Below the pieces are notes generated by a model. The model searched no databases, had not been told where the DNA came from, and saw only the letters and a list, made by a program, of their open reading frames with translations. A DNA stretch of 64,000 nt, taken from Amoebophrya sp. A120 (Eukaryota > Protista > Dinoflagellata). Position 1 is the stretch's first letter; every line of letters begins with the position of its first letter. The DNA lies in assembly GCA_905178155.1 (NCBI GenBank), contig CAJINV010000007.1, positions 2,709,151 through 2,773,150 on the forward strand, written 5' to 3'. The translations under genes were made by a program, and so were the position numbers. Below, piece by piece: positions 1-64,000 of this stretch.

Positions 1-785
1 ACCGAGAAAATTTCCGAACCGAATAACAGCGAAGACCGCAAACCAGATGACCCGAACCAGGCGAGGAGCAAAGAAAAAACAAACACAGCACACACTGTGG
101 CGTGTTCATCATCTTCATACCGAGAGGCGTCGAGCGACCCTGACAATTAGGTTTTTCTGGGAACGGAATATTGACTCCACTGTCCGCAGTATCTTCACGA
201 CCTGGTTTTTTTTTGTTCGCAAGCCGCAGATGGCATTGTCAAGAACGGCAAGAATTCAAACAGTCCTAGTAGAAAAATCCGGTCGTAGTCGTCTGAGATA
301 AGTGAGTATCAGTGTTTCGTAAAAAAGCGTTGGTAGGTCGTGTCGTACAGTATACTTCCAAGTAAGCAAGAACGCAGGTAAAAAGGCATGTAGCAAGCTG
401 CGGCAGCGTAGGAGCAAAAGGTGTATAGTAAAAGGGTATAAGGCATGCGTCGAAACTCGTCGCAGCAGTCTGTTTATTTGAACGTAGAAGTAGAAACACT
501 CAGGCAGTTTCGGTAAAAAAGCTAGAATGAAATAGGGGGGTGGAGAACATGAAAAGCAAGGCTACTTAATGTCTTGATGGTTAACGTTCATAGTGTCGCA
601 ATTCTTCTCGCCAACGGGCATCAAGTAAGCAGGATAAACTCAAAGTTTTCAATGGTGAATACAAACAAAGTTAGCAACTCAAAATTTTGATAAACTGGTT
701 TCGATTGGTCGTGTCTTTTCATCAATTTCAGCAGGTACATTTTAGATAAAGGTGCGGTTGAAAGCAGGTACTTGTCGTTTCTAAC

Positions 786-3700
786 TTAGCTAAAGCTGGG
801 GAGCACCGGATTATTGAACGGGTTGTTACCGTTCATTTCCTCCGGTGTCAACATATTGGGCGCCCCGGTCAACTTCTGCAGGTGCGCCAGAATGTCGGCC
901 TCCGAGATATGTTGCATAGCCGCGGAGTTGTCTGCAACATGCTGACCCGCTGCAGCCATGTTGATGTCCGTGTTCAAGTTCAGGCTGAGATGTTGTTGAC
1001 TGGCTGCGACTACAGCAGGATCGTCTCCGCAATTGGATGAATTGCTGCTACTCGACACAGCGCAATTGCGCATATCCGGCATGGCACAGGGGTCGTACAG
1101 CTCTTCCTCGTTTTGCTTGTTGTTCGCTTTGTTCGCTTCCGCCGCGTTTTGCTCATTCGCCAGCGCCATCTGCAGCACCCGCTGCACCTCGTCGTGAATC
1201 ATGTCCGACCGCTGCTCCTCGACCGTTCCGGCAGTGGAGGATATTACAACCGGTTGTGTACCAGCTCCACCTGCACCAGTGGACGTCGCTGCTAGCAGTT
1301 GCAAGGAGCTGCTAGTTTGATGCTGTTGTAGTTGTACGTCTATTTCCATGTTGGTCGCGCTCGACTTCGGCGTGGGTAGGGAAGCGATGTTCCGCACCTT
1401 CTGCTTGTTCATGTTGCCCAGTAAGTGCATGTGCTGGTTGCCCTGGGATTTGCTGTACGCGTACGCGAAGACCTTCTTCACCAAATCCCACTCCGCAGAG
1501 AGGTTCAGGGATGGCGCTTTGCTCACGCCGATGATCGTCGGGAAGATCACAAACGCCTCAATCCAATTTTGCCGTGTGATTTCCACGACGGCCTTCGTCG
1601 TCGGGTCGGAGATGTCAAAAATGTTGGTGAGTTTCGTTCGGGAGGAGAAAGAAGTGGTGGAGGACGAAGATCTGGTCGATTTTTGCGGCATTGAAATTCT
1701 TTGAGGTCTACTGGTACTGGCATTTGTTTCACATTAACTTTAAGACTTCAAATTCTTCATGCGTGTGTGTATGAGCACCACCACAATAAAGACCTGCTAC
1801 AACAACTTTCAACACACAACAGCATCAGAAACAGAAGCATTCTTGATTATAGCTGCACTTGTTTTTGTTTACTAACAGCAGTTCTCCACGCAATTTACTA
1901 TACCTGCTTCCCCCCGACACCGTGGAGCTCGTCATGCAGGCCGTGCACACTCCGTTGTGCATGACGTAGGAGCATTTTTGCTCCCCAACGAGTGCGTTCT
2001 GTCCCGCCATGTTTTTTCCGAGCATCACGTCGGTAGAGAAATTATGGCGCTCTCATCTGTTACATTCTCAACTGTTACATAAATTTGCCATGCAAGAATG
2101 GCAAAGGTGAAAGGGATGACCTTGCGCGTCTTGCATGACAGATTCCGCCCAGATTCTCAGCCTGTTTGGCTCTTCGAGAAATTGTCATGCGAAGCAGCTT
2201 GAGCGTGTCAATTCTGATTGTGATTTTGCATGACAAATCGTGTAACAGTTGAGAATGTAACATTTTTTGAGAACGCCATAGAAATGTCTCATCCGGTAGA
2301 CCGACAATGCTTGGTAAATCCGGACTTTCTTCGTCAAGGCCTGGCTGTTTGCTCCTCCACCGTTCGTTGGCGTGTTGGTCGTACTAGAGGCGCCTGGGGT
2401 CGTATTGCTATGATTGGCCACCGGGGTCATCTGGTGGTCTACTTTGTCTTTGCTCGCAGAATTATTTGTCGTTCCCTGCTGCAAAACGTGATCTGGAAGA
2501 TGGTGGATCGTGTGAAACCCGACGCATTTATTGCTTTTGTTCTGCGCGGAAAAAGCTCTGTTTCGGTGGTTCGTTCCGCAAGAGCTTCGGAGTGAAATCG
2601 GCCTAGCAACTGTGTGGCTTCTGAAGCGCGCTCAAAATGTCCACTACCATGGCCATGGGGCGCCAGGCTGCGATAGGGAGTGGCGCTTTCGAGGTGTTTC
2701 TTTTGCCCCCAGAGCCCACACCAAGAAACACAAAAAGAAGACGCGCAAATTGGACAAGTTCCCAGCCGCAAGTTGCCAGAAAAGGACTCAGTTAGCGGCC
2801 AGGCACAAATGCGAGGGCCTAGGGCGGAAGGTCACCGGGCCCCTCGGGCCAGACTCAGACAACAGTTTCTTCGCAGCTATCGCAGCAAAGAAGCCGGCTT
2901 GCACCCAACCGCGCCCCCAGCTGCACGCCCAACAATTGCGAGGAAGCATCGCCCGAGCCAAAGAAGCCAAGTCAGACCAAGCGCGCGCACTTGCTCGCGG
3001 CAATCATTTGGAGGCCTTTTTCTGCAACTTCGGGCCGCCAAGTTTCAGGAAAAGGCCTCTTTTCCCTTTTCCGGGCGCTTCGTGCTCTGCTTTGAGGGTG
3101 CCTGTCAAAAAGCGGCGCGTCTGCTTTGAGGGTGCCTGTCGCAAAATAGTCCTCGCCATAGTCGCTAAGCAGCACGCCGGTGGCCGGACAGCCCAGAAGG
3201 CATGCGCGCACAGCCGCGCATAGACATTCGCGCTGCTCCCGCTGGTGCCACCGAAGGCCGCCAATTGGCACACGGAACGAGGGCGCGCGCGTCAGGGTAG
3301 AAGGGGCACAACCTGAAAAGGCCGGGGCGCTCTTGGGCCGCCCTTTCGTGCTTTTCTGCCCCGTTAGTTGCCGTCTTGTTTTCATTTGGTCGGCGTTTAG
3401 GAGCCTTTTTCTTTGCTAGGCCGATTTGTTCCTAAAGAGCTTGCATTGGACGAGGAGGACGCGCAGGAGGAGCTCCCAGCAGCAGCTTCCGGGTTATTTC
3501 GCTGCGTAATCACGGGCCCCCCACCGGGCACAACAACTCCGTAGGGATGACTGTTCGTCGCTTTGCTTACACTCCGGTGGAGCGGGGTTGGACCGTAGGC
3601 GGAAGGGGGGCTGTTTTTTTTTGGTTTCAAAGTTTAGTAGGCTGGTTTAAGTTTGCACAGAAGCCGAAGCTCGTCCTTACGTGCCTGTCCATTAACTTCA

Positions 3701-6700
3701 GGCTTACTCCGAAAGCATGGGTCTAGATGTATGGGGTGCCGAACTTGCCCAGAACTTGCGCAGAACTTGTCGGGCCGGTTTCCGGTTGGGGCAATACAAA
3801 AGGGCGCCGGGGTTCCAGGCAACGGGGGCCCAACCTTCCGCCGGTCTATACTGCTCAAGTGGATGCCGGCTGCACGTTGGTGCGAGACAGCAGCGCACCA
3901 AGATGAACCACCTTCTAAACGACGGCCAAACGCTACGGCAACACGCTTGCACACCAACCGAAGATGAGCACGATGCGGCATACTTCCCCCACAGCCGAGC
4001 GCCTGTCCGTGCTCGCGGCTGTGGGCACGACAAGAAGGCAGGCCTTTCTTTGAGGTGTTGCACCGGAGGGGGGGCGCGAGAGCGAGTGTCGCCCTGTGGC
4101 GAGACAGCGCGTCTACAGCCGGGAGCATGCCACACCAGCGCAGCAGGAGATAGGATGAAGGGACAGCGCCATCGTGTAACGCGCGTTACACGAGGGCATG
4201 CGGCTTCGTTTGCTGGAATGCGATAAAGCAAAGCGCTTCGGGGGCGCGCGCGATGACAACAAGATAGAAACATCCTCGGCGGGCCCGCCCGACGACTGGA
4301 GCCGGCCCATCCACGCCGGGCGCCGAGAGGGGAGCAGGCTTGGCTGCGCCGAGCCAACACCCAGGCGACCTCCGACGCCGTGACACCTCGCAGCCCGCCC
4401 TCCTTCACAAACCGAAAAACCCCCGGAGTGGCCCTCTGGCCGCTTTAGGGTTGCGAGGCCCCCGAACCGGATCACACCACGGCGACGCTCCCATGAAAGA
4501 GCACGTCGGCCGCTGGCGGTGCCGAAGACCGGCACTTCGGTTCGACGGTGCGAAACACTCTCGCCGACAAAGACAGGGCCCGGACCACCCTCGTGGCCCC
4601 TTTGGCGGGGCTAGCTATTTCCGCAATTATTCCCCGAGGAGCTTGCTCGCGGAGCGCCTGCGCAGGAGCCTGCCCCGGGCCTTGTTCCGGACCAACGAAC
4701 CTACTTTCCCCGGAGGCTCATTGCTCGGAACTTGCCCCGAGACTCACTTCGGAACTCTCCCGGAACATGTCTGAGACCTTGTCTGAGACCTTGTCCGAGA
4801 ACTTGTCCCAGAACTTGTTTGGAACTTGCGCAAGCTTTTTTCGTGAGCCGTAAAAGAGAAACCGAAAAATTGGCTGTCCCACCGTGAAACGAGAAAAGAA
4901 AATGCGCCAAAAATGCCAAAAAAAAAAGGTCTGGGCAACTTCCGAGACAAGTTTTGGGCAAGTTCTTACCCAAGTTCTGAGCAAGTTCCGGAGAAAGCTC
5001 CGGAGGAAGCCCCACGTCGAATCCCCAAAGAAGTTCCGGAGGACCAAGTAAAGGTCCGACCACAACTCTGAAAGAAACAGAGCACCCCCGCACCGATCGG
5101 CAGGCCACTAGCGGCATACCAAATGGACAGACCTAAACCCAAACTACAAGAAAAAGAAGTCCTCTCCGTGGTGGGAGTTTGCACAGAAGCCGAAGCTCGT
5201 CCTTACGTACCTGTCCATTAACTTCAGAACATTCTCCTGACAAATCACAACTACTATAGTAGATCGAGATCCATCAAGAAGCAAAACGCAATACAGATTT
5301 CTTCCCGAATCGGGATGGTCCAAGTGCGTGCGGGGTGTCAGGCTGTGCTGATGCTGCGGGTTGTTGGCTAAGACGAAGTTGCTGTTTATTCGGTTTTTCT
5401 TTCTGCAAGTGGAAGATGATGATCTCAATGTCAATGCAAGAAACGCTCATATCATCCATCTTCACACAGCAATATCAAACATGTTTCATCCTTGCCTGCT
5501 TATAGTTGCTTCAAATTCGTTTTCCTTAAATAATCCACAACGACCTGAACCAATAGCACGAAGCAAGACAAAACATAAACAGAACGAATTCAAACTCTTA
5601 CCCTTGCCCTTGCATCTGTGCGTCGGTTCTTGCACTTTCCGATATCACACTTAACGGCGGACTGGGCAGGGGCATGCTCATTCCGCCGGATGAGGTTGGA
5701 CTCGGCATGCTCACGGAGTGCGGGGGCGGACTGTCTAGAGCGTGTGGATGTTGCAGTCCTGGGCGCTGCGGCATGGGAAAGTGGGTCGGCGTGCTACTGG
5801 TTGCTTGTTGATGGTTCATGTGCTGGTGGGGCGGGTGTTGGTTCATGATTGTTCCCGGGCCACTGCTCCCGGGAAGATGGTGGTGTTGGCGCTGGTGTCC
5901 TCCTTGCAATCCCGGCGGCGGCGGCAATCCCGGTGGCGGAGGCATCTGCGAGGGACCCGGCATTCGATGACGCCTTTCTCGTTGCTCGCCACGGTGCAAC
6001 ATATTAGCAGGTGGCATGACACCTCCAGGCGGTGGGAGAGTTGTTGTACTAGCGCTGTTGTGATGTTGAAATGGTCCGGAAGGAGGAGAAACCCCTCCCG
6101 GGTGGTGCTGCGCCGGGTGCGTTGGAAGATGATGCCCGCCTTTGTTAAACGGGTCTGGGAAGAGCGCTTGCGAGGCCGCACTGGTCCTCTGCGTCGGGAT
6201 TGGCGGTGCGCCACCAGCTCCTCCTGCCGGGGGCATCGACATGGGCATCGGGGGCAGCGGCATGTTGCCCGGCGGCTGCAGTTTCGACGGGAGGAAGGGG
6301 TTAAACCCCATGGACAACCCAGTCCCTTCCTGCGCGTTCTGGAAGCCAACCGCATCCGCCACGTTCTCCGGCGCAAGCATGCCATTGCCACGACGATGCT
6401 GGTTACTATGATGTTGCTGCTGGCCTGCTGGCGCGACCATATTGTGTTGAAGAGAACTACCCGAGCCGGACCCGCCAGCAGCCGAATGATGTGGCGGAAC
6501 ATTATTCTGCGGCGCAAGAAAGCCCCCGCCCTGCACATCTTGCTGTTGCTGTTGCACCATCAGCTTCGCACTCCCTGCGATGGTTCTTTGTGTCGGCCTG
6601 GAACCAATGTCGTCAAACGTGATCGGCGTTGACAGATCTAGATTTTCTGCTCCACCTCCTGCGGCCGAAGCAGCGTTCTGCTGCTGATCAACATGATTTC

Positions 6701-8135
6701 CGCTGTGCTGCACCATGCCGGTCTCTAACGCTTCTTGCGCCACGGGGCTGATCTCGTGGAAGGTTCTCGAAGAGCTGTTCGTGCCAGGCTCGCTGCTACT
6801 AGTGTTCGCGTTCGTGCTAGAAGAGCTGTTGCTGTTCTTCGTGCTTGCGTCCCCGCCCGTGGACCTCACTAGTTCAATCACCTCGGACACCAAGTCGTGC
6901 ACTTTCTCGGCTTCTATTAGCTCCTCCAGTTCCTCCTGCCGCTGCTGCTCCTCGCGCTGCAACTTGCGCAGTTGCTTGGTCGTCAGCGGTTGTTGGTGCT
7001 GTTGCTGTTGTGTCACCTGGTCGTGCTGGAGGGGGTGATTCAGGTTCGGGCTCTGCGAAGTAGAAGATGACGGTACGGAATTTTGTTGGTGCGCAGCGTG
7101 TTGACCAGCAGCTACTCCTACTTGTTGGGCAGCTGCTGCACCTTGACTTTGACTTTGCATAATTTGGACCTGTTGCTCGGCGATCATGTTAGTTTGCAGC
7201 GTCGCGTTGCAGTGCTTTGTCCTTTGAGTCGGTATTCCGCCCGGGCCTGTAGACACCGTGGCGGCTCGAGTGGACGTCGTCGAGCTAGCGGATGTAGTGG
7301 AGCATGACAAATCCCGCTTCATGCTCCCACTGGTATCCACATCCGACGCGATGGAGCACACCGCAAAAGCGTCGCCCCGAAGGTTGTCCGCAAAGGTGAG
7401 AAGCTCCTCGTAATTGCACCGATGGGCGGCGAGTTTCACCTAAAAAATTTGGAACATATTACAGCTTCACTTGTTTTCTAAATAAATTCTATCACCGAAG
7501 GGAAGTGGCCGAGTGTATCGTGGTGGGCAAACTACCCTGGAAAAAAGATTGGATGAGTGAACAAACGACCTTGCAAGGCTGCATTATCGCGCTATCTACG
7601 TTGAACAAAATCGACGAGCCACAATTCAGTACTTTGAAGGTTTCCCCGGTCTCTGGCAAGAGCAATTTCCCGTCCACTGCATTGTAAGCGTCAACGACCT
7701 CCTGGATGCCCTTGCCAATCGCAAATTTCTCAAACAGAACATCTTCGTCACCAAGCGTAGAGCCGTTGCGGTTCTGCTCGAGGTCTGTTTGTATTTTTTT
7801 TCTTTTTTGTACTAGGAAACTCGAGTTGAACTCATGTTCATCGCATCATCAACATCTTCGAACCTGCATAACATCTTGCATCTTACTCTTAGCGCATGCA
7901 TGCGCAATGGTTATGGTAAAAATCGCAGTATGCATCACAAATCTTCGAAAAGTACTGCCAAAATAAGGAAATTCATGGTACGCAAGAGTGTCCGCATCTG
8001 GTCCGTCGGCAATCCTCGCCCGTACTTTAACATAGTCATTTCTTCGGCCACCTGCAGCAGGCTTTCCACCACCGTGTGGCGGAACGCGACGGCGCCCCGC
8101 TCGCTGTCTTCCAGAGACGAAGAGACAGCCGCCAT
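786..8135 (-). CDS. Multi-exon hypothetical low-complexity (Q/H/P/S-rich) protein
   Basis: ORFs 7935-8135, 7492-7677, 5598-7439, 5144-5434, 3397-3630, 2185-2484, 1825-2028 and 786-1691 can be joined in frame. The joins use GT-AG introns (e.g. 3611-5210), a GC-AG intron (2603-3421) and a non-canonical intron (2043-2280 plus its duplication). No domain recognised. Confidence 0.65.
2043..2280. mobile_element. Introner-like inverted-repeat element forming a non-canonical intron (family A)
   Basis: Ends TATGGCG...CGCCATA, with a perfect 22-bp IR core TGTTACATTCTCAACTGTTACA, flanked by a GAAAT duplication. Removing the element plus one duplicate gives in-frame RHF|STDVM. Confidence 0.85.
2603..3421 (-). 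other. 819-nt GC-AG intron with TAGCAA/TTGCTA termini and GGCC duplication
   Basis: Splicing joins ...GTNR|PISLR in frame. 2595-2609 and 3413-3427 form a 15-bp perfect inverted repeat. Confidence 0.65.
3650..5227. mobile_element. ~1.47-kb GC-rich non-coding insertion (3702-5175) flanked by a 52-bp direct repeat
   Basis: 3650-3701 and 5176-5227 differ at one base. Interior has 11-12-bp GAACTTG subrepeats (~3741-3772, ~4727-4830, inverted ~4931-5040) and a 22-bp palindrome at 4172-4193. Confidence 0.6.
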
Positions 8136-11100
8136 TTTTCTTTCGGAAAAAGTGCAGTTGCCTACACAATGTCGATTCGCTGAAGAAGGAATCTTCTGTC
8201 GTCGTGCGAGAAAACTTTAATTATGTGTCAGTGAAGTATTTTTAAGAGTAACTTGTTGCAGAAAGACAAATCCAATGTGGTGCATGGAAGGCACAATAGA
8301 GAGACCTTTATGTTCTCTTTCTAACTCCTAGACCGACGACCTCGAGTCTGAGTCACCAGATGCTTCAATTTATTCACCGACCTGCTGTTTCTATTTATTG
8401 TTTCACGGTATAATCTCCTGAATTCTACACCTGTTCGTTCCCTACTATGTCGATTGATGAAAATGTGCACATCAAGATGAATCAACGAAGTGGTTGTTCA
8501 CTTATTCGTTCAAGATGGTAGATTCACGATGAGTTGAAAATGACTTCTAAGCGAAAAGGTTCGGAAAAAAAGCGATTTGATTTGTTCCGCCACGGTTGAT
8601 ATTGACCAGGTACCAAGGTCCTCATGGCAGAACTGCAGTGCGGGACGACGACAATTCCTAAGCGACGCAAGACAGTTTGAATTTCTCAGAGGGCAACAGC
8701 GAATCAATAGCAGTGACAGCAGCTTTGCGGCAATTTGCGACTTTTTTCACAACTGGAGTTAATATACTGACTAACTTTTACTGACTAAAATCTAAGAGCG
8801 ATCAAAAAGGGCATACTAAATGTCTACACTTGCACAATATCGCTGGTCGTTATAAATTTTAAATGCGGCTAGCAACGCAGATGAGAGACAGCACGTCAAA
8901 CAGACCGAACTTTGTTTTCGCCATATTTTGGAAAAATCGCCGTTGAAGACCCTACTAAAAACAGGAAGATTTTTCGATTCGTTCGCGATAATACCATAGT
9001 TATGCATTCTTGTTGTGCTGCGTGAAGAGCCTGTCAGTCTTAGTGCAAATGCAATACATATACTTACAAGGCGACAATTACCAGAGAGCACTCGCGAATT
9101 TTGAGCGACCGCTAATAATGCAAGAGAGATTGACAAACAGAAAAACTACTTAGCACTATGTGATAGGATTTTCAAGAACGTGTGTAGCCGTGAGCTGGAT
9201 GCGAATACTGAATGAAAGAGGTACCTCCTGCTAAAAATTCATCAAGGCGAGTTCGGAAGGCTACAACGTTCATTATGGATGTGTACTAGATCATCTACCG
9301 TAGTATGCTGAATGCCTTCTGTTTTTGCGTAGTTAGTCGTGATCAAGGTCGTCAGGATGTCCTTGCTAGTCGAAGTCTTCATCTAGGCAGGCACTCTACT
9401 AGTAAGCCTCTGTCATCACAAGCCTTGTACGGGCACATTCGCTAACGCTATCGCTAAATTTGAGTTTTACTTATTTAGAGAAGCAGTATTAGTCTTGTGG
9501 CTTTTATTGCAATGAGCGATGTGTTTTGTCCGGGAGGGTATACATGAGCTATTTCCTTACCGTAGATAATATCACTGTTAAAAACAAAAATTTCAGCTGC
9601 ACGATTTTTCGCACTCCTTATTTCTTTTAAGCTTTCTAATTTCAGGAGACATCCATATGGAGATGCTTGCGTTGAAACTGTACTGGCTAACTCGCATTTT
9701 GAAGCGTCTTCGTGCAGAACTTGCTAATTATCGCTGCGGTCGTCGATGATTGCTGCTGCAGAAGGCAACGGTTCGTTTTGCAAAAAACAAGTGGCATCAC
9801 AACATAAACCGAAGAGGACAAGAGGCATAGACAATGACTCGGTTGACGGATCGACAGGCGACGACACAAAAACTTCATCACACCGGATGAAGACGAAGTT
9901 TGAAAATTCGCAGTAAAACATTTACAGCATCAACGATGTAACTTCATCTTCAGTTCTTCTGCAGTTTTTTTCTGCGGAGATTTGATTTTGTTTTTGACAT
10001 CGGGCGGCCACAGGAAAAAAAGAACAGACGAGGAAACCACTCATGAAGCCATATGGCTGCTCTTCCCCTCGACGCTGTGCAGCTCTGAGGCACTGCACAC
10101 TGTTGCAGATATTGATATTAGACAGGAAGAGCCGCGTCAAGGGAGTTACATTCATCAGGAGTAGGAGTTGTAAGCCGAGTCGTAGATGAATTTTTTTTTT
10201 TGCTTTTTTCCATTTTTTGCTTTTTTTCCATAAGATAAGACAAAGCCTACGTACCCGTATCTGAAAACATCATCACACCGCGGCGCCACCAGTCTACAAA
10301 ACGCAATACCATCTGCCGTTGCATCGCTAATGTCAGAGTGGAAATGCGAAGAAAGACAAAGTGAAACTGCTTTTGCTGCCAGTTCCGGAAGCCTGCTCAG
10401 GCTGGGGGGAGCCTTTTATAGAATCCGAATGTACATGTAGTACTCGGAGTAGTAGTGCCTTGATCTTCACAGGATCTCGTTCTTGTCGGGAAACTACAAG
10501 GCCATGCCGTTAATGTCGTGGTCTTTAGATTTCGTGCAACCATGCTTGACTGAGTATTTCTCGTTGTTCACAGCTTCTCATCTTACAGCCGTTTTCAACC
10601 ATTTCGTCGAAACCAAACTCTGCAGAATTAGCCTACCACATCGCGCCAAACAATACGTGTTGTTGTATCAGTTCTTGTACTTATCAGGTCGCTTCTTTCT
10701 GCTCATACCCTTTTCCCTTTTCCCTACCTTCCTAACGAACCATAAAACTGAAACGAGAACAAAAAGGTGAACCTCTAAGAGCGCTTCGCACATATTTCTA
10801 GCCAGTCAATGTCATCAAGTTTAAGGTAAGTGTTTTCCTCAAAATAAACTGTAGTCGTGTCAGGTGATCCTATGATCGCGCCTGCACTGCACTACTCAAG
10901 CCTGTGCATGACGTAGTACTTAAGTACGTACCTGAAAGTCATTTGCTTGCCTGATCAAGCGTGACATGCCCATCCGAATCTTGCTGCGTTGACTTTTAGT
11001 TCTTCTTCTTGTTCTTTTCATCTACCAAAAATCAAAGTCGCTATACTATCGTCTTGTCTACCATACGTTGACGAAATGCAATGTTTCTTTTCTTCTAATA

Positions 11101-11394
11101 CTACAGTTAAGCGACGAAAAGCCTCAGGAGACTAAACAATCCGAAAACACACAATCATGGCTTTTAAGTTGTCTTCTTTCTGATTCCCAATCCTATTGAA
11201 TAGGATTCGTTGATTGTAGGAATCCCCTGGACTACGTGATAGGTGTCGCCCAGAGTTCGAGTTGGTTTTGTGGTTGCTTTACAGTACACAATTAGATTTC
11301 CCAAAACACGTCAGAAGTGCAAGCCCATGGCTGGTTCGAATTCGACCAGAGGTGCGACAAGAAGCATCTTCAACATCTTCCCCAACCTCTTCCC

Positions 11395-14300
11395 TAAAAG
11401 CCCCTCAGGCGCTCGTCGTTTTGAAACCTGGCGATTAATCCCGTGTGCACTTGCGAGGCAATATCTTCGACCGCGTGCGCCTCCCGCATAAAGCCCCCGC
11501 TGTCGTCGCAATTTCCGAGATTCTTTACCAATTGGTATGAAAGTGCACAGCCGCCTCCTCTTCCGCCCGTTGGTTTTCAAAAATGTCATGGTAATATCTC
11601 CAATAGCTGCAAAGGACGAGACAGAAGCAACGCGACGCTGCCTTAAAAACAAGTCTTATTTCGAATGTAATACTTATCATCTCCCGCGCAGGAGTAAAAC
11701 GCTCTTTTTCTTTTTTAGGCTCTTCCACCTGCAGGCGGAATGTTGAGGGACAGTTGTGCTGCACTATCATAACCGGCTCACCCAGAGAAGGACTTGCATG
11801 ATTTTGGGCATCTTCAACTGCAACAGCGCCGGTTGAAACAGCAAGCCCCACTGCCGCAACAAATGCTCCCGCAGCTCAGTTATGCAATGCAAAGATGATA
11901 TCGTACCATTCAAGGACTTGGAATTTGATAGCAAGTTTGTCGAGCATCCAAATCTCCTTCAAAAAAGACGGTAGGATGAATAAAAAACAATCACAATGCA
12001 TATGATTGCCACGTGTCGTGGAGGTCTTCATGCATGCACTTCCACTTACGAGCACGATACCACTAATACGCGCAGGAGGATATCGTTCGCGCTCGCGAAA
12101 GTTCTGCAGTTGGGGTCATGTGGATCTATAAAAATGCGCTTCTCCATTTTCAGCAGGTGCTGCAGCTTCTTTCTCCGCTTCATGTAGTTTCCGTCGCCGT
12201 CCTCATGTAGTTGTACAGTGCCTGCACCATGATCACTAGTGGCCTGGCCAAGTCCTGCTCTAAGTGACGCTTCCAGCGAAACCTGTTGCTCCGTTTGGCA
12301 GAAGTTAATATTCTGATTGATGTTATTTCCACCGGACGACCTCGCTCCTGACCCAGCTATTCTTGTTCCCGCGGGAGTTGTAGAATTGTTGTTGGAATGA
12401 AAATTGTTTTCCTTCCCAGTTCCACCCAAAACCTCCTCGTACGCGCAGTAGCCGTCAATGCGAATAAACACGTGGCCCGGCACGTGCGGCAGGTACTCCA
12501 CGAGAAGTCCCTGCTGCGATGCCAAATTCCCCAGGAAGGTGCACAAGGCGATGGGATTCCCCCGCCGCAGGTCAACCACTTTGTGACACAGGGAGTTCTG
12601 AACGCTGTAGTACAGGTGGCTTTCACACCCTCGGTAGTTGTTTTCCATGAAAAACTTCTGCAGCAGCCTCACCTTTTCCGTGACCACGTTAAAATGGTAC
12701 TCCTCTTCCTGCTGGTAGGTCCATTCCATGTATTTCGTCTCCGCTTCCGGGTCGTATTCGTCGTCGTAATTTTCATCTGGAAACGCCACACGTTCTTGCG
12801 GCGGAGGTTGTTGCTCTTGAGGACTGTGCTGCACGTCGGTTGTCGTGACGGCAGCGGTATCTTCGGTGCCGGTCTGCCGTGCCGGAGCAGTATCTTCACG
12901 ACTGACGACATGACTTGAGATGACCCGGCTGCCGGAAGCCGAATCATGGTTGGTGTTCGCGCTTGTTCCGCTTGGTGTCGGTGTCATAGTGCTGTTTGTT
13001 CGGGGCGGGTTGCTGGTATTTCTTCCGTATAGATCGTGGCTGTAGCCCATCACGCCCCCGGGGTTTTGACTCATGCTACTTGCTGCACCAGCTCCTCCGG
13101 TCGTCGTGGTCCTACTAGCCGCGGGCACCATTGTAGTTTCAGGACCAATTTGGATGAATCTGGATGACGAAGACAAAGGAGCGGAGGGAGCTAAACCTGA
13201 ACCTGAAGCCGGAACAGGATCAGTTCCTCGCTTCATCGTGTTCACCCCCAAGCCGCGTTCTTTTTCCGGCGAAACTTGGAAGACCGCGTGAAACTGAAAA
13301 GCGTCATTGCGATCGGCGTACGACTTTGGATCAATCGCCATGGAGAAGATCAACCAGGCCCGGGCCAGGCAGTCCTCCGCCGACACCGGGTTGACTTCTT
13401 GTTCGAACCGGGCAATCTGCTCCGGCAGCGCTGCCAGCCGCTCCCGCTCGGCTTGCGAGAAATAGTTCGCGGTGCTAGAACTTTTTTCCTTCAGCAACTC
13501 TAAAGCCGTGGTCAACCGCAAATGCTCGGCAAGATTGAGAGCCGTGTCGGCCCACAGGGTCCATTCGGTGTACACAAAATTGTTTCGGAGGAGCAGCAGC
13601 AGGTTGGGAAGAAAGGCTGACGTTTTGCGGCACAAGGCGATGCTTTTTTCGTACAGTTGTCCTAGGTGTCCTCGTTCGTCGTACCAATCAGTCATCTTAT
13701 TTTTGTGCGGTGTCGTCGTGGTGTGAACATCGACTTCCCCACCCCCTTGCTCTTTTTTCCCCAAGTTGGAGGCTCTTTTCGGACGCTTCTTCGCTGGCTT
13801 CGATGCTTGTTCATCGTCTCCAGCACGACCTGGAAGTTGTGCGCGTTCATCCTGGTCCCCGTGATCTCCGTCGCTTGCGTCGCCGTCCGACGAAATTTCT
13901 TCATCTTCCTCTGCAGCGGCAGCCGAAGCAGTTTCTTTTGCTTTTTCCATTTGTTCCAGCTTCATCTTTTCCATATATTCATCGGCCGACAATCCGTAGT
14001 CAAAATTCGTCTCTCTTGTAGTTCTGTTCGTCGAGTTATTCGAGGCAGTACTCGTATCGGCTCGAGTTGTTCCAATCGATGATGATCCAGTCGGCGGGGG
14101 TGCCGCTGCCCGGATCATTACGTCGTCCAAATCTTCGGCGGACTCCCGATGCAGATAGTCCGCTTCGCGGAAAAACACCGCCTGGGCGTATTTGAAAAAC
14201 TCCTCTTTCTCCTTCGGGTCTACTATGGAGTTCTCAAATGTTACATTCTCAACTGTTACGTGGATCTGTAATGCAAAAATGGCAAATGTGAAAGGCAAAG

Positions 14301-17300
14301 GAGGAAGATTGCGCCTTTTGCATTACAAGTTTGGCGCAGATTTAGGTGCTGTTTAGCCCTTTCGAAATTTGTCATGCGAAGCAGCTCGATCATCTGCCGG
14401 CTTAAGGTACTTTTGCATGACAAATTCATGTAACAGCAGAATGTAACGTTTGAAAACGCCATATCTACAAGGCGCTCACTCGAAAGGAGCTCCAGCTTCT
14501 CCCGCAACCAGTCACGGTAGGCTTGCGTCACTTCCTGCACGTAGTTTTTGGTGGGTATCTATCACACAGAAAAAACTAAAAAGCAGGCAGGGCATATTTG
14601 TAATGCAAGAAGCAAATACACAGAAAAATCTGTCGCTGGCGGCCCCATAGCATGCTGTTTAGGATATGTTTTTTGTGTGTTCATTTCTGCGTTACAAATC
14701 TGACCTGCCTGTAGTACCTTTCTCTGGGGTAGCACAAATAATGCGGGCGTCTCGCGAACCTGCTCCTCTTGCTGCAGGAGCAAAAACTGTAGCACATGTT
14801 CCATTTGTTCGGGCTTCGCTTTCGTACAACCTTTGTCCTCGCAAACGAACTGCGCCAATTCGCGATCCCAAAACGCGTCCAAGTTTTTCATTGCTTCCTT
14901 GACTGCGGAAAGCTGGATCTGGAGAAAGTTCTGCGCGAAAAACGGAAGGCCGGCTGGCCCAATTTCGTCTGTGAAACCAAGCATGTAGCTTAAGTTTGTA
15001 CTTGTTCCAGCTTGATCATTGTAGTTCTCGACGTCCTTTCTGACTTGGCCATCTACATCAACATCAACCATCGTGGTCGTGGTTCCTGCAATGTTCATCG
15101 TAGTTCTTGTTCCGCTAGAATTTGTATTAGCACCAGCAGCAGCTGAACTGCCGGAGCAAGATGACTTGCCGCTGTCCTCTCCGATTTTCCTTTTCACTCC
15201 GCCTAATGCTCCCGTGCCGGCGGGAGCAACGTCAAAGGAATCCTCCTGGGCCGAAGGCGGGCAAATGTAAGTTTTGTTCTTCGAGAAATTGTTGTTCCAA
15301 TTCTTCTTTTGTTGTGCTGACACCATCTTCTCCGCTTGCTGTAGGTGCGCAGTGGAAGTTAGAGACTCGGGAGCGGACGCGGAGGTGGAATGCGCATCAT
15401 GAGAGATTATGTTATTTTCGCGGGAAGTAGAGGGTGTTGCCAAACCATCGTGTTCAAAAATACCAACGCGGACGATGAGTTGCTCTGTAGCTCTTGAAGC
15501 AGGGGGTTTTTTACTACTAGTAACCGCGGGGGCATCTTCAGCTGCAACACCAACAGCCGAAGAAGAGGACGATGTTATTAACGGAGATGATGATGTAAAT
15601 CCGCCGGTGTTTATTTCTTGTTCGGCTTGGTCGTGCGGCACACCACCTGCACGACCGACTACTGTTTTCTCCATTTCCAGCTTCAGAACTACGTCCTGCA
15701 ACGGTGAAAACCTCATATCGAGGCCGCCTGACATATTCGAAGAAGAGGTGGAGATGATTTTCCCGTTCTCTTCAGAAAGAAGAACCGCATTGTGGAACGC
15801 TGGCCGCTCCTTGTTCTCAAGATTCTTGCTATGCGTATTTCCAATGTTTTGCTCCTCATCTTCTTCGCCTTCGAGGACGTTGACACCGTAACACGCGACT
15901 TTTACTCTGCTCCGGGCCGAGAGATGCGGAAATATCAAATGCCCTTCCATTTCACTTTTTTGGTTAGGCTGCAGATGCTTTTCGTACGCTTTTGCGTACA
16001 GGGTCATTCCGCCAATCCAAGTGCGGATAAACGTCCGGACCGCAGCGCGGCGGAGCGCCATGCGCCGCAGGTAATCAACTTCTACCTGCTGGGTCTTATC
16101 TTGCTCGTTCACCAAGCTCATGGAGTCCGCCAACTTCTCCAGGAAAAGAAGACTCTGACCCAGGGAAGAAGTCGTGGGACGAGGGCAGGAAGTTGCAGCG
16201 GGTCTCTCTTCGTGTTTGTCGTTCGTACTGCCCTCGATAAAAGATGTTGAAACTTCCCACGGCTTAAAGATTTTATTCAGCTTCTGGTGGCCCGTGGCCA
16301 CCTTCCGCAGCCGCCGCGCCCAAGCGTTGTTGACATTGGTGTGCTGGTCAGAAACACCGGTAAAGGTGCTGCTAGGCGTGTTGCTAAGCAGCGACGTTGC
16401 TGACGAGGATGTTGATCCGCGCACGGGCTTCGCCTCCAAAATCGGCATCCAGAGTTCCGGAATGGGTCGCAGCGTCGCCAGCACCCGGAGCTCCTCCATC
16501 TCCAGGTAAGGGTGGCAGAACTGCTTTACCACAAAATTCAGCTGCGTGCACACCGCGGCGCAGCGAGAAACCATCTGCAGGTTCAGGTACTTCGTGAAAA
16601 TCTGATCCGCGATCAAATCGTCAGGCAGGTCCAGCAGGGAAACCACCGGCTTCGGTTCTTGCGCGTTGTAGTTTATCTGTCCCGCGGTTGGCGTTGGGTC
16701 ATCAAACTCGTCCAGGTCTGGAATTTTGATCTTGCACAAATCATCACCACTCGAGTCAGAATGTCCCGAATCCGATTCAATTTCCGCGTTGTTCTTGTTT
16801 TCTATTTCTTCTTCTTCAGATGACATTGCATAAAACGGTGTAGCACAGAACATGTCCGGTAGAACGGCCGGAACTTGCGGCCGAGGGTCAGAAGTTGTAC
16901 CGCTCACGCTCAGGGGCATGATCATTTTGTGTGGACGTCGACCAACTTGGTCTTCATTTTGAGGACCCTCTGCTGCTTGATTTTCAGAGAATATATCCTG
17001 TTGCGCGGGGGCATCTAGCTCCTTAAAATGATTGCCCTTGAGACCAGCCAGCTGCTGCGTCCTTGTGGTGCCCTCTTCTACTTCACTAGTCATGTCAGCA
17101 ACATTTTTATTGCTGTTTTCTCTTTCTGGTGACAAACCTTTCAGGACATCCTGCTCGACATGGCTTTCACACCCACCGCTAGCCGGGCTCTGCGAAAGAG
17201 CGGTTCCTGGGCTCGTGGTCTTCTTGGCCGCCTCGTGGAGGTGGTGATATTCGGCCGGTTCAAAAGATGAATCGGGCGCCGGCTGCTGCATCACACTCCC

Positions 17301-17972
17301 CAGAAACGACTCCAGCGTTTTCGGAGGGGAGAGTTCCCCAGATAGGAGGCTGTGGCTGGGCTTCGCACAGGATAAGTTCTTACTTTGACAGCTCGATGAA
17401 CCCGTCGTGGTCGCAGTCCTCGCGGTTATTTCCTGATTGATATCCACGTGCTCCTGCTTTCTGTGAAGATGCGCCGCGGCGACAGAACAAGAAGCTTGAC
17501 GATGAGCACTGCCGCTGGCACCCGTGTTTTTCCCTATGCTGGTGCCGTTTCTTCCCGTCGGCTTTCTAGTTCGAGGAGTTGCCGCCGGGACAGTACCTTT
17601 CTCACTGCCTCTGCCGCCCTTGCTCTCATCAGTGGTCGTGGCGATGACTTCAACTCGTCGTGGAGCATGATCTTGCTTCTCTTCTTCGTGCACGCTCCCG
17701 ACAAAATTCGAACCCGCCGCTCGCGGCGAAGGTTGATCCAGAGAACTAGAAGAAGCACCAACCACGTTGCCGATGAAAGAAGAGCGACCTCCTTGTTTCG
17801 GTCGCGTCCTCGGCGAAAATGACGAGGGCTGCGGAACTACAACGGCGTCCTTGTTGCACTCCTGCGGGTTCCACCCCTCCTCCGGGTCGTGGCTGTCAGT
17901 GTCACCTCCGTGCTGGTCGTGCCGCACACGACACATCTCGTTCATCCCCTTCTGCTCCTGCATGTTCATCAT
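11395..17972 (-). CDS. F-box protein with SirB1/Transglut_core2-like domain (FBXO21-like architecture)
   Basis: F-box motif SLLDLPDDLIADQIFTKYLNLQMVSRCAAVCTQL (~16550-16640). C-terminal YYSVQNSLCHKVVDLRRGNPIALC...PGHVFIR...FIDP resembles Transglut_core2. Introns are 14559-14717 (GT-AG) and 14224-14463 (non-canonical). Exons below ~12070 and the stop position are uncertain. Confidence 0.7.
14224..14463. mobile_element. Introner-like element, family A (second copy)
   Basis: Termini TATGG(A/C)GTT(C/T)TCAAA(T/C)GTTACATTC, TCTAC duplication, interior similar to 2043-2280. Removal gives ERLVD|PKEK in frame. Confidence 0.85.
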
Positions 17973-20225
17973 GACTTCTGCTTTAACTTGTTTCTGTTTT
18001 TCGTTGTCACGTGAACCAGTTATAGCTGTGCTTTCTGTAGAAGCAAGTTGTGTCCGTCATTCAAAAATCTTGTAGAGGACTCTCGGGGGGGGGGGGCGAC
18101 AACGGTAGTGCTTTGTGAATATCTTCGTTTTGAGGTTGTAGCCCGCAACATACCGGATTTCCTTTTTCCTTTCCGGTTCTTGCGGTTTCGGAAAACGAAA
18201 AGCAAAACCAGAAGTATTAAGTCGAATTAAGTCGAAAACCGAGTACGAAAATTATGGATTAACAACATCCAAAAACTCAGCGAGAATTGTGGGACCTGGG
18301 CGTGAGATTCTTTTGAAAACGAGAATATCAATATTTTCGTCTACAATTTGTTTTGACGAGAGGAGGATGAGGAAAAAGATGACGCGAGAAATCATGACAT
18401 TGATACTATTGTGCTGATGTCACGATGTCTGTGTCTGTGACCAATACATGTATCATCTGACGGACCACTACGTCGAGGACGCACATGTTAAATAACACAT
18501 GTTCGACAACACCGATAGCATAGTACACCTTTTTTCTTAAGTAACTTGTCGTGCGTGTGTGAAGATCACTTTTTTTGATGTACATTCTATAGAGACGCCT
18601 CTGCTGTGTTCACTGCGATGGTCAAAAAAAAGTAAAAGGAGCACACCAACGAGTGCCCTTTCATACGCGCGAATTCCTCGCGAACAACCCACGTGCTGCA
18701 CCAAACATCCGCGCTAGCAGGCACCTACAACTTCTCACAATGGCGTTGCTTCTTGTATTTTTTACCAATGTGATATTTGCATTTAGTATTTCATCGTGCT
18801 TTGATCTATTCGTGAGATGGAAACACGGCGTGAAATCTCAGGTGTATATCTCTTTCTCTTTTATCTTCAAAATTCCCGAAACAAAGCTCTGACCAAAGAA
18901 AAAACTATCGAAACCAAAAATCTATCGAGACAAGGTCGCATTTCTGCCTGCAATCTAGAGTGCCTGGGATCCTGTTTTCGTCTCATTTCGGTCAATCAAA
19001 GACACTAGAAATTTTCATTCTGGCGACTGACCGCACCTGGCGTTAATACCAGGAGAGATTGATTAAAAACTGCGACTGCCATGACCAACTATCCGATGTC
19101 TTCTGTAAGAAATGTTTTCAGACTAACTCATATCAACACACTGAAGTTTCTGATAATCTTTGTCTTCATGCATTGAACCATATTCACTAGAGAGAGAGAG
19201 AGAGATAACCTACATAGGTGAACTAGGCAGGACAGTATACGACGAACATCACACAGAAGAACGCTGGCCTTGCTCCCGTCCAACTGCTAGCGTGATGCCT
19301 CTCCGCCCACCTCGCAGCGCCTTCAGAAATGGCCCGGCTGACTACTCTCGGGTCGGATGCTGCGTGCGGATGCTGCTTGGTGTTATCTTGTTGCCCTAGC
19401 CGAAGTTCTCCTTTCAGGTAGTACAAGCCTGGTAGAGGACGACGATCTAGACCGAAGACTAGAACGCCCCCCAGCTACCGCGAGGTTTTTAGTAGTCAGT
19501 TTGCGTCAAGGCCGGCCGGAAGACACTAGCATTTTGAAATTTTGTAATCCATAGCATACTCATCAAATTCTCGGCCGGTAACGATGTTATTCAACAGAAT
19601 TAAGGAGAAGGTTCCCCAAATCGCACGACATCTTCATTGGCGCCACCGGGGTGCGGTGAGAAATAAGTCTGATGCCGTTCGAGTCTAGAAGTGAAATCAG
19701 ACTTTCGCGTGCCAATGGAGATGCTCTTCGCTCTCCTTAATACGCTTAGCGTGTCCCCGGCGAAAGCTGGCCCAGGTCCTGACAGAAAACAAGGGAAATA
19801 GGTTGTTACAACATTGGATAGGTATTAAATGTAAAAGTGAAAAAAAGTACGAAAAGAAAAAAACCAGTTTAGAAACAAGTTCGCAGATAGGTAAATTGCT
19901 AGAAACTAAAGAATTATTTGGCCACGACAGATCTTGCTTTTAGTTGACGACCTGCGTTGCTGCACTGTTATCTGAGAAAAAAAGTAAGACAAACAAAAAG
20001 AAAAAATCGACATACTGCATAAAATTATGATAAACAAATCTGATCACAACTCCAAGCTGGGTACATTCCGCAAATAACGCCGTGCAATCAATAATTGAAA
20101 CCGCTTTTATTATTTCGTGTGCTGCTGCCTTAATACATCTGCAACACATTATGTTTGAGACCTAAAAAATCTCCCACGGCCATGACCCCAGACCGACATC
20201 ATGATCGCCACTTTCTTTCCCTCTT

Positions 20226-23200
20226 TTATCTACTGGCGGCCACTGTCACCGTGCTGGCCTGCGTGCAGCCACCCAGACACTGGTGGATACCCACTGTGAC
20301 CGTCAATACCGCGGATTTCTGCACGGTGTTAATCGCGTGCACGTCAAACGCGCGGTCGGCATTGGCGTCTTCCGTTGTGAACGTGTAGGACGTCATGGTG
20401 TTGTCGACCGAGATGTAGGTGTTCAGGCCCTGGTTGCTCCTCACGAGGTAACCAATGATCGTATCACCACCATCGTTGTCTGGTGGCACCCACGTGAGGA
20501 CAACCTGAGTGAGAAGCATTTTGGTGGTTTCTTGTTAAGTAATTCTCGTCATAATGCAACATGGAATCAAATTTCCATTCGTTTACTACTTTGCACCGAC
20601 CTACAACGACAAAAAAAAAATGAAAATCCATTATCGTGAAAAAGTACATTTGACTGTATGACACTGGTCGCCGTGACGGATTTCACGCTGTCTGGCGGGA
20701 GCGCCGCCTTCATGCGGATGATGTCGGACAATTCGGAGTCATAGAACCCGGAGTTACTGGCCGCGATCGCAAAGTACCAGACTTGGCCAGAAGTGACCTG
20801 CAGGAACTCGTACTCGTTGGTCGCCGACGTGCCGGAATTTTTCGGCGCCACCGTAGCGAGCAGCGTCCCCTGCTTCCCGTCCACCTGATCGCCGTACACC
20901 TTGTAGGTAATCTCCGCGTTTTGGGACCCGCCACGCCCGGTTTCCGTGAAGGGCAGTTGGTTCCACTGCATTTTGATCGTGCTGTTGGTGACCACCGTAT
21001 CTTCGTGTCTCTGCACCCCGGTGTATCAGAAGGAAAAATCCCCCCTCCCCATATCAAAACGAGGCTTCTGATCAATCAGCCTTGTCTTGCAGTAGTGGAC
21101 TGCAGGCATATGCCGAGCCTGGGTAGAAGTCAGGTCTTCACATAGACGCCAACCATGGCAAATGTCGACGCTGTAGCCCCAGCAGCATCACAAACCGCTT
21201 GCATAATGCGGCGGAGCCTGTGGAGTTGCTTTGTAGCAAGACACGCGCGATTTGTGACTACAAATCAGCATCAGAAAGTTCCAAAAGCGTGCCTTTTCGA
21301 TATGGGGAGGGGGGATTTTTCCTTACGATACGGTGATCTTGGTCGGCGGGGAAACCGCGTACCCGTACCCGTCCGAAGTCGAGGTATGGGAGTGCCAGAA
21401 TCGAAATCAACAAAATCGAAAAATTTGTGATGCATAAAATGTAGGGCACGCGAGGCCTGTTTTGGGAAGCAGGCAAATGAGACCGATTGTAAACCTGTTT
21501 AGGGGTGTAAAATGTGTTGCCAGAGTAGCACGACAGGAGCAGTCTGCTTCGCCCAAACAGCATGACAGACTGGATTTTGGTGGTCCCGAAATTTGTCATG
21601 CGCCACTTGAAAACTGAGGCTCCAACTGGCATCGATTTTGTGCATCGCAAATTTTTCGATTTTGACGATTTCGATTCTGACACTTCCATACGATGTGTAC
21701 GTCGAGTAGGCGCTGGCGCCCATGGAGTTGAACGCCCGGATCTTCACCTTGTACTGCGAATTCGCCTATCAAAAGTAAAAATGTCTGGGTCTGGAAACTT
21801 GTGATGCTGGGTGGCGTCTCATGATGAGGCCACAGATGCTGGCTCAGCATGAAAAGTTTCTGAGCTCCTAGGTGTTGTCTATTCTGCATGACAAACTGCG
21901 CTTCTGCATCACAGAAAAACGGAGCTCTGGGGTAACGTGCATGACAGATTTAAGAGTCATGATAGACAAGCATGACAAACATGAATTCTTCCAGACCCAG
22001 ACACTTTTGCACTTGATATCGCCACGAGGTTTGGCGTGATGTCCGTCGCAGCCACCGTGTACGCGGGTTGGTACAGCAAGTTCCAGGGTGCCGCCGCGGT
22101 CCCGCCCATCGACACGATCTGCGGCTGATCCACCGCGGCGAGGGAAATCGCGATCTCGTAGTTGAAGACCGCAGAACCTTGATCCGCGGACGGGTCCCAG
22201 ACGATGGTGAGGGAGGGAGGGGAATAAGTCGCGGCGGAGATTTGAACGTTGGTCGGTGGGGACGGAACCGTAGCTGCGAACACGGAAGCGGTGGGTGAGC
22301 GGCCGGACTCTCCGACTTCGTTCACGGTGGAAACTTGCATCTGGTAGTTCAAACCAGAGGTCAAACCGGTGACCGTGCAGGACTGGGGCGCGGGCGAGGT
22401 CTCCATACCGCACGTCGTGTCTGCAACATCGGAAATGGACGACGCGCCACCAGAGTTGCGGTAAAGCTTGTAACTGCAATAAAGTTTTAATAATATTGAA
22501 AAATGACTATAAATTTCATTTCGATTGACGCAGCAGCAGAGCGCTTTCAGCTATCTGAAGAAACTGCAAGAGAACGTTGTCTGCCAGGTCTACCACGAGC
22601 AGTGCTTGTCTTTGCTCTTTAAGACGATCATGTAGCTTTTTCCTTCTAACATCTCAGACTACTCCAATTCGTTTAGTTTGTCTTCGACAAGGCCATCTTC
22701 GGCAAAAACTCCTCTTTCAGAGAAAAAGAGAACGACTCGCCGAGAAAGCCGTGCCTAATAAAAATTGGTTTTTCCTCATGCGGATGAACGATGAATCGTG
22801 CACGTGCTGCAGTGATGAGTACTAACTTTTTAACTGCTTTTTTTATTTTCATGCTTTAACTGCTTCATGTTCTTGATCAGTGTCATTTCTTCATTTTCAG
22901 ACTTACCTGTGTTGGACTTTTCGGTCGGCATCGTTTCAAAAAAGTTGAAACTGAGGTGCACTTCCGAGATCATACGGTTTAGTCATCATGCGAAAGCGAT
23001 TGAAGTTGAAGCCAGTATGTTGTGCATGTAGTGGAGCTACAGATCATAGAGCTGCACAAACGCAAATCAATGAATCAATTGTCGTCGCTTATTGGTCGTG
23101 CATGGCTTTATGGAATTCGTTCATGACGGCGGCAACACAGGAGCAACCTAAATTCATACCCTATCACGGTTCCACCGTTGTTCTGCACAATGCCCCATGT

Positions 23201-26200
23201 CACCTTGATCTGGTTCGGGCCAGAGCCGCTCACGTCTTGACTTGGTGCGGAGGCAAGGGCGTTCGGAGTACCGGCGGCCTGAGAGTGTTTGGGGTTTTCG
23301 TTGGAGCAATGCCAGGCTCTGTTTGATCACAAGAAACGCAGAGACGCGGCTCCCCGGTCGTTTTTCAGTGGAATGAGGATGCATTTACTTTTCTAGAAGT
23401 GAGATCAGTGGTTGTAAGTATTCAGCACACAATGTGCCACGCCGAATGCTAGGAGAAGTAAAAATCCAGATCGTATACGAAAGAAACTCAGAGGTGGCCA
23501 TAATTCTTAAAGCGTAGGTCATGATCATGATAAGTAGATCATTGATTTCTTGTTTGATGACATCGACTCAAGCGAAAAAAAAAATTGAATCCGGTGCTGC
23601 TGGTGGTCGTACATAAAAACGCAGTAGATGAGAAAAAAAGAACCTCAACTCATTTACCTTGATCAGCTGCTCGGGTGTTTCTGTTGTTCCTTTATTTGTC
23701 ACGACGGCAATTTTGAACTTGTGGAAGTTGCCCACGACGATATTCGTGCTGTAACTCATCAGGGTCAGCTGCGTTGGATCCAGGTCGAAATCCGGAGTAC
23801 CGCCGCCCGGCTGCACATCGGTGTAAACGGAGTCGCCAAGTTCCGTGCCGGTTGGCGTCTGCCGGTAGTTGGCCTTCATCACGCGGTAACCAAGAACCTG
23901 ACGGAAATCATGATCATACATAGAGGTTTTTATTCCGCCATGAATGATGATTGTACTTGTAAGTGTAACCGTAGTACTATATGCAGCATGACAAAACTTT
24001 AACTTCTTGTCGCATGCGTTTGCTAGCAGTAGTAGGATAGCACGAAAACAGACATAAGTAACCATTACCGAGCAACCCCCATCTTCACTTGGCGCGCCCC
24101 ACTGCAAAGACAGTTGGAAATCATTCCCGACCACCAATCCGGTTTTCACGGTTGGAATCGAATTTGTCACGTTCGGCAACCTATGCTTTGCAAATATCGA
24201 TCTGGGTCTGGAACAGTTCATCCAACTTGTGATGCTGTTGACTTCAGTACGTCAAAAGTAGTTGCGCAGCACTTCTTTCTATAACAAAGTGCACATTTCT
24301 CATCCTCACGCGGGGAACAACAAGGCATCAACAAGCCTTCGCAAATGTTGAACCCGTAAAAATGCTCTTGCGTGTATTTTTCTAGACGAGCACCATCTGC
24401 GTGGTTCAAAAGATGCATAACTTTTTTTATTTTTATTTCACTTTTTCATGCACTCCTATCCAGACCCACGTCCTCCATATTTGCATTTGATACAACCCGC
24501 AACTCCAGCCCGTGTACTCGTCGGATAAAGCTCCCTCCGCGACCGAGCTGACGACGGACACCTTGAACTTGTAGGGTCTATTCGCGATCGCCGGCGCGAA
24601 CACGTAGTTTCTCTGTGAACTATCCGCAACGGTGGCGACGTGCTTCAGATCCCCACCAAGGCCGTCGTTGGCGTACACTTTGTACTCGAGGAGTTGTGCC
24701 TGGTAAAGGTCGCCTTCCACCCAGGTGAGCTTAATTCCACTTGTACTGGAACTGGCCTTCTCTTCAGAAACCGTGGGTTTCGCGGGCGCGAGGGCGCAGA
24801 AAAGACGGACCTGATTTTATATCTTCGGGTCTTTTCGATTTTAATACCAGATGCAGATTGATTCTTCTGGTGTCGTCTCCTTCTTCACAAAAAAACGACC
24901 TCTTCTACTTTTTTAGCGCTATCATGCTTTTCAATATTTTCGGCACGCCAAATTTTTACCGCCGGACTGTAGTATCCCAAAGCCGCGTTCGTCTCTGCAG
25001 CGACCCGAAAGTACACGTACTGCTGCACCAGATTCTGATTGGCAATGTTGGTACACGGCACCGTCGCCTGCAATGTGACCGCCCCGGTCGTTGCCGCCGG
25101 GGTCGCCGGGAACGTCGACAGAGTGTTGGATGCCTCTAACCTCCAAGAAATGATCGTATTCCCCCCCGAGCTGGCACCCGCAGTCCAACCAACAGTCAGG
25201 GTATTTGCAGTAGAGGAAATGAAGTACGGGGGGCTGGGAGCGGACGCTCTGCTTCCCGGGTAGAAGGTCGCGGCGTTAGACGGATCTGATTCGCCAACCT
25301 CAGAAACAACCGCGATCCGGAAGCGGTACCTGTTGTTTGTTTCATGCGGTGTTTCATTTGACGTTTGTTTTGTCATAAAAACCGAGAAAATGAAAGCGTG
25401 ATGTGTGGAGCTGCCAGGCATAAAAATTGCCATGCAAAACTAGCAAGAATCCCCTCACAGACACTGGACAAAAAAAAGTTGTTCCATCCTTGGTTTACCC
25501 TAACGCCGTCGTTAACCCACTCGCGGTGTACGTGGTCTGACTTGTGTCCGCGACAAAGGTCCTCGTGTAACTCCCGGCTTGCCCGTCGTCCACGTAGATT
25601 GCGTAGCCGTAGTGGATCCCGCTGTTCAAATTCCCCGGCGCAAACTGGATCGTGATGGACGTGTCCGTCGAGCTCAACCGGGTCGGCGGGCTCGGTCGGT
25701 CCGGCTTGGGCGAGCACCGGAATCGTCTACCCTCGCTGTACTCCCCAACTCCCGCAGCAGTCAAGGCAGCGATCTTGAAGAACACGTACGCATTTGCGAC
25801 CGCGCAGGGAACGTAAGTGCCGGTGAAAACGGCACCGGAAGTGGTTCGAATGTTTGCGTTGTTCTCTCCGAGTTGGTATCAAATGCAAATATGTCATCTG
25901 GGTCCGGGAAGTTGTCATGCTAGACCGCAAAGGCAAACCCCAAACACATACAGTAGTCAGCCAAGCGTGACAAGTTTTTGCGGAGCCGGGAGTTACGCAT
26001 TTTTGCATAGACATGCCCGCGCTTCCTTTCGCGACATGCGTCACAACATCTACGGCCATGTCAGACAAGCATTGGAACTCTTGCAATCTTCCCGGAAACC
26101 CAGATGACATATTTACCATGCATAGTTGGAAATTATACCGGTCCGACGTGGCCCACACAAGCCAGTTGGTCACCGGAGCGCCGCCGCTGTCGTACCTGTT

Positions 26201-29200
26201 GTTTTTGTTTCCATGAATCATAATCATGTGTTAGCTTTCGCATTCGGAACAAGATGAATGCAGTCTGTGGTCAACGTGCAGCTTGCAGGAACTGTAACTA
26301 ACGAGCAAGAAATCAAACGCAATAAAACCACGATCGAAACTGTCACAAACGAAAATACGTGCTCGGCTGCACCCACGCGAGCGTAATCGAATTCGCTGTG
26401 CTCGCGGAGACAAACAGTGAATCATCGGGCAGCTTATTCGCTTTCGCCGCGGCATAGAACGTGGCAGCGGGGGAGACGGAGGACGTCCCAGCGTCACTGA
26501 TGATCTGCACCAAGAACCGATAAGGCAGAGACGTCACCAGGTTGTTAAACGTGTACGTTTGCTGTGTGACATCCGAGACTGAGTAGGATAAAAACGGCCC
26601 TCCATTCCCGTCGTCGATGTAAACCGTGTACCCCTGCAACACCGCGTTGTATCAAATGCAAATATGTCTGGGTCTGGAAACATGTAAACTTCTGATGCGC
26701 GTTTCATACCAGACAAAAATCTGTCATGCATGGACCGCAAAAGTTGCTCATTTCTTGTCACCTCCCAAAGACGGCGCTTTTCATGCGGATGAGGTATTGC
26801 GAAGCCGGCTCAAAACCTGTGACGCTAGGCCTTGCATGCCATACCTTCTGTGTCAACATGCACAAGCAGCACAATACTCTTCCAGACCCAGACATATTTG
26901 CATTTGATACGTTGTTGAGATTTGCAATGTTCCCGTAGCTGTAGCCGATCGTGATGGAAGTTTTCGTGGAGGAAGCCAACGTCGGCGCAGTCGGGGTGTT
27001 TGGCGGCGCGGAACACCGGACGCGGATGTAGTCGGAAAAGGGAGAATCCCCCACCCCGCTGGTCGCCGTCATGCGGAACCAGTAGTTGTTGCCAAAGTTG
27101 CAGCCGAGCCTCGTGTAGTTCAAGGCGGTGAGGTCCGTGAAAGCGGTTCCGGCGTTGAAGTTGACCCCGTCGGTGGACTCGTAGATCTTGTACCCGGTGA
27201 GCGGTGATCCGCCGGTGGACTCGGGGAGCTGCACCGTCAAGGTGATGTCCCCGTTGGTCGACGCTGCTTTGATCAAAGACCCCTTCCCCGGCACAGTCGC
27301 GGACACGACGGACAGGATGCCGGACTCCGCGGACTGCCCGGCCTCGGAAGTGACCGCGACCTTGAAACGGTACGTGTTACCACTGGTGAGACCCGTTGCC
27401 GTGTACTGCGACTGCGTGATGTCGGTTAATTTTATGGATCCAAACGCCCCGTTGGCGCCGTTGTCGACGAACACCGTGGAGAACAAGTGCAGCGCCCCGT
27501 GCATGTCCGGGGTGGGCCACGAGACCGTGATCGAGGTCGCGGTGGAGGAGACGTAGGTCGGTGTGTCGGGGGTCGCCGGGGCTTGGGAGCAGCGCCGGGC
27601 TAGCGTGTCGGAGAGACCCGAAATGCCGTTCGCGTTCTGGGCCGCCACGTTGAAGAAAAGGAATTTTCTGTGGTTTTCGATTTTTTTAGTAAATGCTTAG
27701 TGCCTTCATTCGGTGACGAACAGAACAGAATCTGCGGGGCACATCAAACTCATCTTCTTCTTCATGTTCATCACATATCACCTCCCTCTATGGAACGATT
27801 GAAAAGAAGTAAAAGATTTTGTACCTCGCCGCATTGAACCCGTTTTGCGCGCACTGTTGCACGTACTGCTTCGTGTTAGGATCAGAGACCGTGGCCGTGT
27901 ACGTGTTCCCGTCCGCGTCCGCGACGTAGACCAAAAACCCCGTGATCACCGACCCGCCGTTCGACCCCGTGAAGTCCCACCCCACGGTCACCGACCCGTC
28001 ATCCGAAGCCAATGCCCGCACGTTGTCGACCGGAGACGGGACCGAGGCCGCTTTGACCGAGGAGGAAACGGGGGACAACGCGGAGCAGCCAACGGAGGAG
28101 CAAAGCCGGATCTTCGCACGGTAGCTGTGCCCCGTGGTGACGTTGTTGGTGTAGGTGTAGGAGAGCGAACTGGCGTCGTTGAAGGCGATCACCTCGAACA
28201 CATCGTCCGCGTCATTTTCGTCGTCAATCTGGATTTCCCAGCCCGTGTGCGTCGCACCATTCAGTTGCAAGGTCGACGGGTTGTACAAAGCCACGACGAT
28301 GGAACCTTGCGAACCGGTCAGCGTCGGACTTGCCGGGGTTGCCGGTGGCCCGGTGCAAACTAGGGCGACGGAGTCAGAGAACGCCCCGGTGCTCGTTGCA
28401 GAGCCCCCAACGCCGTTCATCGCCGCCACCTTGAAGTAGAACGTCGCACCGGAAGCGGGACAAGCGTAGGTGAAATAGGTTTCCGCGGCGGAGGGGGTGT
28501 AGCCCGCGAGGCTGTAGGTGGATCCGCCGTTCCCGGAGACGAAGACCGCGAACTTGTTGATCGTCACCCCGCCATTATCCTTCCCCGCGTAGGACCACTG
28601 CAGCGTGATTTCGCTTGTAGTCGAGTTCAACACCGTCGACGGGTCCGGCTTCTCGGGGAGACCGCCGACTACTAGATTGACAACGGACGTGAAAGGCCCG
28701 CAAGCGTTGATGTTGCAGGCCTGGATCCGCAGTTGAATCGTGTTTCCCGTGACTAAGGCGTCGGTCGGGCCACCGTAGCGAGCCGCGGGCGGGACGTTTA
28801 GGAATTGCTCCTCCCCGCCCGCTGTCATGTCCTTCCAGCCAATCACGTACTTCTTCAGCGGCGCGTCATTCGCGTTTTGGATGCTCGGCGGGTCCCAGGA
28901 AATCAATAAAGTCGTCCTGGTGGACGCGTAGTACGCGATATTGTTCGGCTCCAAGGGGTTTTTGCTCGCGTACCAAGTCCCCACCCCCGACCGGATCCCG
29001 AAGCCGTTCGAATTCTCCGCCCGCACTTGAAACCTGTACTCGTTGCCCGGCGTGTAGTCGGTTTTTGTGAAGGTTACGTCCGTGCCAGAATACAGCAACT
29101 GGTCGATCGCGCCGACGACCGAGTTGTCGTAGTAGAGTTCGTATTTCGAAACGGTCAGCACCGAGTAGGCGGCAGCCCAGTTCAACTTGATCACCGCCGA

Positions 29201-32200
29201 ATCCGCGGCCGTCGCGTCGAAGGTCGGGATGCCTGGCGGCTGCGGCGGGGCGCCCACGGTCAAAATCTTGTTTGGCGGCCAGGGATCGGAGGTCTGGTCG
29301 TAATTGGACACGGTAATTTGGAACTGGTACGTCTCTCCCGGGGTTAAGGAAGAGAGCGTCGTCTCCAAAACCGACGGGCCGCCCTCGTAGATTTGGAGGT
29401 AGGCGTTGGTGGCTTGTTTCATGATATCGCACGAACAAAGTATTTCACTGTAAGGATTTTGCACGTTTTGCATCACAAGTTTGTTCTACATGACAGAGAA
29501 AATTTGCCACGCAAGGTTCCAACGGGAAAACGCAGCTAAAAACCCACTGTCTTGCATGTGTAGCAAGACAAACACTTGCGCAGTGCATTTTCTGCATTAC
29601 AAGTTTAATACAGTGAAGCAGTTTTTTCTGGCGATACATGAAGATCTTGTACTTCGTGATGAAGGGCTGCGAGCAACCGCCGTTGGTCGGCGCGGAAAAG
29701 ACTAGCGTCACCCCGTCGTCCGTGAAATCTTTGAACTCAAACGACTCGGGATTGCTCGGCTTCCCGCAGATCTGCGTTCGGAAGACCGGTGAGTAGACGC
29801 CCCAACCGACCGCGTTCTTTGCCTGGATCACGAACCGGTAGAAGACCGAATCGGGATTCGGATACGTGTTGTTGGTTGCCGTGGCGACCTCGTTGAAGTT
29901 CACCGTGTAATTCCGGTTCGTGGTCGTTGCAATTTCGACAAAATCCCCGTACGCCCCGTCGTCGCGCAGCACCTTGTACATTTCGACCACCTGGTTGTTC
30001 AAATTCTCCGGCGTGTTCCACTGCAGCGCGATGGAACTGGAATCGGTCGGGAGCACGGTGGGATTTCGGCTGGGGGCACTCGTGAACGACGGGCCCTGTC
30101 CCGCGGAGAAATACAGGTATTCCGATTTCGCCGACTCGCCCGCCGTGTTCAGCGCCGTGACCGCGAACACGTAGTCCGTTCCGGGGTTCAAGCCCGTGAC
30201 CGCGAACTCGAAAATGTTCGCTTGCGACTCCCCGTTCCAGATCAAAATGTTGGGCACCGCGGTCGCGCCGTCATCTCGATACAACCGATATCCCGTGATC
30301 CGCTGCCCGCCGTTGTCCTCCGTGACCCCGTCCGCGAGTAACGGAACGGTCCATTTGAGGGTAATCCCGCTCGGCGTCCGGGTTCCGTTGATCACTTCCG
30401 GCTTGTCGGGAACGCCCGGCGTTACCGCGATAAACGCGGAGAAGGGGTCGGAGAACTGCGGGGTAACATCGGACAGGGGGTTGTCGGTGACCACCCGGTT
30501 GATCGCCGCCACCTGAAATTTGTAGAAGTACCCGGTGGTCAAAGCGGTCACAGTAGCTGTCTGCGTGGTGATCACCTGCCCCGTCCCGAGCGCATCGGAG
30601 TACACGTTGCCTCCCTGTCCGTCGTTCTTGTAGACGTAGTAAGCGGTGATCGGCGATCCCCCGTTGGAAAGAGGCGCCGTCCAGGTCAGCGTAATGTCTG
30701 TCAAATTGATCGCCGCCGCCTTCACGTCCAGGGGCTTTGTCGGCGCGCCGGCGGTCAAGGCTAGGATCGCTGGCGCGTACGGGATGCCGGCCGCGAGGGA
30801 ATTTTTCGTTTTGAAATTCTCAACCGACACCGTGTAGTACCGGTACTCGTCTTGCGCCGGGTGCGTGTAGGTGAACGTTGTCAAGTCCGCAGCGTCGGTG
30901 CTTCCTATCTGCACCATGTTGTTCGCCGGGTACCCGCCCTGCACGATGTACCCCAGGATCGGGCAGTGCGACACTTCCAAGGGCGGTACCCACTGGAACG
31001 TGGTCGCCAATTCCGACCGGGACAGAATCTTGAAGCTTTGAACCGCCTGCGGGGTGTCGCAGGTGATCGCGTTCAGCGTCGACGGCGCGGAAACGCCCGC
31101 CTGATTCTCCGCGGTGAGTTCCACCCGATACGTGTAGCCGGTGGCGAGCCCCGAAATGGTGAACCGGGTCTCGAGCCCAGTGTACACCTTCGCCACCGGA
31201 CCGCCCGCGCCGTCGTCGATGAAGAGATTGAACGCCGTGATCGTCGCGCCCCCGTCGTCCAGAGGCGGAAGCCACTCAAACGTGATTGTTCCAATCGAAC
31301 TGTCGTTCAGGAACAGTCTCGGTGCCCCCGGCGGAACCGCGGCGTACCAATTTGCAACTGCCGAGGGGAGGCCGGACACCCCGAAGTTTAGCGAGATTTC
31401 GTTGTGCGCGACAACTTGAAACTTGTACCGATTCCCGCTCGCGAAAGTCAGGAATTCCGTCGCGGTCCCGGCGCCCGTCCAGGCGAGGCGGTTCAACGTG
31501 GATTCGCTGTTCAATCCGTAGTACACCTGGTATTGAGTAATCGGCGCACCGCCGTCGTCCAAAGGCGCGGTCCAGGACACCACGGTGCCGGACCGAGAGG
31601 CGTACGTGAAGCCGATGTCGGTCGGCGGGCCGGGAACGCCGGCGGCTTTGATGAGAATGATGTCAGAAACCGCGGACTCGCCCGCGTTGTTCACGGCGGA
31701 CACCCGGAACCGGTACTCCGTACCGGGGGAGAGGCCTAGCGAGACGTACTCTGTAATGAGCGCGTTGGAAATCAAGGCAAAGGGCCCCCCGGCGGTCGCG
31801 CGGTACAACTTGAACGAGGTGATCGTCGCGCCGTTGTTCACCGGTGCCTCCCAAGACACGGTAATCGACGTCCTCGTCGAGTTCACCCGGCGGGGCGCAA
31901 GCGGCTGGTCGGGGACCGTCGCGCACGTGCCCTCAACCTCCGGCGAGTACCCGCCCCAGCCGACCGCGTTGTGCGCGCGAACCTTGAAGAAGAGCGTGAC
32001 GCCCAGCTCGCAGTTCTCGATCACGTGGTCCAAGTCCGCCGCGGCGTTCGTGGCGACAATGGCGTAGTCCGGTCCGGTCGCGGCCGTTTTCATCCACAAT
32101 TCGTAAAAATCGACACTCGCGCCCTTGTCATCCACCGTCGCCGGCCAGTAGGCTGTGAGTTGCCCCTTCGTCACTCGGTGGAAGAAGATCGTGCCCGGGG

Positions 32201-35200
32201 CGTCGGGCGCGCCCGCGGTGTACGCGCAGACCGGGTCGGACTGCCGGGGCAGTTGGTCGTTCAACGCGTTGGTCCACGAGACCAAGTTCATCGCCGCTAC
32301 CGTGAAGCAGTACTGCCGGCCCGCGACCAAGTAGTCGGATAAGCCGGCGTTGGTGTAGAGGGTCAGTTCCGTCGCGCCGGATCCGTTCGCCGTGTCGTTG
32401 AACGGAACGTAGATCGACCCGCCTAAACCGTTGTTCCGGAACACCCGGTAGAACAAAACCGGCGAACCGCCGTCGGAAGTTGCTGCCAACGCGTTCCAGT
32501 CCAATTTCACGTGGAACTGATCCGCCGACACGATCACCGGCGTCGTCATCTTCGCCGGTGCTTCCGCGGCGACAATCGCGACTTCCTGGGTGAAAGCGGA
32601 CCTGCCGCCAGCCGTTCTGACCTGCACCGCAAACTTGTACACCGACCCGGGCGCCGCGGGGTCGATGAAGTACTCGGTCGTTTGTTGTTCCGCTTGCAGA
32701 ATACCATCTCGTCTCGCGATATACGCTTCCACCGGGCAGCCGCCGACCACTAACGGTGGTTCCCACTTGATCTGAATCAACACAGAAGACCGATACACGA
32801 TCTTCAAGTTGGTCGGCACGGTCGGGATCGCGCACAGGGTGACTTCGACCGCGTCGGACAGATCAGAAGTGCCGACCGCGTTGGTCGCCGCGACGCGGAA
32901 CTTGTACTTCCCAGACGTCGTGAGCGAGGTTTTCGCGTAGGAGGAAGACAACCCGCGGTAAATTTCCGTGTACACATCCTTCCCGTCCCCGGCGTTCATG
33001 TACAGGTTGAAGCTCGTCACGGGCAAATTCGAGCTGTACGGGGACAGCCACGACAGGGAAACCGACGACGACGACTTGTGCAAGGCCAGCGGCGGTTGCG
33101 GCGTCGCCGGACGGTCCGCCACGTAGACCAGATTCGACTTTGCGGACTTCACGCCGACGCCGATCTTGTTCACCGCCCGCACGTGGTAGTAGTGCGCGGT
33201 ACCTGGTAGAAGTTGGCCGAAACCAGCGCCGTCATTTGTGTCCGTGAACTCCCGGGTAAGCGGATCGCCCGCAATTGGCATGGCGACTTTCTCGACGTAG
33301 AAGTTCGTGACTGAAACGGCGCCGTCGTTCTGCTCCGACGCGTCCTCGACGTAGGCGAAGAGCCTGTAGTTCGTCCCCTCCGCCAGTCTACAGTCCGAAT
33401 ACGTCACGGTGTAGGGAGACACGTTCGTGACCACCACCCCGGATTGCTTACAGCTGTTGCCGCCCTGGCTGAACTTCCCGGCTTTCACGTCCAAGAACGT
33501 TTTGACCTGGGACGACTGCTGCTCCGCGATCACCGCGGTCCACATGTACCCCGTTGGCGCGACGGTGGAGAACCGAAATTTGATTCCGTCTTTCGTAATC
33601 GCGGAGATCGAAGGCGAGGCGACGAAGTAGTTCGACCGCGCGCCGGAGCCGATGTTGATCGTCATCCCATATAACGTTCCGTCCGACGCTTCAGCAGTGT
33701 CCTCCACGTAGATCAGGAGTTTGTAGTCGGTTTGCGGCGCGAGACCGCAACCTGAGAACGACCAGGACTGCCGCGTGTTCCCGATGGCAAGTGCGGTTTT
33801 GTTGCACCCCTCCCCGCCAGCGGCGTAGGCGCCGGATTTCAGGTAGGCAACGGTCACGTTGAAGTTGTTGTCGACGTCATTGCCCGCCAACTTGTACGCG
33901 GCCAGCGGGAACAGGGCGCCCCACGCCTTCCCGTCCGTTTCCGCCGCCTGGTACTCGACGGTGACACCATCTGCGATCGCCGTAGAAGACAGATACGGGT
34001 CGACGGAGAAGGAATTCGATGGTGGGATGTGGAGCTCCACCGGCGGCGCGACGGTGCCATCATTGTTCCCGTTCGCGTCCTCCACGTACACGTGCAGGTT
34101 GTAGGCGAACCCCTTTGTGAACGCGCAACCGGTGAAATCCAGGGAAATCAACCCGGTAGTACTGCTCCCCCAGCTCGGTAGCGCCTCGTTCACTTTCCGG
34201 CAGCCAAAGGAGCCGAACGCACCTGTCAACGCCTTGATCTCCGCTGCTTGCGGCAGCGGCTCGGTTGCCGCCTGCTTGATCGTGACCATGGCCCAGTACT
34301 TACCGGTTCTCGCCGCCGCGAACTTCCAGGAAAACCCGTCGGAGGTCGCGTTCGTGCCTTCTGGGTTGTAGGGGGGAACGAGGAAGTTGTTTGAAACCGG
34401 GGGGGTCACCTCAAAGTAGTACTGCGTGCCGTCGTCGTTGCTCGCGCCGTCCTCGACATACAGAACCAGAGCCGCAGTGACCCCAGCGGTCATGTTGCAG
34501 CCGCCGGAGAACCCCAGGGTGAACTCCGTGTTCGCGGTCACCGAGGTCCTGGAAACCGAGCAGTGCGAGCCGTAGCCCGAGTGGATTGTGTGGACGGGGA
34601 GGAGCGTCGACCCGGCGGAAAACGCGGTCAGCGGGAAAATCGCGCCGCACAACTTCCCCGTCTTCTCCGGCAGAACCGCAACAGACACGTCGGTGATGGT
34701 CGGCTGGGAGAGTAAGTGGTAACTTGTCAACGTGTTGCTGGGCGGAATTTCGATGTCAAACGCTGGGGATAGGGTTCCGTCCAACCCGCTCGTGTAGTTC
34801 CCGATGATGTACACAAACCCCTTATACGTGTGTCCCACTTGCAAACTGCAGGAAGAATAGCTGTAGGTCTCCTGGACGAGTTCGGAGATCGCCGCGGCGT
34901 TGGTGAAGCACTTGACGGCAGACGTTGGGGACAGTAAAGACCGATCTTTGATTGACTGCGGCGTCACCATCTTCTCCAAGACCGACTCCACGACAATGGA
35001 GTACGCCTCCCCGGATTTCTGCGGCGTGAAGGTCATCGTGAAGCCATTCGGGACCACGGCAGAGGTGATTTTTGGGTATTTGTCGAAGAGGTTGGAAGTC
35101 CCAGCGGTCACGTTGAACCCACCGACTAATTGCTGAAAGTACCCATCGTACGACCCCGTCGCATCGGAAACGTACACCATCAGAGCGAACGTCCGTTCGT

Positions 35201-38200
35201 GCGACAGCAAGCAGTTCGACACCACCAGCTTGTTCGCCTCCTCCGCCAGCGCGGCCGTTAATTCCGCAGAGCGGCACAGCGCGTACCCGGACGTCGCCCC
35301 GGAATACGTGCCAAAGAAGTCATCCACCGTGACGTTCGCAACCGCCGTGGGCTCCACGACGATCGCCCGGGCGCGGCCCGCGACCGTGGGCGTCACGGAC
35401 ACGTAGACGTTTGACGCGGTGGGCGTGCCGTGCATCACGGGGGGAATTACGAGTTTGGAACTGTACGCGACGGTCAATGCGCCAGAACTGACCTGCCCAT
35501 CGTTCGCCCCGGCGTTGGACTCGACGTAGACGAAGGCGGAATGGGTCCCGTTTCCCGCCGGGATTTCGCAACCAGAGGACAGATACACCTCGGTGACTTC
35601 CATCGCGGTAACGGACAGGGATTGCAGCCCGCAAGTTGTGAAATCGCCCCTTGCCTGGGATCCAGCGACGGTGGAGGTTTTGAACTCCGCCACCGTCGCA
35701 TCGTACCCGGTTGGAAAGACTCTCGCCCAGGCCTTCCCCGAAATGCCGGGCGTGAAAGAGAACCCAACCGCGTCTCCCGTCGCGTTCAGCTGAACCGGCG
35801 CTTGGTACACGGTGCCCGAGAACGCGAGCTTCAGCAACTTGCCGCCGTTGGACGAAAGTTCGCCATCGGAATTCCCGGCTGCAGATTCCACGTACACGAG
35901 AATCCGGTACTCCGTCCCCGCCGCCAAGACGCAGTTGGTTAGCGTCTTACTGGTCACACCAGAGCCAATCGTCGAATTCCCTCTGCACTGGTCGTAGTCA
36001 TTGGTTAAACCGGGGATCAACGGTGAGTTCAACAATTTCATCGCGCCAATGTCGAAACTGCTCGTGTCCGTGTTCCGCACAATCGTGTAGTAGGCCAAGC
36101 CCGCAGCCGTCGCCTGGAAGGAGATCGTCACAGAAGCTGCGGTAGGGGTCCCCGTCGCTTCGGGGTATTTCGTAAAGGTATTCGACGGCGTCGGATCCGC
36201 CAGGTAGAACTCCACCGTGTCAAGCTGCCCGTCGTACATGTTCTGCGTGTCTTCCACGTAAAAGGTCACCACGTACGTTTGGTTCACGGCCAAGTTGCAA
36301 GAGCTGAACGAGGTTGTTTTCAACGACGAGGAGGCAATCGCGACGTTGCTTACTCTGCAGTTCGCCTGGTTGTTGTAAGCAGTGGTGAACCCCCGGACGA
36401 TGTGCGCGGTGGTTGTCACCGCCGCGTTTGCCTTGGTCGTCAAAACGCCCCACAGCTTCCCGCTCGTTTTCGTCGACTGCATCTTCACGGTCAAACCCGC
36501 GGTGGTCGGCGTCGAGTAGATGTAGGGCCGGATCTGGAAGGAGTCTGACGGCCCCATCTCGACATCAGCCGGCCCGAAAAGCGTTCCGCCGTTGTTTGCA
36601 CTTGAGTCTTCTATGTAGGCGAATAACTTGTACGTCTTCCCGTACTGCAGGCCGCAACTGGACATCACGACGGACTGCTCCGCGGTATATGGGGCCGCGT
36701 TGATGTGCTGCACACCACTCGCGCAATTCCCGCCGGAGCCCGCTTTCACCGATGCAACAGAAACTTGGTCGGAAAAAGCCGGGTCGACGATCATCACGTA
36801 GTAGTAGGATTCGATGTCCAGCTTCGCCACGATCTTCGCAGTCCCACCAGTTCTGGAGATGCTGGTCGGTACAATATGCGGCGGAGACCGCAAGTCAAAC
36901 TGCTGATTCGAAGCGGAAATGATGTCAATCGCGGCGCTCATGCTGCCGTCTAAGCGTCCGTTCGTATCCGCGACGTAGACGTACGCCTTGTAGGTCACGT
37001 CTCTCTGCAAGGCGTTGCAGTTTGTGAACGCGAAGGTGAAGTTCGTCATGCCGGTCAACGGCTGATTCCCCATGAAGCAAATGCTACCCAAACCGCCCTT
37101 CACTTTCGAGATCGACACAGATTCCGCCTCCTTCTGTGTAAAAATCGCTGCCCAACCGAGCCCGTTCAACTGCGGCTGCGTCTGGATGTTGATCAGGCTC
37201 GGCACCGGCGTGCCCATCAAGAACGGCGCGATTTCGAACACGTTGCTGCCCGGGACCTTGAAGTCAACCGCGAGCAGTTGGCCCCCGTCCGGGTCGGTCA
37301 AGTCCTCCACGTAGAGGATGACTTTGTACTGTTCGCCGTGCTTCAACCCGCAACCGGCTAAGGGGATGTTCTGGACGTTGTTGTCAATCACCAAGCGGGA
37401 CTTCCTGCATCCGTTTCCACCAAGCGAGTAGGAGCCGAGCGCGATGTTCTTTTTCGTGATCAGCACCGGATTCCGATCGTACGCCGCTTTCGTCACCAGA
37501 AGCATCGAGATCCTTCCCTCATACAGGGCCTGGACGCGGACCGTTAAACCCATTGGCGTGATCGCGTGGAAGCTCGGGTACCCCTCTGTAAACCCGTTCG
37601 ACGGTGGTGCTTCGATCGGCTGCGAGACATACAGCGTCCCGTCGGAATGCCCGTCTGCGTCCGCGACGTAGGCAATGAGGCTGAAATAGGAACCAGACGC
37701 GAGGTTGCAGCCCGTGAACGTGACCTGCTCGACGTTGTTGCTGATAGCCTGGCCCAACACCATGCAGGTGTTGTTCGCGGTAGATAAACTGCCACCAAGC
37801 GCATCCACTGCGGTCCTCGCCTTCGCGATCGTGTAGCCGACCGTCCCCACAGCGGTGGTGGACACGAGTTTCGCAAACAAACTGCCCTTCATAGCCGCGG
37901 CTTGGAAGGAGAACACCAATCCGTCCAGGGTTTTGTTCTCGTAGGTCGGGAAATCGGTGAAGCTGTTCGACAAGCCAACCGGGATAACAGTTTCCAGCGC
38001 CTTCATGAACCCGTCGTTCCGGCCATGAATGTCCTCCGCATAGACGTAGGTCACGTACACCGTTCCCAAAGAGAGCGCGCAATCGGTCAAAGTGACAAAA
38101 GTCTCCTGCCCGTTCGTCACGGGCAGGTTTTCCGCTCTGCACGCCGTGCTGTTCACACCCATGCTCGGCAAGTTGGTCTTCAGCTCCGCGGGGCCCACTT

Positions 38201-41200
38201 TATTGGCGGTCGCGGGGTACACCGCCACCCAAACTCTGCCGCCACTCACCATGTCGGTGCCATTGGTCGTGAAAGCTACTCGAACAGTGTCGGCGGACGG
38301 GTCGCCCACTAGATACGCCCCGTAAGCCCCCGGCTGGAAGTTGTTGCTGTAGTCTTCCATCGTGAGGGAAAGCGGCCCGACGATCTCGCCGTCGTTCAAT
38401 CCGCGGGAATCTTCGACATACAAAAACGTCGAGTACAGCTTCTGGCGGTTCAGCGCGCAGCCGGTCAGGGTCACCGTGATCGGCGAGTCCGTCGCGTTGG
38501 CCGAAGCGCCGATCGCCCGACAGCTGGTGGCCCCCATGGCGAAGATCCCCGCTTTAACCGCGGCGATGTCGATGACGTCCGCGTTCTCCTGCTGCACGAT
38601 CATGGCCCACACAAACCCATCGGCCGTCGTGTTGAACCCGTAGGCCACGCCGTCCGGCGAAACCCCGCCCGCGGTGAGTTGTGGAGGCTGCAAGAAGCCG
38701 TTGCTCGCGGGGACGGTGATGGGCAGACCGGGTCGCGATAACACGCCCGTGTACACGTCCGCGACGAAATTCAGATCCTCAATGTACATGAAGAAGCGGT
38801 AGGAGCTGGACCCGCGGAGGTTGCAGTTCGTCAAGGACACCGTGGACTCCACGCCACCCGGAATGTCGAACATCTGCTTCCAGCAGACCAACTGGTTCAC
38901 CGCACCGACCTGCTGTACCCCCGCGTCGCGCAGAGAGCGGATGTTGATGCAGGACCCGAGAATCTCCTCCGCCAAGCCCGCCCACGCCTTCCCGTTCGCA
39001 AAGGTCGTGACTTTCACCGTAATCGTTTGGATAGACACGTCGGTCGCCATGTTCGCGACGTACGGTAAAACCGAGAAATAATTCGTGGTGGAAGGCGAAG
39101 CTGCGACGACTAAGGACAGGGGGGATACGGTGCCATCCGTTTCGCCCTTCACATCCTCGATGTAGACATACAACTTGTAGTTCTCATTCGCCGTGAAGAG
39201 ACAGTTCGTCGCGGTCGCGTTCCCGACCACCAGATCTGCGCCGGCCCCGATGGTTGCTGTGCCGGTGCAAACCGTGTCGGTCGCGGCCTTCGCCATCGGC
39301 TTGGTGATGGTCTTCGCGAAAGCATAATCGTAAACGAGAACGTAAGCCGTACCGGGAACAGTCGCTGTGAACCCGACAACCAAATTGCTCACCTCCGGCT
39401 GCTTGCCCATCACGGTTTCGCGGAGCGCTGGAATGACCGCGAAGCTGTTGGACGGCTCCACCTTGAAGGCGATTGCTTCGGTTAAAGTCCCCTTATTGAT
39501 CCCCGAGCCCTGGTTTTCCGCATACACATACGCGTAGTACGTCGTGTCGCCGAGCATCGCGCAGAGTGTGAGAGTGTTGGTTGTTGGTTTATTCCCCGCG
39601 ACGAACACCGCGGAAACCGTGCAGTTCGTACTGTCACCCTGCGAGAGGGTGGACGCTTTCAAGTTCTCCACCGTGACCAAATCCTTGTTCGCTTCGGACA
39701 CGATCGACGCCCAGACCTTCCCCGAGGCGGCGGCGGTGGTGTAGGACAAGGTTAACCCGTCCTTCGAAATGGCCGAAATCGTCGGATAAACCAGAAACGA
39801 GTTACTAGGCCGCTCCACCGGGAACTGCGAGGCTGGCGCGAGGGTGCCGTCGGACTCCAAGCCGGTGCTGGACTCAATGTACACGATGGCCGCGAAGTAG
39901 GAGATTAGAGGGGAGGTGGAGTACACCGGTAAGTTACAATTGCTCAACGTTACCATGTTCACGCCGGCAGAGATCGTCAACGGGCTGTCTCCCACGTACT
40001 TACAGGATTTGGCACCCAAAGCGACACTTCCCTTCTTCACGGACTCGGTCGTCGCGGTCAGCACGTGGTTCGGGAGCAACACGTTGATCCACGCTTTCCC
40101 GTCCACATTCGCGCGGAACTCCACCACAACGGAATGTTGGGAGCCCGACCAGGCGTGCGCGACCGGCGCTTGCGTGAAGTAGTTGGAAATCGGGTAGATC
40201 AAATGCCCATCCCGGTACACCCGGTAGGATGTCACCATCGCCCCGCAATCAGATACCACCTCCGACCAGCGCAGCGTGACGCTGTATTCCGTCGCGGACT
40301 TCCTTACTGGGGCCGTGAAGATGCTCCTCGGTGCGCACCGCATCTCCGCCGTGAAGATCGGGGACCGAGGGGACTCCCCGACACCGTTGATCGCGGACAC
40401 GTAGTACCGGTAGTTCCTGCCGTTAATCAAGCCTCTATCGTCGTACTCCCGCTTGTTGCCCTGGTACACCAAGGAGTACACCCCGGACGCCGCGCCGTTG
40501 TCCCGGTACAGGTTGTACACGGAAATTGGACTACCGCCGGTCACCAGCGGTTCCTCCCAAGACAGAATCATGGAAGATGGTGTTCTGGTGTCCACCATCT
40601 CCAAAGGCGACATCGGGGTGGACTTCAGGAACGCGATGCTGGTCGGCGCGGCGGGCTCAATCGAGCACACGCGCACCGCCGGGTTGCTGTGCGGACCCCA
40701 CCCGAGGGCATTCTTGGCCTGCACGGTGATGGAGTACGTCCTGCCGACTTCGCATAAGGTGACAACCGACGTGGTGGACGGATCGGTCGAACCGTCGTAC
40801 TGTTCGCAGTTCTGGTCGTAGTACACCTTGTAACCGAGAATTGCAACCCCACCGTAGTCCGTCGGGGGGAGGAAGGACACCTGAAATTCCCCAGCCACGC
40901 CGGTAGATTGCACCTGCGGCACGTCCATCGCGCCGGGCAGTTGCGCGGCGACTTGGGAGATCGGGCTAGTGTAGTACCCGATCCCCACGTCGTTCTCCGC
41001 CGCGACTCGGACCCGGTACGCCCGGCCCGCCGTCAAACCACGAATGGTCGCGAACGTCGCTGTCGTTTCGGTCGCCACGAAGAAATCCCCCCCGAGACCG
41101 TCGTCAATCTGCACCTTGTACCGCCGGACCGGGGTGCCAGAGTCCAAAGTCGGCGGCTCCCACTTGACCGAAACGGAGGTCCGTGTCGTGGCGCCGGCGA

Positions 41201-44200
41201 ACCCGAGATTGGTGGGCAACCCCGGAATGGTCGCTGCGTAGGCCGTGATGTAGTCGGAGTACAGCCCGTACTGCGATCTAGCGACGTTGCGCGCGGACAC
41301 GCGGTAGATGTACATGCCGCCGGTGGTGAGATTGGTCGAGTCCGAAAACGCCTGGGTGGACGCATTCGTGTCGGAAAGGAAAATGAAGCCATTGCCCTCG
41401 TCCCTCTCGATCCGATACCCCTCCATCATGGCACAGCCGGTTTCGAAGGGGATGTCCCAGGCCAAATCCACCTGCGAGGCGGTGGACGACACCACCCGCG
41501 CGTTCGCCGGCTGGGTGGGCGTGATCGCTAAATTCGCGGTCGCAACGTCGGATAAAGGCCCCTCGCCGATCGAGTTGAGAGCGGAAACCTGCGCTCGGTA
41601 CGAGCGACCGCAGGTGAGGCCAGATTGCGTGAACTGCGTCACCGAGGGCGCACCAACACCGTCATACACCAGATGCAACGACGGGTCGTTCAGCCCGTTG
41701 TCCATGTAGAGCCGGTACCCGTTTAACGCCGCACCACCCTGGAAGTTCACGTCCAGCGGCTGCCAGTTCCACGTGAGCGAGGAAATTGTCGACGCGGAGA
41801 TCGACAAAGCTTGCGGCGCCTGCGTGGGCGGCGTGCCGACAATGTGGGCCTTCACATTCGAATACGGCGAAATCCCGGCGTTGTTCTGGGCCGCCACGCG
41901 GAACTGGTAAATCTTGCTCGGTTGGAGTTGCGCGATTTCCACGGCCAGCTGCGTGTTATCCGGGTTCGGCTGCACGGTGGTCCAGTTGCTGAAAGTGGGT
42001 TCGATCGCGTACTGAACGATGTAGTTCGTGATCGGCTCACCACCATCCGCAAGGGGCGGGTCGTAGGACACCTGCACGGTGTCCGCCGAGACCACCGTCG
42101 CGGTGCTGTTCGCGGACACCCGCACTAACGCCGCACTGACGTCGACATTTCTCGGCTCCGAGGGTTCGACGGACATGATCGCGTACACGATGTCGGAAGG
42201 CGGCCCTTGTCCGGCCGCGGACACCCCGAGCACGTACGCGCGGTAGATCCGCCGCGAAACGAGTTTGACCGCCGTGTACTCCGTGGTGTGCGGCTTGTAG
42301 AATCCGTCGTAGACCCGGGAAAAGCTACCACCGAGACCATCGTCCATCCACAACTCGTACCCGAGAATCGCGTTCGGATCTTTGCTGCCGACGTTGATCT
42401 CCCCGACCAGTTTGTCCCACGTGTACCGAATGCTGCTCGCGTCGACCGGCGCGCCTTCCAAGTTCAAAACTTTCGACGGCAGAGACGCAATCGGGACGAA
42501 GAGCGCGGCGGACTCCCCGGAGTAGACGCCGAGGCAATTCTTCCCCTTCACGGTGAACTTGGGTCGGGACGCACAGGTGAGACCCGTGAACGAAGCGGAG
42601 GTGACCGTGGCGTCGACTTCCGTTGGCCCGTTCGCCGGTGCGAGGGCTCCGTCCATCAGAATTTCGTACTTCTCCATGGCGCACCCGCCGGTGTCCCGCG
42701 GCGCGGTCCAGCGGAATCGAACCTGTGCCGTGCCGGCCGTGGTCCCGCACAGCGAGTCGACGAGGACCGGCGTCCCGACCTGCCCCGGTTGCTGGATCGT
42801 CAAAAAATCCGCCGCTTCGGAAAGATCCGATTCCCCGACCTGATTGGTCGCGGAGACCTGGAACCGGTAATTTTTGAAGGTCAAAAGGTTCATCGAGATG
42901 TACTCCAGCGCCGCGCCTTTGAACACCGGCGTGACCGGATCGCCAATACCGCCGTTGCGGTACAAAGTAAAGGAGGTAATGTCACTGCCTCCGTTGTCCG
43001 GCGGCGCGAGCCACTTCACGGTGATGGAGTCCCTGGACTGGGAAACCAAAGTCGGCGCCAAGGGCCGGGTCGGCCTCCCCGCGACTAGAAACGAAGCTAC
43101 AACGGACCCAACGGATTCCCCGACCGGGTTCAACGCAACTACCTTGTACCGGTACGTCCTGCCCGCGACCACGTTCGTGTCCGTGTAAACGGACACACTG
43201 GGGTCGACGGAGAGCCAGGGCGACAGCAACCCGTTCTGCCCGTCGTCCTTGTACAGCTGCAACCCGGTGATGGCCGCGCCACCGTTGTCCACCGGGTAGA
43301 ACAGATTGAACTCGATTTTCGGGATCGGCGACGCGGACGAGGACCGCAACGTCGGCGCCGGGGGCTTGCCCGGCACACTCGCGATCGGCACCGGGCCCAA
43401 AACATTTGACGGCGTGCACCCGACGCCGTTGCAAATGTCCAGGTAGAAGTGGTACGACCGGCCGGTGACCAGGTTCGAGAACTCGTACTGGTTGCCCAAG
43501 TCGGTCACGGACACCTTGTCCGAGAACGCCCCGAGGGAACTGGACGTGGGCAGACTGTCCACGTGGATGTAGTCCCCGCCGAGCCCGTCGTCGCGGTACA
43601 TCTTGAAGCCGGTAATCGGGATTTTGTCCAGCACCGTATCCGTGACGGACCACCGGACGATCACCGAGGTCTTCGTGAACGAGTTCGCCTGGATCTGCAA
43701 GTTTGTCACGGGGGCCGGGGACTGCGCGGTGTAGAACCGGGAAATGTGGCCCTTCGGACTCGGCAGCGTGCAGTAGTCCGTGGAGGGCGGACAGAGGTAG
43801 CTGGTTCCCGCACACACCGTGGTGTCGTACCCTTGGCCACCGCACACCGGCGGCATCAGCCCGTCACCCGGGCAGGCGGCGTGGGCCTGGACTTGGAACT
43901 GGTACAAGGCGTTCTTCTTCGTCAAACCGTCAATTGTGTAGTCGGTTTTCGCCCCGTTACAGATCTCGATCTTGTTGGACAGCGGCGAGCCGTCCTCGCC
44001 GTCGTTGTACCACACCGTGTACTTCGTGATGAAACTCCCGCCCAAACTCGGCGGCGGGTCCCAGGAAATCGTCACCGACGCTGCGGTCGACTGGAGCAAC
44101 TTCGGCTTCGACGGCGCCATGGGGTTCACCGCCGCGAGGAACTTCGCGACCGAGCTGCGGCTGCCCTCCCCCGCGCGGTTGATGGCGGAGACCTGGTAGC

Positions 44201-47200
44201 GGTAGCGCAGCCCGGGGGTCAAACCCGCGTGGAGGAACTCCCTTTTCGACGGCGCGCCCAGCCCGTCGAAGATCAGTTGCGGCACGTCGTCCACGCCGGT
44301 GTTCGCGTACAGCCGGTAGCCGGTGACCGCGTCGCCCCCGTTCTCGATGTCCGAAATCACCGCGCCCCAGAAGATCTTGATGCTCGTCGCCTCGGTCGGG
44401 TCTTCCCGCTGGATCGCGGACAGGGGGGGCGGGTTCGGCGGGTCGGCGCCCTTGAAGATCGTGAACCCGGAGACGTCGGAGAGATTCAAGTCATCCACGC
44501 CGTTCAAAGCCAGCACCCGGTACTTACAGAGTCTGTTCGGGCACTTCACCTCGTTCGCGATCGTGTCGTCCGCGCAGGTGTGCATGTCGGGGGGCAGGGT
44601 GGAAATGTAGCTCCCCGACCCGTAGATGCAGTCCACCGTGCCGAACTCGTTCGCGTCGACCCGCGACCGCTGCACCACATACCCGGTGACCGGCGTGCCG
44701 CCATTGTTGGTCGGGGGCTTCCACTGCAAGGTGATCACCGACCTCGTTGCGGAGTACAAAGTTGGCGGATCGGGCGCGTACGGCCGTCTGGCGCACACGC
44801 GCGACAGTTGGGACGATCTCAACGACACCCCGGCGTCGGAGATCGCTTCCAATTGGAAATCGTAGATCATGCCGGTTTGCCCGCCCGCTAGGGTGTACAC
44901 CAGCTGCCCCACGTTCCCCGTTCCGTCGTACAGCAACGCCCCGTTCGCGTACAGCAAAAAACCGGTCACCGGAATGGTACTGGGTGGGGCCGCCCACGCC
45001 ACCGTGATGGTGGTCTCCGTCGAGGCCACCGCGGCCAGTTCGCAGCTACACCCGCCGGCCGCGCACCCCGCGGGGAGAATCGCGGAACTGGTACAGACTC
45101 GGGGCGTGTCCGGCACCGCCGCCGCAACCAAGGTGGACTCCGGCGAGTAGTACACGACGCCAACCGGGGTCTGAACCTCGTTGATCGCGTAGATGCGGTA
45201 CTGGTAGCTCTTCTGCGCAGTGATCGCCGCGTCGTCCAGCCAGAAGGTGTTGGTGTAACCGGTGACCGCTGCGGTCAAGTCCGTCCACGTCTGCCCCTGG
45301 TTCGCCGACCGCTCGATCACGTAGTCGAGTATGCATTGAAAGAAGTTTCGTACTTACTGCTCGTAGTAAGTGCAATGCTCGTAGTAAGAAAGTGCAATCG
45401 TGCAAGACAAATCTTTGGCTCCTCTGGTATAAACCAGTGTGAGCGTGTACTGAAGATTTGTCCACTTTATCAAGATTTGTCAACATGCAGGCACTCGTCC
45501 GAGAAGCAAGCACGATGCTTTCGCATTCCATATCGATGATGGGCGACCCATTGTCGTCCGGCGCGGTCCAGAGCAAATAGATCTGCTTGATCGAGGTCTG
45601 GTACGGGTCGGCGTAGGGCCGGCCCGGCCTCCCCGGTTTCGACGCGGCTAAGACGTCCAAACTCGTAATCGTCATCCCGCCATCCCCCGTCGGGTTCACG
45701 GCGACGACTTTGAAACGGTACGTCGCCCCGCGGACCAACGCGGTCGAGCCGTCGGCGTTCTTGGGGGAATACGCGTATTCGAGAACCGAGGACTGCTTGG
45801 ACCCGTCGTACACCAGGTTCGTGATCGGCCCGCCGGCCCCGTCGTCGACAAGCACCTTGTACCCGCTGATGCCCGCAATCCCGGTGTATGTCGGCGCCCG
45901 CCACTTCACGTGGATGGTCGTGGGCGATTGCGACAAAATCGATTCGGTCCCCGGGTACCAGAGCGGCGGTCCGGGGCGGTCGGAGGCGATCAAGGTGACC
46001 CGCTCCGACCGGGGGCCGGCGCCGGCCGCGTTGACCGCGGACACCGCGAACCGGTAGACCCGGCCGGCGATCAACCCGGAACGCCACAGGTACGTCTGGT
46101 CACCGCTGGGCGTGTCCCAGGTGGTCTCCACCGTGCCGTCGTCCTGGTAGACCCGGTAGGCCGTCAAGGAAGTGGACCCAATGTCCGTGACCGGGTCCCA
46201 CTCGATGGAAATGTCGTTGTCCGTCTGCCACAGGGTGGGGTGCCGCCGTAAGTTCTGCGGCGCTTCCTGCGGCGGAATGAACTCGCAGCACCGGGCCTGC
46301 ATCTCCAACGAGAACGGCGACCAGCCGACCACGGTTGCGTACTTGACCTGAAACACGTAGGTGCGGCCGACGATCAACCCGTAGAGCGTAACGGTCTTCG
46401 GCAGCGCGTCCAGCCCGACGTCCTTGAACGCATCGTGGTCGACGTTTCCCTGCATGATGATGTCCGCGGTGCCGCCCAGCCCGTCGTTCCGGCGCAGCTC
46501 GTAGAACAGAATCTTCGAGCGGCCCGTGTTGTCGTAGCCGACCGGCGGATCAAGCCTGAGAACCAACGACCCGGAAATGGTCTCCGCGCCGGTCAGCTGC
46601 GGCGCGACCGGACGGGTGGGCAGAATGGCGGGCTGGATGGTGATCTCGTAGGGGTCGGACTCCGTGAACTCGTTGCGGGTCACGAGCCGGTACTTGTACA
46701 ACGTCGTGGCGTCCAGACCCGTTTCCGTCCAGGTGTAAACACTGGGGTCGTCCGAGGACCATTTCAGCATGAAGTTGTCGTCTCCACCGCCGCCGTTCCG
46801 GAAAATCCGGTAGCCCATGATGTTCACGCCGCCGGAATCCAAGGGCGGGATCCACCGCAACTCCGCCGTGTTCCAGTACGGGTTGTCGCGGTAGAACGCC
46901 TCCGGCGGACCCGGCTTGTCCCACACCAGAAACGGTTTCGGAAAGTTTCCGATCCGGAGCTTGCTGTGGAAGAAGTTCTGGCCCGGGACCGCCTGCCGCG
47001 GGATCCCGCCCGTCGGGTTTTCCCACTCCAAAATCAGCCGCGCGTCGCCCGTCACCTCGCGGAACATCACCTGCACGTGGTAGAGCCGCTCCAAGGTCAT
47101 GTAGATCGGCTGCACTTGGATCACGCCCGCGTCGTCGCTGGACACGACCAATTTCTCGTCGATCCAGAGCTTCGCGGAGTTGTCGAAGGTGAGGTAGAAC

Positions 47201-50200
47201 GTGTAGAAACCAACCGTCGGCACCGACATGTACCCGTCGAAGTTGGCTGACACCATGTCCGCCGCCTCGCCGGAAACGAGCCCGGTTCCCCAGTTGAAGT
47301 TCACTTGCGAGTCTACTGTCAGCGCAGACGCGTTGCCCTGCATCCACAGATTGTTGAAGTACCTCCCGTTGATCCCGCCCTGCTTTAGCACGAAGCAGTC
47401 CGCCTGGTAATCGCCCGTCACGTGCGTCGAGTCGATTTTGAAGTTCATCTCGAACTCGCCCGGCCAGCCCTCGAGCTGCTTCACCTCGAAGGGGATGATT
47501 TCCGAGTTGATAATCGTGTTCACCGACCGCCGGCCCGCGGCCTCACACACCATCTGGATCGTGTCGTCCTGGTTCGCCTTGTTGTTAAACTCGTCCTTTG
47601 CGGCGAACGTGACCCGGTAGGACTTGTCGCGCTGGATCCGTTGGAAGAAGGTGGTGTGGGAAAAGGAGTACACCCGTCTGGACGTCGGGTCCACATTCTT
47701 CGGCGTGATGATGATGGGGTAAATGCCCGGCGGCTTCGCGTTCACCGACATCCCGTTCACGTACACCTGGACTTCGTAGGTGCGCGCGATGAAAAACTCG
47801 TACCGGCATTCAAAAACACCCAGCCCCATGTCGTAGCACAGAATCTCCGGACGGGACGTGCCGACATCCTGCCCCTCGGAAATCTGCGTCGGGTTGTTAT
47901 TGCTGTCGCGGAGCGTCACGTTGAACCGGCCCATGGACCCCGCTTGCGCGCCGTTCAACCCGTCGCCCTCCAGCAAGGAGTTCGTCGGACTCGGCTCGCC
48001 GGGGAAGATGTTCACGTAGGTGATTTGCTGCAAGTTATTATTGTTGATCGTCACATACAGCCGCTTCCCCGAGCCAGACTGTAAGGGCGAAAACACCACC
48101 TCGTACACGCCGAAGACCGTGGCGTGGTGGTAAAAGGTCAGGGGGGTGGGTGGGGACGTGTCGATGTACCCGGACAGGGGGAGTTGCGAGGCGGACGACC
48201 TTAAATTCCCGAACGCGTCCTTCGTGTGCAGGTAGTACGTGTTCTGCGTCCCCGCCTGCGCGCTGGTCACGTCAATCGAGCACAAGCCGTCGTCCGTCAA
48301 CGAGGGCACGCCCTCCCGCGGCATACAAACCAACGAGACGGACGACGCCTCCGCCGGGATGCACAGCGTCGTGGTGTCCTTCGGTAGGATGTTCAGCGGG
48401 TAGAGGAAGCAGTAGTCCGGGATCAGCTGGTCCTGGAAACCGGTGGAGGACCAGTACAGCCGGATGTACGCCGTGCCCGCCTGGTGCCGGTAGTGCACCT
48501 CGATGGGCACCGGGGCGTTCTGCGTCAGGAACACCTGCGCGCGCTCGGACACCGCGGACGTGGAGGTCCAACGGTTGATCACCATCTTGCCGTCGATCAT
48601 GACCGCGCAAGCGTAGTCCGCCTCGATTCGGATGACGTGCGTGCCGGTCGCAATCGGCAGCAGCATCCCCGTCCATTTCACCGAGAAGTAATCTTCCGGG
48701 GAATTTTCCACCGGCTCGCCCGGCCACACAAAGTTCACCTGCTTGTCCACCTGGGTGTACTCCGTGACTGCGTCGCCCTTGTGATTGGTGTCGGAGGCCA
48801 GCGCGATCAGGCTCTCGAAACCCGGCGCGCGGTAGTAGAACGCGAGCAGACCCCCTGGCGCCTGCAGGCGGGTGACCAGGGAGTACGTGCCCTGCGCTTG
48901 CAGGGTCAGCAACACGTCGTACTGCTTGCTGACCTGGTTGAAAGCCGCCTGGTTCTCCATGGTGTAAAACGGGGGCTGCATAAACCGGGCCTCGCCAAGG
49001 ACAAACAACCCCGGGGTCGTCAACCGGTTCCCAAATCGGTCGTTCACGTCGCAGGGCAACTTGGTCGGAGTCCCAGCTTCGATGGTCGCCGGCACGTAGC
49101 ACTGCGACCCCTCGGCGTGCGGCGGGCCGGCATTGACGAGGAGGCCAGTGACGGGGGACTGGAAGATCTGTTTCCCGTCCGCGACAACCTCGAGCGTCAC
49201 GTTGGACGCAGCCTTGTTGGATCCCACCATCAGGGTGTACCTGGGGCGAGGAGGAGTAGTTTTTTATTGCCAAAGAATGCGAGTATTAGATAGATTTCGT
49301 TTTAGAGCGTTCTTTCGAATAAATGACTTGTCGTGCACTCATGACGTTGAACTACTTGATGAAAGAGTTGAAAGCACTAGGTAGTGTAGTAGAACTTCTG
49401 ATGCAAACCATACGGAAGTCCCAAAAATCAGATTTGTTGCCGACACACATATAAAACAAAGTACGTTCCGTTGTTATTGTTCACGTAGGTGACCGGTTGT
49501 CCGCCCATGGTTGCGGTGAAGCTGGACAGTGTCGGGGGCGCGATCAGTTCGTTGTTGTAGACGTCCTTCCACTGCAGCAACACCGGCTGCACGGTGCCCG
49601 CGATGTAGCTCTGCGGCAGCGCCACCAGCGTGGAGCTCCCCGCGTTGACCGTGCCGGGCAGGACGTTGATCGGGAAGGGACCCTGCGTGATCACGGTTTT
49701 GTTGCCCACCACATCGATGCGGGACACGTCCACGTCCATCACTTTGATGGACACGAACCGGTTGCTCCCCGCAAAGGTCGGCTTGATCAGGCACTCGTAC
49801 ACCCCGCGGAGCGTGTTGCACACGTCGCTCGTGCCGTCGTTGCAGCCCTTGTAGTTCGAGCACACCTGGGAGTCCACCTGCTCCGTGATGGGGATGGTCT
49901 GCAGCGTGACCGTCGGGGGCGTGAAGATCGGGGTCGTCAACGCGTTCCCGAACGCGTCGCGGAGCTGCACCAGCACCGACAGGTCGGTGCCCGCCTGGTG
50001 GCTCGCGGGGGGCGAGTTGGCCGCGGTCCGGCACTTGGGCGCGTAGGGCACCTCCTCGTTGCGCGCGCGGACGAGGCTGTAGGTTTCGGCCGTGTAGCCG
50101 CGGAGGGAGAAGGGGGAGCCCTTGATGTTCACCCCCGCCACCTTCACGTACATCTTGTACGAACCTTCTCGCAACGCGATGTAGGTCAAGCGGTACACGC

Positions 50201-53200
50201 CGGCGCCCTGGTAGATCGCGCGCCCGAAGAACTGCGTCCCAAACTCCGTGTTCAGCAGCGTGGTGTCGTCCGTCAGCTGCACGCCCGGCGCGCCCGACAC
50301 GTAGGTGAGCCACTCCAGGGCCGCGGTCACTTCCAGGGTGGCGTCGTCCAGCACATTCTGGTTCGCGTCCTTGACCGTGACGTCGAAGGTCTGCTCCGTG
50401 CCGGCGATGAACTGGGTCGTGCCCAAGCCGGTCGCGTCCGTCTGTGCCGCGGACACCCGCCCGGCGCCCGCGATCAGCTTGTACGGCGACCCGTCCAACG
50501 GGACGCCGCCCAGCGTGATGCGGACTTCGTACTCCCCCTGGACCTGCAGCAGAAAAAACACGATGTACAAACCGTCCTTCGCGTCCGAGTTCACCGGTTT
50601 GCTGTTCACCACCAGGTTCGCCGACGCGATGGGCCCGACAAACGCGACCTCGAAACTGTCGGTGTTGGTGTTGATGTTGTTTCCGGCCCGATCCTTCGCC
50701 TGAATGTAAAAAAACCGCTCGACGCCACAGTTCACCGCGGACAGGTAGGTGCCGTAGGCCTCGGACCGGCGCGCGTCGACGATCCCGACGGAAACGTCGA
50801 TGTCCGTGGGAACGCCGTTGATGTACAGTGCCTTGTACAGCCTCTATGCATTGCAAAAGTAGTGTGATGTCGCACTACCACTACTACAAATTTTTGCACG
50901 ACAATTTTTTGACCCGCCGAAACATTTTATGCAGCAGGTTCGAATTCGGGTGAGAAAGCAAATGCAAATCTGTGAAGATCATGCAAGAATGCTTGCTTCT
51001 ACGAGCCGGCGACCTAATCACTTTTGTTTTCAGAACGTAGCCGGTCTTCGGGCACGATCTGGCGCGGCGTAGAGAAGGAGGCGTAGGAAAACCGAGCGGT
51101 GGCGTTGCCGGAGACCTCCTTGTACTCCAGCCGGATGGGCACGTAGGTGTTGCGGCGCAACGCGATGGAACCGGAAAACTCCGCCGAGGACTCGCTCCAC
51201 TTGTCAAAGAGTTGCACGTTGTCCACCCACAGCCGCGCGGAGTCGTCGGCCTCCACGTAAAAGGTGTAGGTTTCGTCGTACTCGGGGACCAGGTAACCCG
51301 TCCATCGAACAGAGACGAAGTCGGAGGCGTAGCCCGCCAGCGCGTTCCCGGCCCACTGGAAGTCGACCTTGCCGTCCTGGCGCGTCTCGATCGGCAGCCC
51401 GTAGAACCACTGGTTGTCCCAGTACTGCCCGAGGAGACCACCCAGCTCCAAAGATTGCACGGTGAGCGAAAAAAGCCCCTTCTGCATCAGCGTCACGGTG
51501 ATATCGTAGCTGGATTTTTTTGAATGGGCTAAAATTTCCAGAAGTTCTACTAGCATATCGCTTGGTCACGAGAACGTCTTCGTGATCGTGTCCTTACACA
51601 ACCACAAGCAAGCATTTGCATTTTTTATGTGCAATCTATCGTCACCATGTTATATCATGACTTCCAAAAACATACACAAACAAAAGAATCCAAAAGTAAG
51701 TACGATCCGTCCGTCCTGTCTATCGAAGGCATGCAGCATACGGGTGTGTCCAGCAGGTCCTCGGTTCTGTATTTCGGGTGGTCACTGGTCACGGGCACAC
51801 AGATCTGTCCGGTCACGTCTAGTTCGCAAGGGTTCTGGACGGACAGGATGTAAAACCGGTCCCCTTGCGTCTCGACGTTTCCGGTCAGCGGGTCCACGGA
51901 GCGGACCCGTACCAGGGTTTCCGCGTTGGATTGCGCCGTGCTGGGCACGGACTCCGCCAGGGAGTCCGGGGCCGCCATCATCCGCGCCAGCTGAATGGTG
52001 TTTTCCGAGTTCCCGCTCGTGCCCACGCGGTTCAGTGCGTACACGCGGTACCGGTAGATCGAGGCGGGTAACAGGCCCCGGACCTCGGTTTGAAACACGT
52101 TCGGGTTGCTGGTGCCGTTGTAGAGAACCTTCCAGTTATTCTCGTTGTTCACGTCTTCCATGACGACAAACCCCAACACGGGCGACCCCCGTTCGTCCGG
52201 CATCTGCCACCCGATTCGCACGTCCACGGCCCCGATTTTGGTGAGCGTGGGCCTCTGGTCAATCGTGTACACCGGCACCCCAGCGGACACGTAGGAAACC
52301 ATGTTGGAAAGCGGCCCCGTGTTCCCCACCGCGTCCTTTCCCCGCATGGTAAACCGGTAGTTTCGGTCCACCGCTAAGCCATTCAGTTCTATCTGGTCCA
52401 ACAGATATGCAAGGGAAATGTAATTCATGCGGATCATCTGCCGCGTCGTCCTTTTTCAAGTTCTTTCAGCAGTAGAGAAAAAGCGCATGGTGCAAAGTGA
52501 CAGTGAGAGCAGGCGCACGCAGAGGTACGCTCTTCTTTGCAAAAGACACGTGCCGCTGCAGTACTTCTACCGGCACTGCTCTCCATTTTTCAGATTTAGG
52601 GACAACACCATAGGGCCAACAGCTGCCCAGGGACAACAGCAGAAGCTCCATGCTAAAAAATAAATTTCCGTGTTTCATAAACAACTCCCGGCGTGCACTA
52701 AATTTGAAAGCGCACCGCCCTGCCCATTGTCCATGTCGACCTCGCAACTTGTCGCTTCTCGCGGTGGGTCCAAGCGAAGAACGATTCTGCCGATGTCGGA
52801 CGAGATCAGAATCGGGGGCTTCGCTGGGCCGACTTCGGCTGCAACCGGGGTTGTGAGAAGAAAAGTCGTGGAAAAAAAGAACTGCAGAAGCGCCGCGAGG
52901 AAACAGTAGCCTTTCTTCAAGCTCGAAGGCTTCTTGCTTGTCGTTGGTTTTTGGTTTAAGGAGTGGAATGAAAATGAAAATGGCGCTGTTCTCCTCGTGC
53001 TGGTGTCCGGACGCAAGCACATTTCTTCTATTCTTCTTGGCAACGGCACAGCAGGAATTGATCTCGCCCTGTCTGCACGATGAACTCGGGGGCTGCTCCG
53101 TTGAAATCCTAGTGTTTCCGCTTTTGTGACAGGTCGTGTCTCTGCTCCCGGAAAACTGAGATCGATATCATCTCCGTGGTCGCGAGTTGGACTTCTAGGG

Positions 53201-53400
53201 GATGAGGACGCGGAAGCTACACTTGGATGGTTGCTGGTGCAGCTCTTGGAAAGTGCTCTTGTGCCCGAAGCTCGTGGTGAGCTCTGAAAATAACCAGAGC
53301 TAGTTGCAGGACGATAGTCAGCAACGCAGCCCGGGGTTGGTACCACCAACGGTCGTTCTTGTACAGGAGTAGCAGACGATGGTGGACTCCTGCTCATCAC
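20226..53400 (-). CDS. Giant (~9,300 aa, ~21 exons) FN3-repeat / filamin-repeat / PA14 surface-type protein
   Basis: Dozens of FN3 signatures (W.PP.D.GG.PI.GY...GL..G..Y.F.V.A.N..G). PA14-like segments near 51050-51440, 48430-48850 and 46980-47370. Filamin-like repeats at 47400-50800. Hydrophobic stretch LAALLQFFFSTTFLLTTPVAA (~52835-52900). The ORFs of 241, 260, 180, 435, 1394, 5291, 562, 296 aa and smaller ones splice in frame. Both ends uncertain. Confidence 0.88.
21024..21330. mobile_element. Introner-like non-canonical intron
   Basis: TATC...GATA ends, IR AAGGAAAAATCCCCCCTCCCCATATC, CGGTG duplication. Removal gives KIT|GVQRH. Confidence 0.85.
21385..21690. mobile_element. Introner-like non-canonical intron
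   Basis: TATGG...CCATA ends, ~55-bp imperfect IR (CAGAATCGAAATC...AAAATCGAAAAATTTG), CGAGG/CGATG duplication. Removal gives TYTS|TSDGY. Confidence 0.8.
21767..22018. mobile_element. Introner family B copy
   Basis: TATCAA...TGTCTGGGTCTGGAA IR, TCGCC duplication. Removal gives LVA|NSQYKV. Confidence 0.85.
24182..24492. mobile_element. Introner family B copy (diverged)
   Basis: TAT...TGCAAATAT...GGGTCTGGA termini, CAACC duplication. Removal gives SCGL|PNV. Confidence 0.8.
25877..26124. mobile_element. Introner family B copy
   Basis: TATCAAATGCAAATATGTCATCTGGG terminus, GTTGG duplication. Removal gives NFQ|LGENN. Confidence 0.85.
26650..26909. mobile_element. Introner family B copy with perfect 30-bp TIR
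   Basis: TATCAAATGCAAATATGTCTGGGTCTGGAA at 26650-26679 and its exact reverse complement at 26880-26909, CGTTG duplication. Removal gives LNN|AVLQGY. Confidence 0.9.
29425..29636. mobile_element. Introner-like non-canonical intron
   Basis: TATCGC...GCGATA ends, CATGA duplication. Removal gives YKIFM|KQATNAY. Confidence 0.8.
33290..40190 (-). repeat. ~19 tandem ~120-aa protein repeats (non-FN3, two Cys)
   Basis: Recurrent pattern SNxF..P...GKxWA...C...CxL..G..Y..YVYVED...DG in the 5291-aa ORF. Confidence 0.8.
45330..45532. mobile_element. Introner-like non-canonical intron (degenerate IR)
   Basis: TATG...CATA ends, TCGAG/TCGAT duplication. Removal restores the FN3 motif GSPIID|YVIE. Confidence 0.75.
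52406..52679. mobile_element. Degenerate introner-like intron
   Basis: TATG...CATA ends with weak IR (TATGxAA..GGAAATxTA). Removing the element plus 5 nt gives GSCLDQIELNGL in frame. The duplication has decayed, and a GT-AG alternative exists. Confidence 0.5.
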
Positions 53401-53572
53401 ATCTTCTTGCTGAGCGACCCCGGGATTGCTTCCTCTTACCGTCCTCTGTGGTTCATCATCTACGTTTGAAAATGATGATCCTTTGTTGCTTCTTTTTTCC
53501 GATTCGGCTTTATGGTGTCGGGAAAAAACTTCTGCTTGTCCTCGTCGTATCCTGGCTTTCGGACGGGGGCGG

Positions 53573-54206
53573 ATTGTTGTCGTAGAGAAGAGGTTCGTAA
53601 GTTATTTTGCTGAGCGACCGCACAAGCTCAGTACCCGTCACACACACACGAGATCTTAGATCGTATTTTCCCACGAGGAATAGATCTTTTGGTAGGACCT
53701 GTGTATTCTAGGCATGTAGAACATATGGAGCACTGGCTACAAACCTGTAGTTTGTGCGCTCACGTGTGAAACGGGTAGTGGCTTGAACGATTTATACAAA
53801 TCGGGAGAGGGAGCTATCTATGGTTTTTGGTATACGAAAACTGACCGAGTGTGGCGAACACAAGCCCAGAGCCAACACGTTTGGTGTGGGTGGGTGGGTT
53901 TTCAAAATAAAGTGTGAGTGTGGTGACCGGATGCTCACAGCCCCGACTTACGAACTACCATAGACAACTCCCACAATTGACGATCAACTATTTCCTTACG
54001 AAAACCTCAGATCTCATAATTGTTGTCGTTGAGAAGAGGTTCGTAAGTTATTTTGCTGAGCGACCGCACAAGCTCAGTACCCGTCACACACACACGAGAT
54101 CTTAGATCGTATTTTCCCACGAGGAATAGATCTTTTGGTAGGACCTGTGTACTCTAGGCATGTAGAACATATGGAGCACTGGCTACAAACCTGTAGTTTG
54201 TGCGCT
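53573..54206. repeat. Split direct repeat terminus: 188-bp repeats at 53573-53760 and 54019-54206 around a 258-bp spacer (B1-A2-B2 layout)
   Basis: The two copies differ at two positions. The layout matches the 3' end of PAT/Ngaro-type elements; a copy of the spacer is predicted beyond 64000. Confidence 0.85.
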
Positions 54207-54244
54207 AATTCCAAGGCATCCCAGAATAAAATGTGTGAAGGCAA

Positions 54245-57200
54245 TCAAAGTGTGTACGGCTTCTCATAAATTGCAACATCTGTTCCTTGTCGAAAGGCAA
54301 CGTCTACAGCTTTCGCAACGACTGCGCAATAGTCTTTTGTGGCACCAGCACAGGAGCCTTGGCCGATTTTAAGAGGGATTGCTACAGTGTCGAATTTGCT
54401 ACGTGATAAAATGAAGTCGTAAAGTGCGTTTTTGAATCTATACAGTCGGGCTTCTGCTGAATCGTCTTCAGTAAAGGCTTCTTCTGGTACAACGTCTGTA
54501 GGACGAGGAATTCTCGTTCCTGGGGATGTAGGCGCCCCTGGCCATGCCATCGCGTAAATGTTTACTACTCGACTTATCAACTCCCATTGTCCTAGTGGTT
54601 TTGCGGAGTATGGTTCGGAGTAGCGGTTGGCCAGGGGAAATCTCGCAAATAACTGCGCTGCTAATCCTTTAGGTTTGCAAGGGACACAGCATGTTATATG
54701 TACTATGTAATGCTCTTTGGCGTCACAAATGTCCTTGATTCTAAGTCTACTTCTGGCTAACTCAGGAAATTGGCGGAAGTAAGGCTTTTGTAGAATTTTT
54801 GTAATTTGTGAGCCTATCTCTGTTTTTTCTCTATCTATTCCCCAAAAGTGCAACGACACAGACGACAGCAAAACCCAGTCTTCCTCGGCTCCAAAGACCA
54901 GCGGGTTATGTGCTGTGCAAAACACTTTTGCTCCCTTCTTGTAGGTGCAGATTCCGGTAAAGTTCGCCGCAAGACTGTAGAACATGGGGTTGATCATGGG
55001 CAACATCAGTGCGAAGCGCGGTCTCTGTGCCATCGGGATTTTCATGAAATTCGACAAGAAGCGGGCGGCTACTACTGCAAGTTGTATTGGTGGGAACCAC
55101 CACGATCGTTTCTCGTAGAACAGGTCAAAATTATCAAATGGATGATTGTTCGCGCAGTAGTATTCTGCGAACCGGTGGTTGTGCTGATCTGCAAAACAAT
55201 CGACCTCGAGGCCTGGAAAATGCCGCATCACCATGTTCCATGACCGCTTACACAGAATTTTGTTGGGGAAGGGGTCTTTGAACGCGAACAAGTGGGCTTC
55301 GTGACGTGACAAGGCGTCCGCGATGATGTTCTCCTCACCGGCGATTTTTCCTGCTATTATCTCTGTGCCTGAGGCGGTAGCGAAAGCGGTGAGGTCGCGC
55401 GTGACTTTCTTCAAGATCGTTGTTGACGTGGAACCTTTGTTCGTCGTGCGCTTCGCGGTGGGGTTGTCTGTCTTGATCAACACCACTTTCTTGTGAAAAA
55501 AGGCTTCCCCTAGCTTCTCTCGCGCGGCCTCCAACACATGAAGTACTGCCAAGGACTCCAATTCGTTGATGCTGGCGGACTCTGTGGTAGCGAAGAGTGC
55601 ATACTTTGATTGCGTTATCGAGAAAAAATTGGGCGTGCGCGTGGTGGACCTAGTCCAGGGGAGAGTAGGCCAGACGGACGGGTAGCTACCCCGAACTTGC
55701 TGGTAGTGAGTGGCGACCATACTAGGCGAAAGGGGCGTCCCCCATACCACCGACGCGGCTCTGCACGTAGGGGCAAATGGAAAACAGGGTAGCCAGAATA
55801 TGGGTTGCTAAACACATCAATTCGGGCGAAAAGGAGAAAGATCATATTTTTTGTAGTTTTTGACTACAGACAAATGTACCTGGAACGCTGTCATCGAAGT
55901 CGCCCGCAAAGTACTGGTCTGACACTGTGCCGCCCCAGCCTCTGTTGCGTCTTTGGTCGCAATCCTCGATGTCTCCTTTTGCTGCGTCCATGTAAACGCC
56001 TATGAACATGCTGCTACTTAAGGATGCAAAAAAGGCTTTCCCAAAGGCGAGCACTTCGCGTGACCAAATAAACGTTTGTTCTCCGTTGTAGAACATCTGC
56101 CTCGCGTGGTCCTCTTGCAGCAAATCTTCCCAGAGGTCCAAGTCGTCGAACACCGACTCGTTGATTGTCACCTGTGGGTTGAACTGCTTGTTCAGCTTCG
56201 CCCACTGTTTCGGCGCTCCCGACTGCACCAGCACACGACTAAGCTCGTCCAGGGGACCTCTGGGGTGGATGAGTGCGCACGATCCAAGCTTACCTTTGAT
56301 GCTTGCGACGTCGCGTGCCTTCGCTTCGTTATTCCTGCCTTTTTGCTTGAATTCCCTCACGGCTTTAAGGTACTCTTCCCTGCGTGCTGGGTCCAGGATG
56401 ATGTTGCACACTCTCGGGTCGGTGTTGAAGACGTTGCCCAGCCAGGGGAAGCTTGTGGACGGCTGGATTAGCTTCGATTCTTTGTGGTGGATTTTGATGC
56501 CCATCTTGGTCAAGATGTACACCGCTCTTTCCAGGTCAAACTTTGCTTTGTCGTAGTTCGGCCGTCCGTTCACTGGGTTGGTGATGAAGCGGACATCATC
56601 CACGTAGTCGAGATATGGCGATGTTACGCCGTTTCGCGCCACCGCGGCTAGGAAGGCCTTCACGAAGAAATCATTTTCTTGTATGCAAGGAAAAAAATCA
56701 GTGCTCTGTGTGATGCTGGACCTGATCATGCAAAGGACAGGGCACTGATTTTTTTCGATACCACCAGGAGCCGGTCCGATGCCAAATGGGCAATATAAAT
56801 GTCCACCTTTTTGTGTTGTGGCTTCTAAATTTATTCCAAGCATCCTGCGGAAGCGGGCATGTACTAGCCAGTGACCAAAGGAATCTTTGAAATCAACTCC
56901 GCTGCCTAGTGAATTCGGCTTCAAGTGCAAGAACATGTCCCAGTACGTCTTGTAGTCTACTTCTGTGGAAAAAATCGACTGGTTGATGAGCGCCCATTCT
57001 GAACTATAATCGCTGATGACTCTGATCTTGTCGTCGCGTTGGAAAAGCAAATTTCCTGGCACACAAGTCAGGTCCGGAGGGTAGTCACAGAACTGGACTT
57101 GCTCTCCCTCCTCGTTTTCCTGGGTTTTGACGTCGTACAAAATTATTTTCTTGTCCTCAAAGAACCGCTTGAACTCACCGCTGTACACTTCCGGGTGCTG

Positions 57201-57884
57201 TTTGGCTGCTGGGTAGTTCTCACACACGACGGGGTCGAGGTGTTCTGCGATCTGCTTGAACTTTATGCCGGTACATGCTTTTCTGAGTGCTTCTGGTGCG
57301 AGGCCGTAGCGGACACATTCTGCTGGGTTGATGGTCAGACCTTCAAAGGCTTGGTCATCCTCTGCTTTCCGCCATCTATCTTCTGGGCCATCTTGCTTCG
57401 CCAGCAGCGGCCTAACTTCTTCTCTCGTGATCGGTGCGCCTTCTTTGCGATAGTCGTCAATCGAATACGGTGATATTGGCGTGAAGGCGTACGGGTCACC
57501 ATAGACGTTGGTTGGCGCCACCAGGCGGGAGAGGTCGATCTCGTCGATTTCATGTTGATAATGCTTTGGCGGCTTTGCTGGCTGCGGGAGATGCTGATCC
57601 CAGACTGCGGCTGGTGGCTGCGGCTTGAAAATCAGCCTGGGGTCTTCCCAGCACTCGTTGTACTGCCGCTCTGTATCCTTTTCGACCACTTTTCTCGTGG
57701 TGCCCCGCGCCGGAATGTGCACTTCTGGCAGCCTGCCTATTTGCACGCCGCAAAACGACTTCTCATCGCGTTTTTGCTTCTTCGCGGCTCGACGATCGGC
57801 TTGCTCGTGCACTCTGGCTAGGGCTGCGGATCTCCCTATCTCGTAGCCGCAAAACATGGCTACCCGGAACACGATGCGAGGCAT
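54245..57884 (-). CDS. pol: Pol: reverse transcriptase - RNase H - DIRS methyltransferase-like - macrodomain (spliced)
   Basis: RT motifs VDFKDSF, CPFGIGPAP and YVDD. RNase H motifs YMDAA, INELE, TDN, NIIADALSR. MT-like VDCFAD...WFPP. GT-AG intron 55582-55879 joins SVP|ESASINELE; probable in-frame intron at 56678-56761. True start uncertain. Confidence 0.88.
55623..55827 (-). ncRNA. Putative structured intronic RNA element, copy A
   Basis: Shares conserved blocks with 59546-59755, and GCTACCC/GGGTAGC pairing is possible in both. Strand assumed from the host transcript. Confidence 0.5.
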
Positions 57885-60168
57885 CTAGAAGGGGTTTCGC
57901 ATTATTAATCCTGTGTCTGGTCTGTAAACAAAAAAGGAGTCTCTCTTTCTTCGTTCGTGCTCAATAATTGCGAGAATATTGGACCTGCTTAGACAACATT
58001 GCGCGTCGGCGCATGCATCTCTGAGGTCTTGACGCACGCGCCCGCGAGCGACATCCTCGGGAGAAAGTAGCCACGCATTTTTGTTTATCCAGTTAGTTTG
58101 AATTGTACATAATTGCTTATCAGAGCAAAGCGCAAGTTGTGCTCTTAAGGTTCTATCACTCCTGTGAATGTTATCCTGGTAGCGCCTCTCCTCTCTCGGC
58201 AAGCGCCTGATCAACTCTTGTGCTACTTGATACATCTTCTCTTCGGCCTAAATGTGAATTGAAAAAGATGACTGTGATGCGTAAAACGCGACAAGAAGAA
58301 AGAGTTTTTCGGAATAGAGACGACGACGATGAACAAAAGAAAGTAATAAGAATGCTGTCTTTTCTGACTGCCTGCACTTTTTTGCATCGGGTGATTCCAC
58401 TTTATTGTTCTTTGTGTATCGAAAAAGGTTACTCAAGAGAATATTTTTTCAACAAAGATTCAAAGTGATGCTCACGATCGTTTTTGTTCAGTCGATGTGT
58501 GGGCGCAACACAGGTTCTTGGGGGTTCACAATCTCCTCATCAGAGCTCTCACTGCTCACATCAACTTCGTTGTCGGACGAGTGGTGGCTCGGTGGTAGGC
58601 TGCCTTCCGGCTCTGGGTTTAATTCCAGGTATCGCACTACTGCCCGTCCGATGGCTCGTCCATGAGCATTAAAAAAGTTCCTCGCGGCGATCTGTGCTCC
58701 GACCAATCTTCCCATGCACCTGAATTAGTCATCATTGGTTGATGGGTACGACGACTCGCTGGAGGAGTCATTGGTTTTGTTTTTCAAATGCTCCGGGAGA
58801 TCCCGCGGGTGCAGCAATTCCAGCAGCATTTTGTCATTCAACCGGGCTAATTCTTTTCCTTCTTTCCGCAGGTTAAGCTCGTACATCCGGATTTTCTTGA
58901 ACTTCATCTTTTCTAAGTTGAAGATCTTGGCGATTTCCGCCGGCGGGGCGTCGCGATGCTCGCGATACATTGCTACTGCTGTGTGCGCGAAATTGCGGGT
59001 CTGCAACAAAGAATTCCACTTCTTTCCTTGCATCGTCTCGTTTTGGGCCGGATAGTGCCAAATTTCACTTAGATGGCTATGGACACTGTCCATCGCGCAC
59101 GCCAGCGCTTCCGCGAGTTTCCCTTGGCAAGCCTGCCGGGAAGCAATTGCTTCCAAACAATCCAACAAAGTCACGCACGTGGAACGTAACTTGTCGGGGT
59201 CGGAGGATTTGGAAGCAATGAGATTTTTGGACATGCACCAGCGGAAACCGGTGATGACTTCCATCAGCTGTTTCGAATTTTGCTCAGATTTTCCTAAGTC
59301 CTTGATGTTCATCAACATTGACTTCGCCTGCCGGTCTACCGGCTGTTTGACGAAGTAATCGATATGTTCAAGATTCATCCTAAATCCGACTATCAAAAAA
59401 CTGATCGTGGCAAAGGTCCCTGTGGATGAAAAAAGGCAAAGCACTAAAAGAGGCATTTGGTGACAGCTGTACTAGCCGTTTTTGTGCTCCAATTTTTTTG
59501 ATCGTATCGTCGTGCCCCATTTGATCTGGGCTTTCGCAGGGCGGCAAAAAATGCCCGTGCGCAGGGTGGACCGTGCTCTAGGCTTTCTTCCCTCCAGGAA
59601 CCGGGGGCTACCCCAGAGCGTGTGGATCACGTGTGTGGGCGCTCTAGAGAATGGCACAGGAGCGTCCTCCATACCACTTACTGCGGCTCTGACATGTATG
59701 ACAAATGGAAAGTCGGGTAGCCAGAATATGGGGTGCTAAATACATCAATTCGGGCAAAATGTCGAAAACAGGTAAAAAATAACAATAGAACCGGCAGTGT
59801 TCGGCCTTCTGCACCACCAAGTATGCCACGCTAGCACACAGGAGGGAATAGCCGTTGATGAGGCCGAGTTCGATCAGCATGTACAGAATCAAAACTCTTC
59901 CCGCGGACGTTGAGTAGAACTTAATGATGTAGCACCAGTGCTGTGCGGACCGGTAAGTGCGCATAAACGATTCAAAGTCGAAACGACTGTCGTCGTAAGC
60001 GGCTCGTGCTAACAGTGCAGGCGCATTGTACAGGCGCTGTACCAGAATCCAGCACTTCTGTACGAAAATGCGCGTGACATGGGCCCAAAAGCGCCAGCCA
60101 GAAAGGTGCATCAACGGTCGTTCCATCTTGATTTGATTTTTGCTAATACTTAGTCTATTATTCGTCAA
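57885..60168 (-). CDS. Unassigned accessory ORF(s) of the retroelement, probably spliced
   Basis: ORFs of 174, 243, 75 and 116 aa. A phase-2 GT-AG intron at 59380-59791 would join EHCR|MNLEH. No domain recognised. Confidence 0.45.
59546..59755 (-). ncRNA. Putative structured intronic RNA element, copy B
   Basis: 39 of 41 identical to copy A in the first block, then short conserved blocks separated by unrelated spacers. Confidence 0.5.
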
Positions 60169-60307
60169 AGATTTTTACTCTCGTGCAGTCGTTCGAGCAG
60201 TAAAGACAAGAAAGGAAGGACGAAAAAGCGGTAGAAGAACAAAGCGAGACAAGAATGTCCATGTTGTGCGTGGGCATCAGGGTGTGATTCCTTTTGTGTG
60301 TCGAATG

Positions 60308-62548
60308 CTAAACTACGTTGTACAGATTTTCGTCGCAATTCTGAATGAAGTCCAGTACTTTCCCGTAGACCGCCACGTCACAATTGCCTTCACCTACGTG
60401 TGCGAAAAGCCTCGGGCAGAGTTCTTGAAAATTCGAAAGTGAGATTTTTCCCCAGGCTATTTTCTCTATACAAGCTGTAAACTTGATCGCGTCGTCATCG
60501 TGTACGAAGGACGCATGCGCGCTGTCGAGATTCCTGAGGGCTAAGACACTGTTATAATCATCTATGGTTTTGCTCTCGTGCATATTCACCATGTTCCTGA
60601 GCTCTGTGCTGGAAATGGGCGCATAATGGATATCTAAACAGTAGGAATTTCTCCAGCCGCCCTGGTGATATGCTAATCTGCGCGAGGCGTCGTGGGCAAT
60701 AAAATGTTTTGCCCCACCTTTGCGGAGTGAGATCGGCTTCTTTGGGGCTACATCTGGTAAGGCCGTTTCGAAGAATGTTTTCACATCCTTGCGAATGCCG
60801 TCCTTGCTACTCTTCTGCCCGCCCCTATTTCTAATGTTTGCGTTACCGATTACAAAAAAATAAGCGTCGTTTGGCGACCACTTTCTGCCAATAACAGCGT
60901 CGAAGAATGCCCTGCCGAACCTTTGGTAAGCTCCTAAGAGGGTTGTAAAGTATGATGGTACCCAGGCTTCTGAGCCCTGAGACAACTGGTCGTTTTTTGC
61001 GTGCGCTACAAAAATTGCAAATTGGGGCGAGATGCCGTTTGTGCATGTTACGGCAACGTCCTTCACCCTCAGCTCGCGCAATTCATCGTTTCTTCTTACA
61101 CAGAAGAAAGCGACAACTACCATCGTCAGCTTCTGCAACCGCATTACTAAATTGATGTCTGATGATGACATGTTCAGGACTGCACGCTTGGACCATTCCT
61201 TGTCTGCCTTCAGGAGGTGTCCATGGTGTTGCGACCAGTGATCCCATTCTGCGTGGTACGCGTCCAACATCTCGGTCGTGGATGGACACCATTTTGCGTC
61301 TAGCGGGGCACCATGGTGTGCTTCTTTCTTGAACCTGAAAATGTTATCATTATGATATATCCATATGGAAATGATTATGTGGCACAAATAATTGTGGCAG
61401 TAGCAAGAGAAAATTTTCGAGCAGTAAGAACAACATTACCCTTTCCACAGCTTCTGGAAAAAGGCTCCTCTGTTCTTCGTCGTGTACCCACTGAGCTCTA
61501 CCCGGGAGGCGTTGAAGGCGTTCAACGCGGCGCTTAGCTGCAGGAAAGCGCCCCACCGTATCCGGTTCGTCTCTTTGTTTTTGTAGGCTTTATGAATCTC
61601 GTGGACGTGGGCAAACGCTACGAACATGAGGGTGGCCTCGGCGTCAGAGGTTATGGGCCATAAAACGAACCCGAGTTCTTTTGCTACTGCTGGCACAACT
61701 TTAGACAAAATTGCCGAGTATCCTTTCGAAGTGCCATCTGTGATGGACGCACTCGCGTGTTCTGCGGTGGCTGCAGTCAGGAGTTCGGCCGCCTGGTTCG
61801 ATAGCGGGAACGCGTCGAATATGCCGTTGTTCGACGCTTTGATCTCGAAATCGAAAGTCACTTCGTCTTCACAGAATGGCTTGTACTTTACAACGGCTTT
61901 TCCTTTTGCTTGCTGGTAAAAATGTAGCACGCTCGCTATTGACGGAGTCGGCGTTGAGAGAATGATGTTGCCCGGTCTGGAAATGAGTGCAACTGAATCA
62001 GACGTGGCATCGCTCACGGACGACGACGACGAAGCCATGCTGAAGCTGACTGATAAAGACGACGCTGCGCTCGACGAACTTCTGCTGCTGACGGGCTTGA
62101 AATTCAGTAATGCGTCGAGCGGCTTTTTAACTTCTTCTTTCCGTTTCTCCATGTGCTCGTGGATGCCCGCCAAACGAAAAGCAGAGGAAGCGAATTTGTG
62201 CTGGCTGCTTGGAGAAGACACCGCTGTTACAAAACCGGAATCTGGGATGATTTCGTTGAACTCATCAAGTGCTTGCTCATGCCAGTCTTCCACTTGCACC
62301 AGCTCAGTTTCTACGGCGTCCATGATGGTGTTGTAATAATCTGGGGCTTTTCGCTTTGATGGCTGCGATGGTCTTGCTGCGTCGCTCAACTGTGGGTGGC
62401 TTTTCGTGGCTGACTTCTTGTCGGCGCCTGCTAGCTCCTTCAGGGAGGCTGCAACCGCTGCTTGCTCTGCCAGCTTTTGTAGCTCGCGCCGCAGGACGTC
62501 CTCGCCCAGGGCTTCGTGACACGCATTATTTGCAATGAACTTATTCAT
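60308..62548 (-). CDS. Tyrosine recombinase (two exons, ~710 aa)
   Basis: Motifs FFCVRRNDELRELRVKDV, AKNDQ, ISLRKGGA and GGW...IHY. GT-AG intron 61335-61439 joins LWKG|FKKE in frame. Confidence 0.88.
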
Positions 62549-62837
62549 CGTTGTATTTACAACCTGTTCGCACTAAAGAAGCGGCAAGACGTAAGAGTAC
62601 GAAACTGAATCGCAAGGAGCTTATCGCTCGGCTCGGAATCACTCGGGGTGTAGCATCTGTGATGCGCTCTGGAGATCTCAATAAGCAGCTGATGCTTAAA
62701 AGGACAAAAAGGACGCAAAACACGAAAAAAGAAGAACACTGCGACCTGCTCGTAACCTCCTGTGTAGATTATCGGGTTGGTGCTGCGACTTCTATTTCAT
62801 CATTAAAAAAAATCGTAAGAAACGTTTTGCAGACTGA

Positions 62838-64000
62838 TTATTGTCCGAAAGGGTTGCTATACACTGAAGCTGAAGCTTTTCCACCATTGTTTTTTTGTCG
62901 CTTCAAACCGGCCCCTTTCCCGCCCTGATTGTTAAACTGTGGGGCCTTTGGGAAAGGACGCAACATATTACCACCTAGACCTTGCTGCTGGTTTCCATGC
63001 TGCTGGAACTGCTGGCTCCCCTTGCCTCCTCCTTTGAGGGGACAGTCTTTGTTCCAGTGCGCCTCACCACCACACTGCGGCTTTGGGCACTTGATGTAGC
63101 AGATGTTTCCTGATGCAGCGCACGCTTTCAAGCCCAGCTGGCCGTCCTTGTGGTGGTTGCCTGGTCCTTTGCCTGCCATGATGCAGTTGACGCAGCTCTG
63201 CGTGTGGGACATCCAGGTAGACAGAATCGTGGGACTCTTCGCATTCGCAGCCTCCAGTGCACCTAAGCCGCCCGCGGTCGTTTTGGGTGCGTTGTTCATG
63301 ATGGTGTTGATTTCGTCGTACACAATTTTGTTCTTCTGCTGCTCTGAGCTTGCACCACCACCGGGGTGTTGTCCCAAGTCCGGGACTCGATTTTTGTTGT
63401 TGCCGCCAATCATAGACATGAGATTTCCACCCAGTTGCATCATGCGTTGAATGATATTTGGTTTGCACAAATTATCACACGCTGCCGTTGTCATGGCCGC
63501 CGCGTATTCTAAATTGTAAAATCCCTCGTCGGTTGGAGATGTGGTATACTTGTTTTTGAGCTGGGCCGCGAATTCTTTGATGAAGAAATATCTGCGGAGA
63601 GTTTGTTTTTATCATTACTTAGCAAAACAGCTCACTCAAGCGTGAATATGCAAAAGACATGGCAGAATACAAAAGATGAACAAACGACGAATGAGAGTTT
63701 GGAAGCATCGGACGAAACAAACAGGATATACGTACATTTGGTAATTGTAATTCAGCGGTAGCTTCTTGGGCGCGATCGAGTTTTTGGTCAACGCGGCCGA
63801 TTTTCGTTCGTAGTATGTCACTGGCCATAGAAAATACCGGGCCAGGATAGTCCACTCTTCGTTCGGGAAGAGGTCTATCAGTGTCTGGAGGTATTGCTTC
63901 AACTCGTACAAGGAACCCGCCGGGGGCAAGATCATGTTCTTCCAACTGCACTTGGGAATATCTTGCTGGTTGGTACTGTCGATGAAGCTCTGTGAGGTCA
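62838..64000 (-). CDS. Gag-like protein with CCHC-type zinc knuckle (partial, spliced)
   Basis: CPKPQCGGEAHWNKDC knuckle followed by a G/K/Q-rich tail. GT-AG intron 63592-63735 joins NYQI|YFFIKEF in frame. Confidence 0.7.

Follow-up and report, generated by a model that had tools for sequence, protein, structure and literature searches.

Retroviral packaging signals sit downstream of a splice donor, on the RNA that escapes splicing. Other retroelements use RNA transport elements that span 162 to 412 nt, from the CTE of MPMV (162 nt) to the MTE of MusD (412 nt; available text of PMC11379458), and some intron-keeping Penelope-like elements carry hammerhead ribozymes in, or next to, a spliceosomal intron (available text of PMC4209133). 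The PAT-like tyrosine-recombinase (YR) retrotransposons combine a gag-like gene, a recombinase and an RT-RNase H-MT (reverse transcriptase-RNase H-methyltransferase) gene with split direct repeats, and the word 'intron' is absent from the main texts of the two papers that describe them (PMC4157794, PMC6681497). How elements of the order DIRS select the RNA that is to be reverse transcribed, and how retroelements keep introns, are open questions, on both of which the motif described here bears.

The locus lies in a window of 64 kb, by which we mean the whole stretch of Amoebophrya DNA that was analysed. Its element resembles PAT-like YR retrotransposons (as presented in the main texts of PMC4157794 and PMC6681497) in its gag-like ORF, likely YR, RT-RNase H-MT and 3' split direct repeats, and differs from them by at least three predicted introns and by extra ORFs. 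It holds two copies, A and B, of a motif of some 210 nt. Like transport elements and packaging signals, this motif would be a cis element, of similar size and with a structure that is here predicted, borne by unspliced RNA, in this case on the sense strand of a spliced-out region; unlike transport elements, it has no sequence match, is present twice, belongs to a DIRS-order element of an alveolate, and one of its copies is missing from a relative. It shares with the Penelope-like hammerheads (available text of PMC4209133) a place next to or in a spliceosomal intron of an intron-keeping retroelement, but it lacks the hammerhead core, is about four times longer and is internal rather than in terminal repeats. 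Finally, the intron that contains copy A is reminiscent of Amoebophrya introners (available texts of PMC7789003 and PMC12130899) by its host genus, its precise presence or absence between relatives and its dispersed copies, and departs from them by its GT-AG ends, the lack of terminal inverted repeats, ends that are not conserved between A and B, a low copy number and conservation that is internal rather than terminal.

The host retroelement and its predicted introns

The features of the element are as follows.

53573-54206, minus strand: 3' split direct repeats (B1 54019-54206, B2 53573-53760, presumed A2 between them)
54245-57884, minus strand: RT-RNase H-methyltransferase ORF, split by intron A (RVT_1 and Dam matches on homologues)
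55582-55879, minus strand: intron A, 298 nt, GT-AG, in the RNase H domain (frame restored; homologues unbroken; intronless relative in DNA)
58725-60126, minus strand: one or two ORFs of no assigned function, flanking copy B
59420-59830, minus strand: putative intron B or intergenic stretch, with its acceptor at 59420 and several in-frame donors, none of them fixed
60308-62548, minus strand: likely tyrosine recombinase ORF, with a motif-free intron of 105 nt at 61439-61335 (catalytic-type motifs)
62838-63998, minus strand: putative gag-like ORF, bearing a C2HC-type knuckle and interrupted by a motif-free intron of 144 nt at 63735-63592; its 5' end lies beyond the window

The element is likely a PAT-like YR retrotransposon of the order DIRS, its RT-RNase H being followed by a methyltransferase domain. 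The profile of homologues matches RT/RNase H structures, and homologues carry RVT_1 and Dam matches; the downstream part of the ORF in the window aligns to P0001 (508-676, E 9e-14), while the methyltransferase is assigned via the homologue P0003. In the translation of 60308-62548 we find motifs of the R-K-xxxR-H/W-Y type, which we take to be the catalytic pattern of tyrosine recombinases; this ORF has no match in Pfam, PDB or PHROGs, and its single-sequence fold (pLDDT 35) was too poor to search. Position and knuckle suggest that 62838-63998 is gag-like. The ORF or ORFs around copy B show no Pfam match below E 0.03, and the one downstream of the copy has no Atlas match. Repeats B1 and B2 are 99% identical; A1 would fall beyond the window.

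The case for intron A, a prediction from DNA, is strong. Its removal yields an RT-RNase H-methyltransferase frame of 1113 aa, and homologues run unbroken through this point, collinear on both sides. A relative found in DNA run X1 lacks the intron precisely and in frame (joint 55578-55908, in-frame peptide). Copy A occupies 209 of the 298 nt and begins 52 nt after the donor. For copy B, a good acceptor candidate is present (CACAG, last base 59420), and 15 upstream GT or GC donors, none of them prominent, keep the frame to it, other phases being possible too; with so ambiguous a donor, intron B stays putative. The original prediction, which placed each copy in an intron and some 35-50 nt after a donor, is borne out for A and unconfirmed for B. 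It had also proposed that the motif explains intron retention, an idea weakened both by the relative that precisely lacks intron A and by the motif-free introns kept in the recombinase and gag genes. Two X1 contigs skip or diverge at the recombinase intron. Reads of the RNA runs X4-X6 matched neither the locus nor even the host gene, so that they say nothing on splicing, and runs X3, X7 and X8 gave no matching sequence.

A diverged repeat and its further copies

The motif is a diverged repeat, patchily conserved, of which further copies exist in the genome. It is defined by three features.

55621-55829, minus strand: copy A (nhmmer and blastn, alignment)
59546-59757, minus strand: copy B (nhmmer and blastn)
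55774-55827, minus strand: 5' core, from GCCCG to GCTACCC and then the TTTTCC tract, common to other genomic copies (contig depth, identity to B)

The two copies are 70% identical over 214 columns (blastn, E 7e-28) and occupy non-coding stretches of a single retroelement, both in the sense orientation; all the blocks that had been named for them are there, in order and in place. In the 64 kb, nhmmer with either copy as query finds just A and B, and a search with a sequence model returns the same two places. The 5' half is far more similar between them than the 3' half, the core of A, 54 nt long, matching B at 91% identity. What is conserved clusters in islands, and is patchier than uniform drift would give. 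The 3' half contains three exact islands of 7-8 nt, a result equalled by 1 of 2000 alignments with a shuffled partner and by 361 of 20000 permutations of the columns. The variance of identity between successive segments of the alignment was reached in 221 of 20000 permutations. The tests of patchiness are of only moderate significance (p about 0.01-0.02).

At least five further genomic copies, with different flanks, were seen in DNA contigs (flanks read over 30 nt). They have the 5' core in common, over about 45-57 nt, and unrelated 3' parts; the summed contig depth is accordingly 279-283 at 55787-55812 versus 24 further 3'. Three 3' continuations all keep the TTTTCC tract, and two of them have a common GGATCTCC-T(TCG) arm, placed by eye near the site of the A/B hairpin. 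A block upstream of copy A, AAAAACTRCAAAAAATAT, recurs in the flanks of further copies. In X1, 13 contigs fall on the intron-A region and five of these run on upstream into different sequence that is similar from one contig to the next (agreement 0.78); the four pieces examined, 414-472 nt long, suggest a single family of repeats and not unique host DNA. A near-identical sister copy shows 7 changes in 49 nt of intron flank versus 1-2 in the 45-nt core (Fisher p 0.06-0.16). Some further copies have an A/T palindrome directly upstream, the loose end being at 59759.

Beyond this genome, the public collections searched gave no homologue of the motif. Exact core patterns had no match in viral contigs (nine with a looser pattern), none in metagenome contigs, and 34 in prokaryote genomes versus about 69 expected by chance. 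The sequence model gave a score to just one of the 43 viral and prokaryote loci, and this over 38 nt that surround the seed; we therefore treat them all as chance, as we do a 21-nt match in a phage record. A word search for the RT found no match; RT-based locus searches gave no viral locus and two short metagenome loci (24-25% identical), both motif-free.

Predicted fold and known RNA families

The motif likely folds as RNA, though the support for a structure is thin; the predicted elements are as follows.

55684-55794, minus strand: long-range stem of copy A, 55794-55787 with 55691-55684 (predicted only)
59722-59715 with 59613-59606, minus strand: long-range stem of copy B (predicted only)
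55732-55743 (in B, 59670-59659), minus strand: hairpin GGRG-GACG-CYCC, the one with a two-sided change (predicted only)

The long-range GCTACCC/GGGTAGC stem is conserved, as had been claimed, with 8/8 pairs kept between A and B and one G-U/G-C change. Over the modelled helices 17/17 pairs are kept, with one one-sided change and a sole two-sided one (GGGG/CCCC vs GGAG/CTCC), and the G-U pairs of four helices work on the sense strand only. Covariation in two sequences is without statistical power (244 of 500 shuffles). In favour of pairing, no more than 211 of 5000 trials with shuffled islands attain 7 Watson-Crick pairs to the 5' half. Neither whole copy folds significantly better than shuffles (z 0.35 and -0.63). 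The same is true of the four spacers (z 0.2, -0.6, -0.5 and 1.0), so that the proposal that these unrelated spacers fold is not borne out; nor is CCCCTAC vs TCATAC a compensatory pair, its partner GTATGG being almost invariant. A terminal stem of 6 bp encloses the motif in B and is lacking in A, and several crossing helices are possible. We set aside an alternative helix, CCATATT/GGTATGG, which excludes two small hairpins and shows no variation to test it. What survives of the functional RNA first proposed is a conserved, likely RNA-level element in intron A, supported by the sense-only G-U pairs and by the core common to further copies.

The motif fits no recognised family, as originally stated: Rfam 15 gives no match at gathering score and, up to E 10, weak and unrelated matches, none common to A and B. 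Hammerheads are built on a junction of three helices with CUGANGA and GAAA at its core, and no (C/U)UGANGA exists on either strand of either intron. The HDV-like descriptor, a nested double pseudoknot with a catalytic C in J4/2, is matched on neither strand of A nor in sense B, and once, loosely, in antisense B only. Group I and group II introns (R and S elements, domain V) have neither a motif nor an Rfam match, intron A having GT-AG ends and a 5' exon ending in G, and signatures of hairpin loop B and twister are absent from the motif. As for small RNAs, the motif has neither the C box (RUGAUGA near the 5' end, allowing one mismatch) nor, on the sense strand, the D box (CUGA near the 3' end) of C/D snoRNAs. 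For the H/ACA type (hairpin-ANANNA-hairpin-ACA) there is no sense-strand ANANNA at a position common to both copies. There is also no T-run that fits the Sm site RAU4-6GR, no U1/U2/U5/U6 motif, and no internal A or B box of tRNA-type Pol III RNAs or SINEs. The Sm-site small RNA and the known small ribozymes, once offered as options, thus fail both motif tests and Rfam. Some likeness to U1, U5, the DinoSL leader, the lariat-capping ribozyme, a dicistrovirus IRES and RNase P was in each case limited to a single copy or not upheld by Rfam. A GAAA tetraloop 3' of B was rejected, since a sister copy has lost it (59535-59536), and variable spacers acting as guide loops are without support, no other part of the window matching them better than chance would allow.

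A candidate signal on unspliced RNA and its rivals

In our tentative view, A and B belong to a small sequence family, not described before, which may act as a folded RNA signal inside retained introns. The explanation we favour, somewhat short of even confidence, is that of a cis-acting signal on the unspliced, full-length RNA of the element, which would mark this RNA for export, packaging or reverse transcription. To make its RNase H the element would have to remove intron A, yet it would need unspliced RNA as its genome; a protein-bound 5' core with a multi-branch fold closed by GCTACCC/GGGTAGC would be present on unspliced RNA only, and would bias which RNA gets copied. With two copies, one would be dispensable, so that a relative could lose intron A. 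Confinement to unspliced RNA probably applies to A, the donor of B being ambiguous. Against this signal we count the absence of folding excess and of covariation power, the precise absence of intron A from a relative, the retained motif-free introns, the motif-free, though short and diverged, metagenome RT loci, the putative status of intron B and the no more than putative YR context of the further copies. If the signal is real, both of the questions raised at the outset would become testable, since a conserved RNA element of compact size would lie in an intron that can be removed and that a natural relative does without.

The main rival, which we hold rather doubtful, is a small mobile intron or satellite RNA that would insert as a GT-AG intron and ride YR elements, the conserved blocks being its own replication signals. 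It would account for the precise presence or absence of intron A, for a motif that fills most of that intron between two CAG junctions, and for at least five copies with other flanks where AAAAACTRCAAAAAATAT recurs, in a genus known for introners of many origins (available texts of PMC7789003 and PMC12130899). The termini of intron A are, however, not complementary, and have neither TAT...ATA nor the terminal inverted repeat that introners carry along with short direct repeats. Mobile introns keep their ends, whereas A and B resemble each other in their 5' and 3' flanks no more than chance would give (1738 and 558 of 2000 shuffles). For two of some ten copies to have reached a single element of 10 kb, targeting would have to be strong, and loss through spliced cDNA explains the intronless relative equally well. 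Were it true, it would be a new intron-forming route, without inverted ends, in a genus known for intron invasion.

A bolder reading, to our mind unlikely, would join this mobility to the favoured signal: a functional RNA of about 200 nt and of a new class, possibly pseudoknotted or catalytic, travelling as a spliceosomal intron among YR retrotransposons and letting them choose unspliced RNA for copying. Literature searches on YR elements and Amoebophrya, which covered mainly openly available papers, brought up no description of such an RNA; it would be, among the searches made, the first cis-acting RNA domain of the order DIRS, and would give direct access to the question of how introns persist in retroelements.

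It is less probable still that the intron encodes a small RNA, released by splicing and trimming and acting in trans as a guide, primer, decoy or stand-in for U1 snRNA. Its discrete size, the terminal stem of B and, across copies, a conserved and weakly paired 5' part followed by variable 3' parts would suit such an RNA, and U1 was not detected in A25 or A120 (available text of PMC7789003). A pairing of 9 nt is possible between GATGTGTTT of copy A and that copy's own donor, but four of these pairs are G-U, a sister-copy change at 55816 breaks the pairing and B has no counterpart; copy A has no terminal stem, and the snoRNA, Sm, Pol III, spliceosomal and Rfam searches above were all negative.

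An improbable alternative dispenses with RNA altogether, invoking either a DNA-level signal (a site for a protein or an internal promoter) or an ancient duplication within the element, with a 5' part homogenised by gene conversion or template switching. The lack of folding excess, the greater likeness of the 5' halves, the moderately significant patchiness and the upstream A/T palindromes agree with it; complementary islands of 7-8 nt that survive among diverged spacers, a G-U asymmetry that favours sense RNA and a core kept in copies with unrelated 3' parts do not. A self-cleaving or catalytic RNA of a new class, processing the transcript as hammerheads do in Penelope-like elements, is very unlikely: conserved unpaired residues, variable peripheral helices, possible crossing helices and the ribozymes documented in intron-bearing retroelements (available text of PMC4209133) speak for it, but none of the known cores was found save the loose antisense HDV-like match, and cleavage within the element would destroy genomic RNA unless slow.

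A block 3' of both copies, ATCAAA-n4-GCAC, was rejected as a shared signal, 558 of 2000 shuffles reaching as much. Post hoc, its CAAA could pair with positions 53-57 of the motif.

A repeated non-coding motif

Copies A (55621-55829) and B (59546-59757) of the motif were both found on the minus strand where the original prediction had placed them, and they are the sole copies within the 64-kb window. They align at 70% identity over 214 columns (E 7e-28). Counted per 20 columns, identities number 15-19 over the first 100 nt and drop to 7-8 within the second spacer; the 3' half keeps three exactly matching islands (8, 8 and 7 nt). Of 2000 alignments to shuffled partners, 1 produced this three-island pattern, as did 361 of 20000 column permutations, and 221 of 20000 reached the overall patchiness; the spacers are indeed unrelated in sequence, aligning no better than shuffles (139/1000 and 82/1000). 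In view of these alignment, island and patchiness tests, the repeat is genuine and selection on it is probable, the statistical support being moderate. It is an undescribed non-coding element, conserved and low in copy number, carried by a likely PAT-like retrotransposon, and it probably works at the RNA level.

The claim that no known family matches agrees with Rfam, which gave nothing at gathering score and weak unrelated matches only at E <= 10. Searches detected no homologue in viral, metagenome, prokaryote and phage collections, which hold little eukaryotic DNA and have little bearing on other protists. In the portions compared of PMC7789003, PMC12130899, PMC7761336, PMC6681497, PMC11379458, PMC4209133, PMC4157794 and PMC8547959, we found no description of the motif, nor of any structured RNA within an intron of a DIRS-order element.

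An RNA structure is plausible. The predicted model shared by A and B has an 8-bp long-range stem, the GCTACCC/GGGTAGC stem already proposed, with all pairs retained, closing a multi-branch loop that carries a U-rich strand and two small hairpins. Its pairs are kept at 17 of 17 positions, one of them changed on both sides and another on one side; the corresponding test, without power with two rows, was matched by 244 of 500 shuffles. In 211 of 5000 trials, islands that had been shuffled reached 7 Watson-Crick pairs with the motif's 5' half. The minimum-energy folds of A and B disagree, and neither copy, neither intron and no spacer showed a folding excess over shuffles, so that the supposed folding of the spacers was not borne out. 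Pairing is weak in the 33 best-conserved nt, which lie at the 5' end, as one would expect of a protein-binding or tertiary element.

The host element and its introns

The features of the element are as follows.

Minus strand: gag-like ORF, likely tyrosine recombinase, ORFs without assigned function, RT ORF
54019-54206 and 53573-53760, minus strand: direct repeats, 188 nt
55879-55582, minus strand: predicted intron A, GT-AG, 298 nt
61335-61439, minus strand: predicted recombinase-gene intron, GT-AG, 105 nt, without the motif
63592-63735, minus strand: predicted gag-like-gene intron, GT-AG, 144 nt, without the motif

The likely recombinase ORF is tentatively labelled from catalytic-type motifs. 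RT relatives number 75 at E <= 0.001 (among 50%-identity representatives), the sole organism-labelled entry of ten looked up being from Amoebophrya AT5, and a profile of the window RT with nine relatives matches RT/RNase H structures; RVT_1 was recognised in 3 of 11 scanned homologues and Dam-methyltransferase in 1 of 11. The RT-RNase H-MT order with split repeats, which excerpts of PMC4157794 attribute to the PAT-like group, points to that group.

That each copy lies inside an intron is well supported for A. Excising intron A, of which copy A makes 209 of the 298 nt, fuses two ORFs into a 1113-aa protein with its RNase H region restored; homologues are unbroken across this point, and the downstream part is collinear in alignment with the homologous protein P0001. 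One contig of the DNA sequencing run X1 (depth 19.8, single-copy) joins 55578 to 55908 by way of 35 different letters, whose translation keeps the frame (ADSSIDEKVPD vs AGDFDDSVPE in the spliced window), so that a relative precisely without intron A exists at the DNA level, the intron having been lost via spliced RNA or never gained. A second X1 contig also skips this region. Two others diverge at the recombinase intron, whose flanks match. For B the intron stays putative: an acceptor side is present (pyrimidine tract and CACAG at 59420), and 15 GT/GC donors preserve the frame to it, leaving the donor ambiguous; the stretch could be intergenic instead.

Between recombinase and RT there are extra ORFs on the minus strand, at 58725-60126 and 57885-58724; one of them includes a hydrophobic stretch. 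Several ORFs have a strong pyrimidine tract in front of them, as would suit a polycistronic RNA processed by cis- or trans-splicing. Inside the RT ORF, an imperfect ~67-nt hairpin (56690-56756) coincides with a 19-residue insertion missing from all 9 aligned homologues and with an X1 joint (56672-56773); this may represent a short insert that keeps the frame, or else a cryptic intron. In the AT5 gene model P0012 a related RT region is fused to a cupin/JmjC domain, which may be an artefact.

Further copies and possible roles

X1 depth is ~36-70 over the element coding body against ~20-26 over the host gene, hence two to three close copies. Thirteen contigs cover the intron-A region, with sequence pieces read for 8; summed depth reaches ~280 over 55787-55812 versus 24 further 3', a sum inflated by overlapping contig ends, whence a minimum copy count only. 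Five of the contigs turn away from the motif at the 5' edge and run on into different sequence, in which they resemble one another (agreement 0.78) and A's own flank block; a separate comparison counted four of this kind at A and two at B. Four of the five, 414-472 nt long, suggest one repeat family and not unique DNA, though contigs could also be broken by host DNA rich in introners. Three other 3' continuations (21-30 nt each, by eye) keep the TTTTCC tract after the stem strand, and one is similar to A and B; GGATCTCCT is common to two, and in one it runs on into TCG, much as the arm of a UUCG-loop hairpin would. A near-identical sister of A shows 7 changes in the 49-nt flank versus 1-2 in the 45-nt core, a weak contrast (Fisher p 0.06-0.16) since contig ends hide differences.

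The reading that we tentatively favour is a cis-acting signal on unspliced element RNA. Intron A would have to be spliced for RNase H to be made, while the usual template would be unspliced RNA, because DNA copies keep introns; an intronic signal would be a simple means of selecting it, with retroviral and MusD transport elements as precedent (PMC11379458, in part). Against this, motif-free introns are also retained, and a relative lacks intron A, lost or never present.

A mobile intron or satellite is a possible if rather unlikely alternative. Amoebophrya introners have inverted ends, whereas intron A has none, and the flanks of A are unrelated to those of B. An intron-encoded small RNA is improbable: C/D, Pol III and U-snRNA signatures are absent from the motif, as is the Sm signature of the small RNA originally envisaged. 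A DNA signal or converted duplication seems slightly less probable still; the model's G-U pairs fit the sense strand only. A new ribozyme is very unlikely, hammerhead, hairpin, twister, group I and group II signatures being absent and an HDV-like descriptor matching antisense B only.

Surroundings of the element

According to an X1 loose end at 59759, an A/T-rich palindrome lies immediately upstream of the motif in some of the other copies; copy A has kept only the palindrome's left half. Hairpin-ended inserts typical of Amoebophrya introners lie at 21023-22018, 26649-26910, 2122-2238 and 14309-14425; together with the Amoebophrya AT5 label of an RT relative, such inserts make this genus the likely host. 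The 9-mer TTGT(C/G)ATGC is present 17 times below position 29500, whereas the retroelement contains none. The right end of the retroelement lies just upstream of a very large host gene (20500-52450, minus strand) with many repeats, presumably resembling fibronectin type III and PA14 domains, and one 5300-codon open frame.
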